Positions 1 through 64,000 of a stretch of 64,000 nt of DNA are shown one piece after another (position 1 is the first letter of the stretch; every line of letters starts with the position of its first letter). Location: positions 256,001 through 320,000 of the forward strand of contig CAWAOD010000009.1 of NCBI GenBank assembly GCA_963783575.1, in the 5' to 3' direction. The notes under the pieces are model-generated. The model saw only the letters and a program-made list of their open reading frames with translations, had not been told where the DNA came from and searched no databases. This DNA comes from an uncultured Spirochaetota bacterium (GTDB taxonomy: Bacteria; Spirochaetota; Brevinematia; Brevinematales; JAOACQ01). The translations under genes and the position numbers were made by a program.

Positions 1-485
1 TCGGCGGTTTTCATTAAAACAGTTTTGCCGTCTTCATCCTGCACGCCGACATCCGCGCCCGCCTCAATTAAAATTTTAACAATTTCAACCTTGTTATCGT
101 CATAGCTTCCTGCCGTAAGCATCAAAACCGTCTCACCGGATCGGGTTTCCCTGGCATTTACATCAGCCTTCGCAACGATCAATATTTTAACCGCCTCTGT
201 TTTGCCTTCTACCGCAGCCATCATCAAAGCCGTTCTGTCATTATACCCTTTGTATTTCGCGTTAACATCGGCATGTTTATCGATCAATGCTTTCATGGCA
301 TCCAGGCGGCCAATTCCCGACGCCAGCATCAAAGCCGTCCTTCCATATTGATCACCCATATTGACATCGCCTTGAAAACCATTAATAAACTCAGCATCAT
401 TGTTGGTCGCCGCAGTAAACAAGTTCTTTTCTGCAAAAGTTAAGACAGGTATTACAATCAGGATAAAAATTAACCACTTTTTCAT
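1..485 (-). CDS. Exported ankyrin-repeat protein (3' end outside the window)
   Basis: Manual translation from ATG at 485: MKKWLIFILIVIPVLTFAEK (signal peptide), then repeated ankyrin motifs GRTALMLAS..ADVNAK..RTALMMAA..ADVNAR..GETVLML..GADV..DGKTVLM. Not in the ORF track because it runs off the edge. Confidence 0.9.
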   Translation of the reverse strand, partial: MKKWLIFILIVIPVLTFAEKNLFTAATNNDAEFINGFQGDVNMGDQYGRTALMLASGIGRLDAMKALIDKHADVNAKYKGYNDRTALMMAAVEGKTEAVKILIVAKADVNARETRSGETVLMLTAGSYDDNKVEIVKILIEAGADVGVQDEDGKTVLMKTA

Positions 486-503
486 AAAATAATCCCCCTT
501 TAA

Positions 504-1487
504 TTAATCCCCGCCGCGGAGATTTTCACCGTTCTTGTTTTTTCCGCCCTGTACTTTTTCAAGTACGGAGCCGTCCGGATTCATTATGTATTCCGTCCCG
601 GAAAATGAAAACTCGACAATACCGCCCCTCATAAAATGGATTTTACCTTTTTTATCGATTGAAGGCTGAATGTCGATTTTCGTTTCGCTGAATGTAAGCC
701 TTTTCAGTTCATTATTGGTGATGCTGTATGAATAGATCGAATTGTCATTGCAGAAAACAAATTTGTAGGTTCCTGGAAACCAGGCAATATCGGGACCGTA
801 TGGCGGGCTGGAATAAATGTTATCAGCCCCGTTTATTTTCGTGATTATTCCCGGTTTTGAGGCCACAAAAAGACAGGGTTTGCCGTTTTCGACTCCGGCA
901 ATTACGATATAAAACTGGTCGAAAGAATAAGAAAAATAATTTTCAATCTGAACTGGCCCCAGATCCGTTTTATATAATTTTGCCAGAAAGGTTTGACCGC
1001 CGTTCTCCGATAAATAAAGTGAATCGTTAGTGATAATAAAGGAATTTTGATCGAAATTTTTCAATAATTCAGAATATTCCCGGAGATTTCTGATGCTTTT
1101 CAGGTCAGAATCGGTTTGAATATTCCTTAACATCCTTTGAGGATTCAAATGCAGCGACATTTTCAGGGAATAAAAAAGCTCATTTAAATCGGCCTGCTCC
1201 TTGTTTTCATACTGCAGCGACAGGGTACAGGCCAGGTTGTAATAAGGAACGATATAAAATGAATTCAGGTTTATGGAATTGCGGAAAAGCTGAACCGCGT
1301 CCGAATATTGCTTTTTAAGATACAGACGGTATCCGTAAGTGTTCAAAGTAATTTCATTTATATTTTTGTCCGAAAAACCGTTTCTTGCCAGAATCGGGCG
1401 GTAATCCGAGGCTTCATTAATATCCCGGCAGTATAAACCGCCCGCGGACAGAGAAAAGAATAAAATTAAAAAATAAACTGGCTTCAT
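504..1487 (-). CDS. Exported protein with TPR-like N-terminal region and TolB/beta-propeller-like C-terminal region
   Basis: Signal peptide; TPR-end-like YYNLACTLSL..DSDLKSIR; C-terminal PDIAWFP / LKRLT / QPSI / YIMNPDGS; AGGAGG RBS. Confidence 0.6.
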   Translation of the reverse strand: MKPVYFLILFFSLSAGGLYCRDINEASDYRPILARNGFSDKNINEITLNTYGYRLYLKKQYSDAVQLFRNSINLNSFYIVPYYNLACTLSLQYENKEQADLNELFYSLKMSLHLNPQRMLRNIQTDSDLKSIRNLREYSELLKNFDQNSFIITNDSLYLSENGGQTFLAKLYKTDLGPVQIENYFSYSFDQFYIVIAGVENGKPCLFVASKPGIITKINGADNIYSSPPYGPDIAWFPGTYKFVFCNDNSIYSYSITNNELKRLTFSETKIDIQPSIDKKGKIHFMRGGIVEFSFSGTEYIMNPDGSVLEKVQGGKNKNGENLRGGD

Positions 1488-1587
1488 ATTCGCCTCCTTA
1501 ATCAGTTAAACGTTATGTCAAAAGTTTTGATTGTAAATTTTTAATAACTTATTACTCTGTTTAATATTAAACACTGTTTCATACTCT

Positions 1588-1747
1588 CCCCTCCCGCGGA
1601 GGGGCTAGGGGTGGGTTTCTTTTATATCGATTTAATAATTTTTCTTTATACAATCTTTAATATAAACAGAAACTCCCTCAGCATTATTTACAACTTCTTT
1701 GTCTGTGAATCTCAAGAATTTCTACCTAAACCCCTCCGCGGGAGGGG
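1588..1747. repeat. Inverted pair of GC-rich palindromes (CCCCTCC-NNN-GGAGGGG) enclosing a DUF559-like endonuclease remnant
   Basis: 1588-1616 cccctcccgcggaggggctaggggtgggt is the approximate reverse complement of 1722-1747. The minus strand between them reads KFLRFTDKEVVNNAEGVSVYIKDCIKKNY*. Confidence 0.7.
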
Positions 1748-1916
1748 AAATGATAAAACCGACATTATTCTCATATTCCTCTATTGCTTCAATTATAAAA
1801 CTTGAATTTGAGAAAAATGCTGAAGCGATATTAATATCAACATTATCTGCATATTTTCTTAATACTTTCCCAAAATAATCATCTCTTGAAGATGAATTTG
1901 AATAAAGTTTTTCCAT
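1722..1916 (-). pseudogene. Truncated N-terminus of a PLD-like (restriction nuclease-type) protein
   Basis: AGGAG RBS; DINIASAFFSN..NVGFII resembles the first strands of PLD-type nucleases; the ORF runs into the palindrome and stops at 64 aa. Confidence 0.45.
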
Positions 1917-2011
1917 AGTATACTCCTATGAAAAATACATTTAATATAAAAAATTACTATCTTTTTAAATGTATTAAACTCAAAAAATTTATTGGTCAAG
2001 CTTCACGCATG

Positions 2012-3334
2012 CTAAAGTACTTTGGATCCCCATTCGCTGAGAGTAATGTCAATGACTTTTTCAAACCGGAGAATTTCCATTAGTTTATGGTCGTCCAGCG
2101 GGATTTGCATCAGCCCCTCTTTTACTTTATAATATTCCTTAATTTTTGCAAAAGTGTTCAATTCATCCAACGCCCTGTTTTCCGCAACCTGTATATATTT
2201 TAGCGAATCCACTTTTTTCGCCAGTTCTTCGGGAAGGACCAGAATCGACCAGCCGTTAAAAACTCTGTCAAAGATATCATATGAGAATTGGGTACGGGCG
2301 ATTTCTGAAAATGCGAGGCTTTTTACCAGTGTGTTACCATGCTTCAGGGTGACCTTTTCCCTGCTGATTTCCAAAGAGTATTGCCCTGATGCCAGTATGT
2401 TTTTAAATATCAATAAAAAACCGAAAAACATTAAAATCAGGGCGATAAACGTTGTTATAAAAAGAACAGGGAAGGGGGTATGGCTTCCGGAAGCAATTTT
2501 AGATAAGAAGATTCCGGTAAGGGAAAGGAACATCAAACCGCCGCTTTCCAGCATAAAAAATCCCATCAAATTTAAAAAGATATTGAGATTGTTTTTCCAT
2601 GAAAAGACTGTCTTGCCTTCCCGGATTGCTTTTTTTATGGTTCGAGGCAGGATTGTTTCTTTCTCAGGCCCCGATAGATTACCTGAAAGATCAACATTCT
2701 TTAAAAGATAATCCAGCCTTTCCCTGGCGTCTTTTTCATTAACCGCATAGAACAGGTCCCACCAGGCACCATCCTTTTTTGTGAAATAAACAACATAAAA
2801 ATGAGTATATCTGTCGTAAATATATTTATTAGTGCTGTCGGCCTGCCTGGTAACAGTTTCCACACGCATTTGAAAGGATGTGATTTCACCAAATGGAATA
2901 AAGCCCGACTCATGGTATTTATCTTTCAGAATAAAACGCCTTGTTGTTAGATCAAAATAACCTTCTTTGAACCTCAATTTTGTTATGGAACGCCCATAAG
3001 CAACGATCAACAATGGAATTAAGAAAACAATTAATCCGAATAAAAGCATTAGACTGCTCTGAAAAAACATTTGCCACCAATCAGCCAGTTTTATTGTAAT
3101 ATGTTTGCCGCTTAAAAGCTGAACAAAATTTACCCAAATCCGCGTATTATCTGTTTTATTAAAAAGAGCCAGCCATCCTGTAGAACCTCTGTAGATCAAG
3201 ATTGCAGCAACAGTGTATGCAGCCAGCCAGAAAAAGGCCATAATTAAAGCAAACCTGATTTTTGCGCCCAATTTGATATCGCCAGGTATTAACCCGTAAT
3301 AAAATGTGAGATTATCCTGATTCTGCCTGTTCAT
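2012..3334 (-). CDS. Hypothetical membrane protein (about 4 TM, possibly an internally duplicated 2TM + soluble unit)
   Basis: ORF 2012..3412; probable start MNRQNQ at 3334 after AGGAGG, since the upstream extension is palindromic repeat DNA. Confidence 0.7.
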   Translation of the reverse strand: MNRQNQDNLTFYYGLIPGDIKLGAKIRFALIMAFFWLAAYTVAAILIYRGSTGWLALFNKTDNTRIWVNFVQLLSGKHITIKLADWWQMFFQSSLMLLFGLIVFLIPLLIVAYGRSITKLRFKEGYFDLTTRRFILKDKYHESGFIPFGEITSFQMRVETVTRQADSTNKYIYDRYTHFYVVYFTKKDGAWWDLFYAVNEKDARERLDYLLKNVDLSGNLSGPEKETILPRTIKKAIREGKTVFSWKNNLNIFLNLMGFFMLESGGLMFLSLTGIFLSKIASGSHTPFPVLFITTFIALILMFFGFLLIFKNILASGQYSLEISREKVTLKHGNTLVKSLAFSEIARTQFSYDIFDRVFNGWSILVLPEELAKKVDSLKYIQVAENRALDELNTFAKIKEYYKVKEGLMQIPLDDHKLMEILRFEKVIDITLSEWGSKVL

Positions 3335-3419
3335 CCATTCCTCCTTTCTTAACAAGCGTGCCCCTTTGGTTCGGCCTCCGGCGTAGACAGGCCAGGCAGG
3401 CAAGCTCACCACAGGCTAA

Positions 3420-5110
3420 CAGACTGTGTGAAAACTCAGTAAAATTTTATAGTAAAATCGATTAATTATACAAAAACTCCATTTTTTGATATATTTTTCA
3501 AGCTAAAAAAATCTTAGTTTAAAAAATCTATCCGAATACGATAAACGATGGTTTATTAGCATCAAACCAGAGTCATAAGTCTCTTTATTCCCAATATATT
3601 CAATACTTTTATTAAATTATGAATGAATCCTGCCAAACTGGATTCCGTCAGAACGCCATCCTTTCCCTTCATTAAAAAATAACTGTAACCCATATTCCTT
3701 TTTATCGATCCAAATGGATGTTCACATATCTCTTTCCTTTTCTCTATGATCTTTTTCCCGGCTTCAGAACGAATTTTCCTCTTGAAGTTCTCAATTTCTT
3801 CTTTTCTAACTGGTACTTTGATACTTCGTCCTTCCACGCTTTCAGTACACTTATTTCTTACTTCACATTGGCTGCATAAGCCGCACTTGTACCTGACTAT
3901 CTCTTTTCCTCCATTGACCTTCTCTACTTTTTTCCCATTTCTCACTAATGGGTTTCCCTCCGGACAATAATAAACATCTTGTCCCGGATCATATTTGAAT
4001 TTATCAACCTGGTATTCTTCAGCAGGTACTCCTTTATTATCTTCTTTGCCTCGAATCCTTGCCTTATGTCCGTCATCCGGATTCGGCATATATACGTTAT
4101 GTCCCTTATCTATACATTCCAGTATCTGCGGTTCGCTGTAATAACCGACATCCGATACTTTGACCGTTTCAGTCTCTACCTTAAGCTCGTCCTTTATTTC
4201 TTCTACTCGGTCACACATTCCTGCCATCTGTTTGATATCATTGTTTTCATTCGTCACATCAATCGCCACAATCAGTTTATTCGCATCATCTACTGCCATC
4301 TGCAGATTATATGCAATGTCGGATTTCCCTTTATCATTCATAAACCGGCTTTCCGGGTCATTTGAATAATATTTCTCCATTTCAGGATTTCCCTCAAAAA
4401 TCTTTTTAATAGCCTCAACTTTATCCTTTTTTGTTTTCATTTTCTTTAAACGTTCCGCTATCTTTCCGGAAAGAAATTCAAATTCATTCTTTTCTTCCTT
4501 ATCGTTCTTATCCATCTCGTTCAAATATTCTTCGATCTTTTGATCTATTCTATGTATGATTTCTTCTATGTTTTTCCTATGATAAACATTGTTATTGTGG
4601 TTTTGCGCACTGATCTTGGTTCCATCAATTCCAACAACGTCAAATGATAAAAGCCCGGCTTTATGACATATCTTCAAAAATTCTCTGAATATCGACTGTA
4701 TTCCCTTCTTATTATCTTTCCTGAAGTCGGCAATCGTCTTGAAATCCGGCGCTAGTCGTCCAGTCAGCCACATCAACTCTGTGTTTCTTCGGCACTCTCT
4801 CTCTAATTTCCTGCTTGTCCTGATTTTATTCAAATATCCGTAAATATAGATTTTTAAAAGTATTTCGGATTTATATGAACTTCTGCCGGTTGATGCTTCT
4901 TTTACTTTAAAACCAACTCCTTTCATATTTAGCTTATCAACAAAAATATCTATAAACCTTACCGGATCTTCTTCTCCTAACAGATCTTCCAGTGTTTCAT
5001 TGAACAGAACTATCTGATCCCTTGATTCTCCCTCAATATGCTTCATCTCTTACTCCGATTATTTTTGTTCTAATAATTATAGCATATTTACTGTGTTTTC
5101 ACACAGTCTG
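3420..5110 (-). mobile_element. IS1182-family insertion sequence, copy 1 (1691 bp)
   Basis: Terminal inverted repeats cagactgtgtgaaaac / gttttcacacagtctg; near-identical to 35375..37065. Confidence 0.95.
3562..5046 (-). CDS. IS1182-family transposase
   Basis: LLKIYIYGYLNKIRTSRKLE..PDFKTIADFRK..IDGTKI..D-x-GY..C-x2-C-x4-C..EHPFGSIK motifs. Confidence 0.95.
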   Translation of the reverse strand: MKHIEGESRDQIVLFNETLEDLLGEEDPVRFIDIFVDKLNMKGVGFKVKEASTGRSSYKSEILLKIYIYGYLNKIRTSRKLERECRRNTELMWLTGRLAPDFKTIADFRKDNKKGIQSIFREFLKICHKAGLLSFDVVGIDGTKISAQNHNNNVYHRKNIEEIIHRIDQKIEEYLNEMDKNDKEEKNEFEFLSGKIAERLKKMKTKKDKVEAIKKIFEGNPEMEKYYSNDPESRFMNDKGKSDIAYNLQMAVDDANKLIVAIDVTNENNDIKQMAGMCDRVEEIKDELKVETETVKVSDVGYYSEPQILECIDKGHNVYMPNPDDGHKARIRGKEDNKGVPAEEYQVDKFKYDPGQDVYYCPEGNPLVRNGKKVEKVNGGKEIVRYKCGLCSQCEVRNKCTESVEGRSIKVPVRKEEIENFKRKIRSEAGKKIIEKRKEICEHPFGSIKRNMGYSYFLMKGKDGVLTESSLAGFIHNLIKVLNILGIKRLMTLV

Positions 5111-5461
5111 TAAGCTCAGGGCAGGCTGCTTGACCCAGGTGTAGATTCCTTACGCAACAAAGTTGCGTATAGCTCTGCAGAGTTTATCCCGAGCTCTGCC
5201 GAGGGAATTCCATCAGAAGATGCTTCCAGTTGCGATGCACTGAGTTTATCGAAGTGTTCTGACATTAATACCTCAAGGCTCTACCTTGAGTATTCTTTAT
5301 TGTTACCAAGGCACGAGAGCCGGAACGGGGCGGAGAATGCTCATTATATCTCCTGCCTGTTCATCAAAGCATTATGCGAATGGTTATACCCTATCGCTGA
5401 AATTCTCTGTCCCGGGCTCTCAACCCAACCCGGAAATATAAATTTATTGTCCTGAAACAGA

Positions 5462-6355
5462 TTATTTGATTTTATCTTTGAAGATGGTTTTCACGGATTC
5501 CAAAACATCTGCCGGCAGAACGACAAACTTTGAGTTCTGGGAATCTCCGAGCCTGATAAGCCCTTTGATATATTCCTGGCCGAGCAGGTAGGTTATCGGA
5601 TCGCTGCCCTCTCCTTTTAACGATTCCCCCACATATTTTATGGCATTCGCTTCGGCCTGCGCCAGTCTTTCGCGGGCCTCGGCATCACGGAGAGCAGATT
5701 CTTTCCTGCCTTCAGCCTGGAGTATCTGTGCACGCTTAAAGCCTTCGGCTTCGGTCATTGCTGCTTCCCTTTTGGCTTCCGCGTTTAAAATAGTTGCGCG
5801 TTTTTCCTGTTCGGCCTTTTTCTGGAGGGCCATCGCCTGTGCGAGCTGCTCCTGCGGAGAAACATCTTTAAGTTCAACGCGGGTAATTTTGATTCCCCAT
5901 GCGTCGGTAGCCTCATCAAGAATTGTCAACAGTTCCATATTGATCTTTTCCCTTGATGAGAAGGATTCGTCCAGCGTCAATTTTCCCATAAGCGAACGCA
6001 GGGTTGTCAAAGCGAGATTTGTAATAGCCAGGGTGGAATCCTGAATTCCGTAGCAGGCTTTATATGGGTCCATCACTTTGTAAAAAACAACGGCATCCAC
6101 TATAACCGTAGCGTTATCCTTGGTAATTATCCCCTGTGTGGGAAGAATGAGCACCTGTTCACGGATGTCAATCCGGAAGGCAATTTTAGCAAACATAGGG
6201 TTGATTAAGTTTAATCCCGGGGTCAGAATACGAGAAAACTTCCCAAATTGTTCCACAATATGATTTTCAGCCTGGGGGACAACCCGGACTCCCTTTAAGA
6301 TCAATAGAATTACGACAAATGCAACCGCGATAATAATAATATAAGTAAAAGTCAT
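5462..6355 (-). CDS. SPFH/band-7 (QmcA/stomatin-like) protein
   Basis: N-terminal TM; ITKDNATVIVDAV, SREKIN, WGIKITRVELKD, AEQEKRA coiled coil. Confidence 0.92.
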   Translation of the reverse strand: MTFTYIIIIAVAFVVILLILKGVRVVPQAENHIVEQFGKFSRILTPGLNLINPMFAKIAFRIDIREQVLILPTQGIITKDNATVIVDAVVFYKVMDPYKACYGIQDSTLAITNLALTTLRSLMGKLTLDESFSSREKINMELLTILDEATDAWGIKITRVELKDVSPQEQLAQAMALQKKAEQEKRATILNAEAKREAAMTEAEGFKRAQILQAEGRKESALRDAEARERLAQAEANAIKYVGESLKGEGSDPITYLLGQEYIKGLIRLGDSQNSKFVVLPADVLESVKTIFKDKIK

Positions 6356-6381
6356 TTCCGTTTCCTCCTATTAAAATTATT

Positions 6382-6846
6382 TTATCGGGTGTTTTCAGCT
6401 TTCAATTTTTGAACGACAAGATTTATACCTCTTGATTCGATTACCGATACTTCCTCATTTTCCATTATGGTTTCGGATGATTCCGCTTTCCATTCCTTCA
6501 GCCCATGAAAAGCGTCATATAAACGTATTTTTCCAGGTTTCCCCGGTTCTATTTTTAAAATCACTTTCCCTCGCAGGTTAATCAGCGTTGGGTCGCGAGC
6601 ATCCGCGGGTTTCAATTTTCCCATCAGTTTTTTGAAAAATAGAAACCAGACGGCCAGAAATACTATTGATGAGCTAAAAAATACCATCCACTGATAAAAG
6701 GGCGTCTTAACGATCCCTGTTAAACAAAAAACACCGGTTATTATTCCGCCGACACCAAACCAGAATATAACAAAACCCGGCAGGATTATTTCCACTCCCA
6801 TCAGAACCAATCCCAGAGCAATCCAGACAGGCCAGGCAAATCCCAT
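6382..6846 (-). CDS. NfeD-family protein (YbbJ-like)
   Basis: W..LG..L..VEIILPGF..FW TM region plus C-terminal OB-like part; adjacent to SPFH gene. Confidence 0.88.
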   Translation of the reverse strand: MGFAWPVWIALGLVLMGVEIILPGFVIFWFGVGGIITGVFCLTGIVKTPFYQWMVFFSSSIVFLAVWFLFFKKLMGKLKPADARDPTLINLRGKVILKIEPGKPGKIRLYDAFHGLKEWKAESSETIMENEEVSVIESRGINLVVQKLKAENTR

Positions 6847-7232
6847 AAATTCCCCCTAAAATATTTACCATACAATATTTCCCCGCCTTCAATCATTCAT
6901 AAAACTTTTGACACTGCTACCTTACCAGTTTAACCGGATTTTAAATAATTAATTTTACTGGCTGAGTAAAAGTTTAAGCAATAGAATTCAGATTTCGTAT
7001 AATGTCTATAAAAATATTATTTAATTTAAATCAGTAATAGTTTAGCATTAATTATGCACCATTGTCAATAACATTTGGAATATCCGGGGTTTTTTATGAT
7101 TTTTTATTACCAGTCTGTCAGCAGCCAGTTAGCTAGTAAAATTGGAATAATTTAATATTTTGACTTAGCAACACAATTTCTTTAGTCTATTTGTATCAAT
7201 AATTCATTTTCAAAAATTCAAGGAGACAAGCG

Positions 7233-7961
7233 GTGCAGGAAAATAAATCCGAACTATGGAAGCTGCCGGAAATTGTAAAAAATTTCCTTTCGGGTACGAG
7301 GCTGGCTTTTCCCGGCGCGATACAGCAGATAGAAATTATGCTTAAGATGATTGACGCCGGCCCCTGGAAAATCGAAAAATTTTTGGATTTTGGCTGTGGT
7401 GATGGGCTTTTAGGAGCGAGTATTCTTGATAAATATCCCGGATCAAAAGGCGTATTCCTGGATTTTTCAAGGGACATGCTCACTGCGGCGGAGGAAAAAC
7501 TTAAAGACTTCAAGCCCAGGGTTGAAATTGTATATTTCGATTACAGTAACCATGCTTGGACAACAAAAGTCGTTCATATGGCGCCTTTCGATGCGGTTGT
7601 GTCCGGTTATTCCATACACCATCAGCCCGATGACAGAAAAAAGGAGATCTATCTTGAAATATTCCGGCTTCTTAAACCCGGGGGAATTTTTATAAATATT
7701 GAGCATGTTCTATCTGCGAGCGATTGGATCGGCCATATTCATAATGAGAATTTTATTGATTCACTTTTCGAATTCAGAAAGGAAAAAGATTCAAGAGATA
7801 CGGTTTCAAAAGAATTTTACGGCCGGGCAGACAAGCAGTCCAATATTCTAAGTCCTGTTGAGGATCAATGCAGGTGGTTAAGAAAAATAGGCTATCAGGA
7901 TGTTGATTGTTACTTTAAAATATTCGAGCTCTGTGTTTTCGGCGGGAGAAAGCCTTTGTGA
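7233..7961 (+). CDS. Class I SAM-dependent methyltransferase (CmoA-like)
   Basis: FLDFGCGDG motif I; LDFSRDML; FDAVVSGYSIHH; LLKPGGIF. Confidence 0.88.
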   Translation: MQENKSELWKLPEIVKNFLSGTRLAFPGAIQQIEIMLKMIDAGPWKIEKFLDFGCGDGLLGASILDKYPGSKGVFLDFSRDMLTAAEEKLKDFKPRVEIVYFDYSNHAWTTKVVHMAPFDAVVSGYSIHHQPDDRKKEIYLEIFRLLKPGGIFINIEHVLSASDWIGHIHNENFIDSLFEFRKEKDSRDTVSKEFYGRADKQSNILSPVEDQCRWLRKIGYQDVDCYFKIFELCVFGGRKPL

Positions 7962-7985
7962 TTATCCGGTTTCAGGAGAAAAATT

Positions 7986-8588
7986 ATGGAAATCAGCGTA
8001 TTGTTATTTGAAAGTTTTGAAACTCTGGACGCATTCGGCCCGGTGGAAATTTTCGGAAGGCTGACTGATAGTTTTACGGTAGGGTTATACTCTGAAAAAG
8101 GAGGAATTATCACGAGTTCACAGAATATCCCCGTACTTACAAAGCCTATAGCCGAGATGCCCGATGAAGATTTCTTGATTTTAATTCCCGGGGGTATAGG
8201 AACCCGCACATTATTAAATAATATTCCCATAATCGACTTTATAAAAAACAAAGCGGCAAAAGCCGGTTATATACTGTCAGTCTGCACCGGATCGGTACTT
8301 TTGGCGCAATCCGGAGTCCTTTCCGGAAGAAGCGCGACTACAAATAAAAGAGTATATAACTGGGTTACTCAATACGGCAAAGATATAAAATGGGTAAAAA
8401 AAGCAAGATGGGTTAAGGATGGCAATATATACACATCTTCGGGTGTAAGCGCGGGGATTGATATGACATTGGGCTTTATAAGCGATATTCTTGGAGAAAA
8501 AACAGCCGAACAACAGAGCATTGAGATTGAATATATCCGGAACAGAAATCCGGAAGAAGACCCTTTCAGCGCAATTTATGATTTGTAA
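7986..8588 (+). CDS. DJ-1/PfpI family protein
   Basis: LDAFGPVEIF, LIPGG, SVCTGS (catalytic Cys), TSSGVSAGID. Confidence 0.92.
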   Translation: MEISVLLFESFETLDAFGPVEIFGRLTDSFTVGLYSEKGGIITSSQNIPVLTKPIAEMPDEDFLILIPGGIGTRTLLNNIPIIDFIKNKAAKAGYILSVCTGSVLLAQSGVLSGRSATTNKRVYNWVTQYGKDIKWVKKARWVKDGNIYTSSGVSAGIDMTLGFISDILGEKTAEQQSIEIEYIRNRNPEEDPFSAIYDL

Positions 8589-8649
8589 TTTTGACTAAAA
8601 ATACAATTTTGCTTAAAATTTTATAAATCTGGAGATTTATTAAAGATTA

Positions 8650-10566
8650 TTGAAATTCGCGAAGAATCCGGATAAGGAGAGATATTTGAATAAAGTTCAG
8701 TCGGGAATCCTGCAAAAAGTTGTGGCGATCAATATAATCGTCCCATTCATTATGTTTATGTACAACCAGATCATATTAAACATCTATAATCCATATACTG
8801 CAATTCCTGTTACCAGCCGTTATTCAGACACGGTTTTCAGCAATATCTTTATGTTTGTTTACCTTGGACTTGGAATTCCCGCGGCAGTCCTGATCGGTTT
8901 TTTCCTTAGGCCGGTAGTAAAAGCCCTGAAAGACAGTTCCCATATCCCTGAAGCCAAGAAACGGATTATTCGTCTCCCATGGGTTGTAATTGTAATTTAT
9001 ATTCTGGGATTTTTATCCGGACCGATTATCGCATATATAATTCCAAGCAATGTCAAATTGAACGAATTTATTTTTGTTTTTCCGGTTTCTTTTTTCGGCG
9101 GCTTCTATGCCGTATCTTTTTCATTAATTCTAACCGACAGGATTCTTTTCCGGATAAAAAAACTATGGGGTATGCATATTTTATCGGAAGAACAGAAAGA
9201 AATTCCTCTAAGAGTTAAATTTCTTCTTGCCGTAATTTCCTGCAGCGGACTCATTTATGCCGTAACTCAAAATATCGGCTATTTTTATTATAAAAGGGGA
9301 ATCAACGCCGATACAGGGCCAATTTTCACGAATATGGCCGTTCACGCAGGCATACTTATTTTATTTGGAATTTTACAGGTTTTTCTTATAACCGGTAATC
9401 TAACGTCAATGATCCGGTATATGCGTGAATCGCTTGAAAGTATAATCCAAGGAAAGGGCAATCTTACAAAAAGGATAAATATTATCAGTTATGATGAGAT
9501 CGGCCTTTTGACCTCTGATTTCAACCGGATGCTGGAATTTCTTAACAATATGATAAGCAGGATCAAGAATATATCGGTTAATATGAATGAATCCCAGAAT
9601 ATTTTGATGCAGTCGGTTGAGAATAATAAAATGCTTTTCGACGGATTCATCGATTCTATCAACAAAATAATGGATGAGATAAAGGCTGAATTTTCGCAAA
9701 CAGTCAAACTTGATGATTCTGTCCGTAAAACCCTGGAAAGCTCAAATCTGATAAGGAATTCAGTCGACAAACAGATGAGCGCCGTTGAGTTTTCGGCATC
9801 ATCCACTCAACAGATCGTAAAAAGTACCGAAAGTGTGAACTCAATTACTCAAAGCCTCAAAAAAAGCGTTAAAGGACTCCTTGAGAATATCGACCAGGGA
9901 AAATCAAGCGTTCAAAAATCGATAGAATCCATTCAATTGATTCAGAATTCATCTTCATCTCTTCTGGAACTTAATAAAACTATTTCCGATGTCTCGGAGA
10001 GAATTAAAATACTTTCAATTAACGCGTCCATTGAAGCTGCAAGCGCCGGAAAGTCTGGCCAGGGTTTTGCTGTTGTAGCGAAGGAAGTAAAAAAGCTCTC
10101 CGAATCAAGTACCCAGAGTGTAAAGAACATTGACCTGAATATCAGGGAAACTATGAACAGGATCAAGGAAGGGACCGGTCTCATCGTTGATACTGCAAAG
10201 ATCCTCGAATCCGTTTTTTCAAAGATTGAGATATTTATCGGGTCGCTGGAAAATATTTCGTCGGCTATGGAAGAACAGGACACGGGTACAAAAACGATTA
10301 TCAGGGCAGCCGGGGATGTAAAACAGCAGAGCATGTCCCTCCTTGAACTTGCCGAGCAGGGTGAGGCTTCAAGCAATCAGATGAAAAGTATAGCAGTAGA
10401 GCTAGTCAGCACGTCCAACCGGATTACAAGCCTCACAGAAGCCCAGCGCAGTAAAAACGAAAGCCTTATCGAAATGAACCTTAACCTGACAAAGATTTCG
10501 TCAACTCTTCAATCAAGCTTTGAGGAAATGAGAAAGATTTTAAGCGAATTTATCATCAATGAGTGA
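8650..10566 (+). CDS. Methyl-accepting chemotaxis protein with multi-TM sensor and HAMP domain
   Basis: About 6 TMs; GNLTKRI..DEIG..FN HAMP; LSINASIEAASAGKSGQGFAVVAKEVKKL. Confidence 0.93.
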   Translation: MKFAKNPDKERYLNKVQSGILQKVVAINIIVPFIMFMYNQIILNIYNPYTAIPVTSRYSDTVFSNIFMFVYLGLGIPAAVLIGFFLRPVVKALKDSSHIPEAKKRIIRLPWVVIVIYILGFLSGPIIAYIIPSNVKLNEFIFVFPVSFFGGFYAVSFSLILTDRILFRIKKLWGMHILSEEQKEIPLRVKFLLAVISCSGLIYAVTQNIGYFYYKRGINADTGPIFTNMAVHAGILILFGILQVFLITGNLTSMIRYMRESLESIIQGKGNLTKRINIISYDEIGLLTSDFNRMLEFLNNMISRIKNISVNMNESQNILMQSVENNKMLFDGFIDSINKIMDEIKAEFSQTVKLDDSVRKTLESSNLIRNSVDKQMSAVEFSASSTQQIVKSTESVNSITQSLKKSVKGLLENIDQGKSSVQKSIESIQLIQNSSSSLLELNKTISDVSERIKILSINASIEAASAGKSGQGFAVVAKEVKKLSESSTQSVKNIDLNIRETMNRIKEGTGLIVDTAKILESVFSKIEIFIGSLENISSAMEEQDTGTKTIIRAAGDVKQQSMSLLELAEQGEASSNQMKSIAVELVSTSNRITSLTEAQRSKNESLIEMNLNLTKISSTLQSSFEEMRKILSEFIINE

Positions 10567-10573
10567 GCAAAAA

Positions 10574-10603
10574 AATTGCCGGCCTTGCTAAAGGCCGGCA
10601 ATT
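10574..10603. terminator. Probable bidirectional intrinsic terminator
   Basis: aattgccggcctt-gcta-aaggccggcaatt perfect 13-bp stem between convergent genes, A-run on the left. Confidence 0.85.
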
Positions 10604-10622
10604 ATAATTTAGTTATCGCTTA

Positions 10623-12494
10623 TTAGTTTGTAATTACCGGGAAAAGGTTTGCGGCAGGCATTGCCGGCATCCTGTTGCTGACGAAGGCGGCCGCGTCGAA
10701 ATTCTTGTTGGCTTCATAAATATTGCTGATTATTGTATTAACGCTGGAAACAAGGCTTGAAGCCATAAAATCAAAATACATCGGCGTTGGGTCCGAACCG
10801 TAAACAAACAAGCCTTTCTCTTTATCCATATTGGTCCCGTTCCAGATATAAACATCCTGTGATTGAATATTCTGCAAACGGATATCGTTGATTGGATCGA
10901 CATCGGTATCCGGGACCTTGGCCAGCCACCAGGCATAATCAGTCCAGCTCCAGTTATCGATATTGGTCGACACACTGCTATCGAGGTTTGTCCAGATATT
11001 AGTATAGTTATAGGTTTGGGTGTCATACTCCTTACGCATTATACTATAGTTAGAGTATGCGGACTGCAGGGCAAGGTATTTCATTGGCCAGGTGTTCTGG
11101 ACATAATAGGGTTTATCGAAGAAGTTTTGAGAACTTGGAACGGTATAACCTTTTTTCAATATTTCGATACTAACACCGCCATTATAAGTGCCGGAATCAT
11201 ACCAGTAAATCGAATCCCCGCTGCCCCATGAGGAAGGAGAAGATTTATAATAGAAACTGTAGATAGTATTTGGTATTACAGCAGTAGCATGGCTCAAAAC
11301 ATTAGAAATTGTAGTTGTAACAACCGGATAGTTTGAATAATCATAGATAACGGCAAAAGAGTCCGGGGCAGGAGTTCCGAATATTCCCAAATCGTTCAAA
11401 TTGGTCCCATTATTCGCATAACTATCCATCCAGCTTGTATCCTGAAGGGTGTTTTGCCCCGAGTTGTTGAACACAAGGCTCCCGTCCTGGTTATAATATT
11501 CGGTCCAGATAGAAGAAATGGTATTTCCGTAACCGCCGCCGGAAAAAATAGAATCATCGGCGCTGACCAGACCGCCCTGAAGATCATTACCCCAGGCGAT
11601 GGAAAAATTGGTGGAAATAACTGAGAAATTAGTTCCCATCACACTATAGCCAGACACATTTTTATCGTAGGTCAGAAGTACCATACCGCCGTTATTATCG
11701 GGATAAATATGATTGATCGTCGCAGTATTCATTGGAGAACCCATGACTGTCTCATTCATTATAGAACAATTCAATGTTTCATTTGAAACCTCATTATAAA
11801 AAGAGTAATATATTCCTGAAATCGGAATTATTCCAGACGTCGGATCAGTAACAGTCGTTGATATGGTAGTTAAAAAGTCAATCACCACTTTACCGTTATT
11901 GTCTTTTACTACTTTTATATAACATGGCAATATGCTCATTTCAGCAGACCCTGGATCCATTTGCATCTTAATAGTCCAATAAATAATGAGTGTGTTGCTA
12001 ACAGGCTGGGTGCACCTGACAACACCCATATCAACCATTGATCCCTCAATTGTACTAGTTCCCAATCGAATATCCGTGTCCAATGGAACGGTATGGTTAG
12101 ACGCATAACTTTTTAAATAACTCATAAAATCCATTACAGGCGTGCTTTTTATCTGCGAGCGCATATCAATCCAGCCCTGGGCCTTTACATCAGGCAGGTC
12201 GGAAGCAACAAAATTAGTAACATCCCCATAAGCCCTGGTAAGTCTCCTCCTGGTAGGCATGGATTTCAGCTTTAAGTCTGACCCGGCCGAGAGGCTGTTA
12301 GGAACTGCTTTTAGCTTTAAATCCGGCAGAGAGGTAATTGTGGTAGAAGCGTCGTTCGTATTGTTATTGTTGTTTACCGTATTTCCAGCGCTGCTTGAAC
12401 TGCTTGATTTGGGTGCAGTACTGCAGGACACAATGACGGTAAAAAATACAGCAACCAAAACCGGCATAAAAAACGTAATTTTTCTTAAACTCAT
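10623..12494 (-). CDS. Surface lipoprotein, Ser/Asn/Thr-rich
   Basis: Lipobox-like IVSC followed by a poly-S/poly-N tether; 623 aa. Confidence 0.8.
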   Translation of the reverse strand: MSLRKITFFMPVLVAVFFTVIVSCSTAPKSSSSSSAGNTVNNNNNTNDASTTITSLPDLKLKAVPNSLSAGSDLKLKSMPTRRRLTRAYGDVTNFVASDLPDVKAQGWIDMRSQIKSTPVMDFMSYLKSYASNHTVPLDTDIRLGTSTIEGSMVDMGVVRCTQPVSNTLIIYWTIKMQMDPGSAEMSILPCYIKVVKDNNGKVVIDFLTTISTTVTDPTSGIIPISGIYYSFYNEVSNETLNCSIMNETVMGSPMNTATINHIYPDNNGGMVLLTYDKNVSGYSVMGTNFSVISTNFSIAWGNDLQGGLVSADDSIFSGGGYGNTISSIWTEYYNQDGSLVFNNSGQNTLQDTSWMDSYANNGTNLNDLGIFGTPAPDSFAVIYDYSNYPVVTTTISNVLSHATAVIPNTIYSFYYKSSPSSWGSGDSIYWYDSGTYNGGVSIEILKKGYTVPSSQNFFDKPYYVQNTWPMKYLALQSAYSNYSIMRKEYDTQTYNYTNIWTNLDSSVSTNIDNWSWTDYAWWLAKVPDTDVDPINDIRLQNIQSQDVYIWNGTNMDKEKGLFVYGSDPTPMYFDFMASSLVSSVNTIISNIYEANKNFDAAAFVSNRMPAMPAANLFPVITN

Positions 12495-12612
12495 AACTTC
12501 CCCCTTATAGAATAATTTATCATATTTTATACCAAATTTCCAAATGAGTCAAATGTAAAATTGTTTAATAAAAAACACGCCATATCAAGCTTTGAGGAAA
12601 TTATAATAAATT

Positions 12613-14112
12613 TTAAGCAAATTTATCGTCAATTAGTAAATAAGGCTGAGGCTCGCCGAAATAAAATCCCTGCGAGTAGTCAATCCCAAGATCCCTGGTT
12701 TTTTCAAAAATCTCACGGGAACATACATATTCGGCGATTGTTTTTATGTTCAGTTTCTTTGCAAAATTGACTATCGTTTCGGTAATATTCTGGGAATGGG
12801 AGTCTTTTTCAATATGCTGGATCAGTGATGAATCGATCTTTATGTAGTCCACATCCAGCTTCATCATATGGATAAAATTGGAATAACCCGAACCGAAATC
12901 ATCAATGGCGAATTTGCTTCCGAATGATCTTATATAATCGATAAAATCTTTAACCTCATCATAATTATGTATATCTTCCGTTTCTACTATTTCAAAGGTT
13001 AAGCGTTTAGCCAGGTTAGAATTTTCCTTAACCGTCCTTTTTATATGCGACCGCATTTCCTCATCCATTATGTCATTTACCGTTAAATTGATTGAAAAAT
13101 CCCTTGAATTATTCTTAAATACATCAAAAGAACTGGCTATCATAGTCCTCGTAATATCCGAGTAAAGCCGTGATTTTTTTGCTATTCCCAGGAAATAATG
13201 AGGGATCACAATATTCCCCTCTTTATCGATGAGCCTGGCCAGGCTTTCATGCTTTTCCACCCTGCGGGTAATATTATTAACTATAGGCTGAAAAAAAGGC
13301 ACTATTCTCTTATCCCGGATGGCTTCTTTCAATTTCTGGCGCCATATTATACTGTTCGCATACTCTTTAGTAATTTCCATCCGTTCATCATAAATAATAT
13401 AGCTTTTTTGTATTTTTTTCGCTCTTTTAAGAGCCATATCGGCATTTGCCGCAATATCCTGCCATATCCTTATAATTTTACTCGAATAGACTTCCTTCCC
13501 TAAAGCAATACCCATGGAAATACGGATATAGATCTCATGCCCGGAAATAAGAAAAAAATTATCGTTTACTTCCCTGCATAAGGCATCGGAAAGTTTTTCT
13601 ATTTCTCCAGGGATTATTTTCCTATCCATCAAAATTGCGAACTCATCTGCCTGGGTCCTGTATAATTTTGAATCCTTAAAAGTCGAATTGTTTAAAAGTC
13701 TCTCACCGAGCATAATAAGCAGCAAGTCGCCTGTTTCATTGCCGTAAACATTATTGATCTCTTTAAATGAATCTATGTTTATAAGTGCCAGTACGGGATT
13801 TTTTGCCGTTTGTGTGTCAATAATAAGCTTCTGCCTGTTCGGAAGGCCTGTTACCGGATCTATGTATAGAAGTTTGATGAATTCATTTTTACTTTTATTA
13901 AAAACATAGATATAATAAATAATAAATGGAAATGCAAGTAAAGCAAAAAGAGCTAAATTTGAAAAGTGATTTCCGGAATACGGATTTTCATTTTTTATAA
14001 AAAATATATTAATAATAAAAAAAGTAAGGGCAAATAAGCTGTATAAAATCAGGAAGAAACCTGCCCTTTTAACAAGTTTATTTATCGATTCAAGTCTTCT
14101 GCCGATTTCCAT
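12613..14112 (-). CDS. 2TM-GGDEF(degenerate)-EAL c-di-GMP phosphodiesterase
   Basis: DPVTGLPNR, QADEF, FQPIV..HESLARL, AIDDFGSGYSN, IKID, AEYV, SQGFYF; probable start MEIGR at 14112, which avoids a 100-bp overlap. Confidence 0.88.
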   Translation of the reverse strand: MEIGRRLESINKLVKRAGFFLILYSLFALTFFIINIFFIKNENPYSGNHFSNLALFALLAFPFIIYYIYVFNKSKNEFIKLLYIDPVTGLPNRQKLIIDTQTAKNPVLALINIDSFKEINNVYGNETGDLLLIMLGERLLNNSTFKDSKLYRTQADEFAILMDRKIIPGEIEKLSDALCREVNDNFFLISGHEIYIRISMGIALGKEVYSSKIIRIWQDIAANADMALKRAKKIQKSYIIYDERMEITKEYANSIIWRQKLKEAIRDKRIVPFFQPIVNNITRRVEKHESLARLIDKEGNIVIPHYFLGIAKKSRLYSDITRTMIASSFDVFKNNSRDFSINLTVNDIMDEEMRSHIKRTVKENSNLAKRLTFEIVETEDIHNYDEVKDFIDYIRSFGSKFAIDDFGSGYSNFIHMMKLDVDYIKIDSSLIQHIEKDSHSQNITETIVNFAKKLNIKTIAEYVCSREIFEKTRDLGIDYSQGFYFGEPQPYLLIDDKFA

Positions 14113-14140
14113 AAATGACTCACCCGCAATTATTTTTTGC

Positions 14141-16171
14141 TCATTTGATAATAAACTCTCTCGGCTCACCGAAATAATAACCCTGTGAAAAGTCAATTCC
14201 GAGCTCCCGCCCCTTTTCATATACCGATCTTGAATGTACAAACTCTGAAATTGTTTTCAATCCCAGTTCCTTTGAAAAATTTGCGATCGTCTTTGCGATT
14301 ACCTGGGCATTAGGGTCAATGTCTATATTCTTGATCAGGGAGGCGTCAATTTTAATATAATCAACACTCAGCCTGAGAATATGCTCAAAATTCGAATAGC
14401 CGGAACCGAAATCATCGATGGCTATTTTACATCCCAATTCTTTTATCTCTTCTATAAAAAGCATAACCTCTTTGTAATTCTCTATGCCTTCGGATTCCAG
14501 AATTTCAAACACAAGCTGCCCGGCAATATTTATATTTTTCTTGATCATACTTTTTATATAAATATTCATTTCTTCATCCAGAATATCGTGAATGGTAAGA
14601 TTCATTGAAAATTCATATTCGGAATTCCTGATTACCGATATAGTTCTATCAAGCATTACTTTGGTAATTTCCCCATAAAGGTGTGATTTCTTTGCAATTT
14701 CAAGGAAATAATGCGGAGTCACAATATTCCCTTTGCTATCTATAAGCCTTACAAGACTTTCATATTTTTCAGGCTTTCTGCTTATATTGTTTACAATCGG
14801 CTGGAAGAACGGTATGATCCTATTATTTTTTATTGCTTCCTTGAGTTTATTTTTCCATAAAATATTGCTTTCATACTCTTTGGAAATCTCCATCGATTCT
14901 TTGTAAATGATAAAATTCTTCTGAAGTTTTTTTGCCTTCTTTAACGCCATATCGGCGCTTGTTGCGATATTGCTCCATTTCTTTTCTTCTATTTTATCCC
15001 GGCCGATTTCATAGCTTCTCGCGGCTCCAAAAGTTACCCTCACATTAATCTCATTATTATTAAGAATGAACGGCTGATCGTTTACCTTTTCGCTGATATT
15101 CATAACAATATTTTCCAATTCTTCTATATCCATTTCCCTGTCAAACAAAATTGCAAATTCATCCGCAGGCATCCTGTAGAGCTTATATTTGTAATCATCC
15201 TGAAGCAATCGAAGCCTGTAAGCCGCTTCCTTCAATACCAGATCTCCGATATTGTTTCCGTAAAAATCATTTATCTCTTTGAAAAAATCGATATTTATCA
15301 AAACCAGTGTCGGACAGTCTGTATTTTCAATGTCAATTAAAATTTTAAGCCGGTTAGGCAAATCCGTAAGGGAATCTGTTAACAATTGCCTGGAAATCTC
15401 ATTATTATAATTCTGGAGGGAATCCGCCATCTGATTGATATTCTCGCTTAAAATGCCGATTTCATTCTTTGATGACATATCAGAACGTATTGAAAAATTT
15501 TTATCGGTAAATGAAATAATAACTTTATTAAGACCGGCAACCGGATTGACAACTGTCTTTTTAAGTATGTAATATATAACCAGCAAAATAAAAAATGATA
15601 AAAGCAGGCTCTGGGTAATAACACTTATAATCAGGCTAATAATATCACGGTTAAAATAATAACCGTTGCCGTATATTTCTATCCGGCCGATAATACCTGC
15701 ATTACCAATACTTGAACTTCCTAAAATATCTTTTTTAATATTAAACAATGAATTTTTCAGTTTTTCCCTGACGGCTTCAGACCATTTAAATTCGGCAATT
15801 CGCAGGTCATTTATCCTGATATATCCCGTATCGGATGGTTCTTCAATACCGGCTGAAGATAAAGCAGGAATATGAATTAATATGGCCAGTACATCCTTAT
15901 TATTCATCTCAAGAAAAATCCTGCTTTTAAGAATTGAAAAATTATGAGATTCAATGGAAGCGGAATAATCAAAGGCAATCCGGGCGGCTATCTGATTTGA
16001 ATTATCGATTATTTCCTTAATCCTTCTATCTCTCTCGGACAGAATATTTATAATTCCATAAACAGCCATTATTATCAGAAAACAAAATAATAGAATGGAA
16101 TTTACCTTAAATGACAGTGACCGTTTCCAACCTGTGACTTTTTTATCAATTTTATCAAGAGTTTTGGGCAT
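14141..16171 (-). CDS. Periplasmic sensor-HAMP-GGDEF(degenerate)-EAL protein
   Basis: 2 TMs, HAMP (NEIGILSENIN), PADEF, YESLVRL, DDFGSGYSN, SQGYYF. Confidence 0.9.
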   Translation of the reverse strand: MPKTLDKIDKKVTGWKRSLSFKVNSILLFCFLIIMAVYGIINILSERDRRIKEIIDNSNQIAARIAFDYSASIESHNFSILKSRIFLEMNNKDVLAILIHIPALSSAGIEEPSDTGYIRINDLRIAEFKWSEAVREKLKNSLFNIKKDILGSSSIGNAGIIGRIEIYGNGYYFNRDIISLIISVITQSLLLSFFILLVIYYILKKTVVNPVAGLNKVIISFTDKNFSIRSDMSSKNEIGILSENINQMADSLQNYNNEISRQLLTDSLTDLPNRLKILIDIENTDCPTLVLINIDFFKEINDFYGNNIGDLVLKEAAYRLRLLQDDYKYKLYRMPADEFAILFDREMDIEELENIVMNISEKVNDQPFILNNNEINVRVTFGAARSYEIGRDKIEEKKWSNIATSADMALKKAKKLQKNFIIYKESMEISKEYESNILWKNKLKEAIKNNRIIPFFQPIVNNISRKPEKYESLVRLIDSKGNIVTPHYFLEIAKKSHLYGEITKVMLDRTISVIRNSEYEFSMNLTIHDILDEEMNIYIKSMIKKNINIAGQLVFEILESEGIENYKEVMLFIEEIKELGCKIAIDDFGSGYSNFEHILRLSVDYIKIDASLIKNIDIDPNAQVIAKTIANFSKELGLKTISEFVHSRSVYEKGRELGIDFSQGYYFGEPREFIIK

Positions 16172-16459
16172 AATACTTCCTATGCTGCATTTTCCCCCTG
16201 ATAATAATTCACTTTAATTACCCCCCCCGGAATACTGTTCAATATACTTTTATCATAATACAAAAATATTAATCAAAACATCGGCAGAATTATGACATTT
16301 TCTTAAATACTTTATTTTCATAACATAATAATATTTTAATCTTAAATTTAAATAAAATCAAAGATATTGATATTTAGGCCGGCTTCAGTTTATATAATTG
16401 CTTAAAAGCATAATATTTTTTACAATATAACCGGTAAATATTAATACATAGGATAGTTT

Positions 16460-17254
16460 ATGTATAAAATAGGCCTAAAGCTCTGGTCAATCAATAAAAA
16501 TTACGGCAGGAGCATATTAAAGCTATTTATAGAGAATATCTGCCAGTATATTGAACTTTATATAATTCCCGGTTCTTATGAAGAGTTCATCAGTTTCTGG
16601 AAGGATATCAAAATTAAGAATAACCTTGATATTCCTTTCATAATTCATGCACCTCATTTCAGTCACGGAATGAACCTTGCCAGAGCCGAAAAATGGGAAA
16701 TAAATTCCAGGCTGGCGGCCGAAGCCTTCTTGTACGCCGATGATTTGATGAGCGGATCTGTTATTTTCCATCCCGGTGTTGAAGGAAATATTGAAGAAAC
16801 CGCCGGACAACTGAAAAGACTGGCGGATAATAGGATAGTCATTGAAAACAAACCTTATTACAGCAATGATGGAAGGTTTGTCTGCAACGGCCATTCTCCT
16901 GAGGATATAAGATTTCTAATGAATAAAACCGGATTAAATTTCTGCCTTGATATCGGTCATTGTGTTTGTGCCGCGAATGCAAGAAAAGTTGATATATTCA
17001 ATCTTATCGGGGAATTTCTAGATTTAAAGCCGGCGATGTATCATCTTACCGACGGCGATATAAACGGAATATATGACAGGCATGACAGGTATGGTAAAGG
17101 AAATTTCCCTATAAAGGATATGCTCGGTATGATACCGCCGGGAAGCCTTATCACAAATGAATCGGTTAAGACTTCTCAGAATGATCTTGACGATGTAAAG
17201 GAAGACGTATTATTTTTGAAAAAAATAATAAATTTGTTAATACCGGCCGTATGA
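16460..17254 (+). CDS. TIM-barrel protein, AP endonuclease 2 / sugar-phosphate isomerase-like
   Basis: IHAPH, FHPG, IENKP, CLDIGH, YHLTDG, DRHD metal motifs. Confidence 0.8.
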   Translation: MYKIGLKLWSINKNYGRSILKLFIENICQYIELYIIPGSYEEFISFWKDIKIKNNLDIPFIIHAPHFSHGMNLARAEKWEINSRLAAEAFLYADDLMSGSVIFHPGVEGNIEETAGQLKRLADNRIVIENKPYYSNDGRFVCNGHSPEDIRFLMNKTGLNFCLDIGHCVCAANARKVDIFNLIGEFLDLKPAMYHLTDGDINGIYDRHDRYGKGNFPIKDMLGMIPPGSLITNESVKTSQNDLDDVKEDVLFLKKIINLLIPAV

Positions 17255-17304
17255 TATATAATATTTAACTTTATAAATAAATAATTTCTGAGAACAATAC
17301 GCTT

Positions 17305-17805
17305 GTGAAAGAGGATCCATTGAAGAGATTAATCGGTTCAATATTGATTTTTTCGATATCATACAGCCTGGGTTTCACCTCACTGACTATAGATACAAAT
17401 ACACTTATATTGACAAATAACTCGGTAACAAATGTTGAATTAAATAAAGTCATAGAACCGGAACTGCCAAACCTCTTTCTAAGAACCGGCAAGATCGAAT
17501 ACGAACCTCCTGAAACTCCCGCCAGAAGATTTGATGTTGTATACTTTGTCGCTATTCCCATTACATATTATCTGTTATTCAGCCTTTTGATAATAAAAAA
17601 CCAATGGGCTAACAGCGGAAGACAGCTCGACAATACTGATTATAATTATATATACACCAGCACATTTGTAGTTCCAATGGCTATCGCTTATTATGATTAT
17701 CTTTATGTCGAACAGCAGAAAAAAATGAAGGAACAGCTCGCATATCAAAAAAACGAACAGATAATTCCAGATATCCAGATCAATCTATTCGCATTAAAAT
17801 TTTAG
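17305..17805 (+). CDS. Hypothetical membrane/exported protein
   Basis: 166-aa ORF with signal-like N-terminus and TM segments, in an operon context. Confidence 0.65.
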   Translation: MKEDPLKRLIGSILIFSISYSLGFTSLTIDTNTLILTNNSVTNVELNKVIEPELPNLFLRTGKIEYEPPETPARRFDVVYFVAIPITYYLLFSLLIIKNQWANSGRQLDNTDYNYIYTSTFVVPMAIAYYDYLYVEQQKKMKEQLAYQKNEQIIPDIQINLFALKF

Positions 17806-17825
17806 CTTTGAATTGGAGTTCTTTA

Positions 17826-18935
17826 ATGAAAGTCCTGGTGATTAATTGGCGGGATATAAAAAATCCTGAGGCCGGCGGCGCCGAAATCCATATTGACGAG
17901 ATTCTAAAGAGAAAACCGCCTGAATGGGAAGTAGATTTTGTATCCGCAAGCTTTAAGGGAGCGCCTGCAGAGGAAGATATTAACGGTTATCATATCATCC
18001 GTATTCCCAATAATTTCCTTTTTAATTTTACATTTATTTACTATTGGTTTATGACATTCTCAAAAAATAATTACGATTTAATCATTGATGATATTTCTAA
18101 AATACCGCTTGCTACTCCGCTGTATATTAAAAATACGCCTATCGTTGCTGTTGACCATCATATTCATGGTAAAAGCTTATTTAAAGAATTACCGCTTTTA
18201 ATGGCTTTTTATGTATATATTCTGGAAAGATTTTTTTTAAATTTTTATACAATAATCCCCATAATTGCTGTTTCTGAAAGCACAAAAAAAGAATTGATTT
18301 CTATAAATAATTATAAAAAGATATTTGTATCTCATAATGGAATAGAATTTGAATTTTTAAAGCAAAATAATCCGCATTTAATTAAAAGAAGATCAAATAT
18401 TTTATATTTCGGCAGATTAAAGAGATATAAACGAATTGATCATATTATTCAAGCATTGTTGCTTATAAAAAAGAGAATCCCGGAAGCCGAACTGATAATT
18501 GCCGGAAAAGGAGATGATGAAGAAAGATTGAAAGAATTAGTTAATGAATTGAAACTAAATGAATCGGTACATTTCCTGGGTTTTATAAGCGATAATCAAA
18601 AATCGGAAATAATTCATGAATCGACAGTATTTATGATTGCATCGGAAAAAGAAGGATGGGGAATATCCGTACTTGAAGCAAACGCAGGCGGCTTACCGGT
18701 TATTGGATATGATGTGGAGGGATTAAGGGACTCTATTAAGGAAGGATATTCCGGTTTTTTGGCGGAAAACGGAAATATAGAAGAATTAGCTGGAAAAGCA
18801 ATTTTATTACTTGAAAATAAAGAATTAATGGATAGGATGTCCAATGAATCAATCGTCTGGGCTTCAAATTTTAGCTGGGATAATATGGCATTAAATTTTT
18901 ATAGAGTTATTAATTTAACTTTAGTTAAAGATTAA
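17826..18935 (+). CDS. Glycosyltransferase family 4
   Basis: MKVLVINWRD..GGAE; GRLKRYKR; EGWGISVLEA (EX7E). Confidence 0.92.
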   Translation: MKVLVINWRDIKNPEAGGAEIHIDEILKRKPPEWEVDFVSASFKGAPAEEDINGYHIIRIPNNFLFNFTFIYYWFMTFSKNNYDLIIDDISKIPLATPLYIKNTPIVAVDHHIHGKSLFKELPLLMAFYVYILERFFLNFYTIIPIIAVSESTKKELISINNYKKIFVSHNGIEFEFLKQNNPHLIKRRSNILYFGRLKRYKRIDHIIQALLLIKKRIPEAELIIAGKGDDEERLKELVNELKLNESVHFLGFISDNQKSEIIHESTVFMIASEKEGWGISVLEANAGGLPVIGYDVEGLRDSIKEGYSGFLAENGNIEELAGKAILLLENKELMDRMSNESIVWASNFSWDNMALNFYRVINLTLVKD

Positions 18936-18956
18936 TATCTTTTTTGGAGAGGATCT

Positions 18957-21311
18957 TTGAATTATTCATTTCATACTCTGGAATTCGATAAAGTAATACC
19001 GATTTTAGAAAAACATTTGAAAACTTATACGGGTAAAAAGAGCTTTAATACCATTAAACCTTTCACCGATCCTGAATCTTTAAGGGATGAACTTGAAACT
19101 GTTAAGCAAATGACTGAATATTTGAAATTTGACGGCAGTCTTTCTTTTGAGGAAACTGAAGAGATAGGAACTTCCCTAAAAAACGCCGGAATTGAAGGTT
19201 TTATTTTGGGGATTGACGAAATCCTGGAAATTAAAAAGACAATGGAAGTCTGGATTTCAAATTCGAATTCATTAAGAGCAATCTCAACGGCCGATCATAT
19301 AATAAAATACCCGAAGCTTTTGAATATGATCGAACTTGTTCCAATCCCAGCCGATCTTGTGAAGAGGCTTGGAAGAATAATTGACAACAACGGCAACATC
19401 TTTGACAACGCTTCGGAGGAATTAAAAAGGATAAGGAAAAGAAAATCCTCCGTCAGACAGGATATACAAAATAAGCTTAATACTGTCATGGACAGGGAAA
19501 ACATGAGGGGTGTGATCCGGGACAGGATCATTACGGTCCGCGACGGAAGGTTTGTCATACCGGTGCGTTCACAATTCAAAAACAAAGTACGTTCCGAATT
19601 GAATTATATTGTTCACTCATTTTCTGGAAGCGGCGAAACCAGTTATGTTGAACCGCAGGAAGTTCTTTACCTTAATAATGAACTTGTGGAAATAGATGAA
19701 CTTGAACTGATCGAGATTAGAAAAATACTAAGGGCGGTTACCTCAGAAATTGGGAATCAAGCCGCAGATATTAATATTCTATCGGAAGCCCTTGGAATTC
19801 TTGAATTTATCTATGCCCGCGCAAAATTCGCCGTTGAATTCAAGTGCGGTTTTCCGGAAATCATTGATGGACCTGCTTCTTTTAAATTAATTGATGCCTA
19901 TCACCCGCTTTTAGGAAAAATCGCAGTTCCTATCTCAATAGAAACCGGCTTTTCATATCAGGGCATAATTATCTCCGGACCCAATGCGGGGGGTAAAACC
20001 GTCGCATTAAAAACCGCCGGGCTTTTGCTGATGATGGTTCTTTGCGGTATACCTATCCCGGCCCACAGCGATTCTAAAATCGGAATCTTTACCGGCATTA
20101 TGGCAGAAATCGGCGATGAGCAAAGCATTTCCGAAAATCTTTCAAGTTTCTCCGGGCATATCAAAAATATCGCTTTAATTTTGAGCCAATGCGGAAGCGG
20201 TTCCCTTGTACTTATAGATGAACTTGCAAGTTCAACTGAGCCCAAGGAGGGTGAGGCGCTCGGAAGGGAAATCATCCGGTATCTGCTGGAAAAGGACGCG
20301 AAATTTATCATTACGACGCATTATCAGGGAATTAAAGAATTTGCATACAATGATAACCGGATAAGAAACGCTTTCGTTGAATTCGATGAGGAAAAGCTCA
20401 TTCCTCTTTATAAGCTTCATATGGGCGGCACCGGCAGCAGTTTCGCCCTCAAAGCGGCAATACAATACGGCCTGCCTGGCAGCGTAATCACCGGTGCTGA
20501 AGACTATTTAAACAGTAATTATTCCGATACCGATAAATTACTGAAAAACCTGGAACAGGAGAAAAATCTTTTATACAAACAAAAGGAGATCGTTGCGGAT
20601 CAGATCATGAAAGCAAGAACGATCAAGGATGAATACGATAAAATCCTCAAAGAGATCACCGAAGAGAAAAAAATTATGGACAGAAAAGGAGTGGGCCTTC
20701 TCAGGAAAGAGCTTGATGACGCTTTGAAAGAGCTTTCACAGCTAAAAAAAGAAATGCGGCAGAAAGGCGATAAGGACATCAAAAATATAGACAACAGGAT
20801 GGAGGATATCCGGGAAGTTTTAAAATCAGCCGAGGTAGAGATTTTAAAAGATGAAAAAAAACATCCACCTGAATTAAAAGCCGGCCAAACCGTTTATGTT
20901 GGAAGCCTCAGGAAAATGGGATATATTGAAGAATCAAGCGGTGATAAAGTGAAAGTCCGGTTGGGAATAATAAGCGCAATAGTCGATAAAGACGACCTTT
21001 ATCAGCCTAATGAGGAAACCGTCAGCCAAGAAAAGAAGACATACCGGACTTCCATAGAAATCAATGCCGCTCCTTTTCTGATAGATATTCGCGGTAAAAG
21101 CTATGAAGAAGCATTGAAAATCGTGGAGAAAAGCCTGGATTCAGCGGTAGCCGGAGGTATGCAGACAATGCATATAATTCATGGTAAGGGTGAAGGCATC
21201 TTAAGAAAAGCAGTCTGGGATTATCTGAAGCATCAGAATTTTGTAAAAAGCTATCAATTTGCCAGGCCGGAAGAAGGCGGGCAGGGAAAGACGATAGTGA
21301 TACTGAAGTAG
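18957..21311 (+). CDS. mutS2: Endonuclease MutS2
   Basis: LEFDKV start; SGPNAGGKT; GDEQSI; LIDE; TTHY; C-terminal Smr domain (IIHGKGEGILR..GGQG). Confidence 0.95.
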   Translation: MNYSFHTLEFDKVIPILEKHLKTYTGKKSFNTIKPFTDPESLRDELETVKQMTEYLKFDGSLSFEETEEIGTSLKNAGIEGFILGIDEILEIKKTMEVWISNSNSLRAISTADHIIKYPKLLNMIELVPIPADLVKRLGRIIDNNGNIFDNASEELKRIRKRKSSVRQDIQNKLNTVMDRENMRGVIRDRIITVRDGRFVIPVRSQFKNKVRSELNYIVHSFSGSGETSYVEPQEVLYLNNELVEIDELELIEIRKILRAVTSEIGNQAADINILSEALGILEFIYARAKFAVEFKCGFPEIIDGPASFKLIDAYHPLLGKIAVPISIETGFSYQGIIISGPNAGGKTVALKTAGLLLMMVLCGIPIPAHSDSKIGIFTGIMAEIGDEQSISENLSSFSGHIKNIALILSQCGSGSLVLIDELASSTEPKEGEALGREIIRYLLEKDAKFIITTHYQGIKEFAYNDNRIRNAFVEFDEEKLIPLYKLHMGGTGSSFALKAAIQYGLPGSVITGAEDYLNSNYSDTDKLLKNLEQEKNLLYKQKEIVADQIMKARTIKDEYDKILKEITEEKKIMDRKGVGLLRKELDDALKELSQLKKEMRQKGDKDIKNIDNRMEDIREVLKSAEVEILKDEKKHPPELKAGQTVYVGSLRKMGYIEESSGDKVKVRLGIISAIVDKDDLYQPNEETVSQEKKTYRTSIEINAAPFLIDIRGKSYEEALKIVEKSLDSAVAGGMQTMHIIHGKGEGILRKAVWDYLKHQNFVKSYQFARPEEGGQGKTIVILK

Positions 21312-21419
21312 ATCTAAGGATTGACCTTTGGAAGAATCTGCGAGTGTAAAATCAAAATCGAAGATTAATGCTTTTCAAATTTCTTATATCCAATAAATGT
21401 CATAAATTTCTAAACTCTT

Positions 21420-22211
21420 TCATATCATCTTTGCCATTAAAGCTATCACATGAGCGGCCGGTATAAGAAGGAAAATCGAAATAAATGAGCCCATAATTCT
21501 TGTAACGACCATTCCTACAACATTTGTCCGGTATAGGGATTCACTGCATTTCCCAAGAACAACATCGTCAGTCATTGCGGAAAGGTAGGGATCTATGAAA
21601 ATCGTCATTAAAACGGTGGCAAATCCGTTAATAATCGCGGACAGGGTTATACAGGTGGCTCTGAGGCTCGGCTCTATGCTTCCCGCATAAATCGGTGCAA
21701 GCGTACCGACGGTCAGGAGGGCGACTGTGATAATATTAAAGAAAAGAATATTGAAAGAGATGTTTTTAAGGTTCAGTTTTGTTATATTTTCTTTAACAGG
21801 TAGGGTTATGCTGCCGATTACATTTTTTATACCGTTTTTGGAAAAGATATGGAGAAGAAGTTTCCCCATCGATCTGTCTACTGAAAAAGAAGAAACCATC
21901 TTTGTAAAAATCCTCTGGAAAGTCGGGATCAAAAAAGCTCCTAAAATTGTTGCAGCAAATGTACTGAGAAGTATTAAAATAAAGATATTATATAAATCGC
22001 CTGATTTTGGGTTTTTTTCGACGAATTTCGTAAGAAGCGGAAGCTGGAACGTTATTGATGTCCTTGAAATAAGGATCAATATATTGAAAAGCGAATATGA
22101 TACTGCAATTTTACCTGTACGAATGCCGACAATCCTTACGGCATAAGCAAGTGTTCCGATCACGGCAATAATCATATTAAGACTTATAACAATAATAATT
22201 TGCATATGCAT
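21420..22211 (-). CDS. amj: Lipid II flippase Amj / DUF2837 family
   Basis: TLAYAVRIVGIRTGKIAVS.SLFN..SRT; LSAIINGFAT..FIDP. Confidence 0.85.
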   Translation of the reverse strand: MHMQIIIVISLNMIIAVIGTLAYAVRIVGIRTGKIAVSYSLFNILILISRTSITFQLPLLTKFVEKNPKSGDLYNIFILILLSTFAATILGAFLIPTFQRIFTKMVSSFSVDRSMGKLLLHIFSKNGIKNVIGSITLPVKENITKLNLKNISFNILFFNIITVALLTVGTLAPIYAGSIEPSLRATCITLSAIINGFATVLMTIFIDPYLSAMTDDVVLGKCSESLYRTNVVGMVVTRIMGSFISIFLLIPAAHVIALMAKMI

Positions 22212-22448
22212 TTTAAATATCTCCTGAAAAAGTTTCAGTTCTCAATAAAGATTACTATGGTACATGGTTTAACTAATCATTTTATAAGACAGGTTCAAAT
22301 AAGTCAAAGCATCTTTAATTTTACAAATTTATACTTTTTATCGGCATCTTGCTATTTTTATTCCTTGCCGTTACAATAATTGTTTGAATATTGAGTCTGA
22401 TGCCGCCGGGAAATTATAGCGGCAAAGGGCTGCATTTCAGAGGATGAA

Positions 22449-24167
22449 ATGGCAGTTTATCGGAGAGTATTATCATATGCTCTCAAGTATAAGTTTTTGG
22501 TAATTTTTTGCGTAATATTTGCAGTTGTATCGGCACTCAGTAAAGTAGGTACTACTCTGGCCGGAACCAGCTTCTTCTCAGATAACTTCATCGATAAGAA
22601 CATTGAAAACATAAAAATTCAGTCCATTCTTCTTTTAATCGGAGGAGTTTTTCTATGGGCTTCCTCTCACTACTTTATTTTTATATGTTCCAATACGCTT
22701 TCTTCAAGCGTGATGCATGATATAAGAAAGGATATTTTTGAAAAACTGGTTGATCTGCCGATTTCTTATTATAAAAAGAACAGGACCGGTGAAATTCTTT
22801 CGCGTCTTCTCAACGATATGGGAATAATAGAGATATTTTTCATGAATATCGCCGTGGAACTTTTGCAGCAGCCTATGATTATTATTATGGTAGTTTCGGT
22901 AATGCTCGCGAAAAACACGAGAATATCCCTGTATTTATTCTCAATAGTCCCCGTGATAGGACTTGTCCTATGGGGGATAGGTTCGCTGGTCCAGCGGCTG
23001 AGCATGAGCGTACAAAAAAATATTTCCTCGATCACGTCCAATATCCAGGAGTCGATTTATGGGATCGAGGTAATAAAGGGTTATGGGGTGGAATCATCCA
23101 TAAAGGAGAAGTTTTCGAGAACTAATGATATTTATCTAAAATCCAGTAAAAGAGAAATAAAGATACGTTTCCTGGGAACCCCTTCTTCCGAATTCCTTGG
23201 GAGTATGGCTGTTATATTGATTCTTGTTCTTGGGGCGGTGAGTGTGCAAAGGCATGTCGCCACTTCAAGTGAAATCCTGAGTTTTATAGCATTATCTCTT
23301 CTTCTTGCCGAACCTCTCAGCCGTACCAGTGATATTTTTATGATCTTAAAAAAATTAAGCTCTGCCGCGCATAGAATTTTTGAGATCATTGACTATGAGG
23401 AAAGAGAGGATGTTTCCAGGCCCGGGATCGGCAAAATACAGGGCGGCATAGAATTTAAAAACGTCAGTTTTGAATACGATACCGGAATGTCAACACTCCG
23501 GGATATCAGCCTCAGCATAAAACCCGGCGAAACTGTAGCGATTGTCGGCCATAGCGGGGCGGGAAAATCATCGTTAATATCATTGATTCCGGCTTTTTAT
23601 AAATGCACAAAAGGCACTGTTTTGATTGATGGCCTGGATATTAATCTTTATAACCCTGTTTCAATAAGAAAACAGATCGGGCTTGTTACCCAGGATAATA
23701 TTCTATTTTCCGGATCAATAATGGAAAATATCAAATTATCAAAGCCCGGCGCCAGTGAGGATGAAGTTGTAGAAGCTGCGGAGCTGGCTTTTGCCCATTC
23801 TTTTGTTACAAAATTGCCTGAAGGCTACAATACCATGCTGGGAGACCGCGGCGTCAGGCTTTCCGGCGGAGAAAAACAGAGGATAGCTCTTGCGAGAGCT
23901 TTATTAAGAAAACCGGGCATTCTGATACTGGATGAAGCAACAAGTTCGCTTGATGCCGAATCCGAAAACCTAATTCAAAAAGCTATGAAACGTATTTTAG
24001 GCAGACAAACCACAATCATTGTTACGCATAAACTGGCCACTATATCGGATGCGGACAGTATTATCGTAATGGAAGAAGGAAAAATTATCGAGACGGGAAA
24101 TCATAGGGAATTGATTGATAACGGCGGGATATATAAAAGGCTGATAGGCCTGCAGATAAATGTCTGA
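22449..24167 (+). CDS. ABC transporter, fused permease/ATPase (MsbA-like)
   Basis: TM domain; GHSGAGKS; LSGGEKQR; ILDEATS. Confidence 0.93.
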   Translation: MAVYRRVLSYALKYKFLVIFCVIFAVVSALSKVGTTLAGTSFFSDNFIDKNIENIKIQSILLLIGGVFLWASSHYFIFICSNTLSSSVMHDIRKDIFEKLVDLPISYYKKNRTGEILSRLLNDMGIIEIFFMNIAVELLQQPMIIIMVVSVMLAKNTRISLYLFSIVPVIGLVLWGIGSLVQRLSMSVQKNISSITSNIQESIYGIEVIKGYGVESSIKEKFSRTNDIYLKSSKREIKIRFLGTPSSEFLGSMAVILILVLGAVSVQRHVATSSEILSFIALSLLLAEPLSRTSDIFMILKKLSSAAHRIFEIIDYEEREDVSRPGIGKIQGGIEFKNVSFEYDTGMSTLRDISLSIKPGETVAIVGHSGAGKSSLISLIPAFYKCTKGTVLIDGLDINLYNPVSIRKQIGLVTQDNILFSGSIMENIKLSKPGASEDEVVEAAELAFAHSFVTKLPEGYNTMLGDRGVRLSGGEKQRIALARALLRKPGILILDEATSSLDAESENLIQKAMKRILGRQTTIIVTHKLATISDADSIIVMEEGKIIETGNHRELIDNGGIYKRLIGLQINV

Positions 24168-24275
24168 GATGCAGATTCCGGTTCAGCCTGGACTAAAATA
24201 AGAAATTTATATATATTTAACATAATTATGTTATATTAAAAGTTAAAAAAACGTTTTAATCTATGAGGTTTATTA

Positions 24276-26285
24276 ATGACATTTATTTATAGAAGTTTAA
24301 GGTTTATTATTTTCCTTATTTTTACACTTCTTTTCCTGTCCTGTGACGACTTTTTATTAAAAAAGACTGTAAATGTGCAATACCTTGAAGGCGAGATAAA
24401 TTATGATCCCTCAACCGCCTCTATTTCGGGCAGGCTGGCCTATGATATACAAAACAATCAAACCGTTACTCTCCATGAGATTTATTTCATTTCACACAAT
24501 CTTGTTTCACTGGATTATGTAACTTATAACGGTGATGTTATGCGATTCGAACAGGGGCTGGGTTACGGAAGCGGAATTTACAGGATAAGGATACCGCAGC
24601 TGAAAAGCGGGGAGAAAGCGAGGGTGGAATTAAAATTCCGCCTTGAAGGACCTGTGGAAGAAGACCGTTTTTTACTCACGAAAGATAATGTATTTATCGA
24701 TGCTGAAAAAATATGGCTACCGGTGCCTTTCGCGCAGAAGCCTGAATTTTTGTACTCGATAAAGATAAAAACACCGGAGGATTATTATGCGGTAATCGGC
24801 GCAAGGATAAAGGAAGAAACCGTTAAAAACGGGAAGAGAGTAAGCTCCTGGGAAAGTGAAACCCCGAATGTGCTTTTAACCGGAAATATTTTTATCAGTA
24901 AATTCAACCGTCAGAAAGAAGGCAATATCTACTTATATTCCGTAACTACCAATTATTCCGATGTTATTTTTAAATATTCGGCAAAGGTATTGGACACTTT
25001 ATCCAATTTTCTCGGCCCGTATGCTCTAAGCCAGCTCCATATAGTAAATGAAATGTTCCAGTATAATGATATGGAGGAATTCATCGACGGGGAGGCAATG
25101 GCGAATATAATAGAAATATCTCCGGATTTGACAGCTAATGATTTATTGAATGAAAATACCGTTAGCTCATCTTTAAGTCCTGATATTCCTAGAAAGAGTG
25201 TCTGGAAAATATTCGAAACTCTTGCTCATGAGATGAGTCATACCTATATTCGGGGTATTCTTAAATTTGATGATGACAGTTATCTTGAATCGGAATCCAT
25301 GACCGAATTTATGGGACTTGATATAATTTCTCAGGATGATAAAAATATCTATAACAAGTTCATTCAAAGAAACCGGATTGAACTAATCAATCTAGACCTT
25401 GCAAAAGATTCACATATCGATCAAATAAAATATATTTACGGAATAAATTGTCTTTCAGCTGCTTTTTATTCTAGTGAAGAATTATTTTTCACATTTCTCA
25501 AAACGCTGATTGAAAAATACAAATATACAGACATAAAAGTTGACGAATTGATTCTTACCGCCCAGGAAATGAATGATGCGGCTTTAAAAAAAATCAATTC
25601 AGAATCAACCAATTCAAATGAAAATATAATTGACTACGAAGCGCTCAAACTTTGGAGTAAATACGAACTTTACAATCTTGCTCTTTCCAATACAATTATA
25701 CAGATAACAAATATCCAGATAATAAATATCCATAAGAAAAAAACAATTATAGAAGACAAAATCCTCTGCTTTTTAAATAATGATTTTCCGATAAACATTG
25801 ATGTAACAATGTATGAGAATTTTTCAAGCAATACCGTAACGAACATAATAAGCATGACTAAAAACTCCGAGACTAATTTTATCTTCGATAAGGATTTGAA
25901 ATCGGTTGAAATCACATCTCATTATGATATGCTTGAAAAAAATCTTTCCGATAACCGTATTGACTTTGAAAAAAATAATTCCAATGAAATCATTGAAGAC
26001 ATAAACAATTTCTATAACGGTCAGAAAACCGGTAAGGCTGTAATTTTCGATAAGTCCGCCGCCAATCAGCAGGGCTGGAGGAACCTTTATGATGATAGGG
26101 AAGCAAGCCTTTTAATAAAAACAAATATCAGCTTCCGGTTTGATAAAGTAAGGGAAAATGATGATGAAATTTATCTTCAGGCATATAAAATGTTGGATGG
26201 AAAACCTTTTTCGTACGTGGTATTCAAAGGCAGGAAACTTAAGGATAAATGTAATATGATCGCCGTTATTGACCCGGTTTTATAA
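24276..26285 (+). CDS. Lipoprotein, M1/gluzincin-like metallopeptidase
   Basis: Lipobox FLSC; LAHEMSH (HExxH) with downstream Glu (YLESESMTEF). Confidence 0.65.
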   Translation: MTFIYRSLRFIIFLIFTLLFLSCDDFLLKKTVNVQYLEGEINYDPSTASISGRLAYDIQNNQTVTLHEIYFISHNLVSLDYVTYNGDVMRFEQGLGYGSGIYRIRIPQLKSGEKARVELKFRLEGPVEEDRFLLTKDNVFIDAEKIWLPVPFAQKPEFLYSIKIKTPEDYYAVIGARIKEETVKNGKRVSSWESETPNVLLTGNIFISKFNRQKEGNIYLYSVTTNYSDVIFKYSAKVLDTLSNFLGPYALSQLHIVNEMFQYNDMEEFIDGEAMANIIEISPDLTANDLLNENTVSSSLSPDIPRKSVWKIFETLAHEMSHTYIRGILKFDDDSYLESESMTEFMGLDIISQDDKNIYNKFIQRNRIELINLDLAKDSHIDQIKYIYGINCLSAAFYSSEELFFTFLKTLIEKYKYTDIKVDELILTAQEMNDAALKKINSESTNSNENIIDYEALKLWSKYELYNLALSNTIIQITNIQIINIHKKKTIIEDKILCFLNNDFPINIDVTMYENFSSNTVTNIISMTKNSETNFIFDKDLKSVEITSHYDMLEKNLSDNRIDFEKNNSNEIIEDINNFYNGQKTGKAVIFDKSAANQQGWRNLYDDREASLLIKTNISFRFDKVRENDDEIYLQAYKMLDGKPFSYVVFKGRKLKDKCNMIAVIDPVL

Positions 26286-26303
26286 GGTTTTACAGATATA
26301 ATT

Positions 26304-27302
26304 ATGGAATTAAAAATAAATAGTTCCGAAAGCGGCCAGAAGTTATTAAAATATCTTCTGCGGAAAACAGACGGTTCAAAAGTTTTTCTTTATAAAATGT
26401 TTAGAAAGAGGAATGTCAAAGTTAATGGTTTGGCAGCCGATCAAAATTATTTGACCAAATCCGGTGATATTGTATACATGCCGGGAGTCCGGGAAAATAT
26501 CAATAATAATAAATTCAGGAATGTGGAACCGGATATTATGGTTTTATACCTGGATGAGAATTTGGCCGCTATTGATAAAGATGAAGATACATTAGTACAT
26601 GGAGCAAAAGGCATCCAATACCGGGATACGCTTGTTGAAAAACTGAAATCATATCTTTATTATAATAAAGAACCTTATGATTTTGTAATTCCTCTTCACC
26701 GGATAGACCGGAATACAAGAGGTGTTGTTTTATTTGCACGGAATTTCGAGACCTCAAAAAAATACTCGCAGCTTTTCAAAGAGGGAAAGATTACAAAAAT
26801 ATATCATGTTTTATTAAACGGCATACTTGAAAAGACTTTATTTATTGAAGCGGATATAATCCGTTTCGGTAATGAAGAGGATGAATACAACAAAGTTGAG
26901 GTTAAAAATCTTTCGATTTCCGAAAAGATCCCTTCTAAAAAGGAATGGCTGGAAATGAAATACAGCAAATCAAAAAGTATATCGGCTACCCTTATCCGGC
27001 CTGTTTCTTTTGCCACCGGCAGGACAAAAGCCGAGGTCACAATCTGGACCGGAAGACATCATCAGATAAGGGCAATTTGCGAGGCAATAGGCTTTCCAGT
27101 AGCGGGTGATAAAAAATACTGCGCAAGAAAGCAATACCAGGGATTAAAAAATAAAATCCCCCATAGCAAAATTAAGGGTAATTTATCCGCGCCGGTTATT
27201 GAACCGAAAAGCCAGGCGCTTATATGTAAAAAAATGATTATTGAAGAAATTGGCTTGACGATTGAGAGTAGACAATCTCTGGACAATTTATTATTATTTT
27301 AG
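26304..27302 (+). CDS. RluA-family pseudouridine synthase with S4 domain
   Basis: S4-like N-terminus; LHRIDRNTRG; TGRHHQIR; GDKKY. Confidence 0.9.
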   Translation: MELKINSSESGQKLLKYLLRKTDGSKVFLYKMFRKRNVKVNGLAADQNYLTKSGDIVYMPGVRENINNNKFRNVEPDIMVLYLDENLAAIDKDEDTLVHGAKGIQYRDTLVEKLKSYLYYNKEPYDFVIPLHRIDRNTRGVVLFARNFETSKKYSQLFKEGKITKIYHVLLNGILEKTLFIEADIIRFGNEEDEYNKVEVKNLSISEKIPSKKEWLEMKYSKSKSISATLIRPVSFATGRTKAEVTIWTGRHHQIRAICEAIGFPVAGDKKYCARKQYQGLKNKIPHSKIKGNLSAPVIEPKSQALICKKMIIEEIGLTIESRQSLDNLLLF

Positions 27303-27414
27303 CAAGCGTGAAGCTTGGCCCTTATTAATAATCGATTATATATGTTAATAATATTAATTAAAAACTATGGAAGCAACATCATGTTGCTGAATTTATTAAT
27401 TTTGAGGTAATTAG

Positions 27415-28997
27415 ATGGAAATCAAAACATTCGAGGAAATGGGGCTTTCGGTAAAAACTCTGAAAGCGATTGAAGAAATGGGCTATATTGAGCCTTCACC
27501 GATTCAAAGCATGGCTATTCCTGTAATAATGAAGGGGAAGGATGTTATTGGACAGGCGCAGACCGGGACCGGAAAGACCGCCGCGTTCGGTATACCGATA
27601 CTGGAAATGATGGATTATAAATCAAACGAGATTCAGGCCGTTGTGATGACCCCGACAAGGGAACTTGCCATCCAGGTCGCGGAAGAGATCAACAAGATCG
27701 CGAAGCATCACAAGGGCATAAATATAGTGCCGATTTACGGCGGGCAGGCGATAGACCGGCAGATAAGGGCTTTAAGACAGGGAGTTCAGGTGGTTATCGG
27801 TACCCCGGGAAGAATGCTCGACCATCTTAACCGCGGCACAATGCGCCTTGATTCCGTAAAATTTACGGTACTGGATGAAGCTGATGAAATGCTTGATATG
27901 GGGTTCCTTGATGATATGAAAGAGATCCTGAGCAGAATCAGCAATCCCGACAGGCAGGTTGTTATGTTTTCGGCCACAATGCCTTCGGAAATTCTTCAGC
28001 TCGCAAAAAAATTCCAGAAAGATCCTGAGCTTATCAAGATCGTGCATAAGGAACTGACGGTCCCGATGGTAAAGCAGTATTATTATGAGGTAAGGGAGCA
28101 TGACAAACCTGAAATACTTACCCGGCTTATAGATTTTTATGATCCGGGGCTCGCCATCGTTTTTGTAAAAACCAAACTTGGCGCCGAGGATTTGAAGGAA
28201 AAGATACACGCCGCAGGATATTCCGTCGAAGGCCTGCATGGCGATATGAAGCAGACCCAGAGGGATTTTGTAATGAAAAGATTCAGGAAGCGTGATTTTG
28301 AAATCCTGATTGCGACAGATGTCGCGGCAAGGGGAATTGATGTTGACGATATCGATATAGTCTTCAATTACGACCTCCCGCAGGATGAGGAATACTACGT
28401 TCACCGTATCGGAAGAACGGCCAGGGCAGGCAAAGACGGCCTTGCGATAAGTTTTGTCAGTATGAAGGAATTCAGGAAGCTTAAAGATATAGAACGCTTT
28501 ATAAAAACCAGGATTGAAAGGAAAAGCATACCGACGCTTAAGGATGTGGAGCATATGCGCAATCAGTCCTTTATTTCCTCGGTTAAAGAAAGCATAGATA
28601 CAGGGAGCCTTGACAAATATATCACGATGATCTCTGATATGCTGGGGGATTACACATCAATTGAAGTCGCCGCGGCTCTAATGAAAATGATGACGGAAAA
28701 GAAAACAAGCGATTCCGGTTCAAGTGAGGAATTATTTGAGGCGACGGACGATGAATTTGTCCGTTTTTCATGACAATCGGCAAGAAGGACGGAATCGGCA
28801 TAAAAGAACTCATCAGTTTCATATATGAAACATCGGGAATCCAGGGGCGGGATATCGGCGATATTACATTCCTTGAAAAATTCTCGTTTGTCAATATTCC
28901 GTCTGTTTCTGCCGCGGATTTCTTGGAATCGGTCGGCAAATCAAAATTTAAAGGCAGGAAGATCCATGTTGAAGTTGCCAATAAAAGAATGAATTGA
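27415..28997 (+). CDS. deaD: DEAD-box RNA helicase with C-terminal DbpA RNA-binding domain; split by a 1-nt frameshift near 28765
   Basis: AQTGTGKT, PTRELA, DEAD, SAT, HRIGRTAR; ORF 28770..28997 encodes the DbpA domain; one extra T in cgtttttcatg fuses the two ORFs. Confidence 0.9.
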
Positions 28998-29007
28998 GGA
29001 AACTATT

Positions 29008-29436
29008 GTGGGAAAGATTGAAATCAGGCTTGAAGCGGTTATTATTAATTCTGAGAATAAACTCCTGCTTGCCCTGCACTTAAAAAACGGGAAAAGCTAC
29101 TGGGTTTTACCGGGCGGGCATCTTAAATTCGGCGAAAAGCTTGAAGACGGATTAAAAAGGGAGTTATCGGAAGAATTGGGTTTAACCTCGGTTCGTATTA
29201 ACGAACTTTTATTCCTGGATGAATTTATCGATTCCGAAGATAAAAGACATATCGTAAAAGCGGGATTCCAGACGGAAATCCCCTCTATAAAAAAAGAGGA
29301 ACTTATCGTTACTACTGAACAGGAATCGATCAAAGCAGCCAGGTTTTTTTCAAGCCAGGAAATAACCGATTCAAAGGATATGTTTTACCCTTCCAGGGAA
29401 TTTTTTATAAATCTTCTGGAAAATCGTAATGGATAA
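29008..29436 (+). CDS. NUDIX hydrolase
   Basis: WVLPGGHLKFGEKLEDGLKRELSEELGL Nudix box. Confidence 0.9.
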   Translation: MGKIEIRLEAVIINSENKLLLALHLKNGKSYWVLPGGHLKFGEKLEDGLKRELSEELGLTSVRINELLFLDEFIDSEDKRHIVKAGFQTEIPSIKKEELIVTTEQESIKAARFFSSQEITDSKDMFYPSREFFINLLENRNG

Positions 29437-30265
29437 ACTTAATTTCCTAACAGCCGGGATTCCGCATTCTGCAAAACCGAAAAAGAATATTGAAAACGGT
29501 TTGAAGAGAATAAAAGAACTCGGCCTTGACGGCATGGAGATTGAATATGTCCAGGGAGTCATAGCCGATTTTCCAAAAATGCGCAAAATCGGAGAATCCG
29601 CAAAAGAAATGGGACTTGTTTTAACGGCTCATGCCCCTTATTACATCAATCTTTATGCCCGCGAGAGGTATAAGGTCGATAAAAGTTACAGCTATATCCT
29701 TGATACGGCGCGCGTTCTTGACTGCGCGAACGGATACAGCGTTGTTTTTCATGCGGCGTATTATCTGGGTACAAAACCCCAGGAGGTTTACCAGACGGTA
29801 AAGGAACATCTTGTCCATATTTCTTCGTTCGCAGAAAAGGAGGCCTTAAAGGTCTGGATCAGGCCCGAATTAATGGGTAAAACATCCCAGTTCGGCACGC
29901 TTGAGGAAATCCTCAAGCTCTCGGAAGAAATCGGCGGCAGGATTCTTCCCTGCATAGATTTTGCCCACCTGCATGCCAGGACGGACGGCCATTACAACAC
30001 TTATGAGGAATTTATGGAAGTGTTTGAGGAAATTGAAAATAAACTGGGCGAAAAAGCGGTTAAAAATATGCACATACATTATTCTGGAATAAAATACTCA
30101 TCCAGAGGGGAACAAAAGCATACGATCCTTCGCCAGAGCGATATGCGGATGAGGGAGTTTTTGAAAGCCCTCAAAGATTACAATATATACGGCGTTCTTG
30201 TCTGTGAAAGCCCCAACATCGAAGGCGACGCGCTGCTTTTGAAGAAAATCTACCATTCAATGTAA
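29429..30265 (+). CDS. nfo: Endonuclease IV-like protein (AP endonuclease family 2)
   Basis: HAPYYINL, FHAAYY, PELMGK, CIDFAH, HIHYSG, CESP. Confidence 0.85.
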   Translation: MDKLNFLTAGIPHSAKPKKNIENGLKRIKELGLDGMEIEYVQGVIADFPKMRKIGESAKEMGLVLTAHAPYYINLYARERYKVDKSYSYILDTARVLDCANGYSVVFHAAYYLGTKPQEVYQTVKEHLVHISSFAEKEALKVWIRPELMGKTSQFGTLEEILKLSEEIGGRILPCIDFAHLHARTDGHYNTYEEFMEVFEEIENKLGEKAVKNMHIHYSGIKYSSRGEQKHTILRQSDMRMREFLKALKDYNIYGVLVCESPNIEGDALLLKKIYHSM

Positions 30266-30449
30266 CATCGTGTTACTTGGCGAACGGGGTTCGCCACTAT
30301 CTTATGGTAAAATATAGAATAACATGGAGCATCCCTTCGGCAATGCTTCGGCAGGCTCAGTGCAGCGGCTCAGGGCGGGCTCTTGCTTCCAATGTTACTT
30401 GGCGAACGAGGTTCGCCAAATTAATTAAATGGCAGGGCTGCCCTGCCAT
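30262..30449. repeat. Cluster of REP-like palindromes between convergent genes
   Basis: tgttacttggcgaacg(g/a)ggttcgcca at 30271-30296 and 30393-30418; nested ccttcgg..ctcagggcgggct; atggcagggc-t-gccctgccat at 30429-30449. Confidence 0.8.
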
Positions 30450-30454
30450 TTCTT

Positions 30455-31096
30455 TTAGTTGCTTACAAATGGAGCGGCTCCAATCAAACTTTTATCTTCG
30501 ATTTGTTGAATTAAGAAATCCGCCAAATCTCCGCCTGTAATTTTTTTTCCTTTGCAACCAGTTTTATCAGTATTGATTTTATGAATACTCTCCTCAACAA
30601 GAAGAAACGGTATTCGAACTAATGTCCATTCCGCCCGGGATTGCGACAGCAATTTGTAAGAATTTTGTTTATCCGCAATGATATTTCGGAACATTAGCTT
30701 CATAAGTATTGAGAGAATTTTTACCCCGAATGTCTTCTTATCGCCCGGTACATCAATTGTCAGCCCTGTTACTGCTATGTAACGCTTGATGCCGAATTCA
30801 TTCATAGCCAATAAAATTGATTGCGTTACCTGGGTATGGAGAGGAATTTCACCTTTCGAGGTACCAATAGTATTGATTACGCAAGTACAACCCTGCAATA
30901 ATTCCCTGATGGAATCGGGATTTCTTGCATCGCCTTTTACAATATCGATACACGGGCTGTTTACCAAGAACTTCCCGGGACTTCTGAGCAGCAGTTTGGT
31001 TTTATAACCATTTTCAATACAATGCCTGACCAGGAAAGCGCCTGCTTTTCCTGAGCCGCCGATTACGGCAATCCTTTTGATTTTATTATCATTCAT
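30455..31096 (-). CDS. NAD(P)H-binding oxidoreductase (biliverdin reductase B-like atypical SDR)
   Basis: IAVIGGSGKAG, RSPGK, KGDAR, WTLVR, DLADF. Confidence 0.88.
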   Translation of the reverse strand: MNDNKIKRIAVIGGSGKAGAFLVRHCIENGYKTKLLLRSPGKFLVNSPCIDIVKGDARNPDSIRELLQGCTCVINTIGTSKGEIPLHTQVTQSILLAMNEFGIKRYIAVTGLTIDVPGDKKTFGVKILSILMKLMFRNIIADKQNSYKLLSQSRAEWTLVRIPFLLVEESIHKINTDKTGCKGKKITGGDLADFLIQQIEDKSLIGAAPFVSN

Positions 31097-31184
31097 TTTA
31101 AGCTCCTGTAAAAAATTTTGGAAAGTATGTTTAAATGGAGCCTAAACTTAGAAATATACCTTTAACAATAATTAATTATTGGAA

Positions 31185-31229
31185 TTAACCTAAATTCAGG
31201 CTCCAATAATACCAATTTCTTCTTAACAT
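31185..31229 (-). promoter_or_regulatory. Putative leader peptide MLRRNWYYWSLNLG overlapping an attenuator-like hairpin
   Basis: AGGAGG at 31236-31241, ATG at 31229, TAA at 31185; 16-bp stem 31136-31151 / 31190-31205. Confidence 0.6.
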
Positions 31230-31443
31230 TACAAACCTCCTTATTATTTATCTCCAGCGTCGTCAAGATAAATTATAACATAAATCGTAATTTGAGTCCA
31301 CAGGCAAAGATGGTAGAGATTTGAAATTACAGGGCAGGAACTTTATTCAACAAAAATGAGGTTTCGATCTTTTTTGACTAAAATCAAATGTTTGAATAAA
31401 ATATTCTACGGTCATCCGCGGCGTTCGATTCAGGAGCAAAAAC

Positions 31444-32352
31444 ATGCCGGTAATATCAGCTTCAAATGAATATAATCACCGTGTTCACAGGGTATTGGAT
31501 TATATCGAAAGCCATATCTCGGAGCCGCTAGATCTTCAAACGCTTTCCGACCAGGCTTTCTTCTCGCCTTTTCATTTCCATCGCATCTTTACCGCTTTTA
31601 TCGGTGAAACACCGGACGGCTATATCCGCCGTCTCCGGCTTGAAAAAGCAGCGAATATGCTTCAAAACAAGAAAAATCTTTCCGTTACGGATATCGCAAT
31701 GAAATGCGGATTTTCTTCACCTTCGCTTTTCAGTAGGAATTTTAAAAAGCATTTCGGCGTTACACCCGCCGGATGGAAGATGAGCAAGAATAGTCAAGCG
31801 AATAGCAATAATGAGCATGATTTTCCTTCAAGTTCTCATTATACTCATGATGAAGAACAGAAAGGGAAGTATTTAACAGGGATTACGGTAAAATATATAC
31901 CGGCATTTCATGTTATATATGTAAGGCATATCCGGGGATATAATGATGGGATTCCGAAGGCATTTGCAAAGCTTTACCGCTGGGCGGAACCAAGGGAACT
32001 GATACATAAAGATTCAAAATTTATAGGCATTTACCTAGACAATCCCAATGTGACGCCGCCGGAAAAATGCCGGTCCTATGCCTGCATATCAGTGGATAAG
32101 GATGTTGAAACATCAGGGGAAATAGGCAAACTGGAAATACCTGGCGGAAAATATTTTATTGCTTCTTTCGAAGGAAAAACTTCAGAGATCTATCAATTTT
32201 ATACTGAAATTTATAACTGCCATCTTCCGTCGAAAGGATACGAACCCTGGGATTTTCCGGATTTAATGGTTTACAACACAAAGCCTGGCGAGTTCCGTGA
32301 AAACGGATTGATAAAATTTGACACCTATATTCTGGTAAAACCAATTGTCTGA
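31444..32352 (+). CDS. AraC-family regulator with GyrI-like effector domain
   Basis: FSPFHFHRIF..GET..RLRLEKAA..CGFSS..FSRNFKKHFGVTP; GyrI-like DNPNVTPPEKCRSYAC. Confidence 0.93.
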   Translation: MPVISASNEYNHRVHRVLDYIESHISEPLDLQTLSDQAFFSPFHFHRIFTAFIGETPDGYIRRLRLEKAANMLQNKKNLSVTDIAMKCGFSSPSLFSRNFKKHFGVTPAGWKMSKNSQANSNNEHDFPSSSHYTHDEEQKGKYLTGITVKYIPAFHVIYVRHIRGYNDGIPKAFAKLYRWAEPRELIHKDSKFIGIYLDNPNVTPPEKCRSYACISVDKDVETSGEIGKLEIPGGKYFIASFEGKTSEIYQFYTEIYNCHLPSKGYEPWDFPDLMVYNTKPGEFRENGLIKFDTYILVKPIV

Positions 32353-32406
32353 AATCCTCTCTCATCTGTTCTTCACCGGCTTTTTGTTTTATAATTGGAG
32401 GAACAA

Positions 32407-33960
32407 ATGAAAGCAGAAGAATTATCGAAAAGACAGCATATTTTAACTATGCTCGGAGTGATGCTCGGGGTACTGTTGAGCGCGCTGGACAGTACCATTG
32501 TCGGCACATCCATGCCGAAAATCATAAAAGACCTTCGTGGAATGGAATACTACGCGTGGCCATTCACGGCATATATGCTTATCTCAACCATTTCAATCCC
32601 TATTTTCGGTAAACTTGCGAATCTATTCGGGCAAAAGAAGATTTATATAACCGGGCTTGTTGTGTTTATGGCCGCTTCAATGCTTTGCGGACTTTCTAAA
32701 AATATGGTATTCCTTATTGTATTTCGAGGCCTGCAGGGACTTGGCGGCGGAATTCTTGTCGCTAATGCTTTTGGCATTGTAGCAGAAATTTATACTTTAC
32801 AGGAAAGGGGCAAATATATGGGAATATTGGGATCCATGTTCGGGATCTCGAGTATAATCGGCCCGGGAATAGGCGGGTTTATAACGGATTCCCTGGGCTG
32901 GCATTGGATATTTTATGTAAATATGCCGGTAGGATTATTTTCCATATTAGCGATTATTTCGGGGCTTCCTGGGGCGGTTGAGCATACCGAAAAACGCCCG
33001 GTAGACTGGCCGGGAATCATCACGCTTACGGCTGGGCTGGCGCCGCTTTTACTGGCACTTTCATGGGGGGGAAGCCAATATTCATGGGTTTCGTTAAATA
33101 TAATAGGCCTGTTCATTACCTCTATTCTGTTTATCAGCCTGTTTGTCGTTGCAGAAAAAAGGGCCAGGGAACCGATATTCCCTCTCTTTCTATTCGAAAA
33201 ACCGGTTTTTACACTGACTTCGCTTGCGGCCTTTTTTTCGAACGGGGCATTTTTCTGCGGCATACTCTTTCTCCCGTTGTATTTGCAGGAAGTGCGGGGT
33301 GCGTCAGCCTCGGCCTCAGGACTGGCAATTATGCCGATGACCCTCGCGTTTGTTATTGGGAGTGTTGCCGGCGGTCAGATAGTTTCCGGAATGGGGAAAT
33401 ATAAAATTTTATCCCTAGCAGGACTCTTAATTTCGGCACTTGGTTTGGTAATTCTGGCATACCTGCCGGAAAAGCCCGGATTTTGGATAATTTCAGGTTC
33501 AATGATTATAATGGGGCTTGGGCTTGGAATAAATATACCTATTTTTAATATCGCAGTTCAAAACTCCTTTTCACCCAAATATATTGGGCTTTTAACCTCA
33601 GCCGTCCAGTTTTTCAGAAATGTCGGCGGAGCGGCGGGGGCGGCAATCCTTGGAACGCTTCTCGCTATCGGCATAACCGCGGGGACGCAAAAAATGGATT
33701 GGGGGAAAATTCCTGTTGAAAGACGGGCACAGATTTCAAGCACTCATTTTTTTACAAACCCGATGCTTGTAAAAGAGGTTCGTGAAAATCTTCCGGAAAT
33801 CGCAAAACCTGAATTCGACTCAGTCATACAAAGACTGATAGGCATACTCGGCAGTTCTGTTAAGCGTAATTTTCTTGCCGGGGCTTTTTTCTGCATTGCC
33901 GCTTTTATTCTAGTATTGTTTACAAAAGAGATGCCGTTCCAAACGAAACGGAATGGATGA
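32407..33960 (+). CDS. MFS drug/H+ antiporter, DHA2 (EmrB/QacA) family
   Basis: LSALDSTIVGTSMP, FRGLQGLGGG, WHWIFYVNMPVG; about 14 TMs; ATG at 32407 after GGAGG. Confidence 0.92.
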   Translation: MKAEELSKRQHILTMLGVMLGVLLSALDSTIVGTSMPKIIKDLRGMEYYAWPFTAYMLISTISIPIFGKLANLFGQKKIYITGLVVFMAASMLCGLSKNMVFLIVFRGLQGLGGGILVANAFGIVAEIYTLQERGKYMGILGSMFGISSIIGPGIGGFITDSLGWHWIFYVNMPVGLFSILAIISGLPGAVEHTEKRPVDWPGIITLTAGLAPLLLALSWGGSQYSWVSLNIIGLFITSILFISLFVVAEKRAREPIFPLFLFEKPVFTLTSLAAFFSNGAFFCGILFLPLYLQEVRGASASASGLAIMPMTLAFVIGSVAGGQIVSGMGKYKILSLAGLLISALGLVILAYLPEKPGFWIISGSMIIMGLGLGINIPIFNIAVQNSFSPKYIGLLTSAVQFFRNVGGAAGAAILGTLLAIGITAGTQKMDWGKIPVERRAQISSTHFFTNPMLVKEVRENLPEIAKPEFDSVIQRLIGILGSSVKRNFLAGAFFCIAAFILVLFTKEMPFQTKRNG

Positions 33961-34216
33961 GTTAACTGAAAACCGCTACGATACAGGGAATGATGGGGGA
34001 TTGTTCACAAAATTGACTCCTCGATACATTCGCCTTCGATAAAGCCGGTCAACCCGCTCGACAATTGCGTATCAGGTTTGTTTTCAAAATATTGGAATTG
34101 ACTATTTGGCCTTCAAGAGATATAATATTTTGAGGTTGAGATATTTTTTCGTACGGGATAGCCAGAAAATTTTAAATGTATTTCATAAAATAGAAATAAA
34201 TGCGGAGGAATAAATA

Positions 34217-35050
34217 ATGAATGGTAAATCAATTGTTATTACCGGGGGAAATACCGGGATAGGCAAGGCCATAGCCATTGAATTATCAAAGCAAAAATTC
34301 CATGTAATAATAGTCAGCCGGAATTTGGAAAAAGGAAAATCAGCTTTAGAAGAGATTAAAAATATATCAAATAATTCTATGGTTGATTTAATTACGGGTG
34401 ATTTAAGCAATATTCAATCAACCAAAGATTTGGCAAATAATATTTTACAAGATTACCCGGGAATTTCTGTTCTCATCAATAATGCCGGGATATGGCCGAC
34501 TAAACTGGAAATTAATAAAGACGGCCTGGAGATTGCATTTATGGTCAATCATCTTGCCCCGCTTATTTTAAGCAATATGCTGTTTGATCAATTGAAAAAG
34601 AACAAACCCGCCCGGATTGTTAATGTTAACGCGGGTTTATATATAAGAGGAAAAATCGATATTGAAAAAACACCGTATGGAAAAGATTTCGGTATGCTCT
34701 CGACTTATATGAATACCAAATTATGCAATATATTTTTTACTCAAAAATTTTCCGAACTAATACAAAATAGCGGCGTTACCGTCAATGCGATTCACCCGGG
34801 AGTCATCCGTACAAATTTAGGCATCAGCGACGGTTTTTTAGGCGGTATTATAAAGATACTTAAGAAAAATCTGGATTTGCCTGAAACAGGCGCAAAACCA
34901 CCTGTCTGGCTTGCCACCAGCCCGGATGTGGAAAACAAAAACGGCAGGTATTTTGATTTATTTTCTGAAAAACCGTATGCGAAAAATGCAACAAATGAAG
35001 AAATGAAAAATAAACTGTGGGATTTAAGCATAAAACTTGCTTCATTATAA
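34217..35050 (+). CDS. Short-chain dehydrogenase (retinol dehydrogenase-like)
   Basis: TGGNTGIG, INNAG, VNHL, YMNTK (YxxxK), HPGVIRT. Confidence 0.92.
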   Translation: MNGKSIVITGGNTGIGKAIAIELSKQKFHVIIVSRNLEKGKSALEEIKNISNNSMVDLITGDLSNIQSTKDLANNILQDYPGISVLINNAGIWPTKLEINKDGLEIAFMVNHLAPLILSNMLFDQLKKNKPARIVNVNAGLYIRGKIDIEKTPYGKDFGMLSTYMNTKLCNIFFTQKFSELIQNSGVTVNAIHPGVIRTNLGISDGFLGGIIKILKKNLDLPETGAKPPVWLATSPDVENKNGRYFDLFSEKPYAKNATNEEMKNKLWDLSIKLASL

Positions 35051-35374
35051 CGGAAGCATTTGTTTAATATAACCAGTTAACCCAGGGAACAGGATGTTCC
35101 ATGATAGCCACTCATTATTAAAGAGATTGCCGAGCGTTAGCTCAGCAGCGACACGACGTCGCAGGGAACAGAGCCTGTCCTGAACAATAGCGAAAGGGAT
35201 GTTCCATAAGAACTGCACAATTAGAAATTAATAATGCCGAACGCCAGTTTGGCAACAACACGATGCCACAGGGAACAGGATGTTCCATGACAGCCACTCA
35301 TTATTAAAGAGATTGCCGAGCGTTAGCTCAGCAGCGACACGACGTCGAAGGGAACAGAGCCTGCCCTGAGCCTG

Positions 35375-37065
35375 CAGACTGTGTGAAAACACAGTAAATA
35401 TGCTATAATTATTAGAACAAAAATAATCGGAGTAAAAGATGAAGCATATTGAGGGAGAATCAAGGGATCAGATAGTTCTGTTCAATGAAACACTGGAAGA
35501 TCTGTTAGGAGAAGAAGATCCGGTAAGGTTTATAGATATTTTTGTTGATAAGCTAAATATGAAAGGAGTTGGTTTTAAAGTAAAAGAAGCATCAACCGGC
35601 AGAAGTTCATATAAATCCGAAATACTTTTAAAAATCTATATTTACGGATATTTGAATAAAATCAGGACAAGCAGGAAATTAGAGAGAGAGTGCCGAAGAA
35701 ACACAGAGTTGATGTGGCTGACTGGACGACTAGCGCCGGATTTCAAGACGATTGCCGACTTCAGGAAAGATAATAAGAAGGGAATACAGTCGATATTCAG
35801 AGAATTTTTGAAGATATGTCATAAAGCCGGGCTTTTATCATTTGACGTTGTTGGAATTGATGGAACCAAGATCAGTGCGCAAAACCACAATAACAATGTT
35901 TATCATAGGAAAAACATAGAAGAAATCATACATAGAATAGATCAAAAGATCGAAGAATATTTGAATGAGATGGATAAGAACGATAAGGAAGAAAAGAATG
36001 AATTTGAATTTCTTTCCGGAAAGATAGCGGAACGTTTAAAGAAAATGAAAACAAAAAAGGATAAAGTTGAGGCTATTAAAAAGATTTTTGAGGGAAATCC
36101 TGAAATGGAGAAATATTATTCAAATGACCCGGAAAGCCGGTTTATGAATGATAAAGGGAAATCCGACATTGCATATAATCTGCAGATGGCAGTAGATGAT
36201 GCGAATAAACTGATTGTGGCGATTGATGTGACGAATGAAAACAATGATATCAAACAGATGGCAGGAATGTGTGACCGAGTAGAAGAAATAAAGGACGAGC
36301 TTAAGGTAGAGACTGAAACGGTCAAAGTATCGGATGCCGGTTATTACAGCGAACCGCAGATACTGGAATGTATAGATAAGGGACATAACGTATATATGCC
36401 GAATCCGGATGACGGACATAAGGCAAGGATTCGAGGCAAAGAAGATAATAAAGGAGTACCTGCTGAAGAATACCAGGTTGATAAATTCAAATATGATCCG
36501 GGACAAGATGTTTATTATTGTCCGGAGGGAAACCCATTAGTGAGAAATGGGAAAAAAGTAGAGAAGGTCAATGGAGGAAAAGAGATAGTCAGGTACAAGT
36601 GCGGCTTATGCAGCCAATGTGAAGTAAGAAATAAGTGTACTGAAAGCGTGGAAGGACGAAGTATCAAAGTACCAGTTAGAAAAGAAGAAATTGAGAACTT
36701 CAAGAGGAAAATTCGTTCTGAAGCCGGGAAAAAGATCATAGAGAAAAGGAAAGAGATATGTGAACATCCATTTGGATCGATAAAAAGGAATATGGGTTAC
36801 AGTTATTTTTTAATGAAGGGAAAGGATGGCGTTCTGACGGAATCCAGTTTGGCAGGATTCATTCATAATTTAATAAAAGTATTGAATATATTGGGAATAA
36901 AGAGACTTATGACTCTGGTTTGATGCTAATAAACCATCGTTTATCGTATTCGGATAGATTTTTTAAACTAAGATTTTTTTAGCTTGAAAAATATATCAAA
37001 AAATGGAGTTTTTGTATAATTAATCGATTTTACTATAAAATTTTACTGAGTTTTCACACAGTCTG
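35375..37065 (+). mobile_element. IS1182-family insertion sequence, copy 2 (1691 bp)
   Basis: Same terminal IRs and length as copy 1. Confidence 0.95.
35439..36923 (+). CDS. IS1182-family transposase
   Basis: Identical to 3562..5046 except SDAGY versus SDVGY. Confidence 0.95.
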   Translation: MKHIEGESRDQIVLFNETLEDLLGEEDPVRFIDIFVDKLNMKGVGFKVKEASTGRSSYKSEILLKIYIYGYLNKIRTSRKLERECRRNTELMWLTGRLAPDFKTIADFRKDNKKGIQSIFREFLKICHKAGLLSFDVVGIDGTKISAQNHNNNVYHRKNIEEIIHRIDQKIEEYLNEMDKNDKEEKNEFEFLSGKIAERLKKMKTKKDKVEAIKKIFEGNPEMEKYYSNDPESRFMNDKGKSDIAYNLQMAVDDANKLIVAIDVTNENNDIKQMAGMCDRVEEIKDELKVETETVKVSDAGYYSEPQILECIDKGHNVYMPNPDDGHKARIRGKEDNKGVPAEEYQVDKFKYDPGQDVYYCPEGNPLVRNGKKVEKVNGGKEIVRYKCGLCSQCEVRNKCTESVEGRSIKVPVRKEEIENFKRKIRSEAGKKIIEKRKEICEHPFGSIKRNMGYSYFLMKGKDGVLTESSLAGFIHNLIKVLNILGIKRLMTLV

Positions 37066-37199
37066 TTAACGAAGGGATGTTCCATGATAGCCACTCTTAA
37101 TCGAAGAGATTGCCGAACGCTAGTTCGGCAGCGACATGATGTCGCAGGGAGTTAATAACGAAAAATCAACAAAAATATCAGTCAAATGAAAAAGTAAAC

Positions 37200-38126
37200 A
37201 TGCACCCGCGTAATTTGCACCGTTTCGGTTATGATTTTCAAGCTCTTGTTGAGTCCAGTCCCGCATTGGCGGCCTTTGTCCATGTTAACCGTTTTGGGAA
37301 AGAAACTGTCGATTATTCCGACCCCGGGGCGGTCAAAGCCCTCAATGGAGCACTTTTAAAGCATTATTACGGCATCGTTTGGTGGGATATACCCGAAGGG
37401 TATCTATGCCCGTCTATTCCCGGCCGGGCGGATTATATACATACCATTGCCGACCTGCTTGCGGCGGATAGTAAAATCCCCACCGGAGCCCGGGTTTCTG
37501 TCCTGGATATCGGCGTCGGGTCGAATTGCGTTTATCCCATTATCGGCCGGCATGAATACGGCTGGAATTTTGTAGGGACGGATATTAATCCGCGTTTTCT
37601 GGAGTCAGCTGGAAAAATTGTCCGGGCTAATGCTTTACTTACCGGGATGGTAGAATTACGTCTTCAAAAAGATGCTCATTCCATTTTTCGGGGAGTTGTA
37701 AAAACGGGCGATTTCTTTGATCTGACCGTTTGTAACCCGCCATTTCATTCTTCTGAAGAAGAGGCGGGTAAAAGTACGTCCCGTAAACAGAGGAACCTGG
37801 CCTGTAAAAAGAATCCTGCATTAGTACTGAACTTTGGCGGCGGATATTCAGAACTCTGGTGTGACGGCGGCGAAAAGGCTTTTATTAATCAGATGGTAAA
37901 GGAAAGCGCTGAATTCGGCGGACACTGCCTCTGGTTTACAACCCTGGTATCTAAAAAGGACAATCTTACAGGAATATTGAAAGCATTAAAAAACTCAAAA
38001 GCCATGGATATAAGGGTTTTTGATCTGGCACAGGGACAGAAAGTGAGCCGGGTCGCGGCATGGACATTTTTAATACCGGGGGAGCAGGCTGAGTGGGTTA
38101 GAAGGAAGCGGTTATGCAGATATTAG
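37200..38126 (+). CDS. rlmF: 23S rRNA m6A1618 methyltransferase RlmF
   Basis: MHPRNLH, LCPSIPGRADY, LDIGVGSNCVYP, CNPPFH, NFGG..ELWCDGGE, WFTTLVSK. Confidence 0.95.
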   Translation: MHPRNLHRFGYDFQALVESSPALAAFVHVNRFGKETVDYSDPGAVKALNGALLKHYYGIVWWDIPEGYLCPSIPGRADYIHTIADLLAADSKIPTGARVSVLDIGVGSNCVYPIIGRHEYGWNFVGTDINPRFLESAGKIVRANALLTGMVELRLQKDAHSIFRGVVKTGDFFDLTVCNPPFHSSEEEAGKSTSRKQRNLACKKNPALVLNFGGGYSELWCDGGEKAFINQMVKESAEFGGHCLWFTTLVSKKDNLTGILKALKNSKAMDIRVFDLAQGQKVSRVAAWTFLIPGEQAEWVRRKRLCRY

Positions 38127-38566
38127 TAGACGCGGACGCGAACCCGAGAATGATACAGGAAACCCTGTATAGGGCGGCTGACCGTTTAAATCTGCCGCTA
38201 TATCTGGTTACCAACCTGCCGCTGAAAAAACCTGATTCCCCTAATGTTTCTATCATTTCCGTCAATATGGACCCGGACGCTGCCGATAACAAAATAATTG
38301 AATTGACGCAGCCCGGCGACCTTGTTATTACTTCCGATATTCCCCTCGCCGACCGGGTAATTGAAAAAGGGGGGATTGTGATTACACCCAGAGGTGAACT
38401 CTTAACAATAAACAATATCAAACAGAAACTGTCTCTTCGCGATCTTTTATATGAATTAAGAAACAGCGAAGTTCATACCGGCGGCCCGCCCGTGTTCAAA
38501 CCAAAGGACGGCCATGCATTCGCGAACCGGCTGGATAGATTTCTTAACTCATACAGGAAAAGTTGA
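38114..38566 (+). CDS. YaiI/YqxD (UPF0178) family protein
   Basis: ILVDADA.P, DAADNKI, GDLVITSDIPLA, GGP. Confidence 0.92.
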   Translation: MQILVDADANPRMIQETLYRAADRLNLPLYLVTNLPLKKPDSPNVSIISVNMDPDAADNKIIELTQPGDLVITSDIPLADRVIEKGGIVITPRGELLTINNIKQKLSLRDLLYELRNSEVHTGGPPVFKPKDGHAFANRLDRFLNSYRKS

Positions 38567-38580
38567 ATAAATGATTATCT

Positions 38581-39009
38581 TCATTCCACATCCTTTATAA
38601 ATGAAATGATTCTGTCCCTAATTTCATCCCTGACTTTTCTTGTCTTATCAAGTTTTTCCTGATAGCTTCCGGTAAAGGACGCCGGGTCTTCGAATTCCCA
38701 ATGGAGCCTTTTTGTGATCCCCGGAAATATAGGGCATCTTTCACCATTTGCGCCGTCACAAACCGTTATGACATAGCTGTATAAATTTCCATTTTTATAA
38801 AAGTCAAAAACGCTTTTGGTTTTATTTCCTGAAATATCTATTCCTTCATCCTTCATGGCATCTATAGCAAGCTGGTTAAGACTTCCCGGTTCAAGTCCGG
38901 CGCTTTCAGCGTAATATCTATCACCGCCCAGACGGTTCAAAAGAGCTTCGGCCATCTGGCTTCGCGCAGAATTATGGACACAGACGAAAAGGACTTTTAT
39001 TTTATCCAT
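38581..39009 (-). CDS. arsC: Arsenate reductase, thioredoxin-coupled LMW-PTPase type
   Basis: [13 protein letters not shown]-loop; TVCD..ERCP resolving cysteines; HWEFEDP. Confidence 0.92.
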
Positions 39010-39121
39010 ATTGACCCCCTGTTTTAAAGTAATAATTAAAACTAATAATATTAATTATAATCAAAAATTGTTAGAAATTCATTAATTTTCCCATAATTTT
39101 TGTAATTTGATAAATATCTTA

Positions 39122-39277
39122 CAAGGATACGGATATACCTGTACGAAAGTATTCGATTTGAGTGCCGAGAATCTTTTTTAGCCTAAGGAACTGTTTTTGT
39201 CCGGTACAATGGCAGGTATAATTTTTATATCGTGGGTCTTTTGGAATGTATTAAACAGAACAGAGGAAAAATTGTAA
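39122..39277 (+). pseudogene. Possible decayed aminotransferase class IV fragment
   Basis: Frame reads ..DLSAENLF*PKELFLSGTMAGII.., resembling the E-x-F-x-(T/S)-G-T motif; internal stop. Confidence 0.25.
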
Positions 39278-39445
39278 TTGATGGCTATCAAAATTGCAAC
39301 CAATTCTCGAATAAATATGATTTTGAACCGGTTGATGAATCTGATCCCGTCAAATTAAAAGAAAAATTCTTTAAAGGTAATGATGTTTATAAAATCAACG
39401 GCGCTCATTGTATTATTACCTCAAGGAAAAAATAATTATTGCCCA

Positions 39446-40122
39446 TCAATTTTTCTGTTTATTTGCAGTCTTCAGTTTCTCAATCAAATCCAGCGCGCGC
39501 TGTCTTGCTTCCATTTCCTTATCGCTTAAAGGTCCAATCCATGGTTCTTTAATATTCCAGGTTAAATTGGTATCAATTAAGGGTTCTTCAAAAGCTCCGG
39601 GATCAAATAATTGATAATCCATAAAACTTACTGGTGTTTCCTGATATGAAGACCATATCGCCTTTTTAATCAATAGTCCGTCTTTAAACTGAAGATTGAT
39701 CAGCTTGACCTGCCGCCTGAATCTTTCAATATATTCGACAGGCAGGTTGTATAAATATGCATGCAGAGCATTCGTTCCTTTAATTTTTTTCCTATCGTCA
39801 ATGCCGTGCTCAAACAAAGCGATCAATGCCTCACCCGTTAAATGCCCTGCAGATTCAGGCCCTGCAAGTATTAAATACCTGATATTCGGATTGCCGATTA
39901 TATTGCATATCATTTTTTCAAAACCGATATTCGGGGTTTGAACTGTACCTGATAAAGCGGCCCCTGATTCAATACCAAGCTTTACAATATTATGAATATC
40001 ATCCGGGATTTTGTCTTCATCAGTGTTTAAAATCACAGCTAAAGCAACCGGCGAATAATCATTGCCGCGCATGTATCTTCCGGCCTCCGAGGGGTATGAG
40101 GGATTAGGTTCAACTTTAACAT
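39446..40122 (-). CDS. MtrA-like (tetrahydromethanopterin S-methyltransferase subunit A-like) corrinoid protein, soluble; 1-nt frameshift at codon 3
   Basis: GNDYSPVA, GTVQTPNIGFEKMICNIIGNPNIRYLILAGPESAGHLTG, IERFRRQV, PGAF match the MtrA pattern; ATG at 40122 gives MLKVEPNPSYP.. with one added A. Confidence 0.85.
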
Positions 40123-40163
40123 TTTATTTTCCTAAAATTATTAGATTCAATAATATTATTAAC

Positions 40164-41111
40164 TTACAGAATCGCATTGAATAAATACCCCGTCAACATA
40201 ATTCCAACCGCTACCACGCTGAAATAGATTATCAGCAGGCGAGGCTTTAAGACCTTCCTCAAAATAATCGCTTCCGGAAAAGACAATGCCGTAACGGCCA
40301 TCATAAAGGATAAAGCAGTCCCTATTGCCATGCCTTTATCCATTAAAACTTTTACAATCGGGATGATTCCGGCGGCATTTGAATATAGCGGTATGCCTAT
40401 TATAACCGCGATTGGCACAGCAAAAAAGTTTGAAGGCCCCGCGGCTTTTGATAGAAAATCCGCCGGCGCGTATCCATGCATAAAGCCGCCGATGGCTATT
40501 CCCACCAGAACATATGGCCAGACTTTCCCGATTATTTCGGAAACATAATCCCTTCCATAAATAAACCTGTCTTTCCAGTTCATTTTTTCAATTTTAGCAT
40601 ACCCGTATTTGATTTTATAAACATAATCCTCAACATGCTTTTCCAGTTTCATTCTTCCAATCGCCAATCCGCTGACAATAGCGATCACAATGCCGCTGGC
40701 AATATAAAGAACAGCGACTTTCCATCCGAAAAGGCCCCAGAGCATGATTAAGGCGACTTCATTGACCATCGGTGATGATACCAGAAATGAAAATGTCACA
40801 CCCAGAGGGATTCCTGCTTCAATGAAGCCGATGAAGAGGGGCACAGCCGAGCATGAACAGAAAGGTGTTACTATCCCCAGCAGGGCCGCAAGAATGTTGC
40901 CTACAAACTCCGGTACTTTTTCCAGTATTTTCTTTGTTCTTTCAGGTGGAAAAAAACTTCTGATAATAGCAATCGCAAAAATAATAACCGCAAGTAGAAA
41001 AAATATCTTTACAGTGTCGTAAATGAAGAAATTCAGCGCAGCCCCGATATGTGAATCCGGCTGAAGGCCAATTATTTTATAAACCAGCCGGTTAACAATA
41101 GTTTTCCACAT
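40164..41111 (-). CDS. arsP: ArsP-family (DUF318) permease
   Basis: LGIVTPFCSCSAVP, SSPMVNE, GIPLYSNAAG, ALSFPE. Confidence 0.9.
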   Translation of the reverse strand: MWKTIVNRLVYKIIGLQPDSHIGAALNFFIYDTVKIFFLLAVIIFAIAIIRSFFPPERTKKILEKVPEFVGNILAALLGIVTPFCSCSAVPLFIGFIEAGIPLGVTFSFLVSSPMVNEVALIMLWGLFGWKVAVLYIASGIVIAIVSGLAIGRMKLEKHVEDYVYKIKYGYAKIEKMNWKDRFIYGRDYVSEIIGKVWPYVLVGIAIGGFMHGYAPADFLSKAAGPSNFFAVPIAVIIGIPLYSNAAGIIPIVKVLMDKGMAIGTALSFMMAVTALSFPEAIILRKVLKPRLLIIYFSVVAVGIMLTGYLFNAIL

Positions 41112-41114
41112 ATT

Positions 41115-41347
41115 TTAAACTTTTAAGATTCTGATGATCTGATCTTTATCCAGAACCCTCCCTGCGCTTTTAACTATTCCATCTATAGCAAGCGCGGGTG
41201 TTGCCATCACGCCGAATTCCATAATCTTCTCAATTTCAGTAATCTTCTCGATTTCCGCATTTATGCCTGTTGCCGCGATAGCTTCTTTTGCGTTTGCTTC
41301 AAGCTTTTTGCAGTTAGCGCATCCGGAGCCAGAATTTGAATTTTCAT
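41115..41347 (-). CDS. Small CxxC thioredoxin-like protein (MTH895 type); 1-nt frameshift at codon 7
   Basis: With one added G: MKIQILGSGCANCKKLE..GVMATPALAIDG..SAGRV (77 aa); absent from the ORF track. Confidence 0.88.
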
Positions 41348-41358
41348 TATCAACCTCT

Positions 41359-42402
41359 CTAAATAAAACTTTTCTTTAATTTTAATGCGATGTTTACCAA
41401 TAAAACCATCACAGGCACTTCAATAAGCGGCCCGATAACCGCGGCAAAAGCCTGGTTTGAATCAATACCGAAGATGGCTACCGCCACAGCGATAGCAAGC
41501 TCAAAATCATTCGAAGCCGCCGAAAAGGAAACAGCCGCACATTGCTGATAATCGGCACCGGATTTTTTTGCAATAAAGAAAGTTGCGAACCACATTATAA
41601 AGAAATAAATTAAATACGGAACAGCAACCCTGATTACATCAAATGGAGTTTCTACTATAAATTTACCTTTCATTGAAAACATAACTATTATTGTAAATAA
41701 TAATGCGATCAGGGTTAGCGGGCTTATAAAAGGCGAGAAAACCTCATCAAACCATTCTTTACTTTTTATCTTTATCAATATAAACCGTGTAAATAGTCCC
41801 GCGATGAAAGGTATTCCAAGATAGATCATAACCGTTTTTGCGGATTCTAATATTGATATATTTACATTCAGCCCTTTTATCAGTCCTAATATGTTCAGGA
41901 AAACGGTAATAAATATAAAAATATAAAGTGCGTAAAACATAACCTGGAAAATAGCGTTAAAAGCGACAATACCGACACCAAGCTCCCTGTCGCCTTCAGA
42001 AAGGTCATTCCAGACGATAACCATCGCGATGCATCTCGCCAATCCTACAAGAATAACACCAATCATATATCCCGGATTATCCCTTAAAAATATTACAGCA
42101 AGAGCAAACATTATTAGAGGTCCTATAAGCCAATTCTGGATCAATGAAAGAAACATCAGTTTTTTATTCCTGAAAATTCTTCCCATTTCCTCATACTTCA
42201 CTTTTGCAAGTGGCGGATACATCATAATTATTAATCCTATTGCGATAGGAATGGAGGTCGTCCCGACCTGCAGCTTACCGATCCACACAGTTAAAGGTGG
42301 ATAAAAATAACCCAGAGCAATTCCAAAAGCCATAGCAATGAATATCCACAATGTGAGAAACCGGTCAATAAAACTGAGTTTTTTTGAAACTATAGTATCC
42401 AT
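41359..42402 (-). CDS. acr3: Arsenite efflux transporter Acr3
   Basis: [53 protein letters not shown]. Confidence 0.95.
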
Positions 42403-42548
42403 AATTTGCTCACTGTTTTTAAATCCATATTTTTCTCCTTAGAAATTATATTTAAAATCTAATTATGGATCCTATTTTATAATTTTATAATAAGTTTCAT
42501 ATTTCCACAACCATGGATTCAAGAACAATTTCATTAACCTGACCGTTT

Positions 42549-43328
42549 TTATCCCTTTAGTTTCTGGTATATACCTTTAAGCCTTGTTTGATAGATGCTT
42601 TTAATAGTTTCTTCATCTTCCTTTATCGGTTTACCCGGTATCAGGTCGATTGTTTCATCAAAAGACAACCCCGAGTCCAGATAAGTTTTCAGCGCTCCGC
42701 AGATCATTTTTTTAAAAGCAGCTTTAAAATCTTCCGCTGATAAACCCATGCCCAGGCTTATTTTTTTAATTTCTTCCCATTGAAACCAGAAATAAGTCGG
42801 CCCCATCGCAGTTAGAACAGCGTAAGCCTCAAGATTTTCTTCGGGGACAACCGGCGACTCGCCTAAAATCTCCAGGATCGCATATAGCATATTTCTATCA
42901 ACTACTGATAAGGCATTTGAATAAGATACCGGGTTGAATCCCGAATTTATTACAGAAGGACCGTTCGGAATAACTCGCGCAATCCTGTTGAAACCTCCCA
43001 GAAGTTCTGATAAATTTTTTATGGTAAATTTCGGTGCCAATGAAATGACAATCGAATCTTTTTTTAGCGAGGCTCCAATTTCAGGAAGCTCCTGACTGAT
43101 AACGGGCGGGTGAAGCGAAATAAAAACCAGGTCTTTAGCTGCCGGAGTTTTATTATCATTCTGATAGGTTTTGACATCCGGAAATTTTGTTTTGATTTTT
43201 TCCAAAACTTCCGGATCATTATCACTGACCGATATTTCACTGAATGTAATTCCTTTCTTCTTAAAAGCCTCCAAAAAAATACGCGTAATTCTGCCGCCCC
43301 CAATAAAACCAATAGTTCTGTCAATCAT
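42549..43328 (-). CDS. Pyrroline-5-carboxylate reductase-like NAD(P)-dependent oxidoreductase
   Basis: IGFIGGGRI Rossmann fold; ISLAP; RVIPNGP; AMGPTY. Confidence 0.8.
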   Translation of the reverse strand: MIDRTIGFIGGGRITRIFLEAFKKKGITFSEISVSDNDPEVLEKIKTKFPDVKTYQNDNKTPAAKDLVFISLHPPVISQELPEIGASLKKDSIVISLAPKFTIKNLSELLGGFNRIARVIPNGPSVINSGFNPVSYSNALSVVDRNMLYAILEILGESPVVPEENLEAYAVLTAMGPTYFWFQWEEIKKISLGMGLSAEDFKAAFKKMICGALKTYLDSGLSFDETIDLIPGKPIKEDEETIKSIYQTRLKGIYQKLKG

Positions 43329-43342
43329 ATGATTCCTCCATA

Positions 43343-43398
43343 TATATGATTATATACATATATGCACATATAATAATGTAACATTAATAAAATGTCAA
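43343..43398 (-). promoter_or_regulatory. Sigma70 promoter of the ars operon with an overlapping ArsR-type operator
   Basis: TTGACA(43398-43393)-17 bp-TATTAT(43375-43370); imperfect 14-2-14 inverted repeat tatatgattatata-ca-tatatgcacatata (43343-43372). Confidence 0.7.
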
Positions 43399-43583
43399 GA
43401 AAAAATAATTTTATTCTAATTTGGAACAAAGAACAAACTGCAATTTATGTTTACACCTGGATTTTATAATGAGCGAAAATCAGGTTGACTTATTTAATAT
43501 TTATGATTAGAATTTGTATATTAGAAAAGACCGGTGGCGGTTTTCCGGCAGCGGTCATTATGATTGAATATAGGAGGCGATTA

Positions 43584-44075
43584 ATGGAAGCAATTTATCA
43601 ATTTGTAATGAATGATATAGATGGAAAAAGTGTGCAGCTATCTCAATACCGGAACAGAGTGGTTCTTATTGTCAATGTTGCCAGTAAATGCGGTTTTACA
43701 CCGCAATATAAGGGCCTGGAAGAGCTTTACCTCAAGTATAAAGATAAAGGCTTTTATATCCTTGGATTTCCGGCTAATAACTTTATGGGCCAGGAGCCGG
43801 GAAGCAATGAAGAGATTAAAAACTTTTGTTCGCTGACTTACGGTGTTACATTCCCTATGTTTTCCAAGATTGATGTAAAAGGTATAAACATAGCTCCTCT
43901 TTACTCTTATTTAACCGATAAAAAGCTGAATCCGAAGTTTGGCGGTGATATAAGCTGGAACTTTAATAAATTCCTTATTGATAAAAAAGGAAATATCATC
44001 AACCGGTTCGATTCAGCTGTAAAGCCTGATGATCCGAAGCTTGTAAATGCAATCGAAGAAGCTTTAAAAGAATAA
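43584..44075 (+). CDS. Glutathione peroxidase family protein (Cys type)
   Basis: VNVASKCGFTPQY, LGFPANNF.GQEP, WNFNKFL; ATG at 43584 after AGGAGG. Confidence 0.93.
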   Translation: MEAIYQFVMNDIDGKSVQLSQYRNRVVLIVNVASKCGFTPQYKGLEELYLKYKDKGFYILGFPANNFMGQEPGSNEEIKNFCSLTYGVTFPMFSKIDVKGINIAPLYSYLTDKKLNPKFGGDISWNFNKFLIDKKGNIINRFDSAVKPDDPKLVNAIEEALKE

Positions 44076-44084
44076 TGTCGGTTT

Positions 44085-44420
44085 TTATTTTCCGGCGGCA
44101 CAACTCACGGTAGCGGCAAGTTCAATATCTTTTCCGTATTGATCAAAAGAGGGCAGTTGTACTAGGAGGCTTTTAAGGAAAGGGAATCTTATCAGTGCGC
44201 CGGGATCTATCTTATGGCAGACAAACTGGCCGAGTTTTTCCGAATCAATGAGGCCTGCTTCTTTTAGTTTCATAAGATGCCTGGATGCGTTGGACTGGTT
44301 CATCCCAAGGACTTTTTCAATCTCACAGACGCATAGCTTTCTTGTGTTTAAAAGATTAAGGATTCTGATTCTGTTTTCATCCGCCAGGGCTTTTAAGATC
44401 TTTATTAATTCTTTTGACAT
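44085..44420 (-). CDS. arsR: ArsR/SmtB-family repressor
   Basis: KALADENRIRIL..LCVCEI..QSNASRHL..L..AGL. Confidence 0.92.
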   Translation of the reverse strand: MSKELIKILKALADENRIRILNLLNTRKLCVCEIEKVLGMNQSNASRHLMKLKEAGLIDSEKLGQFVCHKIDPGALIRFPFLKSLLVQLPSFDQYGKDIELAATVSCAAGK

Positions 44421-44647
44421 ATCAAACTCTTTTTTTAATTATTCCAGAAGAGTATAAAATAAATAATAATAAAACTCAAGGATGGGCTTTTTAATAGTGT
44501 CAACCGAATCACTCACTTTTATTTAAATTTGTGGTTTTTTTTACATTCAATTATAATTCTTCCGGGGATAGATTTTTTAACAAATATTATTAAATCATCA
44601 TATTATCAGTTTGATTAATATAATTATCAGTATATTCGTCAGGGGGC

Positions 44648-45751
44648 ATGAGAACGAATACACTACAAAAGAACTTTTCCGGCACAGAGAACAATGATAA
44701 TTGGAATGATAACTGGTATTATTATACTTTCCGGTTATTATACGGCTCCTGCCTTATCATCCACACATTATATTTTATCTTGTTCATACTGTTGAAGGTC
44801 AACCTTCTCTTCTACTTTAATATAGGAAGCATTCTGTTGTATTCTCTCGCCCTTTTTTTTAATAAGAGAAGAAAATACAGACTATTTTATTTTTTTTCTC
44901 ACATTGAAATTTCTTTTCATGCTTTTCTGGCTATTCTCTGCCTGGGCTGGCAGAGTAATTTCGGGTTTTTCTTTATCGGAATATCTTTGTTGATTTTCTT
45001 TATTGAATTATTCAAACGATGGATTAGATTAACAGAAGTAATAGTAATTATTTTATTGGGTATTCTCTCTTATTTCATTTCAGTTCAGATTCAGCCGGTT
45101 TATAAAATCAACTCTATTGTCCTGAATGTTCTTGGAAGCTTTAATATGGTTTCGTTTATCCTGCTCTGTTTGTATATTATTAACGATAGAAACTCATTAT
45201 TAACCGGTAAACTTAAAGAGATGGCTGAAATAGATGGTTTAACCGGGGTTTACAACCGGCATGTTTTTAATGAAAACCTGGAGATAGAAAGCCGGAGAAT
45301 GCTGAACCAGATCCGTTTTAATACAACCAGCCAGACCAATTTTGCAATCGCTATGCTGGACATTGACGATTTTAAGGTTATTAATGACTTATACGGCCAT
45401 TTAGCAGGCGATAATGTCCTCAGGGAAGTTGTCCATATAATGGAAGAGACCATCTTTTCACGTGATATTCTATGCCGTTTCGGCGGCGATGAGTTCGCCA
45501 TACTCTTTATCAGCACGCCTCGTGAAGGCGCTCTAACAGCGATTGAGAAAATCAGGCGGAAAATAGAAGAATACCCTTTTTATTTCTCTTCGGAAAAAGC
45601 CGTTTTTCACATTACTGTAAGTATCGGGTTTGCGAGCTTTGAGGAAGAAAATGATAAATTTAAACTCCTTCATATAGCCGACAAAAGACTCTATGATTCT
45701 AAAGCGCGCGGAAAGAACCGTATTGTTACAAGCGATAATAAAAAAACATGA
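44648..45751 (+). CDS. Membrane-bound diguanylate cyclase
   Basis: About 6 TMs; DGLTGVYNR, DIDDFK..ND.YGH..GD, intact RFGGDEF; no RxxD I-site. Confidence 0.92.
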   Translation: MRTNTLQKNFSGTENNDNWNDNWYYYTFRLLYGSCLIIHTLYFILFILLKVNLLFYFNIGSILLYSLALFFNKRRKYRLFYFFSHIEISFHAFLAILCLGWQSNFGFFFIGISLLIFFIELFKRWIRLTEVIVIILLGILSYFISVQIQPVYKINSIVLNVLGSFNMVSFILLCLYIINDRNSLLTGKLKEMAEIDGLTGVYNRHVFNENLEIESRRMLNQIRFNTTSQTNFAIAMLDIDDFKVINDLYGHLAGDNVLREVVHIMEETIFSRDILCRFGGDEFAILFISTPREGALTAIEKIRRKIEEYPFYFSSEKAVFHITVSIGFASFEEENDKFKLLHIADKRLYDSKARGKNRIVTSDNKKT

Positions 45752-45785
45752 GCATCATAAAATAAAATATACTGGGTGGCAATTT

Positions 45786-46832
45786 TTGAAGAAGCTTGCT
45801 ATTAAATTAATTCCCTCCATAATTCTTGTAAATTGTTTATTCTCCTGTTCTTCTTTTAAAATCTGCCTTGATCAATCCGGCATTCGGGAAATTGCCGGTT
45901 ACATAATGAATAACTATAAAACCGGTACAAAAGAAGAATTGAAAGATTATATGGCCGATTTAAACTTTCTTTCGGAGACAAATACCTATAACCCGGAATC
46001 TATTAAAATCCAGCCGTTAAAAAAATGGAATTTGACAAGAAAGGATATAACTCAGCAAAGACTGGAATTCCCTTCATGCCTTAAATTTGATGATGTTAAA
46101 ACGGATACGGCGGTTTTTTATTTCTACAGGAAAGCTGAATTGAGCAATCAGAATATTATACTATGGATTCCCGGTTTCGGGGTTTCGGATTTCGCTTTTC
46201 AATTTATCCGGAAATTCTTTAATGAGGAATTGGATTCCGGCTATTCCATTCTATTCTATAATATCCCCTATCACCTGGAAAGAATCCAGCCGGGTAAAAA
46301 AGCGGGGGAAGGCTTTTTTACGGCGGACACGGAAAGAAATCTGGAAACGGTAAGGATATCTCTCTGTGAAATCCGTACAGCCCTGTCCTATCTGAATAGT
46401 GAAGGTATAACAAACATAAGCGGCTGGGGCGGTTCAGTCGGGGCAGCGCTTCTCTGGCTTACATCCATTCATATTAAGTTCGATCATATGGCTTTGATGA
46501 TTCCGATTGTCGATTGGAACACCATAGTTTTCAACCCAGGCTTGAAAACAGTCCTTAACCGGAATGAAAAAGAGGGGCTTTCAGACGGACTTATCCGAAG
46601 TGCATATAACTATATCAGCCCGATAAATTATCCCTCATTAACACCGGAAGGCCGCATACAGGTACTTTACGCAGAATATGATCAGCTTTCACCCGAAAGA
46701 AATGTTCTTGAATTTGCAGGGAAATGGGGTATTACAAATATTCATGGATATGATGAGAGCCACGGTTCTATCCTGATCGATGACCGTATGTACAATGATT
46801 ATTCTGAATTTTTGAAAGAAATGCAGAAATAA
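45786..46832 (+). CDS. Alpha/beta-hydrolase-fold lipoprotein
   Basis: LFSC lipobox; WIPGFG; GGSVG (GxSxG); YDQ and ESHG candidate Asp/His; start uncertain (TTG 45786). Confidence 0.7.
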   Translation: MKKLAIKLIPSIILVNCLFSCSSFKICLDQSGIREIAGYIMNNYKTGTKEELKDYMADLNFLSETNTYNPESIKIQPLKKWNLTRKDITQQRLEFPSCLKFDDVKTDTAVFYFYRKAELSNQNIILWIPGFGVSDFAFQFIRKFFNEELDSGYSILFYNIPYHLERIQPGKKAGEGFFTADTERNLETVRISLCEIRTALSYLNSEGITNISGWGGSVGAALLWLTSIHIKFDHMALMIPIVDWNTIVFNPGLKTVLNRNEKEGLSDGLIRSAYNYISPINYPSLTPEGRIQVLYAEYDQLSPERNVLEFAGKWGITNIHGYDESHGSILIDDRMYNDYSEFLKEMQK

Positions 46833-47035
46833 TCATTTTGGCAAACATCCTCTCTTAATTTATCAAACAGCTTACACAGGTGTAATGTGTCTGAAAGTAT
46901 TTTTAACTTCTTGACATATTAGTTCAAATATAATAGGCTGATATATTGCATGAATGCAGCCCGTAACGGTGATATCAAATTTATCCGGAATTATAAAATG
47001 GATATAAATAAAAAAATGGAAGAGGAAAATAAAAA

Positions 47036-47860
47036 ATGATTAAAAAAACAGTTTATTTAACTGCGGCGGTTCTTTTTATAACTTTTACGGTTTATGCAGG
47101 AAATAGGAATGAAATACCGATGAAGCCTCTGCAAAAAATGATTCAAGACGGTGAATATTTAAGATATTCAATATTCAGCAGCGGCAAAAAGACAGGCAGT
47201 TTCTATATTGTCAATAAGGTTAACAAAAAGGAAAAGAATGTTTTATCATATATGGAATTCCTTAAAGAAGACTCATTACAAACACTTCCGGCTCATTATA
47301 CGAATTTTTCGGCTTTAATGAAAGTTTCTCTGGAAAATGGCTCCCTTGTCTATTATCATGAAAACAGGCTTTCAATTATGAAGATGCTTAAAGAAAAAGG
47401 CAGGGCAGTAATGGATCTGGAGATTTATGAAAAAAGCGGAACGGCAAATTACAAATCAAAAATTTGGGATGGATTTGTATTAAAAACATCTTCGGCAAAT
47501 CTAAATATAATACAAGGCTACCCGGCCTGGAATTGGAACGATGTTATGTTTCTTGGGTTACGGTTCCTTGATGCCGATAATCCGGGATTTGTATGTATGG
47601 TTGTGCCGGAATGGATTAAAAATCCGTTTCTGGGAAGGTTTGTTTTTGAAAACCATGAAATAGTTTATACAAAAACTGGAAAATTCAATACTGTCAAATT
47701 CGGGTGGGCCATGGGCAATTTGTTTCTAAGCAAATTGATGGAGATATTTTACAAAGAATACTTTTTCTGGATGGATGAAGAAACCGGAATTCTTGTAAAA
47801 GAAACAGGCAATAACAACTATTCTATAGAATTGGATGTGCTGGGAATATGGAAAGAATAA
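47036..47860 (+). CDS. Hypothetical exported beta-rich protein
   Basis: Signal peptide ending TVYA; GEYLRY..; TKTGKFNTVK..FWMDEETGILVK. Confidence 0.65.
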   Translation: MIKKTVYLTAAVLFITFTVYAGNRNEIPMKPLQKMIQDGEYLRYSIFSSGKKTGSFYIVNKVNKKEKNVLSYMEFLKEDSLQTLPAHYTNFSALMKVSLENGSLVYYHENRLSIMKMLKEKGRAVMDLEIYEKSGTANYKSKIWDGFVLKTSSANLNIIQGYPAWNWNDVMFLGLRFLDADNPGFVCMVVPEWIKNPFLGRFVFENHEIVYTKTGKFNTVKFGWAMGNLFLSKLMEIFYKEYFFWMDEETGILVKETGNNNYSIELDVLGIWKE

Positions 47861-47959
47861 AATATATTTTTTGAATGTTTGATAAAATACAGGTTTTTCA
47901 TTATAATTATATATGAATAAATCCCCTTGTTATAAGGGAATTAGCGAATTGGGGGTTAA

Positions 47960-48853
47960 ATGGAACCGAATTTAAAGGGTTTTGTTGAGTCAAATCAGCT
48001 GCCGAAAGAATATTTTCAAAAAATATCCAATCTAAAAGAATATTTTCTCGATCATAAAATAGGAATAAAAGAAAAAGAAAAAGAGCTTGAAACCGGGGTT
48101 GTCTGGGCTTTTTTTGTGCTCAACCAGTTGTTTGAAAATATAATTGATATTGATAAAATTTCAGCTTATTTTAACGTTGATAAGAAAATTATCGAAGAAC
48201 AAAAAGATATTGTAATGGATGGCATATCTTTATTCGATGAACGGTTTTTACTCTCGAAGGTTGTTTCCAAAATGGATGAAATTGCTCCTTTAAGAAAGAA
48301 ATTGATAGGCTGTTCGGTAAGAGACCTTGAAAATATTTTTAACAGCTCGATGAAGCTTTATAATGAAGATAATCTTGAATCAGCTTTATATACATTTTTA
48401 GCGCTTCAGGATTTTGTAAATATCCACTGTGATATGCTTTCAGCCGATGAATTTTTAGGGTATAATCTGGATACGATATCTATGATAGGCCAGATTTACT
48501 GGGATAAAGAGGATATGGAAAAAGCCCTGCAGGCATTTCAATACGGCATACAGTTTGTCGAGGCTTTTTTTGATGATCTGAAGAAAGAGGAACTGGATTT
48601 TCATGATCCGAATCAAACCGGTATTTTTTATATTCTGGAAGATTACGCATCGATACAATATGCTCTTGAAAACATTGCGGAAGCGGAAAAATATTTTAAA
48701 ATACTACAGGTTATCGACCGGGAAAATAATCTAAAAGCCGGAACCGCTCTTGATTTCATCGCAACCGGGAAAAGCTGGAATGATTATGTCGATCATCTAG
48801 ACAAAAAGATAGAGCTCAATCAAGGGGAAAGCGGCGGAGTGCAGAGTGCCTGA
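47960..48853 (+). CDS. Hypothetical acidic helical (TPR-like) protein
   Basis: 297-aa ORF overlapping the start of the SNF2 gene. Confidence 0.65.
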   Translation: MEPNLKGFVESNQLPKEYFQKISNLKEYFLDHKIGIKEKEKELETGVVWAFFVLNQLFENIIDIDKISAYFNVDKKIIEEQKDIVMDGISLFDERFLLSKVVSKMDEIAPLRKKLIGCSVRDLENIFNSSMKLYNEDNLESALYTFLALQDFVNIHCDMLSADEFLGYNLDTISMIGQIYWDKEDMEKALQAFQYGIQFVEAFFDDLKKEELDFHDPNQTGIFYILEDYASIQYALENIAEAEKYFKILQVIDRENNLKAGTALDFIATGKSWNDYVDHLDKKIELNQGESGGVQSA

Positions 48854-51800
48854 TGATGGTAAAAAACCGGGTAAAAGGAAAATGTTATTTTCAATTGATC
48901 CTGATAGGAAAACAAATTCAGGACATGAAATGGCATTAAACTCCGGGAAAGATTTGATTGAAATTGCTGTCGAACTTGAAACGAATGGGCGCTTTATAGC
49001 GAATATAAATGTTCAGGTAACTTCAAATAACGCTTTTATAAATAAATTAATGTCCATAAATCTTGAGGGCGAACACTTCGGATTTGATTTTACCGGCGAT
49101 TTTTCATCAATACCTAATGAAATAAAAAATTTCCTGCTGTCATACAAATCATATCAATTAAACCTTATTCAGAAAATCGATAATTTTACCATCAGGATTA
49201 CATCGCCTGTAGATTTTCTTTTTTTTGACAAGCTTCTTTCCTTAAAGCCGAGGTTAATTTTGCACGGGAAAAGTTTTTACCCTGAGATTTCACAATCCTA
49301 TTATCCGCTGAAAATTGAAATGGATGACTCGGCTGAAAAACTGGTTTTAAATGATAAGAATGACTTATACCTGATCCAGACAACAGCACAGGATTTTGTT
49401 TTTGATCTTCATAAAGTTTATCCTGTTTTATCGCTTTTTAACAAAGATCTGAGCCGTGAAATATTTGTCAACGGTTTTATCCCGGCGGATTATGAAATTA
49501 AATTAAAACTTTTGTTTCAAAAATCTGAAAATAAGGAATGGATGAATCATTGGTTCAAGCTGCCGGAAGTAAAGGAATTTTCAGATGAAAATATCATTTT
49601 TTATTTTGAGCACGGGGAGAAGGAAAATTTTGTTTTGAAAGCTTTTTTTTCGGTAAAAACAAACGGTAAATGGAGGGAATATCCATTTTTATTCGATGAA
49701 ATAAGGAAATCGGCGCTGCTTCATGAGGATATTATTATCCCGATAAATAAGGACACTGTTTATATATGTAAAGCCGGCACTGATTTTTATAACAGGGTCG
49801 CACAGATAGGATTCGCCGTTAAGAATCATTTCTTTGAAATATTAAACGAGGTTAACGGGAATATAATTTCAACACCGGATAACGAGGCTTTATTTCAGAA
49901 GTTTTTACCCGCCATTCAATCATACGCGGAAATCAGGGGTGTGAATTCTAATATAAAAATGATTCATGGCACATTTGACGAAAAAAAGATTGTATTATCA
50001 TATGCTAAAGATAATGACACTCCCAGGATAGACTGGCTTGAGGTCGGATTCCAGTTTAAGATACAGGATATCGTATTAACCTTGAACGAGCTGTCGCAAT
50101 TGAGCAGGAACGGTTTTGTCCAGAAGGGAAATATCATACTGTCGGTAAATAATGAAGATTTAACGGAACTCAAGGAATTCCTGCTTGAAACCAGGCTCAA
50201 AAAAAATCATGATAAAATTTATATCAGTAAATATAATATTCCATATTTACTCAGGGAAGGCATTAATCTTCAGCTTCCCCAGGATATGAGAAATCTTCCG
50301 GCTGAAATGGATCTGTCGCTCAACAGGAAAAAGGCTCTGCAGGAAGTTCTTATTCCCGATGGTCTAAGCGGAATTCTAAGAGAATACCAGAAAACCGGTG
50401 TATACTGGTTAAACTTTTTAAACCGGTACGGTTTCGGCGGGATTCTGGCTGATGAAATGGGCCTCGGTAAAACCATACAGGTTCTGACTTATCTATTAAT
50501 TAATAAAAGAATTAGAAAGTCAGGCGGTGAAGATATTTCCGGGCCTCTGGATAATGGTTTATTCAGATACAGGACGGCTTTGATTGTATGCCCGACAGCG
50601 CTTTTATACAATTGGGTGGGAGAAATCCAGAAATTTATTGGCACTCAGTTATCTTATATTGTTATTGACGGAAATAAAGCCGAACGTGCGGGAAAAATTA
50701 AGGAAATTAACAATTATGATATTGCCATTACATCTTATCAGATGGTTCACAATGACAGTGAGGAATATAAAAATGTCCAGTTTTTTTACTGCATTCTCGA
50801 TGAAGCACAGCATATAAAAAATAAACAGGCTAAAAGGACTTTAAGCGTCAAAGGGATTCATGCCGCAAATAGGCTTGCCGTTACAGGAACACCAATTGAA
50901 AACAATATAGCTGAATTATGGTCGATCTTCGATTTTTTAATGCCGGATTTTCTAGGAACACATATCTGGTTTAAAAAATATATTGAAAACCCACTTAATT
51001 CCTTCAATAATCAGGAAAAAAATAAAACAATGGACAGGTTGAAAAAGCTTGTCAAACCTTTTATTCTTAGAAGGATCAAGGTTAATGTCTTAAAAGAGCT
51101 TCCGCCGAAGATCGAACAGGATGTTGAACTCGAGCTTACCGAAGCCCAGAAAGCAGTATATCTTGATACACTTTCACAGATTAGGAATAATTTGTTCAAA
51201 ATAGTCGAGGTTAAAGGGCTTGAAAATTCTTATATCGATTTTTTATCGGCTTTGACAAGACTTCGCCAGATTTGCCTTCATCCGGGATTGATAAATTCTG
51301 ATTATTTCAATGTTGAGGATATTTCCATCAAGCTCAAGGCATTAATGGAGCTGGTCTACGAGTCAATCGACAGCGGGCATAGAGTTGCAGTTTTCAGCCA
51401 GTTTGTCGAGATGCTCAAAATTATCAGGAAAGAACTTCATAATGACGAGATCGAATACCTCTATCTTGACGGCCAGACAAAAAACCGGGTTGATCTTGTT
51501 AATCATTTCAATCAGTCTGATATCCCGCTGTTTCTGATATCTCTTAAAGCCGGAGGAACCGGACTTAATTTGATCGGTGCCGATTCCGTGATCCTTTTCG
51601 ATCCATGGTGGAATCCCGCCGTTGAAAATCAGGCTATTGACCGTGTGCACCGCATCGGCCAGGTAAGCACAGTTAATGTTTACCGATTGATTACAAAGGG
51701 AACGATTGAAGAAAAGATTAAACGCCTTCAGGTTTATAAAAAAGAGGTTTTTGATAACCTAATTGCATCCAATCAAAGCTTTATTAAAAATATGAAGTGG

Positions 51801-51857
51801 CAGGATATTAAAAATTTGTTTGAACTGGAATCAAATGAATTAAAATCTGAAATTTAA
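48846..51857 (+). CDS. SNF2-family helicase/ATPase
   Basis: LREYQ, LADEMGLGKT, DEAQ, TGTPIEN, FSQF, SLKAGGTGLNL, DPWWNP, QAIDRVHRIGQ. Confidence 0.95.
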   Translation: MPDDGKKPGKRKMLFSIDPDRKTNSGHEMALNSGKDLIEIAVELETNGRFIANINVQVTSNNAFINKLMSINLEGEHFGFDFTGDFSSIPNEIKNFLLSYKSYQLNLIQKIDNFTIRITSPVDFLFFDKLLSLKPRLILHGKSFYPEISQSYYPLKIEMDDSAEKLVLNDKNDLYLIQTTAQDFVFDLHKVYPVLSLFNKDLSREIFVNGFIPADYEIKLKLLFQKSENKEWMNHWFKLPEVKEFSDENIIFYFEHGEKENFVLKAFFSVKTNGKWREYPFLFDEIRKSALLHEDIIIPINKDTVYICKAGTDFYNRVAQIGFAVKNHFFEILNEVNGNIISTPDNEALFQKFLPAIQSYAEIRGVNSNIKMIHGTFDEKKIVLSYAKDNDTPRIDWLEVGFQFKIQDIVLTLNELSQLSRNGFVQKGNIILSVNNEDLTELKEFLLETRLKKNHDKIYISKYNIPYLLREGINLQLPQDMRNLPAEMDLSLNRKKALQEVLIPDGLSGILREYQKTGVYWLNFLNRYGFGGILADEMGLGKTIQVLTYLLINKRIRKSGGEDISGPLDNGLFRYRTALIVCPTALLYNWVGEIQKFIGTQLSYIVIDGNKAERAGKIKEINNYDIAITSYQMVHNDSEEYKNVQFFYCILDEAQHIKNKQAKRTLSVKGIHAANRLAVTGTPIENNIAELWSIFDFLMPDFLGTHIWFKKYIENPLNSFNNQEKNKTMDRLKKLVKPFILRRIKVNVLKELPPKIEQDVELELTEAQKAVYLDTLSQIRNNLFKIVEVKGLENSYIDFLSALTRLRQICLHPGLINSDYFNVEDISIKLKALMELVYESIDSGHRVAVFSQFVEMLKIIRKELHNDEIEYLYLDGQTKNRVDLVNHFNQSDIPLFLISLKAGGTGLNLIGADSVILFDPWWNPAVENQAIDRVHRIGQVSTVNVYRLITKGTIEEKIKRLQVYKKEVFDNLIASNQSFIKNMKWQDIKNLFELESNELKSEI

Positions 51858-51859
51858 AT

Positions 51860-52261
51860 TTACCTGTTTTTTTTCTTATTGAAATAGATAGCCATTGTCT
51901 CAAAATAATAGTCTATCCACCCTTCCCTATATTCGTTGCTCTGCCCACCGGGAATATCAGTATGGTTAAGAGTAATTTTTGCTCCTTCCGCAGTATCCTC
52001 AAAAATTATTTCAAGCTTTGAATCCGGAGCTTCCTTAGGGAAGTCTGTGGTTCTCCAGTCCTGTAATATCCTCCTGTATGGCTCAAGCTCTACCGTTGTT
52101 CCCTGGATATAACCTTCCCAAGCAGCAAATTTTCCTCCAATCCGCGGATCTATCACAGCCTGGCTTCCTGTGAAAGCGGTATGTTCCTTGCTTGAAAGCC
52201 ATGCTTCGTATACTTCCCTTGCTGAGGCAGGAAAAACAGCAGATAACGACAAAGATTCCAT
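51860..52261 (-). CDS. SRPBCC/AHSA1-like protein
   Basis: VYEAWL..GGKF..ELEPYRRILQDW..GWIDYY. Confidence 0.88.
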   Translation of the reverse strand: MESLSLSAVFPASAREVYEAWLSSKEHTAFTGSQAVIDPRIGGKFAAWEGYIQGTTVELEPYRRILQDWRTTDFPKEAPDSKLEIIFEDTAEGAKITLNHTDIPGGQSNEYREGWIDYYFETMAIYFNKKKNR

Positions 52262-52359
52262 AATATTACCTCCCGTTTAGCGACATTATTTATCCCAGAA
52301 TGTGAACAAATAAGAATCTTGATATTTCAAAATTTTGGCCAAAAATATTCAGGGTGCAG

Positions 52360-52405
52360 CCCTTTGGTTCGACAAGCTCACCATAAACTCAACTCAGGGC
52401 AGGCT
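52360..52405. repeat. Nested REP-like element
   Basis: ccctt[tggttcgacaagctcacca]taaactcaactcagggcaggct, the same outer and inner sequences as at the IS copy 1 site. Confidence 0.75.
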
Positions 52406-52419
52406 ATCATGCTGCCTTG

Positions 52420-54042
52420 TTAAAGTTCATTATGATTTATTTCTTCCAAAATACTTACTTCATACGGCATCATTCTAAAATTGAGACTGAAATAGTCCTC
52501 AAGAAGATTTTTATGTGTTGAAAATAATACCTTCCAGCTTCCATTATCGTTTACATGGATTCTCTGAGTATTTTTTGAGAAATTTAAAGCGACAAAAATT
52601 TTCTGTTTGTCTTTTTTACGGTAATATGCCAGAATATTTTTCCCTGCCTTCGCAGATTCCCATGTCCCGCTGTTTATTGCGACTTTCTTTTTTCGCAAAT
52701 CAATTAATTTTTTATAAAAATTAAGCATTGAATTTGCGTCCTGTGATTCTTTTTCGATATTTGTTAAAAGATAATTTCCATTTAATGGAAGCCAAGGCTT
52801 AACTTTTGAAAACCCGGCATTTTCTCCGGAATTCCATTGCATCGGTGTTCTTTGAGGATCCCTTCCTTTATTAAAAGGCCAATATTTTTTCCCAACCGGA
52901 TCGATAATTTCGGATTTTTTTAATGGGGTATCGCTCATGCCTATTTCTTCGCCATAATAAAGGAATGGGGTTCCCTTAACAGTCAAAAGAAACGCCGCTG
53001 CAATTTTTGCCCTTTTGATCCCTTCCTTACCGTAGTTAAATCGAGTGAAATGCCTTGACACGTCGTGATTGGAAAGAGCAATTGCAGGCCATCCCTTTTC
53101 CGGGATCTCAGAATACCAATTCTCAAGGGCTTCAAGCATATTGCCTGACCCCCACTTTTTGAAAAGTAAAGAAAAATCGAATGTAAGATGAAGTTCATCC
53201 TCTCCGTCACCGAGGTATGAAGCAGCAAGCTTTGGATCTCCAGGATAAGCGGTCATAATCTCGCCTACCAACATAACGCCCGGGCATGAATTTATAAGTT
53301 TCCTGAAATATCTTAAAATATCATGCGTTTCAGGCTGGTCAATGTCATAAATATGTTTCTGCATATCATAAGGCCTGGGCGTAGGCCCGATTGTAAAAGG
53401 ATTGTCCCTCAATTCATCATCTTTTATGTAGCAGTTGGCAACATCAAGGCGGAATCCGTCAATCCCTTTATCCAGCCAGAAGACAATTTCGTCGGATACG
53501 GCTAGTTTAACCTCCGGATTCCTCCAATTTAAATCCGGTTGTTCCTTAAGGAATTTATGAAGATAATACTGCCCTGTAATTTCATCTATCTCCCAGGCAC
53601 TTCCTCCGAATACCGATTTCCAGTTATTCGGCGGCCTGCCTTTTTCTCCGTCATGCCATATATACCAGTTTCTTTTAGGGTTGTCTAAAGAGGATCGGGA
53701 TTCAACAAACCATTGATGGAGATGGGATGTGTGATTGACCACAAGATCCATAATAATTTTCAAATTCCGTTTGTGAGCTTCGGATATTAACCGTTCAAAG
53801 TCGGAATTTTCCCCGAATTGAGGGTCGATCTTTCGGTAATCGGATATATCATATCCGAAATCATACATTGGAGACTGATAAACCGGTGAAAGCCAGAATC
53901 CATCCATACCCAAACCGGCAATATAATCCAGTTTTTTAATGATCCCGTTGATATCACCTATTCCATCATTATTCGTATCAAGAAAGCTGCGGGGATAGAT
54001 TTGATATATCACACCGCTTTTCCACCATAAATTATTTTCCAC
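52420..54042 (-). CDS. GH13 alpha-glucosidase / oligo-1,6-glucosidase
   Basis: WWKSGVIYQIYPRSF, DLVVNHTS, QPDLN, GFRLDVA, VGE, SNHD; probable GTG start at 54042. Confidence 0.95.
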   Translation of the reverse strand: MENNLWWKSGVIYQIYPRSFLDTNNDGIGDINGIIKKLDYIAGLGMDGFWLSPVYQSPMYDFGYDISDYRKIDPQFGENSDFERLISEAHKRNLKIIMDLVVNHTSHLHQWFVESRSSLDNPKRNWYIWHDGEKGRPPNNWKSVFGGSAWEIDEITGQYYLHKFLKEQPDLNWRNPEVKLAVSDEIVFWLDKGIDGFRLDVANCYIKDDELRDNPFTIGPTPRPYDMQKHIYDIDQPETHDILRYFRKLINSCPGVMLVGEIMTAYPGDPKLAASYLGDGEDELHLTFDFSLLFKKWGSGNMLEALENWYSEIPEKGWPAIALSNHDVSRHFTRFNYGKEGIKRAKIAAAFLLTVKGTPFLYYGEEIGMSDTPLKKSEIIDPVGKKYWPFNKGRDPQRTPMQWNSGENAGFSKVKPWLPLNGNYLLTNIEKESQDANSMLNFYKKLIDLRKKKVAINSGTWESAKAGKNILAYYRKKDKQKIFVALNFSKNTQRIHVNDNGSWKVLFSTHKNLLEDYFSLNFRMMPYEVSILEEINHNEL

Positions 54043-54172
54043 AACAACCAGCCTCTTTATAACATTAATGGAAGATAGTTTAAAATAATGAGTTCGTTTA
54101 GTCAAGAATAAATTTTTCTATTTTTAATTGTATAAACTCAGAAAAATAATTATAATTTATAATAAATTTTAG

Positions 54173-55780
54173 ATGGTAAATAAGAAATATTATTATCAAC
54201 TACAGACGGTGAATAGGATGAAAAATCAAAGAAACGCGCAACTGCCTTTAAAATATTACTATACGAGTTCCAATGAATTTTATGTTAAAGCCATAAATTT
54301 TCTTGGTTTGATTACAAGTCTTGTCATGTTATACGGATTAATTATGCTTTGTTTAAAAAATCTGGAATTTTTTATAATATTTACACCATTTATATTGATA
54401 TTCCTGTTTTACTTAATCACCCATTTTCTCTTCAACCTGAAATATAGAAAATTCAATATTGAAAGCCACCGGAAATGGGCCGACCGGTTCTGGCGTGAAA
54501 ATAAAAATGAGCCTCCCGTGGATATCTTCATACCTTACTGCGGAGAAGGTTTAGAGATTATTAGAGAGACCGGCCAGGCAGCTAAAAATATTAATTATAA
54601 TAATAAAAATATTTATATCCTGGATGATTCCGGCGATGAGGAGGTCAGAAAATTAGCCTCGGAGATGGGAATAGGTTATTTCAGCAGGCCCGACAGGGGA
54701 TATATGAAAAAAGCCGGCAATTTAAATTATGCGATAGACAGGACAGAAGGCGACTTTATGGCTGTTTTTGACACTGACTTTATGCCTGAAGCGGATTTTT
54801 TAAAGGATCTTCTTCCTTATTTTTCAGATGAAAAAGTTGGAATTATTCAATCACCGCAATATTATATTGATGAAAGCAGTAATTTTTTCGGGAAGATTCT
54901 GCTGCAGGGATGTTCATCTTTACAGGAAGATTTTTATAAGATAATACAGCCCTCTAGAAATATTTATCATAGTGCGATTTGTGTGGGTACTAACCTTATT
55001 TACAGAAGATCTTCGCTTAAAATTTCCGGGGGAGTGGCAAATGTGCCGTATTGTGAAGATTTTGAAACCGGATTTGACGTTACGGCTGCAGGATTTAAAA
55101 TCCAGTATATCCCGCTGATACTTGCAAAAGGGCGCTGTCCAGAAAATCCGCAAGCTTATTTTAACCAGCACAGGCGCTGGTGCTATAGTTGTGTTAGACT
55201 ATTGTTTTCCAGAAAGTTTTTCAAAGCTCCGGTAGGTTTTATTGTCCGGGTGGCTTATATTTCAAACATATTCTATTATTTTACAGAGGGTTTTTCCATT
55301 TTAGTCATTTTTTTATTCACTGTTTTGATGACGGCAAGGCACCATGTAATCGATACAAGATACTTTGATTACTTTTTACCATATTTCCTTTATTTGTTCC
55401 TTGTCCAGCCATTATTCAGATTAAAAAAAATAAATATCGGGTCTTTTATAACAGCGACACTGCAATCTTTTGCCTATTTATACACTCTGATTGTTATGAT
55501 AATAAGCCGCGACCTGGATTGGATTCCTTCTCATAAAAAAATAAACAGGGCTACAACTCATTTTATTAATTTTATAATACTTTCAGCAGTAATAATTGCT
55601 ATTGAAATTTATAACCTGTGCACCGCGTTAGCTCTTAAAAATATTACTTTCAGGTTATGGTCATCCTATCCTTTCATTGGATGGTTTTTCTTTTTGTTTG
55701 CTACGCAAATTTTACTGATGTCATATTTAACCGGCTATTTGATTTCTATAAAAATTAAAAAGCCATTAGCTAAATCTTAA
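54173..55780 (+). CDS. Processive GT2 (cellulose synthase-like) polysaccharide synthase without PilZ domain
   Basis: VDIFIP, LDD, KAGNLN, FDTD, QSPQ, CED, QHRRW; TMs at both ends. Confidence 0.9.
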   Translation: MVNKKYYYQLQTVNRMKNQRNAQLPLKYYYTSSNEFYVKAINFLGLITSLVMLYGLIMLCLKNLEFFIIFTPFILIFLFYLITHFLFNLKYRKFNIESHRKWADRFWRENKNEPPVDIFIPYCGEGLEIIRETGQAAKNINYNNKNIYILDDSGDEEVRKLASEMGIGYFSRPDRGYMKKAGNLNYAIDRTEGDFMAVFDTDFMPEADFLKDLLPYFSDEKVGIIQSPQYYIDESSNFFGKILLQGCSSLQEDFYKIIQPSRNIYHSAICVGTNLIYRRSSLKISGGVANVPYCEDFETGFDVTAAGFKIQYIPLILAKGRCPENPQAYFNQHRRWCYSCVRLLFSRKFFKAPVGFIVRVAYISNIFYYFTEGFSILVIFLFTVLMTARHHVIDTRYFDYFLPYFLYLFLVQPLFRLKKINIGSFITATLQSFAYLYTLIVMIISRDLDWIPSHKKINRATTHFINFIILSAVIIAIEIYNLCTALALKNITFRLWSSYPFIGWFFFLFATQILLMSYLTGYLISIKIKKPLAKS

Positions 55781-55794
55781 TTTCGGAGGATTAA

Positions 55795-57696
55795 ATGCCC
55801 CGGTTTCTATTTTTAAGTTTATTTTCTATTTTAATAATATTTATTTCAGAATGGGGAGATCAGAAAAGCCTTTCAGCCGGATCAAAATATATAACAGTAA
55901 AAAATATTCAGGGTAAATGGTGGCTGATCAATCAGGATGGAAATCCCTTTTTTTCCATTGGTATGAATAATATACTGCCTGAAGATAACGAAGCGAAGCT
56001 TGGAGCAAGGCATTATAATGCTATGAAAAAATTTAAAAATTTACAGGACTGGACAATTGAAACTATTAATCTGCTGACAAATATAGGTTATAACACTATA
56101 GGCTGCTGGTCGTCACCGTTAATTTATAATCAGAAAATACTCTATACAATAGTCATTGAAGATCCGCAATCCGGATTATTCAAGCTTATTGATATTTTCG
56201 GCCCGAATTTTGAAAAAATTATTGATAGGGCTGTTACCAGATTCTGTCTTCCTCATAAAGATGATCCTTATTTAATGGGGTATTTCTTAGGCAACGATTT
56301 ATTCTGGTACGGGGATTATGCCTATTATACGGGACATAATTCATATCTTTTTGACAGATATTTTGATCTCCCGGCTTCTTCACCGGGGAAAAAAAAGGTT
56401 GCCGAATTTCTTCAGGATTATTATAAAAACATCAGTAATTTTAATAATAATTGGGGCACAAATTTTACTGAATTTAGCCAGATAACAAGAACAAGCCTGT
56501 ATCAATATACAATTAAAGACCTTAATACTCTCCGCGTCGAATTTCTAAAAATCGTTGCTGAGCACTTTTATTCCGTTTTGCATGATAAAATCCGTGCTGT
56601 TGATCCGTCCCATCTGATTTTCAGCGATCGTTACGCTAATTCAGTGCCGGAAGAAGTATTAAAGATCGGTAGTAAATACTGCGATATTGTTTCAATTAAT
56701 TATTACAAGAATTTGCCTGATATTGACAAAAAATTCCTTGCAGCGCTATCTTTCATCTCCGGCAAACCAGTTATAATTTCGGAATTTACATTCCGTTCAA
56801 TGGACAATACATCCGAATTAAAGAATGTTGTAGGGCCCGATACTACAGTCTCTAATCAGCAGGAAAGGGCGGATCATTTTAAAAAATACGCTATGGCATT
56901 TGCGGAGTTGCCTTTTATAGTCGGCTATCACTGGTTTCAATTTTTTGATGAACCTCAGGATGGAAGAGTTTCTGACGGAGAGGACAGTGATTACGGTATT
57001 TTTGATCAATTCGACAGGCCGTATTCATTACTTATCGAAGCAATGAAGAACACAAACCCTAAAATTGAATCAATTCACAGTAAAAGTAAAATTGTTATTC
57101 AGGCAGAAAATATAAAATTTATATATAAAACAATCGTGAGAACCGGCAAAAAGAATCCCGCTTTCGGGAGTATCTATCTCGATCCCGATACAGTTCAAAA
57201 CAGTATAGTATATTCCTGGGGAGATACCGGTAATGGGGCCAGGGTTGAACAGCAGAAAAAGAAGAACGGTCTTGAGGTTAAATTTGGTACCGGAGACGGA
57301 TGGGGCTGCGGTATTTCACTGCTCCCCCCGAATTATCAGAAAATAGGATACTTTGACGCCAGTGGCTTTAAAGGCATAAAATTAAGGATGTCTTTACCTT
57401 CTAAGTTGAAATTCATAATCATTCTAAATGAAAGCGGGGCTGATGTGCCATGGAAAAAGGATTATCCGGGTGCAAACGGTGCCGATGGTGAAAGCTATTC
57501 TACTGATGAGGATTTCGGCAATAGCAGAATTACGGAATATACTTATAATTTTGAAGATTTTAACATCCGTTCAATATATGGAAACCAGACGGGGAATCAT
57601 ATTCTGGATCTTCAGGCAATTAATGATATTGAGATTTCGATTCCGGGAAGTCAGGGTACAGGAACTATATTAATTGAAAATATTCAATTTTATTAA
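55795..57696 (+). CDS. Exported clan GH-A hydrolase (GH50/agarase-like) with C-terminal CBM-like domain
   Basis: GKWWLINQDGNPFFSIG, GYNTIGCWS, DPYLMGYFLGND, PVIISEF, IVGYHWFQFFDEP. Confidence 0.75.
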   Translation: MPRFLFLSLFSILIIFISEWGDQKSLSAGSKYITVKNIQGKWWLINQDGNPFFSIGMNNILPEDNEAKLGARHYNAMKKFKNLQDWTIETINLLTNIGYNTIGCWSSPLIYNQKILYTIVIEDPQSGLFKLIDIFGPNFEKIIDRAVTRFCLPHKDDPYLMGYFLGNDLFWYGDYAYYTGHNSYLFDRYFDLPASSPGKKKVAEFLQDYYKNISNFNNNWGTNFTEFSQITRTSLYQYTIKDLNTLRVEFLKIVAEHFYSVLHDKIRAVDPSHLIFSDRYANSVPEEVLKIGSKYCDIVSINYYKNLPDIDKKFLAALSFISGKPVIISEFTFRSMDNTSELKNVVGPDTTVSNQQERADHFKKYAMAFAELPFIVGYHWFQFFDEPQDGRVSDGEDSDYGIFDQFDRPYSLLIEAMKNTNPKIESIHSKSKIVIQAENIKFIYKTIVRTGKKNPAFGSIYLDPDTVQNSIVYSWGDTGNGARVEQQKKKNGLEVKFGTGDGWGCGISLLPPNYQKIGYFDASGFKGIKLRMSLPSKLKFIIILNESGADVPWKKDYPGANGADGESYSTDEDFGNSRITEYTYNFEDFNIRSIYGNQTGNHILDLQAINDIEISIPGSQGTGTILIENIQFY

Positions 57697-57700
57697 AACG

Positions 57701-58675
57701 TTATTTTTCCTTTCCAAGCATTAGAAAAAGTTCTTTAGATGAGTTTAGGTATTTTTCTTTTTTTATTTCCTTATACCACTGCTGTTCAACATATTTATTA
57801 TCCTGAACGCACGCATCCTGCCAGCCCTGCCCTTTCCACATTTCCTGTTTTTCCCAGTTGTTATTAATATAGCAAAGTGCTTTAATTCCATTTTTATCTA
57901 TAAAATTAAAAAAATTATCATACCAGGCTTTCCAGGATGACGGCCCCAAACAAGCTCCAATCCCTTTCGGAGTGCCTTCGGCTACCATTACCGGTTTATG
58001 GTGCGATTTTGCGAATGCAATCACAGGCTCCATTTGATTCTGCGGCTGGTCAAAATAGCTAAAACCTATCCAGTCCGTATAATTATCACCCGGATACCAG
58101 GCATTAAGCTCAGGTTTTGTATTATGTGCATGCACATGCCAGACATAAGCTATATTATTTACATTATATATTCTCAACTTATCAACAATATACCGGTATG
58201 CCTTTTTATAATTATCCGGATCATAATGATTATGCAGACCGTCACATTCATAACCTATCCGCAAATATACCGGAATTTTTACTTTATTGATCCATACCGC
58301 AAGCTTCTTGATATTTCCATCATATCTACCGTTATAAGTGTCCTGAAGGGCGTCAACCATATAGAGGCCTATCTGGAGAACTGTATTGGGATATTTTCTA
58401 ATCAATTCAGCGGCGTTCATTACGCCCGCTCCGTAGTCAGGTGATTCTCTATCAAGCCCCTCCATTTTTTGTATGGAGGTATAAACCATAAAACCAGCCG
58501 GGATCATTTTTTCTGACATGATATAATCCTCTATGGTTTTATTGTCCTGCCCTATAATAATTAGTTTTTTCCCGTCCGGCGGTTCATATTTTGATCTGAC
58601 CGTATTTGAAAATACAATCTGCCCTATAATAAAAACCAGCAGAAGCGCTAAAAGTAAGCTATAAAGTCGATTCAT
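57701..58675 (-). CDS. Exported GH26 hydrolase (beta-1,3-xylanase/mannanase-like)
   Basis: IIGQD, YLRIGYECD (acid/base Glu), WYPGDNYTDWIG, KPVMVAE (nucleophile). Confidence 0.85.
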   Translation of the reverse strand: MNRLYSLLLALLLVFIIGQIVFSNTVRSKYEPPDGKKLIIIGQDNKTIEDYIMSEKMIPAGFMVYTSIQKMEGLDRESPDYGAGVMNAAELIRKYPNTVLQIGLYMVDALQDTYNGRYDGNIKKLAVWINKVKIPVYLRIGYECDGLHNHYDPDNYKKAYRYIVDKLRIYNVNNIAYVWHVHAHNTKPELNAWYPGDNYTDWIGFSYFDQPQNQMEPVIAFAKSHHKPVMVAEGTPKGIGACLGPSSWKAWYDNFFNFIDKNGIKALCYINNNWEKQEMWKGQGWQDACVQDNKYVEQQWYKEIKKEKYLNSSKELFLMLGKEK

Positions 58676-58974
58676 ATAATTCTCGATCCTTTAAAAATCC
58701 CTACATAAAAAATATTGAATTTTTCAGAGAAAAAGGCAAAGTTAAATAAATTTCATTTCCTACTTAGTAAGTATAGTATAATGTTTTAATAAAAGCAAGA
58801 GTATTTTAAAATATTTTGCATTAATTAATTTCACTATTAACTGAAAGTAATAAAATTAAGTGTTTTTATTCAGAAATATGAAGATATCAGGCAAAATTAT
58901 GCAGAATTCATATTTATAAAATAATCCAACAATAAAATTATTAAATAAATTTAATTTAACAATAATTTTCAATG

Positions 58975-59002
58975 TTGACATTATTTCAATATAATGTATA
59001 AT
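58975..59002 (+). promoter_or_regulatory. Near-consensus sigma70 promoter upstream of the PilZ gene
   Basis: TTGACA-16 bp-TATAAT. Confidence 0.6.
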
Positions 59003-59119
59003 TTTAATTAAAGAATAAAGATCATAGATTATTAACTGGGAATTTCGTTTAATCTAACTCTAATGGTTATTCTTTGAAGATTATTATTAAGAATAAATAA
59101 GGATTCGGAGGTAATTAAA

Positions 59120-59449
59120 ATGTATTCTGAAGAAAAACGAAGGTCTCCAAGATGCACATTCGAGCAGATAATTAATATATCAAATAACCGGGAGACATAT
59201 ATCCAGGCTGATGGTATTAACATCAGCGAATTTGGCATAATGTGCGGGACAAAAGAAAAATGCGATCCTTATGACCGGTTGTTTCTGATGTTTACAATTA
59301 ATAATGGCGATACAGAAAGAACTATCCAGTGTGACGGTATGGTAATACACAGCAATAAAAAAGATGATTCTTTTGAAACAGGAATACAGTTTGAAGATTT
59401 AACCAGTGAAGATAAAGCCTTTATAGCAAGTTATTTGAAGTGTTTATAA
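59120..59449 (+). CDS. Stand-alone PilZ-domain c-di-GMP receptor
   Basis: EKRRSPR (RxxxR), NISEFG (D/NxSxxG), GIQF. Confidence 0.9.
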   Translation: MYSEEKRRSPRCTFEQIINISNNRETYIQADGINISEFGIMCGTKEKCDPYDRLFLMFTINNGDTERTIQCDGMVIHSNKKDDSFETGIQFEDLTSEDKAFIASYLKCL

Positions 59450-59638
59450 ACACCCGATTCGCCGGTTAAGAATTACAAATTCATAAGTCAGGCTTTTGTT
59501 ATACCAAACAATTCAATATAATCATTCGACTGATTATTTCTTAATAAAAAATATTGAATAATTTAACAAAAATTGCATAAAAATCGTTATTCTCCGGTAG
59601 TATTTAATATAGTTAAATTCAAGATTAAGGAGATTTTT

Positions 59639-60610
59639 ATGGTTAAACCAAGCAACGCTCAAATTTCACTAATCTTAAACCAGGAGAATCCTGAATCTGT
59701 TCTTACCGAGGTTAAAAGAATTTTTACATATTATTATGGAAGAAATTATCTCAAAATAGTTAAAAATACTTTCCATTTGATTAAGAATCTATTTTCCGGA
59801 AAGTTTCCTGGTTATCAGGCTTGTAATACGGAATATCATGATTTATGTCATACTATGGATGCATTTATCGCAGCAGTAAGATTAATTGACGGAAAAAATA
59901 TATTCGAAAAACCATTTCCTGTTAAAATAGCGGTTGATCTATTGCTTGCTTCGCTTTTTCATGATACAGGCTATATTCAGGAGAATGGTGATAAAACCGG
60001 AACCGGTGCAAAATATACCAGAATCCATGTCGGAAGAAGCATACAATTTTTACAAAAGAATAGAGTTTTATTTGGAATTAATATGGACGATGCAGGACTC
60101 ATATCAAAAATTATTTCATGCACGGGTCTAAACGCGGAATGCGATAATATGTGCTTCCAAAATGAAGAAGAGATAAAAGCAGGCGCTATTCTTGGAACAG
60201 CAGATCTAATTGGACAGATGGCCGACAGAAATTACCTTGAAAAACTGCTTTTTCTATATTATGAGTTTAAAGAAGCAAGTATTTCAGGTTACAATACCCA
60301 GTTCGATATCCTGAAAAACACATTATCTTTCTATGACCAGACAAAAAAAAGACTGGATGGTTCTTTTAAAAAGGCTTATACGTATGCTTTTTACCATTTT
60401 AAAGAAAGGTATCAGATACCACGTAATCTTTATATGGATTCCATTGAAAAACATATAGGTTATTTAAAGGAAATAATCATGGATGAAAGCACCAATTTCC
60501 GTCATAAATTGAAAAGGATGGATTTGAAGGAAAAGGAGCTTAAATATCTTGAAAAAAGCATCGATCAGCCTCTGGAAATGAATTTTGCAAATTCATCTAT
60601 TATAAGCTGA
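59639..60610 (+). CDS. HD-domain phosphohydrolase
   Basis: YHDLCHT, LFHDTGY, HVGRS, TADLIGQMADR; ATG at 59639 after AAGGAG. Confidence 0.85.
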   Translation: MVKPSNAQISLILNQENPESVLTEVKRIFTYYYGRNYLKIVKNTFHLIKNLFSGKFPGYQACNTEYHDLCHTMDAFIAAVRLIDGKNIFEKPFPVKIAVDLLLASLFHDTGYIQENGDKTGTGAKYTRIHVGRSIQFLQKNRVLFGINMDDAGLISKIISCTGLNAECDNMCFQNEEEIKAGAILGTADLIGQMADRNYLEKLLFLYYEFKEASISGYNTQFDILKNTLSFYDQTKKRLDGSFKKAYTYAFYHFKERYQIPRNLYMDSIEKHIGYLKEIIMDESTNFRHKLKRMDLKEKELKYLEKSIDQPLEMNFANSSIIS

Positions 60611-60635
60611 TATTTCCGATTTTTTATTAAAATGG

Positions 60636-61115
60636 TCAAGCATCTTGGAAAAATTCAGAATATTCGGGAAAACGGAGCCTTTCCCGGGCTTCATTAGGAG
60701 AAAAGGTAAAGTATAAAATCTCGCCTTCCGTGCAGACTTCACCCTTTGTATTAATCAATTTAACCGACATTACGGCAATGTTCTTTTTCATTTCTTTTAA
60801 CAAGGCCTTTATAATAATTTTACCTTGATCAGTAAATACTGTCTTTCTGTATTTTAACTCGAGCTTAGAAGTCACACCGCCTGTTTTAAGAAGAATCGAA
60901 ACAGCCCAGCCTCCCGTTTCATCCATTAAAGCAGCCTGAATTCCACCATGAAGAACATCGCTGTAACCCTGGAAACTTTTATCAGGCTCCCAAAAACAAA
61001 TAACTTCATTATTTTCCAGAAAAAACTCCATTCTAAGCCCATGAGGATTAACGGGAGAACAACCGAAACAATTATAGCCGGGAATATTAATATAGGGATT
61101 TTTAATTTTCTGCAT
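60636..61115 (-). CDS. PaaI-family (hotdog) thioesterase
   Basis: CFGC..NPHGL, VLHGGIQAALMDE. Confidence 0.9.
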   Translation of the reverse strand: MQKIKNPYINIPGYNCFGCSPVNPHGLRMEFFLENNEVICFWEPDKSFQGYSDVLHGGIQAALMDETGGWAVSILLKTGGVTSKLELKYRKTVFTDQGKIIIKALLKEMKKNIAVMSVKLINTKGEVCTEGEILYFTFSPNEARERLRFPEYSEFFQDA

Positions 61116-61376
61116 AACTTTACTCCAAAATATCGATATTCAATATTGATCCGGATTATGATTATACCTATAAATAGGAAGTAAATCAAAAATAATATCT
61201 ATGTAATTTAGCCGGGTTTTACCTATTGTGCAATTTTTTTTATACAATGTAAATACAAGAATAATTTCATTAATAATAAAAATATTGTTATAATTTATGC
61301 CTGAGTAATAAAGTAAGAAATAGGACAAAGACTTAGCACTCAACGAATATATTTCTGATAAAATCCGGAGGAATTT

Positions 61377-62762
61377 GTGGAAAGAGTCGCCCAATTAGGA
61401 AGTGAAAAAATCAGGAAACTGATAATAAATTTTTCGGCACCGGCAGTTGCGGGCCTTCTAGTCAGCGGCTTATATAATATCGCAGGCGGAATATTCGTCG
61501 GAAGAGGTGTTGGCTCGATGGCTTTGTCCGGGCTATCGGTTTCATTTGCGCTAATGATCATCATAATGGCTTTTGGAATGCTTTCCGGAATGGGGGCAAC
61601 AGCCCTGACATCACTTAAGCTGGGTGAGGGAAAAAATGCAGAGGCAGAAATTGTTGTTGGAAATGCCGTCACTCTTGGGATAATAATATCAGTTTTAATT
61701 ACTGTTTCAGGGATTATTTTTTTAAAACCAATATTATCGGCTTTCGGTGCAAGGAATGAATCAATGAAGTTTGGTTATGAATTTTCAAGCCTTTTGTTAT
61801 TCGGAACGGTCTTTCAAATTTTGACATATTCATTGAATAACCTCATCCGGGGAGAAGGGAATCCAAGAATGGCATTATCAACTACTATTATAGGCTTTCT
61901 CATTTATTGCTTAATTACCCCTATGTTCATCTTCGGATTTCATTTCGGCATCCGCGGTGCATCAGCGGGAATTATTACAGCCCAGATATTCACTACAATC
62001 TGGACATTGTTTTATTTCCTCGGTAAAAAAAGTACACTAAGACTTCATTTTAAAAACCTTAAGCTAAAGATGAATATTGTTACAAGAATTTTATCGATTG
62101 GAATAGCCCCATTTTCAATGCAGCTTATTTCGGGAATAATTCTTATATTGATTAACCATATGGTGGGAATTTATGGCGGTAACACTGGCATTGCTGCAAT
62201 GGGAGTGGCTTTCAGCGTATATAATTTATTTATGATGCCGCTTATCGGAATAAATCAGGGAATCCAGCCGATAATCGGCTACAATTACGGCGCCAAGCAG
62301 TATAAACGGGTTAAAAGTACCCTTAAAACCGCAATAATAGCGGCTACAGTATTCTGTATGGCAGGATTTTTAATTATTATAAATTTTAATGTTTCAATAA
62401 TGAAATTATTCGTTAACGATAATCCTTCCGTTGTCATAATGGGGGCCCATGGTTTGAAGGTTTTTTTAATGATGCTGCCCGTTATAGGATTCCAGATTAT
62501 AAGTATCAGCTATTTCCAGGCAGTGGGCAAACCAAAGGAAGCAATAATATTAAGCCTTTTAAAGTATATCTTACTTTTAATGCCTTTGGTCATAATACTT
62601 CCTTTGTTTTTTAAACTGGAAGGAGTATGGTTATCCGGACCTTTATCGGATTTTATTTCCGCAATTATCACAATAATTTTTTTATACCTGGAAATCAGAC
62701 ATCTGAACCGCAAACACAGCTATGAATCCTCATTAAAAAAGGCAGAGGTGGTTTTAGAGTAA
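61377..62762 (+). CDS. MATE efflux transporter (MepA-like)
   Basis: 12 TMs; IRGEGNP; QPIIGYNYGA; FQAVGK. Confidence 0.92.
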   Translation: MERVAQLGSEKIRKLIINFSAPAVAGLLVSGLYNIAGGIFVGRGVGSMALSGLSVSFALMIIIMAFGMLSGMGATALTSLKLGEGKNAEAEIVVGNAVTLGIIISVLITVSGIIFLKPILSAFGARNESMKFGYEFSSLLLFGTVFQILTYSLNNLIRGEGNPRMALSTTIIGFLIYCLITPMFIFGFHFGIRGASAGIITAQIFTTIWTLFYFLGKKSTLRLHFKNLKLKMNIVTRILSIGIAPFSMQLISGIILILINHMVGIYGGNTGIAAMGVAFSVYNLFMMPLIGINQGIQPIIGYNYGAKQYKRVKSTLKTAIIAATVFCMAGFLIIINFNVSIMKLFVNDNPSVVIMGAHGLKVFLMMLPVIGFQIISISYFQAVGKPKEAIILSLLKYILLLMPLVIILPLFFKLEGVWLSGPLSDFISAIITIIFLYLEIRHLNRKHSYESSLKKAEVVLE

Positions 62763-62783
62763 TTTATTATTAATAATCCCTGC

Positions 62784-64000
62784 TCATATATCGTGGACAA
62801 GATTATTGATCCATTTTCCTGAAATAAACCGGGTTGTCAATAATATTGCTTTAAATATTTCCTGAATTGAAATAAGAGCAAAAACCCATTCTATGGGTAA
62901 TTTCCATACAAATCCTCCAAGAAGAGCCAGAGGCATACCGATAAACCAAACTGCTATCGTATCCATTATACCACAAAAAAGATTGTCGCCCCCGCCCCTC
63001 ATTACGCCCATGACTGCAACCATATTGAATACATAAAATAAAAAATAAAGACCATAAACAAAAAGAACATTCGAAGCGCCATGGATAACACTTCCCGAGA
63101 CCTTATACGGCAGCAGGACAAAATGCCTTGAAGCAATAATCATTAAACCAAGGATTAAGCTCAATACAACTGTTATCCTTAGATACCTTGATGCATATTG
63201 ATAGGCCCTTTCCCTGCTGTTTCCGCCGATGCTGTTTCCGATCATAATCTGGCAGGCATTGGCTATTCCTATAAAAAGTACTGTGGATAAATTCCTGACC
63301 GTAGTTGTAATGTTCATTGAAGCGGCAACTTCAGTTCCCATCCTGGCATATATCGCCATATAAACCGATACGCCGATTGCCCAGATCATATCTTTGCCGA
63401 TCATTATTCCGGTCTGAACAAAAAATCTATGTACAAGATCTTTTGAGATTGAAAAAATTTCCCTGATGCCTTTTATCAATTCAGGCCTTTTTTTATAAAT
63501 ACGGAAAATCTGAAACAATAATGCCACGCAATTAGCAATTACCGTTGAAACAGCGGCTCCTTCCACACCCATTGCCGGAAAACCGAAATTCCCGAAGATC
63601 AGCAGATAATTCAGCGATGTGTTGATTACTATTCCGATCATATTGGCCTGCATCGGGATGATCACTTCATGCATTCCTCTTAAAGCAGCGGCAAAACATA
63701 GATTTACTGCCGTCAAAACATAACTGAAAGAGTAAATTCTCAGAAATTTCACTCCAAGATTTATTACAGCCGGATCATTGGAAAAAAAGCTCATTATACT
63801 TTGGGGAAACAAAAAAGCCGTTATAAAAAATAAAAATGACGAAGCGGTGGCCAGGATCAATCCCAATCCCAGAATGCTTTTGATATGATGAAGGTCTTTT
63901 TTTCCCCAAAACTGGGATACAAAAATCGAAGTCCCGCCGCAAACTCCCTGCATAAGAAGGAATAAAATAAAAAAATACTGGTTTGCCAGGCCGACAGAAG
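62784..64000 (-). CDS. MATE efflux transporter (5' end outside the window)
   Basis: SQFWG, NYLLIFGNFGFPAMGVEGAAVST, MRGGGD, W.NNL; reading frame open to the window edge. Confidence 0.9.
   Translation of the reverse strand, partial: SVGLANQYFFILFLLMQGVCGGTSIFVSQFWGKKDLHHIKSILGLGLILATASSFLFFITAFLFPQSIMSFFSNDPAVINLGVKFLRIYSFSYVLTAVNLCFAAALRGMHEVIIPMQANMIGIVINTSLNYLLIFGNFGFPAMGVEGAAVSTVIANCVALLFQIFRIYKKRPELIKGIREIFSISKDLVHRFFVQTGIMIGKDMIWAIGVSVYMAIYARMGTEVAASMNITTTVRNLSTVLFIGIANACQIMIGNSIGGNSRERAYQYASRYLRITVVLSLILGLMIIASRHFVLLPYKVSGSVIHGASNVLFVYGLYFLFYVFNMVAVMGVMRGGGDNLFCGIMDTIAVWFIGMPLALLGGFVWKLPIEWVFALISIQEIFKAILLTTRFISGKWINNLVHDI

Follow-up and report, generated by a model that had tools for sequence, protein, structure and literature searches.

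A stand-alone protein with the MtrA fold is a recurring accessory member of the ars operons of strict anaerobes. One such operon lies in the window, that is, the 64,000-nucleotide stretch of an uncultured Spirochaetota genome analysed here. No published link between an MtrA-like protein and arsenic operons was found in the literature.

Linkage of MtrA-like genes to ars genes

The survey covered 115 non-redundant homolog loci, with acr3, arsP, arsC, arsA and arsD within 8 kb counted as core ars genes. Such a gene was present in 47 of the 115 loci, a strong enrichment of the kind foreseen in an earlier note on this DNA, and acr3, arsC, arsA or arsD was present in 38. Of 42 long loci, defined by 5 kb or more of flanking sequence on each side, 20 were ars-linked and 16 carried acr3. 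By chance, acr3 would be expected at a rate of about 0.01 in each locus (binomial p 8e-22 for the long loci, not corrected for kinship). A core ars gene was not seen in 68 of the 115 loci, many of which are short contigs, and the long loci include 22 without linkage. The linkage is found in at least seven phylum-level groups, methanogens among them, and its state changes at least 14 times on a tree of 72 rows. Further, the order of the neighbouring genes is shuffled among the ars-linked loci. The Thermodesulfobacteriota copies are mostly detached (1/16 ars-linked). Of six additional loci, three are ars operons. One of these, an independent locus, is a minimal operon, arsR-arsP-arsE-mtrA, in which the MtrA protein (47% identical) is fused to a PF04060 Fe-S domain.

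The genes directly adjacent are most often acr3 (20) and arsC (10), not arsP. Overall, acr3 occurs in 30/115 loci and arsP-type genes in 24/115. Of the 30 acr3-linked loci, 16 lack an arsP-type gene, in part because contigs are short. The organoarsenic pathway advocated in the earlier note is not singled out; acr3 is at least as common as the arsP-type genes. It had also been suggested that an NAD(P)H oxidoreductase supplies the electrons. This did not hold: the ProC-like oxidoreductase occurs in just 3/115 loci and glutathione peroxidase (GSHPx/gpx) in no recurring neighbour cluster, and therefore neither is a core electron donor. Rare fusions of the MtrA-like protein with a 2x[4Fe-4S] ferredoxin (P0132) or with PF04060 (P0135) support redox cycling. 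Among the homolog neighbours, no recurring methyltransferase, MtrH, activase, methyl-donor or methyl-acceptor partner was found.

The operon and its parts

The genes share the minus strand in the order given by the earlier note (proC-like, acr3, redoxin, arsP, MtrA-like, gap, arsC), and the family matches agree. The first is a ProC-like NAD(P)-binding oxidoreductase (42549..43328; PF03807), for which the identity of a true ProC was rejected (TIGR00112, 96.7 against a cut-off of 196.75). It is followed by the Acr3 arsenite exporter (41359..42402; TIGR00832, 432.7 bits against a cut-off of 282.8), the sole acr3 found in a scan of the genome, and by an ArsE/MTH895-type CxxC redoxin (41115..41347; PF13192 and TIGR00412, 90 bits against a cut-off of 62). 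Next comes an ArsP-family permease of 315 aa (40164..41111; PF03773, E 2.8e-80), whose matches to NF040736 and NF033936 lie below the cut-off; the ArsP family also includes non-arsenic exporters. The soluble MtrA-fold protein of the ars-associated subfamily, with an open frame of 225 aa, occupies 39446..40122 (PF04208, E 2.9e-34). The gaps from acr3 to this gene are short, and the one between it and arsC is 436 bp. The latter holds a small ORF of 67 aa on the opposite strand (39232..39435, plus; weak Pfam match, E 0.013), relatives of which were sought in the genome and the fetched loci and not found. The last gene, a candidate for co-transcription across this gap, encodes an arsC-type (LMWP/thioredoxin-type) arsenate reductase of 142 aa (38581..39009; PF01451, E 1.2e-15), whose top NCBIfam model, TIGR02691, scores 115.7 bits, under the cut-off of 174.3.

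Upstream lies a sigma70-like promoter (43370..43398, minus strand) with an 11/12 consensus match. It is the top-ranked of 30 consensus matches, and shuffles yield 20.9 +/- 4.7 matches in all. Immediately 3' of its -10 box is an AT-rich palindrome (43342..43363), a putative ArsR operator, which is the sole perfect copy among three genome-wide matches at one mismatch or fewer; a motif resembling it precedes just 3 of 39 arsR genes in the homolog loci. Thus, of the promoter with an ArsR-type operator described earlier, the promoter stands and the operator is a candidate. Past the promoter are the two genes previously placed next to the operon: a divergent glutathione peroxidase-family gene, gpx (43584..44075, plus; PF00255, E 1.9e-42), and an ArsR/SmtB repressor (44085..44420, minus; PF01022, E 2.1e-17), whose LCVC motif we take to be an As(III) site. 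Elsewhere in the genome lies another, degraded version of the cluster, which lacks the MtrA-like gene.

The MtrA fold and the cobamide site

In an HMM search against the MtrA family, the protein scores 118.6 bits with PF04208, where the gathering score is 25. It marginally passes the subfamily model NF002126 (166.3 against 161) and does not reach TIGR01111, the equivalog for MtrA of the Na+-pumping complex (114.9 against 249.15). The predicted model (pLDDT 84) was matched by Foldseek to 5LAA at E 4.3e-15 and 38% identity, with a probability of 1.00 for 5LAA and 5L8X and a TM-score of 0.89 normalised to the 5LAA target.

The cobamide contacts of MtrA, including the cobalt ligand His84, have been named (PMC4915002), and they were counted in 119 homologs chosen without motif selection. 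Tyr18 (as Y/F), Thr53, Asn55, Gly57, Asn64 and His84 are each kept in 119/119. The open frame of this copy retains the cobalt-ligand His and the nucleotide-tail contacts as Y17, T63, N65, G67, N74 and H94, although Y17 lies 5' of the first in-frame ATG. The position of Glu54, the hydrogen-bond partner of the His ligand, is Glu in 86/119 homologs and Pro in 32/119 as well as here; that of Ile111 is His in 116/119. The His84-Glu54-Ile111 lower-ligand linkage is absent from this protein, and the change of Glu54 to Pro could weaken cobamide binding. The earlier note was right about the quoted MtrA motif and its GH, but had overlooked this Pro. Its view of a corrinoid protein agrees with the predicted fold and with most of the cobamide contacts, which together make it likely that the protein binds a B12-type cofactor (cobamide).

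The C-terminal membrane anchor is absent, as had been claimed. The maximum 19-residue mean on the Kyte-Doolittle scale was 0.61 over the query and the 121 proteins tested. The query reaches at most 0.29 over its last 80 aa, and its C-terminal helix is polar in the model. ArsM-type methyltransferases have a SAM-binding class I fold and several conserved Cys. The MtrA-like protein of this genome has a single Cys, and thus no ArsM-like multi-thiol arsenic site, which also makes it a weak candidate for arsenic sequestration. No methyltransferase family match was found for it among the Pfam and NCBIfam profiles.

Reading frames of this copy

The 677 nt of 39446-40122, treated silently as a single frame in the earlier note, in fact span more than one. 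The ATG at 40122, behind an AGGA ribosome site, is shifted by one base relative to the frame of the MtrA domain, and the first in-frame ATG, at 40072, gives 208 aa. The same one-base defect affects the redoxin gene at its ATG, 41347. Moreover, Cys159, kept in 119/119 homologs, is Ser here. By its out-of-frame start and this substitution, the present copy may be damaged. Frameshifts were also detected in 6 of 126 other gene bins tested of this assembly and in fhs, which is consistent with long-read errors, though rpoB and rpoC are intact.

Host and carrier genomes

The host genome (about 90% complete) has one MtrA-family gene in total and no detectable MtrH; for these two families, this extends the claim that the window has no other mtr gene. 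The neighbours are ars genes. Likewise, the reported lack of a recognisable arsM applies to the genome as a whole, where the best ArsM score is 79 against a cut-off of 263 bits. The genome does encode cobS, ten B12-binding domains over the cut-off, CFeSP with its RACo activator, and hgcAB. Elsewhere, arsM is present in 31/50 carrier genomes and lies in the same cluster as the MtrA-like gene in 4 loci; the latter is therefore not a plain substitute for ArsM. The arsM rate is 5/18 in ars-linked carriers against 26/32 in the others, a comparison confounded by lineage. The MtrA-like gene is rare, being found in 6/301 Desulfobacterota genomes and in 10/122 of one Spirochaetota class, and 60 relatives gave a single match, which is broken.

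Comparison with known systems

The same fold, His ligand and nucleotide-tail contacts are seen in MtrA of MtrA-H (5L8X, 8Q3V, 9QTQ-S; PF04208) and in the cytoplasmic MtrA homologue of Methanothermus fervidus (5LAA), which is soluble like the protein here. MtrA homologues in some bacteria, about 40% identical and in most cases retaining His84, have been reported with no function assigned (PMC4915002). Compared with methanogen MtrA and 5LAA, the ars-associated subfamily forms a separate clade (99% SH-aLRT in a quick tree), with an insertion of about 10 residues and a conserved soluble C-terminal extension. It has Cys for Ala63, His for Ile111 and often Pro for Glu54, and it stands in an ars context, in a host without MtrH. 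In non-methanogens and Methanomassiliicoccales, soluble MtrAH pairs and fusions also have the corrinoid domain outside the Mtr complex, with a function given as hypothetical in the accessible parts of the sources (PMC6147122, PMC11291895, PMC9635834). The pairs and fusions described there come with MtrH and have a supposed role in supplying C1 metabolism, whereas here MtrH was found neither in the genome nor among recurring neighbours. The MtrA-DUF4346 and MtrA-thymidylate-synthase-like fusions are again bacterial PF04208 domains without the Mtr complex, but they are more distant and fall outside the clade; the one neighbourhood seen was on a Planococcus plasmid.

HgcAB, too, combines a corrinoid protein with an Fe-S carrier in anaerobes of similar host range, often amid ars genes and ArsR regulators. 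However, its fold is unrelated (CdhD family), it is membrane-bound and it acts on Hg. Strain ND132 (hgcAB+/arsP+/arsE+) produced no methylarsenicals, as far as the available part of the source goes (10.1101/2022.10.17.512643), which makes the analogy with HgcA weak. The same candidate reactions are carried out by ArsM, the SAM-dependent As(III) methyltransferase sharing the 4 loci above, and by the C-As lyase ArsI. Neither is homologous to the MtrA-like protein, which has no multi-Cys arsenic site. Further, ArsI is a dioxygenase, while the MtrA-like carriers found are anaerobic lineages.

Proposed role and its alternatives

It is tentatively proposed that the protein may use a cobamide to carry methyl groups to or from arsenic, transfer to trivalent arsenic being somewhat more likely than transfer from it. 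ArsR would induce the gene under arsenic, the cobamide would bind base-off/His-on, and the ArsE redoxin or a ferredoxin-type Fe-S carrier would keep the cobalt reduced. Co(I) would receive its methyl group from a housekeeping donor (SAM or the Wood-Ljungdahl methyl-tetrahydrofolate of the host) and hand it on to As(III) or MAs(III) in thiol-bound form. The product would be exported via ArsP, and Acr3 would remove residual arsenite. In reverse, the protein would strip methyl groups from methylarsenicals independently of O2. A precedent is methylcobalamin-dependent As methylation as a side reaction of MtaA; in the accessible part of the source, though, this route is described as not As-regulated, which counts against the proposal (PMC13262295). 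Corrinoid-type demethylation has been proposed for DMAs (PMC6776024).

Other roles have to be weighed. An ars-induced, non-catalytic cobamide sink or chaperone might shield B12 enzymes from arsenic or curb arsenic methylation by free cobamides. The protein indeed stands alone without an enzyme partner, its carriers are cobamide-rich anaerobes only, Glu54 is dispensable in 32/119 homologs, and free methylcobalamin and cob(I)alamin react with metalloids, according to work cited in the available part of PMC13262295. Nevertheless, we find such a role unlikely, as the Fe-S fusions suggest redox cycling and the protein is strongly conserved for one that binds passively (70% median identity against 64% for Acr3 over the same locus pairs, in a similarity-selected set). 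The fusions and the missing methyl donor enzyme would also fit a cob(I)amide reductase without methyl transfer, for which electrons suffice, turning methylarsenate into methylarsenite for ArsP export, much as ArsC serves Acr3, or arsenicals into volatile hydrides; a title cited in the same part of PMC13262295 reports hydride generation by cob(I)alamin. Yet methylarsenate reduction is reported to be common in anaerobes, while this gene is rare in the genomes counted above, and over half of the acr3-linked loci lack an arsP-type gene, with the short-contig proviso already given. We regard this reductase as quite unlikely.

The neighbours include thioredoxins and CcdA-type, CoA-disulfide-reductase-like, CMD/AhpD, DGC, DCC1, SOD and DsrE proteins, TusA is the fusion partner of a sister form, the ArsP_1 family holds non-arsenic exporters too, and ars genes are absent from about half of the long loci. 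All this would suit a general thiol, sulfur or redox-stress protein of ArsR-type stress islands, not specific to arsenic. The top direct neighbours are arsenic-specific, however, and two of the neighbour families, the redoxin and ArsF, themselves bear ars names, so that this reading is unlikely. A helper function for HgcAB, the mercury methylase, such as cobamide supply, is very unlikely, even though hgcAB is in the host genome, hgcA occurs in 6/115 loci (directly downstream once), and hgcA exceeds the cut-off in 32/50 carrier genomes against 88/301 of the Desulfobacterota sample. The presence of hgcAB among ars genes is already known (PMC7438021), and most hgcA genomes lack the MtrA-like gene. 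In the Spirochaetota class, hgcA is found in 9/10 carriers but also in 55/112 non-carriers (p 0.018, kinship not corrected), and the similar enrichment of arsM (18/25 against 82/301) points to lineage or genome size. Just as improbable is a passenger with no operon role, or a gene decaying in this genome. The two out-of-frame starts, the Ser at Cys159, the degraded second cluster and the lone broken match among relatives speak for it; against it, the family has remained intact across domains, linked to ars genes in shuffled orders, and the frameshifts fit long-read errors despite the intact rpoB and rpoC.

Significance

Methylated arsenic is both formed and removed in anoxic soils and sediments. 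The mechanism of anaerobic DMAs demethylation has been described as unclear (PMC10579292). For methylarsenic turnover, a small, soluble, conserved B12-type protein encoded within anaerobe ars operons offers a concrete candidate that lends itself to expression and assay. It is possible, albeit doubtful, that it represents a dedicated anaerobic B12-dependent arsenic methyl-transfer enzyme, repurposed from the corrinoid subunit of methanogen Mtr and spread across bacteria and archaea. It would then provide either an ArsM-independent route to MAs(III), paired with ArsP, or the missing O2-independent demethylase. Even with a purely protective role, the gene would add a new type to the ars genes. 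In addition, the database label ‘tetrahydromethanopterin S-methyltransferase subunit A’ on these proteins can lead to errors when the metabolism of uncultured bacteria is reconstructed.

The ars operon

The MtrA-like gene (39446-40122, minus strand) lies within an arsenic operon whose gene order and shared strand, as described in an earlier note, were recovered. On the minus strand, a proC-like gene (42549-43328) is followed by acr3 (41359-42402), an ArsE/MTH895-type redoxin gene (41115-41347), arsP (40164-41111), the MtrA-like gene and, 436 bp past it, arsC (38581-39009). Successive gaps of 11, 3 and 41 nt separate acr3, the redoxin gene, arsP and the MtrA-like gene, which would fit a single transcript over these four genes. 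Beyond the promoter of the operon lie gpx (plus strand) and arsR (minus strand). This promoter (43398-43370) held up, as it ranks top among 30 consensus matches, shuffled sequences giving 20.9 +/- 4.7. Below it is a 22-nt palindrome, the sole perfect copy genome-wide, which had been taken for an ArsR-type operator. Since a similar motif precedes only 3 of the 39 arsR genes of the homolog loci, the site is a plausible, putative ArsR operator.

Some 1.7 kb away from the ars genes is a large transposase-like ORF (35439-36923). The host genome also has a second, degraded paralogous cluster on another contig (G000:C5:86797-92233), with two arsR genes, a proC-like gene, arsE, a truncated arsP, an arsC remnant and, on the other strand, a transposase-like ORF; neither acr3 nor an MtrA-like gene was found in it.

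The MtrA-like and redoxin genes had been read as continuous; in this sequence both starts are one base out of frame. The MtrA-like gene spans 677 nt, and its ribosome-site ATG differs by one base from the frame of the domain, the shift lying at an A-run. A start at 40072, where the first ATG in frame stands, would lose the segment with the Tyr18 equivalent (MtrA numbering). The redoxin gene has a like defect at a G-run. The residues begun by the out-of-frame ATG form the N-terminal start in 107/119 homologs. Frameshifts were met in 6/126 other tested gene bins of the host assembly and in fhs; rpoB and rpoC are whole. From these sequences, an assembly error appears to be the likelier cause of the out-of-frame starts, and this copy of the MtrA-like gene may be damaged.

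Fold and predicted cobamide site

The assignment to the MtrA family is borne out by a match to PF04208 (E 2.9e-34) and by the AlphaFold model (pLDDT 84), which matches 5LAA, the cobalamin-bound M. fervidus homologue, at E 4.3e-15. Its score for NF002126, the soluble-type NCBIfam subfamily, lies narrowly above cut-off, and that for the MtrA equivalog lies below. A hydrophobic tail was found in none of the proteins tested, in agreement with the C-terminal membrane anchor noted as missing. The protein does not belong to the Mtr complex; to judge by its sequence and fold, it works like the soluble MtrA homologues.

The cobamide contacts named in PMC4915002 were mapped by alignment onto 119 homologs that were not chosen by motif. 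The positions of Thr53, Asn55, Gly57, Asn64 and the cobalt ligand His84 are kept in 119/119, and that of Tyr18 is Tyr or Phe in just as many. At position 54, whose Glu holds the His ligand in MtrA according to the same paper, 86 homologs have Glu and 32 have Pro; the window's protein is of the Pro type. Thus, the claim that the MtrA core is kept stands for His84 and most contacts and fails at Glu54. Of the 119 homologs, 116 have His at the Ile111 position and every one has Cys at the Ala63 position; Cys159, equally universal among them, is Ser in the window's protein, which leaves it with one Cys. An obligate Cys73-Cys159 disulfide is not supported, as both positions vary independently. In one of 115 homologs (L039:7998-8680), Arg replaces the cobalt-ligand His.

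The fold match to 5LAA and the conserved contact positions make cobamide binding likely. In methionine synthase, loss of the acid partner weakens His ligation and eases reduction; by analogy, the loss of Glu54 would do the same in the MtrA-like proteins. The Glu/Pro state was also considered as a marker of ars linkage (21/32 vs 14/40, p 0.017) and was rejected because the tree shows no more than 3 changes of this state, giving 1-3 independent pairs.

Linkage to ars genes

The gene neighbourhoods were surveyed, as the earlier note had proposed, over 8 kb to either side of homologs from 208 genome hits and 553 metagenome hits, the 80 best of each set being taken. Once redundancy was removed at 95% identity, 115 loci remained in addition to that of the window. 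Neighbours were labelled by profiles built from the loci, and subsets were checked with Pfam and NCBIfam. Out of 19 acr3 calls checked, 11 were above cut-off and 7 were fragments or split genes with acr3 as best match; one call (locus L055) proved to be a BASS transporter and was removed ahead of counting. Arsenate reductase models were the best match for 21/21 arsC calls, 0 being above the equivalog cut-off.

The loci contain acr3 (30), arsP-type genes (24), arsE (24), arsC (19), arsR (36) and hgcA (6). At least one core ars gene (acr3, arsP, arsC, arsA or arsD) is present in 47/115 loci; where at least 5 kb is available on both sides, 20/42 are linked and 16/42 have acr3, rates that may be overstated by a sample ranked on similarity to an ars-linked query. 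Chance linkage to acr3 is about 0.01 per locus, assuming two copies per 3.5 Mb; the host has one in 4.9 Mb. As a partial check, ars operons were present in 3/6 carrier loci first met in genome samples, a seventh stretch holding broken fragments only. The commonest same-strand direct neighbours are acr3 (20), arsC (10) and arsE (7). Linkage was observed in Spirochaetota (7/9), methanogens (5/8), Actinomycetota (3/7), delta MAGs titled 'Myxococcota' (3/5), Verrucomicrobiota (1/1), Kiritimatiellota (1/1) and Thermodesulfobacteriota (1/16), and in 0/4 Chloroflexota; a 72-row tree shows at least 14 changes of its state. The ars-unlinked loci have no context in common.

The survey ruled out the proC-like gene and gpx as core partners, so that the oxidoreductase once proposed to supply electrons loses that role. 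Radical SAM/SPASM genes closest to TIGR04317 (below cut-off) recur just downstream in the ars clusters of six loci, mostly of Spirochaetota (L003, L023, L029, L039, L040 and L083), as do CoA-disulfide-reductase-like genes. ArsM-like methyltransferase genes lie directly upstream of the MtrA-like gene in two loci (L020:1696-2415 and L034:4766-5485). The genome hits matching them, with coordinates matched by hand, have one in-frame TGA, and the enzymes may therefore be selenoproteins.

Distribution and genome content

Matches to the protein number 1824, the best 119 others being 57-79% identical and 222-251 aa long. These best homologs form a clade apart from more distant MtrA-family outgroup rows (99% SH-aLRT); all trees used were quick trees. 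The gene is rare and patchy: it was found in 6/301 of a Desulfobacterota sample (sister forms included), in 10/122 of one Spirochaetota class and, among 60 relatives, as a single broken match. Every named carrier seen is an uncultured anaerobe, with no cultured one among those names.

Rare sister forms carry fusions to a 2x[4Fe-4S] ferredoxin, a PF04060 Fe-S domain (of the CFeSP/RnfB type), TusA with a Cys-rich tail, or an HTH domain. In one of them, 47% identical, the C-terminal PF04060 domain occurs within a four-gene arsR-arsP-arsE-mtrA operon (L174:9353-12105). A sister group of about 425 aa (P0126/P0272-P0312; L173:8954-10633; L178:3637-5375) has a Cys-rich C-terminal domain; one member is fused to TusA, two loci have a small downstream gene resembling this domain, and one has an Fe-S protein gene upstream. 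An apparent ArsC-MtrA fusion (P0148) is a probable frameshift artefact of adjacent genes and was left out. On plasmids, only distant DUF4346-type forms were found. Such genes are present on small Planococcus plasmids, for instance NZ_CP013660.2 (L172:464-1840), which also has an ArsR/SmtB regulator and a cation transporter.

Present in the host genome are cobS, ten B12-binding domains above cut-off, CFeSP with RACo, and hgcAB; no MtrH was found in it and no ArsM is above cut-off. The hgcA and hgcB genes, which follow a gene for a small CC-tailed regulator (G000:C9:485111-487076), make the host a candidate mercury methylator.

For 50 of the 80 genome loci, the carrier genomes were scored: hgcA is above cut-off in 32 of them and arsM in 31. 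Delta-type carriers, grouped by record title, have hgcA in 19/25 and arsM in 18/25, against Desulfobacterota backgrounds, taken without genome-size correction, of 88/301 and 82/301, the latter a lower bound as just 8 candidates per genome were scored. Since hgcA and arsM are raised alike, partnership seems a less likely explanation than lineage, genome size or habitat. Within the one Spirochaetota class, hgcA is found in 9/10 carriers and 55/112 others, and arsM in 1/10 and 22/112. Against these phylum and class backgrounds, neither an hgcAB partnership nor a replacement of ArsM is specific; that the protein is an accessory of HgcAB is very improbable.

Possible functions

Methyl transfer between the cobamide and trivalent arsenic is possible and, as the reading preferred over its rivals, is put forward tentatively. 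ArsP, termed a methylarsenite permease, could export a methylarsenical product and would, in this scheme, carry the methylated arsenic out. Methylation is slightly favoured over demethylation because of this possible export, a host without ArsM and a chemical precedent in MtaA, for which arsenic methylation is a side reaction (reviewed in PMC13262295). Demethylation is attractive because ArsI works as a dioxygenase and because, for DMAs, a transfer by corrinoid has been suggested (PMC10579292 and PMC6776024). Both directions lack a linked donor or acceptor enzyme, and in the 115 loci neither MtrH nor an MtaA-type methyltransferase nor a RACo activator is a recurrent neighbour. Against both also stand the lack of a multi-thiol site in the protein, the frequent presence of arsM in the same genomes, the half of the long loci that are ars-unlinked, and strain ND132, which, with HgcAB, ArsP and ArsE, gave no methylarsenicals (10.1101/2022.10.17.512643).

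It is unlikely that the protein is a protective cobamide sink. A general redox or sulfur-stress role is equally improbable. A cob(I)amide reductase acting without methyl transfer is distinctly doubtful. A passenger or pseudogene is as improbable as an HgcAB accessory.

Bacterial MtrA homologues have been reported without function (PMC4915002), and MtrAH pairs have been discussed in carbon metabolism (PMC6147122, PMC11291895, PMC9635834); of these three, the latter two were searched for the term 'arsenic', which does not occur in them. The occurrence of hgcAB among ars genes is documented, with no 'mtr' mention there (PMC7438021). A literature search, with most subscription journals outside it, found nothing relevant that links MtrA with arsenic or with ars operons. 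The MtrA-like gene is a real and apparently undescribed variant within a known corrinoid fold, associated with ars genes; the preferred reading is that of an accessory ars gene whose product would work with a cobamide.
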